Source of the DNA: a virus | Lineage: Duplodnaviria > Heunggongvirae > Uroviricota > Caudoviricetes | DNA length: 14,367 nucleotides | Reading direction: 5' to 3' (one strand) | Virus record (IMG/VR): IMGVR_UViG_2562617113_000020 | Span: 1 to 14,367 of that record | In this document: one piece after another, positions 1 through 14,367 of the stretch | Position numbering within the stretch: the first letter of the stretch is position 1 | Layout: each line of letters begins with the position of its first letter | The notes under the pieces: generated by a model | Databases searched by the model: none | What the model saw: only the letters and a program-made list of their open reading frames with translations | What the model was told of the DNA's origin: nothing | Made by a program: the position numbers and the translations under genes

Positions 1-648
1 ATGAAACACCGGACCTGGATCACTGAAGCTTTACGTCTTCACTTTGAAGAACATTTACCCCGGGTTGTGGCCGGGCGTCGCCTGGGTGTACCAAAATCAA
101 CAGTTTGTAGTATGTTCGTGCGCTTTCGGAGAGCTGGCCTTTCGTGGCCTTTGCCCGCAGGCATGTCGGAGCAGGAACTTGATGCCTGCCTTTACGGACA
201 ATTTTCCACGGTACCAGTCGTACGTCCTGAAAGCACCGTTATATCCGAAGCCCCCGTGGTAAAAAAACGTCCCCGGCGGCCCAACTTCCCTTATGAGTTT
301 AAAATCGCCTTAGTGGAGCAGTCACTGCAGCCCGGAGCCTGTGTGGCGCAGATCGCCCGGGAAAACGGAATCAACGATAACCTGCTCTTCAACTGGCGCC
401 ATCAATACCGGAAAGGTGGCCTGCTGCCTTCCGGAAAAAATATGCCGGCACTGCTTCCCGTGACGTTAACGCCGGAGCCGGATAATAAAATCCCGGCCCC
501 CGCACAGGAACCAGAGCAGATAAATACACCGTCCGACAGTCTGTGTTGTGAGCTGGTTCTGCCGGCCGGAACTCTCAGGCTTAAAGGTAAACTGACGCCG
601 GCGTTATTACAGACACTTATCCGCGAAATAAAAGGGAGCAGCCACTGA
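1..648 (+). CDS. tnpA: IS66-family accessory protein TnpA (Orf1), helix-turn-helix; possibly N-terminally extended (215 aa; alternative start at Met55)
   Basis: ORF begins at window base 1; C-terminal half (PRRPNFPYEFKIALVEQSL...VAQIARENGINDNLLFNWRHQYRKG) matches the IS3/IS66 Orf1 HTH pattern; stop overlaps tnpB start (ATGA at 645-650). Confidence 0.75.
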   Translation: MKHRTWITEALRLHFEEHLPRVVAGRRLGVPKSTVCSMFVRFRRAGLSWPLPAGMSEQELDACLYGQFSTVPVVRPESTVISEAPVVKKRPRRPNFPYEFKIALVEQSLQPGACVAQIARENGINDNLLFNWRHQYRKGGLLPSGKNMPALLPVTLTPEPDNKIPAPAQEPEQINTPSDSLCCELVLPAGTLRLKGKLTPALLQTLIREIKGSSH

Positions 649-995
649 TGATATCTCTCCCTGCAGGTTCGCGTATCTGGCTGGTTGCAGGTATCACCGA
701 TATGCGAAATGGCTTTAACGGCCTGGCATCAAAAGTTCAGAACGTCCTGAAGGATGACCCGTTCTCCGGACACCTGTTCATCTTCCGCGGACGCCGGGGT
801 GACCAGATAAAAGTGTTGTGGGCTGACAGTGACGGACTGTGCCTCTTCACCAAACGCCTGGAGCGGGGCCGCTTCGTCTGGCCAGTCACCCGTGACGGCA
901 AGGTGCACCTTACTCCGGCTCAGTTATCCATGCTTCTTGAAGGTATCAACTGGAAGCACCCGAAACGAACGGAACGCGCTGGAATCCGCATATAA
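648..995 (+). CDS. tnpB: IS66-family TnpB (Orf2)
   Basis: 115-aa product MISLPAGSRIWLVAGITDMRNGFNGLA...KVLWADSDGLCLFTKRLERGRFVWP is the characteristic IS66 Orf2 sequence; position between tnpA and tnpC. Confidence 0.9.
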   Translation: MISLPAGSRIWLVAGITDMRNGFNGLASKVQNVLKDDPFSGHLFIFRGRRGDQIKVLWADSDGLCLFTKRLERGRFVWPVTRDGKVHLTPAQLSMLLEGINWKHPKRTERAGIRI

Positions 996-1014
996 CCCGT
1001 TGTAAAGTGAGGAT

Positions 1015-2586
1015 ATGGACACCTCACTTGCTCATGAGAACGCCCGCCTGCGGGCACTGTTGCAGACGCAACAGGACACCATCCGCCAGATGGCTGAATA
1101 CAACCGCCTGCTCTCACAGCGGGTGGCGGCTTATGCTTCCGAAATCAACCGGCTGAAGGCGCTGGTTGCGAAACTGCAACGTATGCAGTTCGGTAAAAGC
1201 TCAGAAAAACTTCGTGCAAAAACCGAACGGCAGATACAGGAAGCACAGGAGCGAATCAGCGCACTTCAGGAAGAAATGGCGGAAACGCTGGGTGAGCAAT
1301 ATGACCCGGTACTGCCATCCGCCCTGCGCCAGTCTTCAGCCCGTAAACCGTTACCGGCCTCACTTCCCCGTGAAACCCGGGTTATCCGGCCGGAAGAGGA
1401 ATGCTGTCCTGCCTGTGGTGGTGAACTCAGTTCTCTGGGATGTGATGTGTCAGAGCAACTGGAGCTTATCAGCAGCGCCTTTAAGGTTATCGAAACACAA
1501 CGTCCGAAACAGGCCTGTTGCCGGTGCGACCATATCGTGCAGGCACCAGTACCTTCAAAACCCATTGCACGCAGTTATGCCGGAGCGGGGCTTCTGGCCC
1601 ATGTTGTCACCGGGAAATATGCAGACCATCTGCCGTTATACCGCCAGTCAGAAATATACCGTCGTCAGGGAGTGGAGCTGAGCCGTGCCACACTGGGGCG
1701 CTGGACAGGTGCTGTTGCTGAACTGCTGGAGCCGCTGTATGACGTCCTGCGCCAGTATGTGCTGATGCCCGGTAAAGTCCATGCTGATGATATCCCCGTC
1801 CCGGTCCAGGAGCCGGGCAGCGGTAAAACCCGGACAGCCCGGCTGTGGGTCTACGTCCGTGATGACCGTAACGCCGGTTCACAGATGCCCCCGGCGGTCT
1901 GGTTCGCGTACAGTCCGGACCGGAAAGGTATCCATCCACAAAATCACCTGGCCGGTTACAGCGGTGTGCTTCAGGCCGATGCTTACGGTGGTTACCGGGC
2001 GTTATACGAATCCGGCAGAATAACGGAAGCCGCGTGTATGGCTCATGCCCGGAGAAAAAATCCACGATGTGCATGCAAGAGCGCCCACCTACATCACCAC
2101 GGAAGCCCTGCAGCGTATCGGTGAACTGTATGCCATCGAGGCAGAGGTCCGGGGCTGTTCAGCAGAACAGCGTCTGGCGGCAAGAAAAAGCCAGAGCCGC
2201 GCCACTGATGCAGTCACTGTATGACTGGATACAGCAACAGATGAAAACACTGTCGCGTCACTCAGTACGGCAAAAGCGTTCGCATACCTGCTGAAACAGT
2301 GGGATCACTGAACGTGTACTGCAGTAATGGCTGGGTGGAAATCGACAACAACATCGCAGAGAACGCCTTACGGGGAGTGGCCGTAGGCCGGAAAAACTGG
2401 ATGTTCGCGGGTTCCGACAGCGGTGGTGAACATGCGGCGGTGTTGTACTCGCTGATCGGCACATGCCGTCTGAACAATGTGGAGCCAGAAAAGTGGCTGC
2501 GTTACGTCATTGAACATATCCAGGACTGGCCGGCAAACCGGGTACGCGATCTGTTGCCCTGGAAAGTTGATCTGAGCTCTCAGTAA
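1015..2586 (+). pseudogene. tnpC: IS66-family DDE transposase TnpC, reading frame interrupted by four single-base indels (+1 near 2055-2060, +1 near 2185-2189, -1 near 2265, -1 near 2306)
   Basis: 369-aa ORF 1015-2124 ends prematurely; protein-like continuation found in shifted frames ([30 protein letters not shown]..., then [23 protein letters not shown], then [13 protein letters not shown], then LNVYCSNGWVEIDNNIAENALRGVAVGRKNWMFAGSDSGGEH... to stop at 2584-2586); net frame change is zero. Confidence 0.8.
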
Positions 2587-2616
2587 ATATCAATACGGTT
2601 CTGACGAGTCGCTTAC
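2586..2616. repeat. IS66 right terminal inverted repeat (inferred), ending ...CTGACGAGTCGCTTAC
   Basis: Reverse complement begins GTAAGCGACTCGTCAG, the characteristic IS66-family terminus; follows directly after tnpC stop. Left copy not in window so pairing cannot be confirmed. Confidence 0.5.
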
Positions 2617-2664
2617 GGCTATACGCGCTTTGGCAGGTAATGAAAAATTAATCTGTTAATGAGT

Positions 2665-2687
2665 CCCACTCCGGTGGGATTTTTTAT
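2665..2687 (+). terminator. Short hairpin (CCCAC-tccg-GTGGG) followed by ATTTTTTAT; possible intrinsic terminator at the IS/prophage junction
   Basis: 5-bp stem, 4-nt loop and T-run read directly in sequence, 14 bp upstream of the DNA circulation gene start; weak stem. Confidence 0.25.
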
Positions 2688-2700
2688 GTACGGAGTTTAT

Positions 2701-4029
2701 ATGACGTGGAAAGACAGACTTCAGGACGCGTCATTTCGCGGTGTGCCGTTTAAGGTTGAAGAAGAAAGTGCGGGAACCGGTCGTCGTGTGGAAACGCACG
2801 AATACCCGAACCGCGACAAACCCTATGCCGAAGACCTGGGGAAAATCACTTTCCGCCCGTCCATCACGGCTTATGTGGTGGGAGATGACTGCTTTGACCA
2901 GCGCGATCGCCTGATTGACGCGCTGAATAAACCCGGTCCCGGCACGCTTGTCCATCCGACATACGGTGAGCTGAAAGTCTGTGTTGACGGGGAGGTTCGG
3001 GTCAGCACATCGAAGAGTGAAGGGCGTATTGTCCGCTTTGACCTGAAGTTTGTCGAAGCGGGAGAACTCTCTTACCCCACATCAGGTGCGGCGACGGCGC
3101 AGACGCTGATGTCATCCTGTTCTGCACTGGATGACTGCATCAGTGACAGTTTCAGTGGTTTCAGTATCGATGGCGTGGCAGATTTTGTGCAGAACGACGT
3201 CGTCGGTAATGCCAGCACAATGCTTGGGTATGTTTCTGATGCGATGAAAGTGGTGGATTCTGCCGTATCGGATGCCGCCAGGCTGTTGCAGGGGGATATC
3301 TCGGTACTTCTGCCGCCGCCATCGTCAGGCAAAAATTTCGTTGAGCAGGTGCAGAAAATGTGGCGTACCGGGAAACGCCTTTATGGTAACGCCAGCGACC
3401 TGGTCACCATGATCAAAACGCTTTCCGGTGTCAGCCTCGGCAGCGATCTGCAACCGCGCGGCGTCTGGAAAACGGACAGTAAAACCACCGCCACGGCGAC
3501 GCAGCAGCGTAACGTGGTTGCCAGCACCCTTCGTACGACCGCAATCAGCGAAGCGGCGTATGCCGTCACCCGATTGCCTGCGCCAACAACTTCCGCGGTG
3601 ATGCAGAATGCCGCAGTGGAGCAGGCAACAACACCTGCGCAGAGCACTGGCTGGCCTTCCGTCACGCATCCGGCACTGAACAATGCACCGGCGGTGAAAA
3701 ACACGGTTGACCTGCCGACGTGGGAAGAACTGACTGACATTCGCGACACACTGAATACGGCAATTGATAAGGAGTTGTCCCGTACAACCAGTGATGCGCT
3801 GTTTCTGGCGCTGCGCCGGGTGAAAGCAGATCTGAATGCGGATATCAACACGCGCCTTGAACAGTCTGCACGGATCATTCAGCGCACACCGGATGAGGTT
3901 TTACCCGCGCTGGTGCTGGCGGCGACCTGGTTTGATAACGCGGCGCGTGACGCGGACATTATCCGGCGTAATGCCATTACGCATCCCGGCTTTGTGCCGG
4001 TGATCCCTCTGAAGGTGCCAGTGCAATGA
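2701..4029 (+). CDS. Mu-like phage DNA circulation protein (Mu gp43 family)
   Basis: N-terminus MTWKDRLQDASFRGVPFKVEEE...HEYPNRDKPYAEDLG matches the DNA circulation N-terminal domain; RBS GGAG at 2692-2695; the longest ORF (from 2659) would add 14 aa that run through the upstream hairpin. First gene of a co-directional tail/baseplate operon. Confidence 0.85.
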   Translation: MTWKDRLQDASFRGVPFKVEEESAGTGRRVETHEYPNRDKPYAEDLGKITFRPSITAYVVGDDCFDQRDRLIDALNKPGPGTLVHPTYGELKVCVDGEVRVSTSKSEGRIVRFDLKFVEAGELSYPTSGAATAQTLMSSCSALDDCISDSFSGFSIDGVADFVQNDVVGNASTMLGYVSDAMKVVDSAVSDAARLLQGDISVLLPPPSSGKNFVEQVQKMWRTGKRLYGNASDLVTMIKTLSGVSLGSDLQPRGVWKTDSKTTATATQQRNVVASTLRTTAISEAAYAVTRLPAPTTSAVMQNAAVEQATTPAQSTGWPSVTHPALNNAPAVKNTVDLPTWEELTDIRDTLNTAIDKELSRTTSDALFLALRRVKADLNADINTRLEQSARIIQRTPDEVLPALVLAATWFDNAARDADIIRRNAITHPGFVPVIPLKVPVQ

Positions 4030-5105
4030 ACGACAATGTCACGCTACGGGTAAATGGCCGGGAGTGGAATGGCTGGACATCGGTGCGCATCGGTGCCGGT
4101 ATTGAACGGCTGGCGCGGGATTTCAGTGTGGAGATCACCCGCCAGTGGCCGGGTGATGAGGGTATCACCACGCTTCAACCGCGCATTAAAAACGGTTCAA
4201 AAGTGGAGGTGCTGATTGGTGATGAGCTGGTGATCACCGGCTGGGTGGAGGCGACGCCCGTTCGTTACGATGCCCGTTCGGTCAGCACCGGTATTGCCGG
4301 ACGCAGTCTGACCGCTGACCTGATTGATTGTGCAGCCGAACCGACACAGTTTAACGGACGATCACTGGTACAGATTGCGCAGGCGCTTGCTGCGCCCTTC
4401 GGCATTGAGGTGGTGAACAGCGGTGCGCCGTCGGGTGTTATTCCTGATGTCCAGCCTGATCACGGTGAAACGGTGATCGAGGTGATTAACAAAATACTCG
4501 GTCAGCAGCAGGCGCTGGCTTATGACGACCCGCACGGCAGGCTGGTGATTGGCGGTATTGGCTCAACGCGGGCACATACCGCGCTGGTACTTGGGGAAAA
4601 CATCCTTTCCTGCGATACGGAGAAGAGTATCCGGGAGCGGTTTTCTGTTTACCAGGTGGCGGGGCAGCGTGCCGGAAACGACGATGATTTCGGTGAGGCC
4701 ACCACAACCGCGCTGCGGGCCCGCACAGAGGACGCATTTATTGCCCGTTACCGTCCGATGTATATCAGGCAGACAGGGCAGGCTACGGGGGCAGGCTGTA
4801 TTGCGCGTGCTGACTTTGAAGCCCGACAACGGGCGGCGCGGACGGATGAAACCACCTATGTGGTGCAGGGCTGGCGACAGGGTAACGGTACGCTGTGGCA
4901 GCCCAACCAGCGGGTGATTGTCTTCGATCCGGTCTGTGGTTTCGACAATACCGAACTGCTTGTCTCGGAAGTCACGTTTACTCAGGACCAGAACGGAACC
5001 CTGACGGAAATCCGTGTCGGCCCACCTGATGCTTATCTGCCTGAACCCGAAGCCCCCGGCGCGCGGAAAAAGAAAAAAGCCAGAGTACAGGAGGACCCGT
5101 TCTGA
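4026..5105 (+). CDS. Mu gp44 (P)-like tail/baseplate hub protein (late control D-like)
   Basis: 359-aa ORF with start overlapping upstream stop (ATGA); position and size match Mu gp44 after the DNA circulation gene. Confidence 0.7.
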   Translation: MNDNVTLRVNGREWNGWTSVRIGAGIERLARDFSVEITRQWPGDEGITTLQPRIKNGSKVEVLIGDELVITGWVEATPVRYDARSVSTGIAGRSLTADLIDCAAEPTQFNGRSLVQIAQALAAPFGIEVVNSGAPSGVIPDVQPDHGETVIEVINKILGQQQALAYDDPHGRLVIGGIGSTRAHTALVLGENILSCDTEKSIRERFSVYQVAGQRAGNDDDFGEATTTALRARTEDAFIARYRPMYIRQTGQATGAGCIARADFEARQRAARTDETTYVVQGWRQGNGTLWQPNQRVIVFDPVCGFDNTELLVSEVTFTQDQNGTLTEIRVGPPDAYLPEPEAPGARKKKKARVQEDPF

Positions 5106-5653
5106 TGAGGACGATTGAAGCCATGCAGCGACAACTCCTCGGCCTGATTGGGCGGGCCGTGGTGAAAAGCATCAGTGCCGCCACGAAATGTCAGACCGTG
5201 GATGTGTCCCTGATTGCCGGTGAACCCAAAGCCGGGGTTGAACATCTTGAACCCTACGGTTTTACCGCAAGGGCAAACAGCGGTGCGGAAGCGGTGGTGT
5301 TGTTTCCGGATGGCGACCGTTCTCATGCGGTGGTTGTTACGGTGTCGGACCGGCGCTACCGCCTGAAAGGGCTGCAGACGGGTGAGGTGGCTGTCTATGA
5401 CGATCAGGGGCAGTCCGTGACGCTGACCCGGACGGGTATCGTGGTGGACGGCGGCGGGAAAACGCTCACGTTTCGCAATGCGCCCAGAGCACGTTTTGAA
5501 ATGGACCTGGAAGTGACCGGACAGGTGAAAGACCTGTGCGACTCCGGCGGCACCACCATGTCAGCGATGCGGCTTGCCTATAACGGGCATCGTCACAGAG
5601 AGAACGGTCAGGGCAGTAACACCGACAAACCTGATAAAGCGATGGAGGCATGA
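5105..5653 (+). CDS. Baseplate assembly protein V / Mu gp45-like spike protein
   Basis: 182-aa ORF translationally coupled to neighbours; size and position match the gpV/gp45 small spike protein. Confidence 0.7.
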   Translation: MRTIEAMQRQLLGLIGRAVVKSISAATKCQTVDVSLIAGEPKAGVEHLEPYGFTARANSGAEAVVLFPDGDRSHAVVVTVSDRRYRLKGLQTGEVAVYDDQGQSVTLTRTGIVVDGGGKTLTFRNAPRARFEMDLEVTGQVKDLCDSGGTTMSAMRLAYNGHRHRENGQGSNTDKPDKAMEA

Positions 5654-6066
5654 TGGAACTGTGGCTGACGGTGAACGGTAAATGCACCTGTGCCAGCGCA
5701 CCGCTGGAGCCGCTGACCCGCGCTGTGGTGATTTCCCTGTTCACCTGGCGGCGGGCGGAGCCTGATGACAATGCCGACGTCCCGATGGGATGGTGGGGGG
5801 ATACCTGGCCTGCGGTACAGAATGACCGTTACGGCTCCCGACTGTGGCTGCTTCAGCGCAGCAAACTGACCAATCAGCTGGTGCAGACAGTAAGGGGGTA
5901 TATCCGCGAATGCCTGCAATGGATGATTGATGACGGCGTGGTGTCCCGTATTGATCTGGATATCCGCCGCACCGGGATTAATGAACTGGGTAACAGTATC
6001 ACTCTCTGGCGTCGTGACGGACCGGTAATGATTTCTTTTGATGATCTGTGGAGTGCGATAACGCAT
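5650..6066 (+). CDS. Mu gp46-like baseplate protein (GP46 family, gp25/lysozyme-like wedge)
   Basis: 142-aa ORF overlapping both neighbours by 4 bp; conserved position between spike and baseplate J genes. Confidence 0.7.
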
Positions 6067-7123
6067 GGCGGACAGTGAATTTCAGCGCCCGACGCTGGCA
6101 GAAAATATCAGTATGCTCCGTAACGATTTATTCGCCAGGCTGGACGTCAGCGACACGCTCCGGCGCATGGATGAAGACGTGCGGGCAAAGGTGTATGCGG
6201 CGGCGCTGCATACGGTTTACGGGTACATCGATTATCTGGCAATGAACATGCTGCCTGACCTGTGCGATGAGTCCTGGCTGGCGCGACATGCTGCGATGAA
6301 ACGGTGTCCGCGCAAGGGGGCCACGGCTGCCAGCGGGTATATGCGCTGGGAAGGTGTCAGCGATGGCCTGAAGGTGACCGCCGGGAGTGTTATTCAGCGC
6401 GATGACCTGGTTCAGTATACTGCAACTGCCGATGCAACCAGCTCCGGTGGTGTCCTGCGCGTGCCGATCGCCTGCTCAAATGCAGGCGCGGTCGGTAACG
6501 CTGACGACGGTACGGCATTAATCCTGGTCACGCCGGTGAATGGTCTGCCGTCTTCCGGTGTGGCTGACACCCTGACAGGCGGATTTGATACTGAAGAGCT
6601 GGAAACGTGGCGCGCCCGCGTCATTGAGCGGTATTACTGGACGCCGCAGGGCGGGGCTGACGGGGACTATGTCGTCTGGGCTAAAGAAGTGCCCGGCATT
6701 ACCCGCGCATGGACATACCGTCACTGGATGGGAACGGGAACTGTCGGTGTGATGATTGCCAGCAGTGACCTGATTAATCCCATTCCGGAAGAATCAACGG
6801 AAACGGCGGCAAGACAACATATCGGGCCACTGGCCCCGGTGGCAGGCTCTGATTTGTATGTGTTCAGGCCGGTGGCACATACGGTGGATTTTCATATCCG
6901 CGTGACGCCGGACACACCGGAAATACGGGCTGCCATCACCGCGGAGTTGCGTTCGTTCCTGCTGCGTGATGGTTATCCGCAGGGAGAACTGAAGGTATCG
7001 CGTATCAGTGAGGCGATTTCCGGTGCGAACGGGGAATACAGCCATCAGTTGCTTGCACCGGCAGACAATATCTCCATTGCAAAAAATGAACTGGCGGTAC
7101 TGGGGACGATTTCATGGACGTGA
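6065..7123 (+). CDS. Baseplate J-like protein (Mu gp47 / JayE-like)
   Basis: 352-aa ORF; size, position and sequence character match the baseplate J family in Mu-like and e14-like tail modules. Confidence 0.8.
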
Positions 7124-7698
7124 CAAACGATGATTACATCCGTCTGTTGTCGGCACTGTTGCCCCCCGGTCCGGCGTGGTCAGCCGGCGATCCGGCGATT
7201 GCCGGTGCGGCACCGTCATTAACCCGCGTTCATCAGCGTGCGGATGCCCTGATGCGGGAGCTGGATCCGCGCACAACCACCGAACTGATAAACCGCTGGG
7301 AGCGTCTGTGCGGCCTGCCGGATGAATGTATTCCGGCAGGGACGCAGACCCTTCGCCAGCGTCAGCAACGGCTGGATGCGAAGGTTAATCTGGCGGGCGG
7401 CATCAACGAGGATTTTTACCTTGCACAGCTTGCTGCCCTGGGCAGACCAGACGCCACCATCACGCGATACGACAAAAGCACGTTCACCTGCTCATCTGCC
7501 TGTACTGACGCGGTGAATGCGCCGGAATGGCGGTATTACTGGCAGGTCAACATGCCAGCCGCCACCAACACCACCTGGATGACATGTGGCGATCCCTGTG
7601 ATTCCGCACTGCGTATCTGGGGGGACACCGTTGTCGAGTGCGTGCTTAACAAACTCTGCCCGTCGCATACCTACGTAATTTTTAAATATCCGGAGTAA
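7114..7698 (+). CDS. Mu gp48-like tail protein (P2 gpI-like, DUF2313; YmfQ-like)
   Basis: 194-aa ORF overlapping the J gene stop; located immediately upstream of the tail-fibre gene as in Mu and e14. Confidence 0.7.
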
Positions 7699-7701
7699 TC
7701 C

Positions 7702-8364
7702 ATGCATCGTATAGACACGAAAACCGCGCAGAAGGATAAGTTCGGCGCGGGTAAAAACGGTTTTACCCGTGGTAACCCCCAGACTGGCACGCCTGCTACC
7801 GATCTGGATGATGACTACTTTGACATGTTGCAGGAAGAGCTTTGTGGCGTGGTGGAGGCATCCGGTGCCAGCCTGGAGAAGGGGCGAAACGACCAGTTGC
7901 TTACCGCGCTTCGTGCGCTGCTGTTAAGTCGCAAAAATCCGTTTGGCGATATCAAATCGGACGGCACGGTGAAAACGGCTCTTCAAAACCTTGGTTTGGG
8001 AGAAGCGGCAAAACGGGATGTGGGGACAGGGGAAAATCAGATACCGGACATGGCCTCTTTTGCCAGTGGTGATGGATGGATGAAATTACCCAACGGGAAA
8101 ATCCTGCAATATGGTCGTGGTGCGGTTACGCCGACATTATCGACGCAAACAATGAGAATTACATTCAGCATCCCTTTCCCCAAAAAAGCGGACTGCGCCA
8201 TGCTTACTCATTCTGGTGATGGCGGTGCGCCTTTAGGCGCTGGGCGAGGGTTCGTGATGACTGCAGAAGGCCCAACGTTAACCGGCTTTAATTCTGCTTA
8301 CAGAACGTCATCAACCAGCGACACGGTATCGATGAATTACAGTTGGTGGGCTGTTGGTGAGTAA
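7702..8364 (+). CDS. Tail fibre protein, current orientation (constant N-terminal part 7702-7992 joined to invertible variable part Sv 7993-8364)
   Basis: RBS CGGAG at 7691-7695; 220-aa product; the gix-like crossover site lies inside the ORF (codons ALQNLGLGE), as in phage Mu S and e14 stfP. Confidence 0.8.
7979..8004. repeat. gix/hix-like recombination site (left): CTCTTCAAAACC-TT-GGTTTGGGAGAA
   Basis: 12+2+12 bp site with AAACC/GGTTT symmetry around a central dinucleotide; a 15-bp perfect inverted repeat (7991-8005 vs 9824-9838) is shared with the right site. Confidence 0.75.
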
Positions 8365-8375
8365 TTTTATTCAGG

Positions 8376-8828
8376 GTGATTTATATGAACGAATATGTTT
8401 ATAGCGCAAGGCATAATGCTTTTTTCCCTGTGGATATGATTGATAAATATAAATCAGAGGGATGGGATTTATCAGATGCTAAGGAAGTGAATCAAAATAT
8501 TATCAGTGAGTTTATGGCTGAACCGCCACAAGGAAAAATCCGTATTGCCGGAAATGATGGGCTGCCTGCGTGGGCAGATATTCCTCCACCCACGCATGAA
8601 GAGCTTATTGAAATTACTGAATCAGAAAGACAGCTATTAATTAACCAGGCCAACGAATACATGAACAGTAAACAATGGCCCGGTAAAGCCGCTATTGGTC
8701 GTCTGAAAGGTGACGAACTGGCGCAATATAATTTGTGGCTGGATTATCTGGACGCACTGGAGCTGGTCGATACTTCCGGTGCGCCAGATATTGAATGGCC
8801 TACGCCTCCGGCAGTTCAGGCCAGATGA
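8376..8828 (+). CDS. Tail fibre assembly protein (Tfa / Mu U-like), expressed in current orientation
   Basis: 150-aa product with N-terminal NAFFP motif and conserved C-terminus (LDYLDALELVDTSGAPDIEWPTPP) typical of Tfa chaperones. Confidence 0.85.
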   Translation: MIYMNEYVYSARHNAFFPVDMIDKYKSEGWDLSDAKEVNQNIISEFMAEPPQGKIRIAGNDGLPAWADIPPPTHEELIEITESERQLLINQANEYMNSKQWPGKAAIGRLKGDELAQYNLWLDYLDALELVDTSGAPDIEWPTPPAVQAR

Positions 8829-9402
8829 CATCCGGCGCGGTGCTGGTATCTGTTGCCGTCACCGCGTCAATGTAATCCAGCACAGCGTTAAGGCGGGTTG
8901 TTTCTGCCTGCGTCAGTTTACGTCCGGCCTGCAATTTCAGCTGAATCAGACTGATGGAGGCCATTGCAGTATCAATCAGCGACTGGCGCTGTGCTTCTGC
9001 TGCATCTACTGCTGCGCCGTGCTGTGCCTCGGTATCCGTCACCCATTTCTCACCATCCCATTTATCGTATGGCGTTAACGGGGCGATAGTGGTTGTATTA
9101 TCAGGGTAATCACCCGGAGCTGTGATTTCTTTTGATTCCCCTGTTTCGGTGCTAAAAACGATTTCACCGCGATGGTCTGGCATATATTCCCATGATTTTA
9201 AATCTGCTGAACGGCAGATAGTATAACCAGCCTTATATATACCAGGAGCATCTAAACAGGAATACGCCGGAATACCGACACCCACAACAAGATATTCGGT
9301 TGATGTGGAAAGATATTCCTTCGTCTCAGCATCAAAATTATAAACGGTAATGTTTCCTGCCTTTGTAGTAATGAGTTCGCTATTTAATACGGCTTTATTC
9401 AT
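8800..9402 (-). CDS. Alternative tail fibre assembly protein (Tfa' / Mu U'-like)
   Basis: 200-aa product with conserved Tfa C-terminus (LDYIDAVTATDTSTAPDVIWPELPEA); convergent with and overlapping the + strand tfa by 29 bp at the centre of the invertible segment. Confidence 0.85.
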   Translation of the reverse strand: MNKAVLNSELITTKAGNITVYNFDAETKEYLSTSTEYLVVGVGIPAYSCLDAPGIYKAGYTICRSADLKSWEYMPDHRGEIVFSTETGESKEITAPGDYPDNTTTIAPLTPYDKWDGEKWVTDTEAQHGAAVDAAEAQRQSLIDTAMASISLIQLKLQAGRKLTQAETTRLNAVLDYIDAVTATDTSTAPDVIWPELPEA

Positions 9403-9838
9403 CAGGCTGCCCTCACGATATAGTTAAATGCGACGTTGCGCGGCCGGGTTTCAGAACCACCAACCGATACCGTAGAAATTGAATTTGCCGTAATAAGTTC
9501 CCCGAAAGCATCAGCCGTAACTACGAACCGACCTCCCGTTGGATCAAAACCTGTTAGCGCATAGTACTTGTCAAACCAGTGCCCATGAGAAGCAAATAAA
9601 TGGTCTTGAGATGTCAACAAACCACGAGAGGAATCCACCCCGCGCCCATCATCCCATCCACGAATAAATTCACCGCGTAAATCAGGCAATTTATTTGTCG
9701 GGTAAGCCTTTGCCAGTTCCGGGTATTCTTCAGCAGAAAAAGCCGCACCATTGCATTTCAGCCAGCCTGTTGGCGGAGTGGCTGAAGGCCACGGAACAGG
9801 CACCCCAACAGGTAATGCTGAGCCTTCTCCCAAACCAA
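9402..9838 (-). CDS. Alternative tail-fibre variable C-terminal segment (S'v), lacking its own N-terminus; would fuse in frame to the constant part after inversion
   Basis: Reverse-strand ORF whose stop overlaps the tfa' start (ATGA); reading frame across the right gix site encodes N-V-G-L-G-E, matching N-L-G-L-G-E at the left site, so inversion gives an in-frame fusion. The 9839-9878 extension with ATG is read-through into the gix-gin spacer. Confidence 0.7.
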
Positions 9839-9850
9839 CGTTTATGAAAA
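9825..9850. repeat. gix/hix-like recombination site (right): TTCTCCCAAACC-AA-CGTTTATGAAAA
   Basis: Inverted copy of the left site; inner half-sites are 12/12 identical, outer half-sites diverge; lies ~55 bp upstream of the invertase start. Confidence 0.75.
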
Positions 9851-9904
9851 TGCAGAAATAACGAGCAAATGGCATCATTCCTGCTTTTGTCAGGGAGATC
9901 TACC

Positions 9905-10459
9905 ATGCTTATTGGCTATGTACGTGTGTCAACAAATGACCAGAACACAGATCTACAACGTAATGCGCTGAACTGTGCAGGATGCGAGCTGATTTTTGAA
10001 GACAAGATAAGCGGTACAAAGTCCGAAAGGCCGGGACTGAAAAAACTGCTCAGGACATTATCGGCAGGTGACACTCTGGTTGTCTGGAAGCTGGATCGGC
10101 TGGGGCGTAGTATGCGGCATCTGGTCATTCTGGTTGAGGAGTTGCGCGAACGTGGCGTTAATTTTCGCAGCCTGACGGATGCTATTGATACCAGCACACC
10201 GATGGGGCGTTTTTTCTTTCATATGATGGGTGCCCTGGCTGAAATGGAACGAGAACTGATTGTTGAACGAACAAAAGCTGGACTGGAAGCTGCTCGCGCA
10301 CAGGGACGAATTGGTGGACGTCGTCCCAAACTTACACCAGAACAATGGGCACAAGCCGGAAGATTAATTGCAGCAGGAACTCCTCGCCAGAAGGTGGCGA
10401 TTATCTATGATGTGGGTGTATCGACTTTGTATAAGAAGTTTCCGGTCGGAGATAAATGA
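9905..10459 (+). CDS. pin: Serine DNA invertase, Gin/Pin/Hin/Cin family
   Basis: Product MLIGYVRVSTNDQNTDLQRNAL...LVVWKLDRLGRSM...RSLTDAIDTS...GRFFFHMMGALAEMERELIVERT...GRIGGRRPK is a near-canonical Gin/Pin sequence (catalytic Ser in VRVSTNDQ); RBS AGGGAG at 9892-9897; 184 aa from ATG 9905 (the ORF track begins at an upstream ATG, 9869). Confidence 0.92.
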   Translation: MLIGYVRVSTNDQNTDLQRNALNCAGCELIFEDKISGTKSERPGLKKLLRTLSAGDTLVVWKLDRLGRSMRHLVILVEELRERGVNFRSLTDAIDTSTPMGRFFFHMMGALAEMERELIVERTKAGLEAARAQGRIGGRRPKLTPEQWAQAGRLIAAGTPRQKVAIIYDVGVSTLYKKFPVGDK

Positions 10460-10479
10460 AACCGTAGCACGTCGTATGC
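10459..10479 (+). repeat. Direct repeat copy 1 (AAACCGTAG-CACGTCGTATGC), immediately after invertase stop
   Basis: Matches 11479-11500 (AAACCGTAGGCACGTAGTATGC) at 20 of 22 aligned positions; the pair brackets the GIY-YIG gene. Confidence 0.4.
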
Positions 10480-10516
10480 AAGATCGTGCTGCGGTTTATG
10501 CTTATCACTTAAAGAC

Positions 10517-11692
<1,176 letters not shown>

Positions 11693-13124
11693 ATGTCTGA
11701 ATTTGAAGTGTTGGCACAGCATCTGCTGAAGGAAGCCGAGGCGGAAGAAAAGCTGCGACAGGAAAATGATAAAAAGCTTATCGAGAAAGTGCTGGAAATC
11801 TATGATCAGAAGTATGTGGCTGAATTACTGAGAAAAGTCGGAAAAAATGAGTGGAGCCGTGAAACCATTAACCGCTGGATTAATGGCAAGTGTTTACCAA
11901 AATCGTTGACTTCAGTAGAAGAGTCTCTTCTGCGTAAGATGCTACCAGAACCACCTGCAAACCATCCGGAATATGCTTTCCGCTTCATTGACTTATTTGC
12001 TGGAATTGGAGGGATACGGAAAGGTTTTGAGGCCATTGGAGGCCAGTGTGTTTTTACCAGTGAATGGAATAAAGATGCTGTGCGTACATACAAGGCCAAC
12101 TGGTTTAACGATGAACAGGTGCATAAATTCAATCTCGATATTCGGGAAGTCACGCTGAGTGATAAAACCGATGTATTGGAAACGGATGCTTATGCATATA
12201 TTGATGAGCATGTGCCGGATCATGATGTGCTTCTTGCGGGGTTCCCGTGCCAGCCATTTAGCCTTGCTGGTGTTAGTAAGAAAAACTCACTTGGTCGTGC
12301 GCATGGTTTTGAATGTGAAGCACAAGGAACACTTTTTTTGACGTGGCACGTATTATACGAGCAAAAAACCGGCAATTTTTGTGCTGGAAAATGTCAAAAA
12401 TCTGAAGAGCCATGATAAGGGTAAAACTTTCAAAGTCATTATGGAGACCCTTGACGAGCTGGGCTACGAAGTTGCCGATGCTGCAGAAATGGGAAAAAAC
12501 GATCCAAAGATTATCGATGGGAAGCATTTTTTGCCTCAGCATCGTGAACGCATTGTTCTGGTCGGATTTAGACGAGATCTGAATATTCACAAGGGGTTTA
12601 CCTTGCGTGATATCAGTCGTTTTTATCCGGAACACCGCCCATCATTTGGTGAATTGCTGGAGCCTGTAGTCGACAGTAAATATATACTTACGCCAAAACT
12701 ATGGGAGTACCTTTATAACTACGCCAAAAAGCATGCAGCCAAGGGGAATGGTTTTGGCTTTGGGTTGGTCAATCCTGAGAATAAGGAAAGCATTGCACGC
12801 ACACTTTCTGCCAGATATCACAAAGACGGATCAGAAATTCTTATTGATCGTGGTTGGGATATGGCAACGGGAGAGGCTGACTTTATGAATGAGAGTAACC
12901 AGGCTCGTCGACCACGCAGGCTGACTCCCCGAGAGTGCGCACGCCTTATGGGGTTTGAAAAACCTGGAGGGAAACCATTCCGTATTCCGGTTTCAGATAC
13001 TCAGTCATATCGGCAGTTCGGTAACTCCGTTGTGGTGCCAGTATTTGAAGCCGTTGCCAGACTTCTGGAACCCTATATCCTCAAAGCTGTTTCTGCTGAT
13101 GCTGGTAAGACTGGGCAGCCTTGA
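11693..13124 (+). pseudogene. ecoRIIM: EcoRII-like / Dcm-like C5-cytosine DNA methyltransferase (CCWGG family); frame interrupted by two -1 indels in a T7 tract (12333-12339) and an A6 tract (12363-12368)
   Basis: Motif I FxGxGG ([15 protein letters not shown]) and motif IV PCQ ([12 protein letters not shown]) in the first frame; [15 protein letters not shown] and C-terminal [11 protein letters not shown] in a second frame; the intervening frame reads [10 protein letters not shown], so two single-base deletions explain the split (ORFs 11651-12415 and 12381-13124). Confidence 0.85.
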
Positions 13125-13130
13125 GAACAC

Positions 13131-13153
13131 CTCCCGGCCTTTTAAGCCGGGAG
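13131..13153. terminator. Hairpin between the convergent M and R genes (CTCCCGGC-cttttaa-GCCGGGAG); possible bidirectional terminator
   Basis: 8-bp perfect stem between the two stop codons (13122-13124 and 13159-13161); no flanking U-tract on either side. Confidence 0.35.
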
Positions 13154-13158
13154 TCAGC

Positions 13159-14367
13159 CTATGATAGTTCAGCGTAAAGTTCTATCAGCTCAGTAATGAA
13201 TGCTCCGAGCGTTATTAATTCTTCTCTAACTGCTTCTGGGTATTTTTTATGTAAAGTTGATGGTACAACGAGTCTGACACCCGCATCTTTCATTTCTCGG
13301 TATTGTGCTGAAGAAACACCTTCTTGCAGCGTAAATAAATGTACCTGATGGATTTTATCTGCTTCATTCAGTATCTGACGCCAGCGATCTTTGCAGGTGG
13401 TCTTTACTGCCAGCATACGTAAGTTTTCTACAGGAAATTCAACGTTATGATATGCCTCTGCTGAAGGAAACAGGAAATCTGGTTTTTTATTACCTTCAGT
13501 AACTGCCTGAGTGGAGAAATGCCGTAGTCCGTGCTCGATAAAAAGCTTCTCTAGGTGAAGTTCAAGTGATTTACCTGCCCTTGATTTACGTCGATTACTG
13601 ACAGAGTTGGCTAATGCAATAAACTCATCTACAGAATCGAATCCTTTCTTAATAATATCAAGAACATGTAATTCCTCGACGAGTAGAAAAATATCATACT
13701 CGACACGCCGACGGTCAATCAGTTGCTCATCTGGATCCTTGGAGTTTTTAGCATAATGGCCAGCAGCATATTGAATAATTTCGTTTCCAGAAGGAAAACG
13801 CTTCTTCCAGTCTTCAGGAATAACATATTTATGATTTACTGGAGTTTGCTGAAGAGACAATCCGCCCAAAATTTGTCCGGCAGGGCCGGAAATTAGGGTT
13901 CCAGGTATGATTTCGCCAATAGCAGACTCGATGATATCCTCTTCATCGGGATTGACGCAGACCCATATATCTACCTCGGAACAGTCAGTGTTCTGTTCGT
14001 TTAACCTGAAGGCAAGAATTGTGAGGGCTCCTGTATTTTCAGGGTTCTGTAATGGACTTCCTCTCCCCCAGCGCGTAATTCTTTTTTCGCTTCGGGTCTT
14101 ACCAAAATAACGGTTGTTGTAATAAATTGCGCGTGCTTGGGTATCAGGGCAATCATGGGATGATACATGCGCAGTAAGGAAGACTGAAGGGTTCAGTTCG
14201 CGAGTATGATTGATAGATGGAAAAAGCTTTTCAACGATATTTGAGGGGATATAAAGTCCGACCTGATGGCCACCTGTTGCGCCTGTGTCGTTTGCAGAAA
14301 GGCGTTTGATGTAGATAAAGTAATTCCCGCTTGCGATATCAAGCAGCCAGTTATGAAAAACCGACAT
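13159..14367 (-). CDS. ecoRIIR: EcoRII-like type IIE restriction endonuclease (CCWGG), apparently full length (402 aa)
   Basis: Product MSVFHNWLLDIASGNYFIYIKRLSANDTGATGGHQVGLYIPS... corresponds, from memory, to the R.EcoRII N-terminal effector domain and C-terminal catalytic domain; convergent with the methyltransferase as in EcoRII; start codon is the last three bases of the window. Confidence 0.9.
   Translation of the reverse strand: MSVFHNWLLDIASGNYFIYIKRLSANDTGATGGHQVGLYIPSNIVEKLFPSINHTRELNPSVFLTAHVSSHDCPDTQARAIYYNNRYFGKTRSEKRITRWGRGSPLQNPENTGALTILAFRLNEQNTDCSEVDIWVCVNPDEEDIIESAIGEIIPGTLISGPAGQILGGLSLQQTPVNHKYVIPEDWKKRFPSGNEIIQYAAGHYAKNSKDPDEQLIDRRRVEYDIFLLVEELHVLDIIKKGFDSVDEFIALANSVSNRRKSRAGKSLELHLEKLFIEHGLRHFSTQAVTEGNKKPDFLFPSAEAYHNVEFPVENLRMLAVKTTCKDRWRQILNEADKIHQVHLFTLQEGVSSAQYREMKDAGVRLVVPSTLHKKYPEAVREELITLGAFITELIELYAELS

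Follow-up and report, generated by a model that had tools for sequence, protein, structure and literature searches.

The window analysed here is a stretch of 14,367 nucleotides, and its right half carries a tail-fibre gene, two tail-fibre assembly chaperone genes, a second fibre tip on the opposite strand and a DNA invertase gene, together with a pair of short inverted sites. The features of this locus are the following.

7702-7990, plus strand: N-terminal constant region of the fibre (codons 1-96 and base 1 of the Leu97 codon); orthologue of the constant part of K-12 e14 StfP.
7702-8364, plus strand: fibre A (220 aa) in the assembled orientation, made of the constant part and a 124-aa tip (tip A) with a Gp53-like C-terminal domain.
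7979-8004, plus strand: left recombination site (pixL-like, 26 bp), CTCTTCAAAACC TT GGTTTGGGAGAA, with the crossover dinucleotide at 7991-7992.
7991-9838: invertible P segment, 1848 bp from crossover to crossover dinucleotide.
8385-8828, plus strand: tfa, assembly chaperone of tip A (147 aa; Pfam Caudo_TAP, E 3e-30).
8800-9402, minus strand: tfaE-like gene, assembly chaperone of tip B (200 aa; Pfam Caudo_TAP, E 6e-33).
9402-9836, minus strand: silent tip B with a collar domain (about 145 aa; Pfam Collar PF07484, E 1e-15).
9825-9850, minus strand: right recombination site (pixR-like, 26 bp), reverse complement TTTTCATAAACG TT GGTTTGGGAGAA, with the crossover dinucleotide at 9837-9838.
9905-10459, plus strand: pin, serine DNA invertase (184 aa; Pfam Resolvase E 3e-52 and HTH_7 E 6e-15).
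9923-9990, plus strand: predicted homologue of the recombinational (Fis) enhancer, inside pin.

Protein alignment showed that the constant part is near-identical to StfP through the peptide NLGLGE, and residues 1-103 of the fibre match PHROG tail-fibre families. The Gp53-like domain of tip A covers residues 128-219 of fibre A (Pfam PF21882, E 3e-12), and the exact fibre A protein was found on 5 public contigs. The tfa gene, which is called likewise in identical contigs, and the tfaE-like gene converge on each other with an overlap of 29 bp. Tip B as assembled is joined only to a 13-aa leader (MMPFARYFCIFINV), giving an ORF of 158 aa at 9402-9878. After inversion the leader ORF becomes 137 aa long and tip B sits on the constant part, forming a 241-aa fibre B, and this exact protein is present in public data, where it was read on 22 contigs. 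A comparison of both tips with known fibre domains had been proposed in a preliminary description of this DNA. PDB sequence searches gave a weak match of tip A to the short tail fibre 9zd7 and matches of tip B to the collar regions of T4 gp37 and gp12; these are generic (a short-fibre C-terminus and a collar), and from them a receptor could be assigned to neither tip.

The pin gene lies 55 bp from the right site. Its reading frame is intact, with a GGAG Shine-Dalgarno sequence 7 nt 5' of the ATG, and the product carries a Resolvase domain at residues 3-135, including Ser9 in the motif YVRVSTNDQ, and an HTH_7 domain at residues 138-180. The size, the catalytic Ser9 and the HTH domain of Pin are those of the small serine recombinases of the Hin/Gin/Cin/Pin group, and the protein is 96.2% identical to K-12 PinE, 79.9% to P7 Cin and 76.6% to Mu Gin. 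The preliminary description had expected an enhancer in the 5' part of the invertase gene. A gapless alignment placed a predicted homologue there, at nt 19-86 of pin, with 52/68 positions identical to the enhancer annotated in the P7 cin record and 66/68 to K-12 pinE; binding of Fis to it is predicted by homology only. The predicted enhancer would start 85 bp from the right crossover, and the equivalent distance in Hin is about 100 bp (PMC3798978). A scan for consensus promoters and terminators over 7400-10700 gave counts not above those of shuffled sequences, with none assignable to pin or to the leader ORF.

The two recombination sites lie in inverted orientation and, as read from the sequence, are equal at 20/26 positions, with a central TT in both. 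The inner half-sites agree at 12/12 positions and the outer ones at 6/12, and the perfect block common to both sites is 15 bp long (7991-8005 and 9824-9838). An inverted-repeat search returned the pair as a 20-nt arm with 95% complementarity, and the exact 15-nt inverted repeat at the sites is the sole one in the 14-kb window. These results bear out the preliminary description, which had claimed two inverted 26-bp gix-like sites with a 15-bp perfect core and identity of the inner half-sites only, an asymmetry that is also seen in P7 cix and is absent in Mu gix. With the same central dinucleotide and the form of inverted imperfect palindromes, the pair resembles the sites used by the Hin/Gin/Cin/Pin group. 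No third copy was found in the window at up to 3 mismatches to the core, and a multi-site inversion system with at least 3 sites, such as Min of p15B or the shufflons, was ruled out on this count.

The length of the repeat is not rare by chance. An exact 15-nt inverted repeat appeared in 62/300 shuffles of the 14-kb window, and 19/200 shuffles had two or more core matches when up to 3 mismatches were allowed, so repeat length alone was dropped as an argument for a real site. The significance of the sites therefore rests on the gix/cix/pix pattern, the reading frame, the adjacent invertase and the natural breakpoints. The shuffles also lend something to the view that the repeat is a mere coding motif (NxGLGE) of two fibre genes, whose orientations in the databases come from assembly errors or RecA recombination, and the repeat does encode a conserved peptide. 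However, the half-site pattern AAACC-NN-GGTTT is common to the window sites and to Mu gix and P7 cix, which were extracted for comparison. Furthermore, the right site is equal at 26/26 and the left at 24/26 positions to the experimentally mapped sites of K-12 e14 (PMC12529663), and the intact invertase located 55 bp away is 96% identical to the active PinE.

The position of the crossover relative to the codons was the same on both strands. The central TT (7991-7992) forms positions 2-3 of the Leu97 codon in the plus-strand ORF starting at 7702, within the peptide NLGLGE, and the central AA (9837-9838) forms positions 2-3 of the Val14 codon in the minus-strand ORF starting at 9878, within NVGLGE. 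Because the crossover falls at codon positions 2-3 of Leu or Val in the site-encoded N-x-G-L-G-E, the 96-aa constant N-terminus is joined in frame to either tip. Inversion in silico converted the 220-aa fibre into an open fibre of 241 aa with the frame kept, exchanging 124 aa for 145 aa, and vice versa, on a constant part of 96 aa plus one base. The locus thus has one constant N-terminus and two in-frame C-termini, each with a Caudo_TAP gene downstream, as in a tail-fibre exchange. Mu gix (NLGLQE) and P7 cix (Y/NLGLRE) follow the same rule, their crossover occupying positions 2-3 of the codon for this Leu. The preliminary description had put the crossover at these codon positions of NxGLGE in both variants, and had proposed an in-frame swap of a tip of about 124 aa (with tfa) for one of about 145 aa (with tfa') on a short constant part closer to e14 stfP than to Mu S; all of this was recovered here, the 96 aa being the length found in StfP, versus 169 aa in Mu S.

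Public sequences contain both orientations. The window as given corresponds to contig L012 at 100% identity, and the window inverted in silico matched other public E. coli contigs equally well, namely L018 at 100.000% over 7119 nt and L021 at 100.000% over 5718 nt, the match to L021 spanning both junctions. Contig L016 showed 0 mismatches to the inverted form over 11753 nt. Exact copies of both predicted inversion products, the 241-aa fusion and the 137-aa orphan ORF, were found in a public protein collection. The clonal isolates CH458 and CH423 have 100% identical flanks and differ solely in the equivalent inversion, with breakpoints at locus positions 4387-4406 and 6288-6307, which are the repeat. 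Among complete E. coli genomes, 61 carry the window orientation (at least 80% coverage) versus 66 the inverted one; the best genome matches overall are of the inverted form, with 98.0% in one piece, and O157:H7 strains occur in both orientation groups. The segment is thus found inverted in nature with its breakpoints in the sites, as in the Hin/Gin/Cin/Pin systems. The preliminary description had named as fatal to the switch a lack of inverted-orientation reads combined with an inactive invertase, or else an out-of-frame fusion. The switch was not refuted in this way: pin is intact, the fusion is in frame, and the exact allele exists inverted in nature at 100%. No evidence contradicting the inversion mechanism was met.

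These observations also leave the coding-motif explanation with a negligible probability. The breakpoints fall exactly in the repeat in independent closed genomes as well as in draft contigs, and the split between orientations is about even in more than 120 complete genomes. Moreover, repeats of 15-20 bp are too short for efficient RecA recombination. Loss of pinE, alone or together with pinQ, locked the K-12 segment in one orientation (Kirigo et al., PMC12529663), which points to the invertases rather than to RecA.

A frozen relic, in which the sites and the gene look intact but inversion has stopped through the altered left outer half-site or a lack of pin expression, was considered as well. 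The left outer half-site is changed at 2/12 positions compared with K-12 and the other relatives examined, and the orientation-B relatives L016 and L017 have a 1-nt deletion in pin, which means that locking does occur in the lineage. However, both orientations of this very allele, variant half-site included (Q95 in the protein), turned up at 100% identity, and CTCTTCAAAACC, the variant half-site, retains the TC..AAAACC pattern seen in half-sites of Mu and P7. The window copy of pin is complete, encodes Ser9 and is preceded by a good Shine-Dalgarno sequence, and Pin-family invertases other than the local one can act in trans (PMC12529663). We consider such a relic very improbable, and we infer that switching is ongoing in the source strain (GCA_000247665.4). 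A 33-nt exact pattern of the variant left site had no match in the genome contig collection and was found in 3 metagenome loci, all with other P-segment contents, which makes them uninformative on the orientation of the window allele.

Taken as a switch that inverts, the region can with high confidence be assigned to an E. coli prophage of the e14 family with a Mu-type tail, as its Pin/pix invertible P segment. The locus is the well-known e14 Pin/P-segment system itself, as the orthologue of that in K-12, and is already known. The e14 P-segment switch was reportedly described by Plasterk and van de Putte in 1985, and an earlier study of the P segment is attributed to Mehta et al. in 2004. It was re-examined by Goldberg et al. 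2014 (PMC4272514), who found both e14 orientations side by side in MG1655-derived cultures, and by Kirigo et al. 2025 (PMC12529663), who mapped the inversion in K-12 to TTGGTTTGGGAGAAGG, showed that it is driven by both PinE and PinQ, and found the segment inverted in 33% of 562 genomes.

The K-12 e14 locus has the same gene order as the window, ymfQ-stfP-tfaP-tfaE-stfE-pinE, with ymfQ upstream and pin downstream, and shares the 96-aa constant part, the crossover phase and the 29-bp overlap of the convergent tfa genes; its segment measures about 1.8 kb against 1848 bp here. The NCBI pipeline annotates the switch genes (pinE, tfaE, stfP). At the DNA level, window positions 6336-8014 are 96.7% identical to e14, the match ending just past the left site, the other flank is 93.7% identical, and 8724-9452 is 89% identical to the tfaP-3'/tfaE region, while positions 8015-8723 and 9453-9637 did not match e14 DNA. 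The sequence of tip A bears no relation to that of the K-12 StfP tip. Tip B and K-12 StfE have in common the collar domain and the C-terminal ETRPRN-AFNYIVRAA, but tip B differs in the middle, which is 20 aa shorter. Since the K-12 StfP and StfE tips are not those of the window, the window holds an allelic cassette variant of the same switch. The surroundings also differ: the window switch adjoins a full Mu-type baseplate module (gp44-48 homologues), which in K-12 e14 is deleted down to the jayE pseudogene, and a GIY-YIG gene and an EcoRII-like restriction-modification system stand beside pin where K-12 e14 has mcrA. The window is without an attachment site. Relatives adjoin paoD, not icd, so that prophages of this type probably integrate elsewhere than e14 does.

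Likenesses to other inversion systems were found as well. In the C segment of P1/P7, the invertase Cin is 79.9% identical and the fibre C-terminus is swapped together with chaperone genes. The P7 cix sites, also 26 bp long and centred on TT, agree in their inner half-sites and have diverged in the outer ones. Their crossover occupies positions 2-3 of the Leu codon in xLGLRE, and the 5' part of cin has an annotated enhancer. Unlike the window, P1/P7 has a segment of about 4 kb, a very long constant part of S, different tips, and cin at the Sv' end adjoining cixL. The G segment of Mu shares an invertase of 76.6% identity (Gin), the AAACC-NN-GGTTT core, the crossover at positions 2-3 of Leu in NLGLQE, the S/U versus S'/U' logic and an invertase gene just outside the right site, but its two gix sites are fully identical with a central TC, its constant part has 169 aa and its segment 3 kb. 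The H segment of Salmonella resembles the window in the invertase family and the 26-bp hix sites, and its Fis enhancer inside the invertase gene (PMC3798978) has a predicted counterpart in pin, whereas Hin flips a promoter and lies inside its segment; in the window the invertase is outside and a coding C-terminus is exchanged. The P2-like Escherichia phage pro483 carries the tips, both tfa genes and the invertase (91.5% DNA identity over 72% of a 3-kb query), but on a different fibre constant part. Its match begins at query position 389, where the recombination site lies, a sign that phages of different types exchange the cassette there.

By analogy with the characterized invertases of this group, dimers of Pin would bind the two 26-bp sites and bring them into a synapse, presumably on an enhancer occupied by Fis within the first ~90 bp of pin. 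Cuts staggered by 2 nt would then be made by Pin at the central TT of each site, half of the complex would turn through 180 degrees, and religation would leave the 1848 bp inverted. In the assembled orientation the Gp53-like tip with tfa downstream would be produced as the 220-aa fibre A, and in the inverted orientation the collar-domain tip with the tfaE-like gene downstream as the 241-aa fibre B. Virions of two receptor specificities, or cryptic products where the prophage is defective, could in this way arise from a lysogen population. The Fis and enhancer dependence, the strand-exchange chemistry and the host-range consequence are thus expected from related systems; a need for supercoiling and for sites in cis is a further trait of the Hin/Gin/Cin/Pin group. 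At 1-2616 the window has an IS66-family element directly beside the baseplate genes, in the place taken by the tape-measure gene in relatives. This copy of the prophage may not make virions, and a host-range role may be vestigial in it.

An alternative, which we hold to be unlikely, is that the switch still inverts but in this degraded prophage is kept for host defence rather than for phage host range. The leader ORF would then express whichever tip faces it as a free receptor-masking protein; by sitting on a receptor in the outer membrane, this tip would keep other phages from adsorbing, as has been reported for StfE2 of K-12 e14 against T2. The proposal draws on Kirigo et al. 2025 (PMC12529663), who reported the blocking of T2 by StfE2 at the K-12 orthologue of the locus. 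This leader ORF is present in the window as well (158 aa before and 137 aa after inversion), and both exact proteins are public; the IS66 element truncates the tail module upstream, and defence genes, the GIY-YIG gene and the EcoRII-like restriction-modification system, adjoin pin. However, the T2 result does not carry over to the window, because the K-12 StfP tip, from which StfE2 is formed, has no sequence relation to tip A. An AGGA lies only 0-3 nt from the leader ATGs, a poor Shine-Dalgarno spacing, and the promoter scan gave no signal above shuffles. Near-identical relatives (L011 and L016) keep an intact tape-measure gene, and isolated phages carry the invertase (vB_EcoM-689R6, 96.7%) and parts of the cassette, which fits an ordinary virion function. 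A defensive role would alter the benefit of the switch and leave its mechanism as it is. If true, inversion would toggle which incoming phages are excluded, with a specificity different from that in K-12, as the tips are different.

As a discovery the invertible tail-fibre segment carries little weight, because knowledge of the Pin/P-segment switch dates from the 1980s and its phase variation in culture has been shown. The case nevertheless shows that a site-specific recombination switch can be mapped to the base by reading the sequence without tools. The occurrence of the identical allele in both orientations in public assemblies means that pipelines call the silent tip "partial" or a separate protein, and that some of the fused fibres are mislabelled "integrase". 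Because N-L-G-L-x-E and the crossover phase are common to Mu, P1/P7 and e14, cassettes of tip, chaperone and invertase are exchangeable between unrelated fibre shafts, as in pro483.

The preliminary description had placed an invertible tail-fibre switch between two inverted 26-bp gix-like sites sharing a 15-bp perfect core, and both sites were read directly from the sequence.

7979-8004, left site, 26 bp: CTCTTCAAAACC TT GGTTTGGGAGAA
9825-9850, right site, 26 bp, reverse-complemented: TTTTCATAAACG TT GGTTTGGGAGAA

The sites matched at 20 of 26 positions, with identical inner and diverged outer half-sites, as had been noticed. The perfect core covered 15 bp (7991-8005 and 9824-9838), within 20-nt arms (7986-8005 and 9824-9843) found by a repeat finder and sequence reading to be 95% complementary. 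An exact 15-nt inverted repeat was present in 62 of 300 shuffles and is thus unremarkable by length alone in 14 kb; it was the sole one in the window, where a search for a third copy of the core with up to 3 mismatches gave none. The significance of the repeat rests on its context, not on its length. A second inverted repeat inside the segment (8738-8755 and 8864-8881, 18 nt, 83% complementary) is not a recombination site; it reflects similar C-terminal peptides of the convergent chaperones (..LDYLDAL.. and ..LDYIDAV..).

The central TT occupied codon positions 2-3 of Leu97 in the plus-strand ORF 7702-8364 (NLGLGE) and of Val14 in the minus-strand ORF 9402-9878 (NVGLGE), the phase claimed for the crossover dinucleotide within NxGLGE. 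In silico inversion of 7991-9838 gave an open fibre of 241 aa, with a constant part of 96 codons plus one base (predicted at about 97 aa) and alternative tips of 124 and 145 aa, showing that the proposed exchange of tips stays in frame. Every number in the preliminary description proved correct.

The gene content was as follows.

2659-4029, DNA circularization / baseplate hub, Mu-type baseplate homologue upstream of the segment
4026-5105, gp44-like, likewise
5105-5653, gp45-like, likewise
5650-6078, gp46, likewise
6065-7123, Baseplate J / gp47, likewise
7114-7698, gp48 / YmfQ, likewise
8385-8828, plus strand, chaperone after tip A (Caudo_TAP)
8800-9402, minus strand, chaperone after tip B (Caudo_TAP)
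9905-10459, pin, serine recombinase of 184 aa (Resolvase and HTH_7 domains, Ser9)

The chaperone genes are convergent, with a 29-bp overlap. The C-terminal domain of tip A is Gp53-like, and tip B carries a phage tail collar domain; a PDB search with tip B gave matches to T4 gp37 and gp12 in their collar regions. The pin gene starts 55 bases beyond the right site, with GGAG 7 nt before its ATG. For the fused fibre of 233-241 aa (7702-8364 joined to 9402-9836), many of the copies in databases are named "integrase" by their sources, an annotation error propagating through that fibre family.

The region is orthologous to the invertible P segment of e14, a cryptic prophage of K-12, annotated there in the order ymfQ - ycfK(stfP) - tfaP - tfaE - stfE(pseudogene) - pinE. 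Identity to e14 was 96.7% over 6336-8014, ending just beyond the left site, and 93.7% over 9638-10461, which opens in the N-terminal portion of tip B (homologous to stfE) and runs through pinE; the tips lying between these two stretches gave no match to e14. The right site was identical to that of e14 (26/26), the left site had two outer mismatches, which replace E95 by Q95, and Pin was 96.2% identical to PinE. In K-12, inversion was mapped to TTGGTTTGGGAGAAGG; PinE drives it, as does PinQ, and one third of database genomes have the inverted form (PMC12529663). The mapped sequence is the same core as in the window sites. Cultures derived from MG1655 contain both orientations side by side (PMC4272514). 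The system is already known: the window carries an allele of the e14 Pin/P-segment switch that differs in its tips.

The window was 100% identical to AHZD02000023.1 (L012; GCA_000247665.4), and the inverted orientation, which the preliminary description had proposed looking for, was found in public contigs. The in silico inverted window matched L021 across both junctions (100.000% over 5718 nt), L018 (100.000% over 7119 nt) and L016 (0 mismatches and 3 single-base gaps over 11753 nt). The predicted 241-aa fusion is an exact protein in the public protein collection and was read on 22 contigs; the 137-aa ORF predicted at the other junction is an exact protein there as well. Between the clonal hospital isolates CH458 and CH423, both flanks were 100% identical and the sole difference was the inverted interior, with alignment blocks overlapping exactly across the 20-bp repeat. 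Among 5426 complete E. coli genomes, the cassette type lay in the window's orientation in 61 and inverted in 66, with O157:H7 strains in both lists; the best matches overall were the inverted form (98.0%, single piece). The identity with e14 and this direct evidence of inversion exclude a mere coding motif or an assembly artefact. A frozen relic that no longer inverts is unlikely, given an intact pin and the occurrence of one and the same allele in both orientations. These results confirmed the original observation and supported its interpretation.

The contigs L016 and L017, both with the collar-tip fibre fused, share a 1-nt deletion in pin (~8603-8721, ~ window 10400); no pin gene is called there, and the deletion would put the HTH domain out of frame. 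In these copies the switch may be locked in the state that expresses the collar-tip fibre, or the deletion may be a sequencing error.

Between the right site and pin, a 13-aa leader (MMPFARYFCIFINV; 9839-9878, minus strand) is in frame with whichever tip faces it, giving an ORF of 158 aa now and 137 aa after inversion. This leader-plus-tip ORF (9839-9878 with 9402-9836), labelled a separate tail protein by annotation pipelines, is the counterpart of K-12 stfE / StfE2. It is possible that it serves host defence, as claimed for StfE2, and the interruption of the tail module by IS66 and the defence genes adjoining pin point weakly that way; however, its Shine-Dalgarno spacing is poor, the tips differ from those of K-12, relatives are intact, and the same invertase occurs in isolated phages.

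The IS66-family element and the cargo were located as follows.

1-2616, IS66-family element at the start of the window
1-648, HTH_Tnp_1 ORF of the element
648-995, TnpB_IS66 of the element
1015-2124 and 2299-2586, DDE_Tnp_IS66 transposase of the element, split
13159-14367, minus strand, EcoRII-like endonuclease, intact, adjoining the methyltransferase

The element adjoins the DNA-circularization / baseplate-hub gene, where the near-identical contigs L011 and L016 have a tail tape-measure gene; the window prophage is therefore interrupted or truncated at IS66. Comparison with the related loci L001, L005 and L013 identified the slot directly downstream of pin (10517-14367) as a variable position for cargo or defence genes, holding here a LEM-3-like GIY-YIG gene and an EcoRII-like restriction-modification system, and elsewhere mcrA (K-12 e14), a TrlF-family AAA ATPase (OkiPb01716) or an HNH protein (L013). 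The Dcm/M.EcoRII-like C5 cytosine methyltransferase (11651-13124) is split into two ORFs of 254 and 247 aa by two 1-nt homopolymer deletions 30 nt apart, T7 vs T8 and A6 vs A7 (near 12333-12339 and 12363-12368), relative to relatives >99.9% identical with an intact 477-aa gene. The pattern looks more like miscalled homopolymers in an old draft than a genuine pseudogene; should the split be real, the endonuclease would rely on host Dcm for protection.

The stretch 9923-9990 at the 5' end of pin, starting 85 bp from the right crossover, gave gap-free alignments with the annotated enhancer of P7 cin (52/68) and with K-12 pinE (66/68). By analogy with the invertase family, Fis would bind, Pin would cleave with a 2-nt stagger, and subunit rotation would follow. 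The half-sites follow the pattern seen in Mu gix and P7 cix, as read from the phage records. P7 cix shares the central TT and the combination of identical inner with diverged outer halves, whereas in Mu the two gix sites do not differ at all and have TC at the centre. Mu, P7 and the window alike place the crossover at codon positions 2-3 of Leu in N/Y-L-G-L-x-E, and the frame rule is therefore a family trait. The P2-like phage pro483 has the cassette at 91.5% identity, the match beginning at the recombination site. Presumably, the frame rule lets tip cassettes move between fibres.

Follow-up and report, generated by a model that had tools for sequence, protein, structure and literature searches.

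The EcoRII-type restriction-modification (R-M) pair at one end of the 14,367-nucleotide stretch of DNA analysed here (the window) is very probably an ordinary one, and the two breaks in its methyltransferase gene would then be, as sequence comparison suggests, homopolymer errors of a draft genome produced with 454 and Ion Torrent chemistry. We infer that neither indel is present in the DNA of the strain itself. The window corresponds to positions 83-14449 of contig AHZD02000023.1 in assembly GCA_000247665.4, to which it is 100% identical over the 12,675 nt compared, and the contig belongs to the draft genome of Escherichia coli O157:H43 strain T22. The underlying R-M system is a common and well-understood EcoRII-family module.

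The endonuclease gene occupies 13159-14367 on the minus strand and is open throughout, encoding 402 aa without interruption, as the first-pass annotation had read it. Identified from the open reading frame (ORF), from an alignment to 1NA6 (the crystallised R.EcoRII) and from Pfam profiles, the protein matches 1NA6 from end to end (805 bits) with 345 of 401 residues identical (86%), the pairwise alignment holding 56 amino-acid differences from R.EcoRII. Pfam recognises an N-terminal effector domain, EcoRII-N (PF09217, E 5.5e-60), and a C-terminal catalytic domain, EcoRII-C (PF09019, E 2.4e-71). The active-site residues of EcoRII-C are Glu271, Asp299, Lys324 and Glu337 (PMC2770665). The window enzyme has the same four residues at the aligned positions; the residue-by-residue comparison with R.EcoRII that had been proposed earlier thus turned up no substitution at these sites. 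Given the 86% identity, the enzyme is predicted to cleave CCWGG in a reaction that needs two sites and is blocked by C5 methylation of the inner cytosine.

The partner gene lies on the plus strand in two pieces. The N-terminal piece of the C5-cytosine methyltransferase (11693-12415, 240 aa, from the ORF list and Pfam) starts at 11693 or 11651 according to the ORF scan, runs out of frame from about codon 215 and ends at a stop at 12413-12415. It contains motif I (FAGIGG) and motif IV (GFPCQPFS), and in Pfam it matches DNA_meth_N and positions 1-86 of the DNA_methylase profile. The C-terminal part, in its true frame, extends over 12369-13124 (ORF list and Pfam); as mechanically called, the second ORF spans 12381-13124 with a GTG start, in another frame than the N-terminal piece and overlapping it. 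This part carries the ENV motif, QxRxR, the target-recognition region and GNSV, and covers positions 107-320 of the 324 in the DNA_methylase profile.

Alignment to an intact homologue reduces the damage to exactly two single-nucleotide deletions, 31 nt apart. Pairwise alignments and reconstruction place the first at 12333-12339, a run of seven T where intact relatives have eight (codons ~214-216, inside an 11-residue stretch), and the second at 12363-12368, a run of six A where intact relatives have seven (codons ~224-226, directly upstream of the ENV motif). Both shifts fall in the 24-residue segment between the PCQ and ENV motifs, and the affected T8 and A7 tracts are the two longest homopolymers in the R-M pair, each contracted by one base. 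With one T and one A put back, the gene reads as a single ORF of 477 aa whose product is 100% identical to the methyltransferases of the intact relatives L013 and L001. The repaired protein scores 927 bits on the Dcm-type NCBIfam model PRK10458 (cutoff 710) and is, on this profile evidence, a member of the Dcm/M.EcoRII subfamily. When the gene was reconstructed in silico, no decay was seen beyond the two deletions. The earlier description of an EcoRII-like pair, in which the methyltransferase requires two frame corrections within 12320-12380, holds for both genes.

Comparison with relatives was made by megablast of the R-M stretch against complete E. coli genomes, which returned about 263 records that match it along its full length at 99% identity or more. 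The R-M interval measures 2,770 nt in these records and 2,768 nt in the window. The near-clonal strain L013 (GCA_014376025.1) has no mismatch to the window over 12,075 nt, and the only two gaps in that alignment are the two methyltransferase bases. Strain L008 (GCA_001953095.1) has one mismatch over 14,468 nt and three gaps, the same two in the methyltransferase gene and a third adjoining an N. Among the matches listed for the identical 402-aa endonuclease, an intact 477-aa methyltransferase was adjacent in 10 of 10 contigs. The methyltransferase gene as such occurs in about 261 of the 5,426 complete E. coli genomes, and related R-M pairs, with roughly 80% nucleotide identity or less, are found on about 1,900 enterobacterial plasmids.

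Run lengths were assessed with a 93-nt query spanning both homopolymers and their flanks, searched against the complete E. coli genomes. The exact 93-mer with T8 and A7 was recovered from at least 253 of the 263 records carrying the methyltransferase gene, and the sole demonstrated length variant among complete genomes is that of strain AH02, with T7. The exact 240-aa broken fragment was matched by only two contigs in a very large assembly collection, namely AHZD02000023.1 itself and the Logan contig ERR4087473_128. Within T22, five other homopolymers of at least 7 nt lie in the 12 kb compared, all of correct length, and some 19 kb of unique T22 sequence outside the insertion sequence and the methyltransferase gene contains no indel relative to the clonal relatives.

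454 and Ion Torrent commonly miscount homopolymers, a bias that SOLiD data should not share. Indels that come with no substitutions are a usual mark of sequencing error, not divergence. The T22 draft, which dates from 2013, was generated from SOLiD V4 mate pairs, Ion Torrent PGM reads (233,333, mean 161 nt) and Roche 454 Titanium reads (73,764, mean 619 nt) by manual assembly in CLC, and reports a chromosome of 4.96 Mb with 5,587 predicted genes (PMC3668004). Calculated from these figures, coverage is about 7.6x for Ion Torrent and about 9x for 454. Gene density in T22 is 1.13 per kb, against approximately 0.98 annotated features per kb in four complete E. coli records, which makes the gene count about 15% too high for the genome size, an excess of around 700 genes. 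Such an excess would fit one frameshift-split gene in every 7-10 kb or so.

Indel signatures were also found in other records and in another element of the window. ERR4087473_128 comes from an unrelated run, is 2.1 kb long and carries a different allele, with 14 substitutions relative to its best reference. Within its 2.1 kb, seven homopolymers of at least 6 nt are each one base short, both methyltransferase runs included. Judged only by these systematic contractions, the double contraction in this contig is probably a platform artefact, and it follows that the changes from T8 to T7 and from A7 to A6 can arise from the platform alone. In AH02 (NZ_CP081701.1; L002 / L019) the methyltransferase gene has T7 instead of T8, the endonuclease gene has T7 instead of T6 near window position 14082, and both are annotated as frameshifted, together with a tape-measure gene, a DUF2635 gene and a DUF2713 gene, giving five frameshifted CDS within about 52 kb. 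This suggests that AH02 is an assembly with homopolymer errors. The AH02 prophage is located at a different chromosomal site.

The element in the window itself is ISCro1, of the IS66 family, which occupies 1-2616, right where the source contig begins. Four single-base indels, namely an added A near 2055, an added A near 2185, a missing A near 2265 and a missing G near 2306, split its transposase gene (1015-2586) into three ORFs. There are no substitutions relative to ISCro1 of strain ES5, and at each of the indel sites two references have the same sequence. Two of the four indels lie outside homopolymers. A look-up of the broken IS66 transposase fragment matched only AHZD02000023.1. The breaks in ISCro1 are probably a collapsed-repeat or consensus error.

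We read the methyltransferase breaks as artefacts because they are contractions only, without substitutions against a clonal relative, because the T22 draft is a SOLiD, Ion Torrent and 454 product, and because ISCro1 in the same window likewise shows indels without substitutions. The proposed course of events is that flow-based 454 or Ion Torrent chemistry read T8 and A7 each one base too short and that the frameshifts entered the draft assembly as consensus errors; with the two runs only 31 nt apart, the same reads would cover both. The R-M locus of T22 would then be a normal, intact type IIE module of the EcoRII family (CCWGG), a cargo at one end of an SfV/Mu-tail-type prophage beside ssrA. 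Its methyltransferase gene most likely specifies the 477-aa protein found in the clonal relatives, an enzyme that would methylate CCWGG and so protect the chromosome from the neighbouring two-site-dependent endonuclease.

Several points run counter to an artefact. One might have expected high-coverage SOLiD data to correct homopolymer errors. The five correct runs of at least 7 nt and the roughly 19 kb free of indels mean that errors are not everywhere in the draft, and two of the ISCro1 indels fall outside homopolymers. Biology, moreover, does not forbid a real loss of the modification gene, which is tolerable in E. coli given Dcm. Set beside known homopolymer-length errors, the T22 breaks resemble those of 454, Ion Torrent and uncorrected long reads in being single-base contractions in the longest A/T runs, without substitutions, and in repeating the pattern seen in ERR4087473 and AH02; they differ in the company of two ISCro1 indels outside homopolymers and in that equally long runs nearby are correct. 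The first-pass annotation had set an active endonuclease beside an inactive modification gene, a premise left unsupported by the homopolymer contractions, the 454/Ion Torrent draft and the intact clonal relatives. That annotation had also foreseen an ordinary EcoRII-family system should a corrected sequence restore a full-length methyltransferase ORF, and strong indirect evidence now favours this. The main value of the case is one of caution, as the paradox of a live endonuclease with a dead methylase vanishes once the sequencing source of the draft is known.

The strongest competing explanation, which we consider unlikely, is that the frameshifts are real, the modification gene of T22 having recently become a pseudogene while the endonuclease stayed intact and the cell survives through chromosomal Dcm methylation of CCWGG. 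The uninterrupted endonuclease ORF with all its catalytic residues is compatible with this, homopolymers are natural slippage hot spots as well, and all but a few of the complete E. coli genomes (5,367 of 5,426) have a dcm-type gene. A review describes how the solitary Dcm, which acts on CCWGG as EcoRII does, lessens the killing of hosts that have lost the EcoRII R-M system (PMC3874152). Because the two share this target, a real loss of the modification gene would be survivable and unsurprising; the suggestion of the first-pass annotation that Dcm could cover for a dead methyltransferase is therefore sound in its reasoning. If the frameshifts were real, an EcoRII-type endonuclease, intact and potentially active, would remain with no methylase of its own and depend wholly on Dcm, and T22 would offer a natural case of a solitary chromosomal methylase disarming a selfish R-M element, which the Dcm/EcoRII experiments predict (PMC3874152).

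However, a single frameshift would already be inactivating. In a lineage that shows no substitutions in 12 kb relative to L013, another frameshift 31 nt from the first is not expected, and there is no selective reason for a second inactivating event in a gene that is otherwise free of decay. The platforms used are error-prone at homopolymers, the identical pattern arises artefactually in ERR4087473, and ISCro1 in the same window shows indels without substitutions. Apart from the artefact-laden ERR4087473_128, the broken fragment appears in no other assembly of the very large collection.

It is very improbable that the homopolymer tracts make the methyltransferase phase-variable, with the record capturing the OFF state, or that transcriptional or translational slippage rescues the enzyme. 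Each break does affect a T or A run of 7-8 nt, and the AH02 record also has T7. Runs of 7-8 nt are nevertheless short for phase variation in E. coli; exactly T8 and A7 are kept in 253 of the 263 complete-genome records, the demonstrated variants come only from AH02 and ERR4087473, assemblies with many other frameshifts or contractions, and two separate shifts would both need to be reversed. A phase-variable R-M system was rejected, tract length being invariant in accurate assemblies.

That the two ORFs form a naturally split, still active two-subunit C5-methyltransferase of the M.AquI type is scarcely credible: the N-terminal piece keeps motifs I and IV, the C-terminal piece keeps ENV through motif X, and the ORF overlap could permit translational coupling, yet the split is unique to the T22 record (the relatives examined all have a single 477-aa ORF), out-of-frame residues take the place of a 16-residue segment between and after the shifts, and the GTG start of the second ORF was chosen mechanically. 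A two-subunit methylase was rejected on the single ORF of the relatives and the destruction of the segment before the ENV motif.

Returning to the preferred reading of an ordinary EcoRII-family module, the pair resembles the EcoRII system in its two-domain endonuclease (EcoRII-N and EcoRII-C), with the four active-site residues kept and 86% identity over 401 aa, and in its partner, a C5-methyltransferase of 477 aa once repaired that has a Dcm/EcoRII-type N-terminal domain and is encoded adjacently and convergently. Unlike EcoRII, the pair sits at the end of a chromosomal prophage beside ssrA and not on a conjugative plasmid, and its methyltransferase gene carries, in this one record, the two single-base deletions. 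With chromosomal Dcm the methyltransferase shares the NCBIfam subfamily PRK10458 and the expected CCWGG target, and its gene has about 69% nucleotide identity to annotated E. coli dcm genes. It differs from Dcm, which is solitary, in being a prophage-borne paralogue with a partner endonuclease.

The two genes are adjacent and convergent, separated by a 34-nt intergenic spacer (13125-13158) in which an inverted repeat, CCCGGC...GCCGGG, can be read from the sequence. This GC-rich repeat may act as a terminator; a scan for terminator-like structures listed no site within 13125-13158. In relatives the R-M pair lies at one end of an SfV/Mu-tail-type prophage, immediately next to ssrA/smpB, and is preceded by a Pin-type invertase gene and a GIY-YIG gene.

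The neighbours of R-M pairs with at least 99% identity vary. Most of the loci surveyed (L001, L002, L004, L006-L015) have ssrA/smpB next to the pair. In AH02 the neighbours are a DinI gene and an integrase gene, and in NT1F10 the neighbour is an ABC-three-component system. Pairs of the same identity are also present on three records of 30-44 kb classed as plasmids (H123-H125). This suggests that the R-M module travels with related prophages or phage-plasmids.

Between the invertase gene and the methyltransferase gene of the window is a LEM-3-like GIY-YIG gene (10520-11293, minus strand). Its product matches the PADLOC model PD-T4-3 from end to end (E 1.6e-140) and also matches a PHROG family of unknown function. 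With the PD-T4-3 match beside the R-M pair, this prophage end has two defence modules next to each other. Strain ES5 carries the GIY-YIG gene, and its match to the window stops just before the R-M pair.

Further upstream, a 1.86-kb segment with tail-fibre and tail-fibre-assembly genes (7986-9843) is bounded by 20-nt inverted repeats at 7986-8005 and 9824-9843, and is adjoined by the gene for the Pin-type serine invertase (9869-10459). The orientation of the segment in the window is opposite to that in L010 and L011, so that it looks like a host-range switch of the Gin/Pin style in its other state.

Follow-up and report, generated by a model that had tools for sequence, protein, structure and literature searches.

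Two frame breaks in the EcoRII-type methyltransferase gene of an Escherichia coli T22 prophage are best explained as homopolymer undercalls in a draft assembly

The DNA (cytosine-5) methyltransferase gene of a prophage in E. coli O157:H43 strain T22 is broken, as deposited, by two single-base deletions in neighboring homopolymer runs. We attribute these frame breaks to homopolymer undercalls from sequencing or assembly and not to mutations of the strain, with a probability of about 0.88. The window, by which we mean the whole stretch of 14,367 nucleotides that was analyzed (IMG/VR record IMGVR_UViG_2562617113_000020), is 100% identical to contig AHZD02000023.1 of the 2013 draft of this strain (GCA_000247665.4); its position 1 is position 83 of the contig. 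A nuclease gene next to a seemingly dead methyltransferase looks provocative, as it invites an interpretation in terms of phase variation, a suicidal restriction-modification (R-M) system, or dependence on Dcm, but the arrangement is best explained by the draft assembly. The features of the gene pair are the following.

11693 to 13124, plus strand: DNA (cytosine-5) methyltransferase gene, EcoRII-family and Dcm-like, deposited as two ORFs (11651 or 11693 to 12415, and 12381 to 13124)
12245 to 12253, plus strand: motif IV, Pro-Cys-Gln with the catalytic cysteine, in the N-terminal frame and upstream of both breaks
12333 to 12339, plus strand: T7 run, T8 in intact alleles (CTT TTT TTT, Leu-Phe-Phe, motif V), first -1 frame break
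12363 to 12368, plus strand: A6 run, A7 in intact alleles (GCA AAA AAA, Ala-Lys-Lys), second -1 frame break
12387 to 12395, plus strand: motif VI, Glu-Asn-Val, in the C-terminal frame and downstream of both breaks
13159 to 14367, minus strand: EcoRII-type restriction endonuclease gene, intact, 402 amino acids, convergent with the methyltransferase gene

The N-terminal frame, whether it starts from the ATG at 11651 or from 11693 (the start chosen by PGAP in relatives), terminates at the TGA at 12413-12415. The C-terminal ORF lies two frames away from it, which corresponds to two successive -1 shifts. The two runs are separated by 23 bases, or 24 when counted from the last T to the first A. With one T and one A put back, the reading frame is continuous over 491 amino acids from 11651 or 477 amino acids from 11693, and the exact sequence of the 477-amino-acid product (P0046) occurs on 1000 or more contigs of the protein collection. 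Because two single-base insertions give 100% amino acid identity to a widespread protein, the pattern of the frame breaks is not due to chance. The original prediction, made from the letters of the window, had located the breaks in a T7 and an A6 run between motif IV and the ENV motif. Direct reading and a run scan confirmed both runs, and the PCQ and ENV motifs do flank them. It had also placed the distal two-thirds of the protein out of frame; this was an overestimate, since the first break interrupts the GTLFF conserved in motif V at codon 214 of 477, which leaves about 55% of the methyltransferase out of frame.

Ion Torrent and 454 are flow chemistries in which the length of a run is derived from signal intensity, and long runs often come out one base short. 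The T22 draft is a CLC assembly that combined SOLiD V4 mate pairs with 233,333 Ion Torrent PGM reads (mean 161 nt, about 7.5x) and 73,764 454 Titanium reads (mean 619 nt, about 9x) (PMC3668004). The announcement reports 5,587 ORFs on 4.96 Mb (PMC3668004), a density of 1.13 per kb, whereas the annotation of three closed relatives amounts to 0.96-0.98 features per kb; this excess suggests genome-wide gene splitting. Beyond the genome announcement (PMC3668004), a literature search on T22 turned up nothing informative. That undercalled homopolymers can lead to falsely annotated frameshifts has been documented, as in the case of C. autoethanogenum. Assemblies with such false frameshifts, from flow-based or early long-read platforms, likewise show split ORFs, an excess of called genes, and single-base deletions that are confined to runs of 6-8 bases and come without substitutions; compared at the level of the assembly, we found no departure from this picture in the T22 gene.

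Relative to the intact allele of CFSAN061772, the T22 methyltransferase gene has two deletions and no substitutions. The same signature was found elsewhere on the contig. Two further features served as points of comparison.

1015 to 2586, plus strand: transposase gene tnpC of ISCro1 (IS66 family), split into three ORFs by four single-base indels; internal control
10556 to 10586, no strand assigned: control runs T7 (10556-10562) and T8 (10579-10586) at the 3' end of the LEM-3-like GIY-YIG gene, correct in T22

Positions 1-2616 of the window are a partial copy of ISCro1 (tnpA, tnpB, and tnpC) at the very start of the contig. Over these 2616 nt there are no substitutions and four indels compared to the copy in strain ES5, and a single substitution compared to the copy in 2014C-3057. 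The four indels all fall within 250 bp of tnpC, which is 1572 nt long when intact: A6 in place of A5 at 2055-2060, A5 in place of A4 at 2185-2189, an A lost after 2265, and a G lost after 2305. Four indels without substitutions look like a poor consensus and not like natural gene decay, and the split tnpC is most likely the result of assembly errors. The ISCro1 insertion itself lies 24 bp before the end of the tape-measure gene of the prophage.

The remainder of the compared portion of the contig was clean. In a comparison of 20.7 kb with relatives, the approximately 17 kb outside the indel-bearing parts were free of indels: the tail genes (5.4 kb) and the core genes (8 kb) had none, and the 4.7 kb that run from the invertase to the nuclease gene had only the two under study. 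Two of the eight runs of at least 7 bases in the 20.7 kb were off, and the other six were called correctly; with the platform and the ISCro1 control taken into account, it is plausible that the T22 assembly miscalls roughly 10-25% of runs of this length. The control runs in the GIY-YIG gene are undercalled in several error-prone assemblies of other strains. These two runs are 16 nt apart, and T22 has the majority length for both. Both runs are one base short in six assemblies of other strains, and one of the two is short in two more; the called protein then changes from 257 to 241, 200, or 186 amino acids. The shortening of these runs tracks error-prone assemblies and is probably the same class of artefact.

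We searched 141 bp across the tracts in the 263 complete E. coli records that contain the gene at 99% identity or more. The matching segment spans 143 bases, corresponding to T8 and A7, in 262 of these genomes and 142 bases in one; none has 141. The expected lengths of T8 and A7 were thereby borne out, and these lengths were seen in the loci that were read directly, with T8 in both R12 and CFSAN061772. The combination of T7 and A6 was absent from all 263 complete genomes, as was A6 (0/263), with A7 present in every one that was read directly. The sole complete genome with T7, AH02 (NZ_CP081701.1, L001), carries T7 with A7; its nuclease gene is also frameshifted, which points to the quality of that assembly. 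Among draft genomes and Logan assemblies, the forms of the gene were distributed as follows.

T8 with A7, intact (P0046): at least 1000 contigs
T7 with A7, N-terminal fragment (P0061): 94 contigs
T8 with A6, N-terminal fragment (P0062): 4 contigs
T7 with A6, N-terminal fragment (P0001): 1 contig on record, 2 found (T22 and one Logan contig)

The second contig with T7 and A6 (L004, Logan ERR4087473, 2.2 kb) stems from a different strain, with 29 mismatches. It undercalls six of the seven runs of at least 6 bases that it covers. Because it is full of homopolymer undercalls, we count this contig as evidence for an artefact and not as independent confirmation of the T22 alleles; it is direct evidence that error-prone reads generate the same double frameshift. 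A6 alone was encountered in only one of the loci read directly, in Logan ERR4087909 (L013).

Most of the contigs with T7 alone show further damage. Private homopolymer deletions were found in L007, L008, L009, L011, L012, L020, and L027, and in L022 one more base is missing at a site that is not a run; the extra deletions split neighboring genes or the remnant of the methyltransferase in L020, L022, and L027. The T7-only contigs are thus mostly sequencing errors and not real variants. T7 occurs on at least five SNP haplotypes, two of which have complete-genome twins that are identical except for T8. This distribution indicates a recurrent, independent change and not an inherited one, and a lineage that inherited a pseudogene is ruled out on the same grounds. 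Two chromosome-scale assemblies, AH02 and L020 (GCA_020556385.1, a 4.98-Mb contig), have both the methyltransferase and the nuclease gene split, and in L020 also ratA; both resemble long-read assemblies that were left unpolished and contain many false pseudogenes.

A few T7-only assemblies of other strains do appear clean. The contig L024 (SRR25747498; the same contig was recovered from four samples, L010/L024) differs from NT1F31 by two substitutions over 4.4 kb containing 13 runs of at least 6 bases, and the change from T8 to T7 is its only indel. The contigs from SRR18271655 (L014/L028) and GCA_000409405.1 (L005/L019) look similarly clean, with T7 and A7 and no other indel relative to their complete-genome twins. 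Rare genuine slippage at T8 therefore probably occurs in nature. L024, L028, and L005/L019 are candidates for natural inactivation of the methyltransferase beside an intact nuclease, in hosts that are presumably dcm+.

The repaired methyltransferase has the PCQ and ENV motifs and matches PF18284, the Dcm-type N-terminal domain, at 6.6e-27 and PF00145, the C5-methyltransferase domain, at 4.4e-78; as deposited, the ORF is interrupted. It also matches the Dcm-type structure 3me5 (E 4e-209), and the copy in relatives, 1434 nt long, is annotated as DNA cytosine methyltransferase. The nuclease contains both domains typical of EcoRII, EcoRII-N (PF09217, 5.5e-60) and EcoRII-C (PF09019, 2.4e-71), and matches the EcoRII structure 1na6 over residues 1-401 (E 6.7e-242); the exact protein (P0031) is found on 20 contigs. 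The convergent arrangement of the two genes is shared with the EcoRII R-M system, which pairs a Type IIE nuclease with M.EcoRII and recognizes CCWGG. The repaired enzyme is 90.4% identical in amino acids to a plasmid M.EcoRII-like gene product that has the same partner nuclease, and from this approximately 90% identity and the strong EcoRII match CCWGG is the predicted target of the pair. The pair differs from the plasmid EcoRII systems in that it is chromosomal, located at the ssrA-proximal end of a defective prophage and not on a conjugative plasmid, and its DNA is only about 82% identical to the plasmid copies. The orphan CCWGG C5-methyltransferase Dcm of E. coli belongs to the same family and has the same domain layout (DNA_meth_N plus PF00145), and its sequence from motif IV to motif VI, around the breaks, is identical to that of the window enzyme. 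In contrast, the K-12 Dcm shares only 64.0% amino acid identity overall, its partner is vsr and not a nuclease, and its gene carries T6, without an A run, at the positions of the two tracts. The CCWGG site of EcoRII is also methylated by Dcm, which has been described as protecting against the EcoRII system; because Dcm covers CCWGG, a dcm+ host could keep the nuclease without the methyltransferase that belongs to it.

This protection gives some appeal to the alternative that one or both of the tract changes are real and were fixed by replication slippage in the T22 lineage, which would make the gene a pseudogene. The cell would then survive the intact nuclease through its chromosomal Dcm, and the prophage methyltransferase would be redundant and free to decay. 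We consider a fixed change unlikely, and this account of its survival equally so. Slippage in runs is the most common natural indel, and two indels without a substitution are not impossible. The intact nuclease gene, the shared target of Dcm and EcoRII, the N-terminal fragment with T7 and A7 on 94 contigs, and the clean-looking assemblies in which T7 is the only indel (as in the comparison of L024 to NT1F31, and on several haplotypes) all agree with it. However, among the complete genomes none carries both changes, T7 is found in 1 of 263, and A6 in none. The T22 reads were partly flow-based, and the ISCro1 copy shows the same substitution-free indels, which are not plausibly natural. A second neutral slip at a distance of 24 bp, in 1.4 kb free of any substitution, is much rarer than two correlated miscalls. 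A broader version of this alternative treats the T8 in motif V as a real slippage hot spot that repeatedly switches the methyltransferase off in wild E. coli, with the nuclease left intact and viability dependent on Dcm; the T7 of T22, and perhaps its A6, would be one real case among others. This broader version, too, seems improbable to us. If it were true, the locus would show an R-M system in the process of becoming dependent on an orphan methyltransferase of its host.

Phase variation, in which the two tracts would act as contingency repeats whose length changes at high frequency and toggles the methyltransferase within a population, had been raised by the original prediction as well. It was not supported, and we regard it as very improbable. 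In its favor, the homopolymer tracts do lie inside the ORF, public assemblies include length variants of both, and an OFF state would be non-lethal in a dcm+ host; an in-ORF homopolymer that shifts the frame is shared with the known phase-variable methyltransferases (phasevarions; Type II/III mod genes of Haemophilus, Neisseria, and Helicobacter). In contrast to those systems, the tracts in the window are short (8 and 7 bases) and nearly invariant: in the accurate genomes, T8 and A7 are present in 262 of 263, and the one exception has a frameshifted neighbor. The tracts are not kept as long runs across homologues either, being interrupted or shorter there. The runs reflect synonymous codon choice in a conserved motif; the plasmid M.EcoRII-like gene has CTTTTCTTT and A6 at these positions, and dcm has CTGTTTTTT and GCGCGTCGT. 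The breaks fall in the middle of the gene, and most of the variants stem from error-prone assemblies; the variation tracks assembly quality. Finally, the T7 and A6 state of the window amounts to a net change of -2; the frame stays broken when only one of the tracts is restored, and one slip therefore cannot switch the gene back on. Programmed recoding at the two runs, through ribosomal frameshifting or slippage during transcription, could in principle produce the full-length enzyme from the template with T7 and A6, and transcriptional slippage on A/T runs is known in enterobacteria. We give this explanation almost no credence. It needs two independent +1 events within 30 nt, on runs that are shorter than those known to slip efficiently, and essentially all relatives encode the protein in a single frame, leaving no conserved recoding signal. 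Recoding was rejected on this anatomy and on the absence of conservation.

Undercalling of the two runs remains the explanation that we prefer. It is favored by the platform data, by the ISCro1 indels, and by the population data, given that a real T7 has a frequency of at most about 0.4% and A6 is unseen in the complete genomes. Features expected of such an artefact are present in T22: a flow-based platform, indels in runs without substitutions, and other indels in the same assembly. The original prediction had named sequencing error as one of its two readings, and this one gained support from the Ion Torrent and 454 source, from the substitution-free indels of ISCro1, and from the recurrence of T7 with A6 in an error-laden contig. 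A pair of correlated errors has a far higher probability than a pair of real mutations or a single real mutation combined with one error. Two adjacent local errors fit a stretch of consensus that was set by few flow-based reads. In such a stretch, the few reads that span both tracts would have turned T8 into T7 and A7 into A6; the miscalling of the two tracts in the reads themselves is the inferred step. Several observations weigh on the other side. The assembly included high-coverage SOLiD reads, which have no homopolymer bias and could have been expected to correct errors of this kind. Errors in the T22 contig are not so frequent as to be overwhelming, and the two in question stand strikingly close together. 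T7 is the only indel in at least three assemblies of other strains that appear clean, and real loss of the methyltransferase would be tolerable, since the Dcm of the host methylates the same CCWGG. If the two runs were undercalled, T22 most likely has an intact EcoRII-type pair, composed of a 477-amino-acid methyltransferase and a 402-amino-acid nuclease, at the ssrA-proximal end of a defective Mu-tail/e14-like prophage.

The pair is an ordinary, already known EcoRII-type R-M system on a prophage remnant. For users of the T22 genome, these findings call for caution: neither the split of the IS66 transposase gene nor any frameshift at a run of 7 or more bases should be taken as verified. From the few clean T7-only assemblies of other strains, occasional natural inactivation of the methyltransferase in dcm+ hosts is plausible.

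Besides the LEM-3-like GIY-YIG gene (10517-11290, minus strand), the prophage in the window has Mu-type genes for the baseplate and a tail-fibre segment that is invertible, with a Pin-type invertase. Two 20-nt inverted repeats (7986-8005 and 9824-9843), which are 95% complementary and 1818 nt apart, flank alternative tail-fibre C-termini and tail-fibre assembly genes in opposite orientations. The gene for a Pin/Gin-type serine invertase (9869-10459) adjoins the repeats, an arrangement that is a classic e14/Mu-type invertible host-range segment. A megablast search of the methyltransferase gene against the phage collection gave no match, and hence no phage-borne reference for it. In the window (11651-14367) and in the relatives (L002, L017, L032), the EcoRII-type pair always lies at the prophage end, with ssrA (tmRNA) and smpB as its immediate neighbors. 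The pair is present in about 261 of 5426 complete E. coli genomes, and the version that is approximately 82% identical is found in about 150 plasmid records; the same pair of R-M genes is cargo of two kinds of mobile element.
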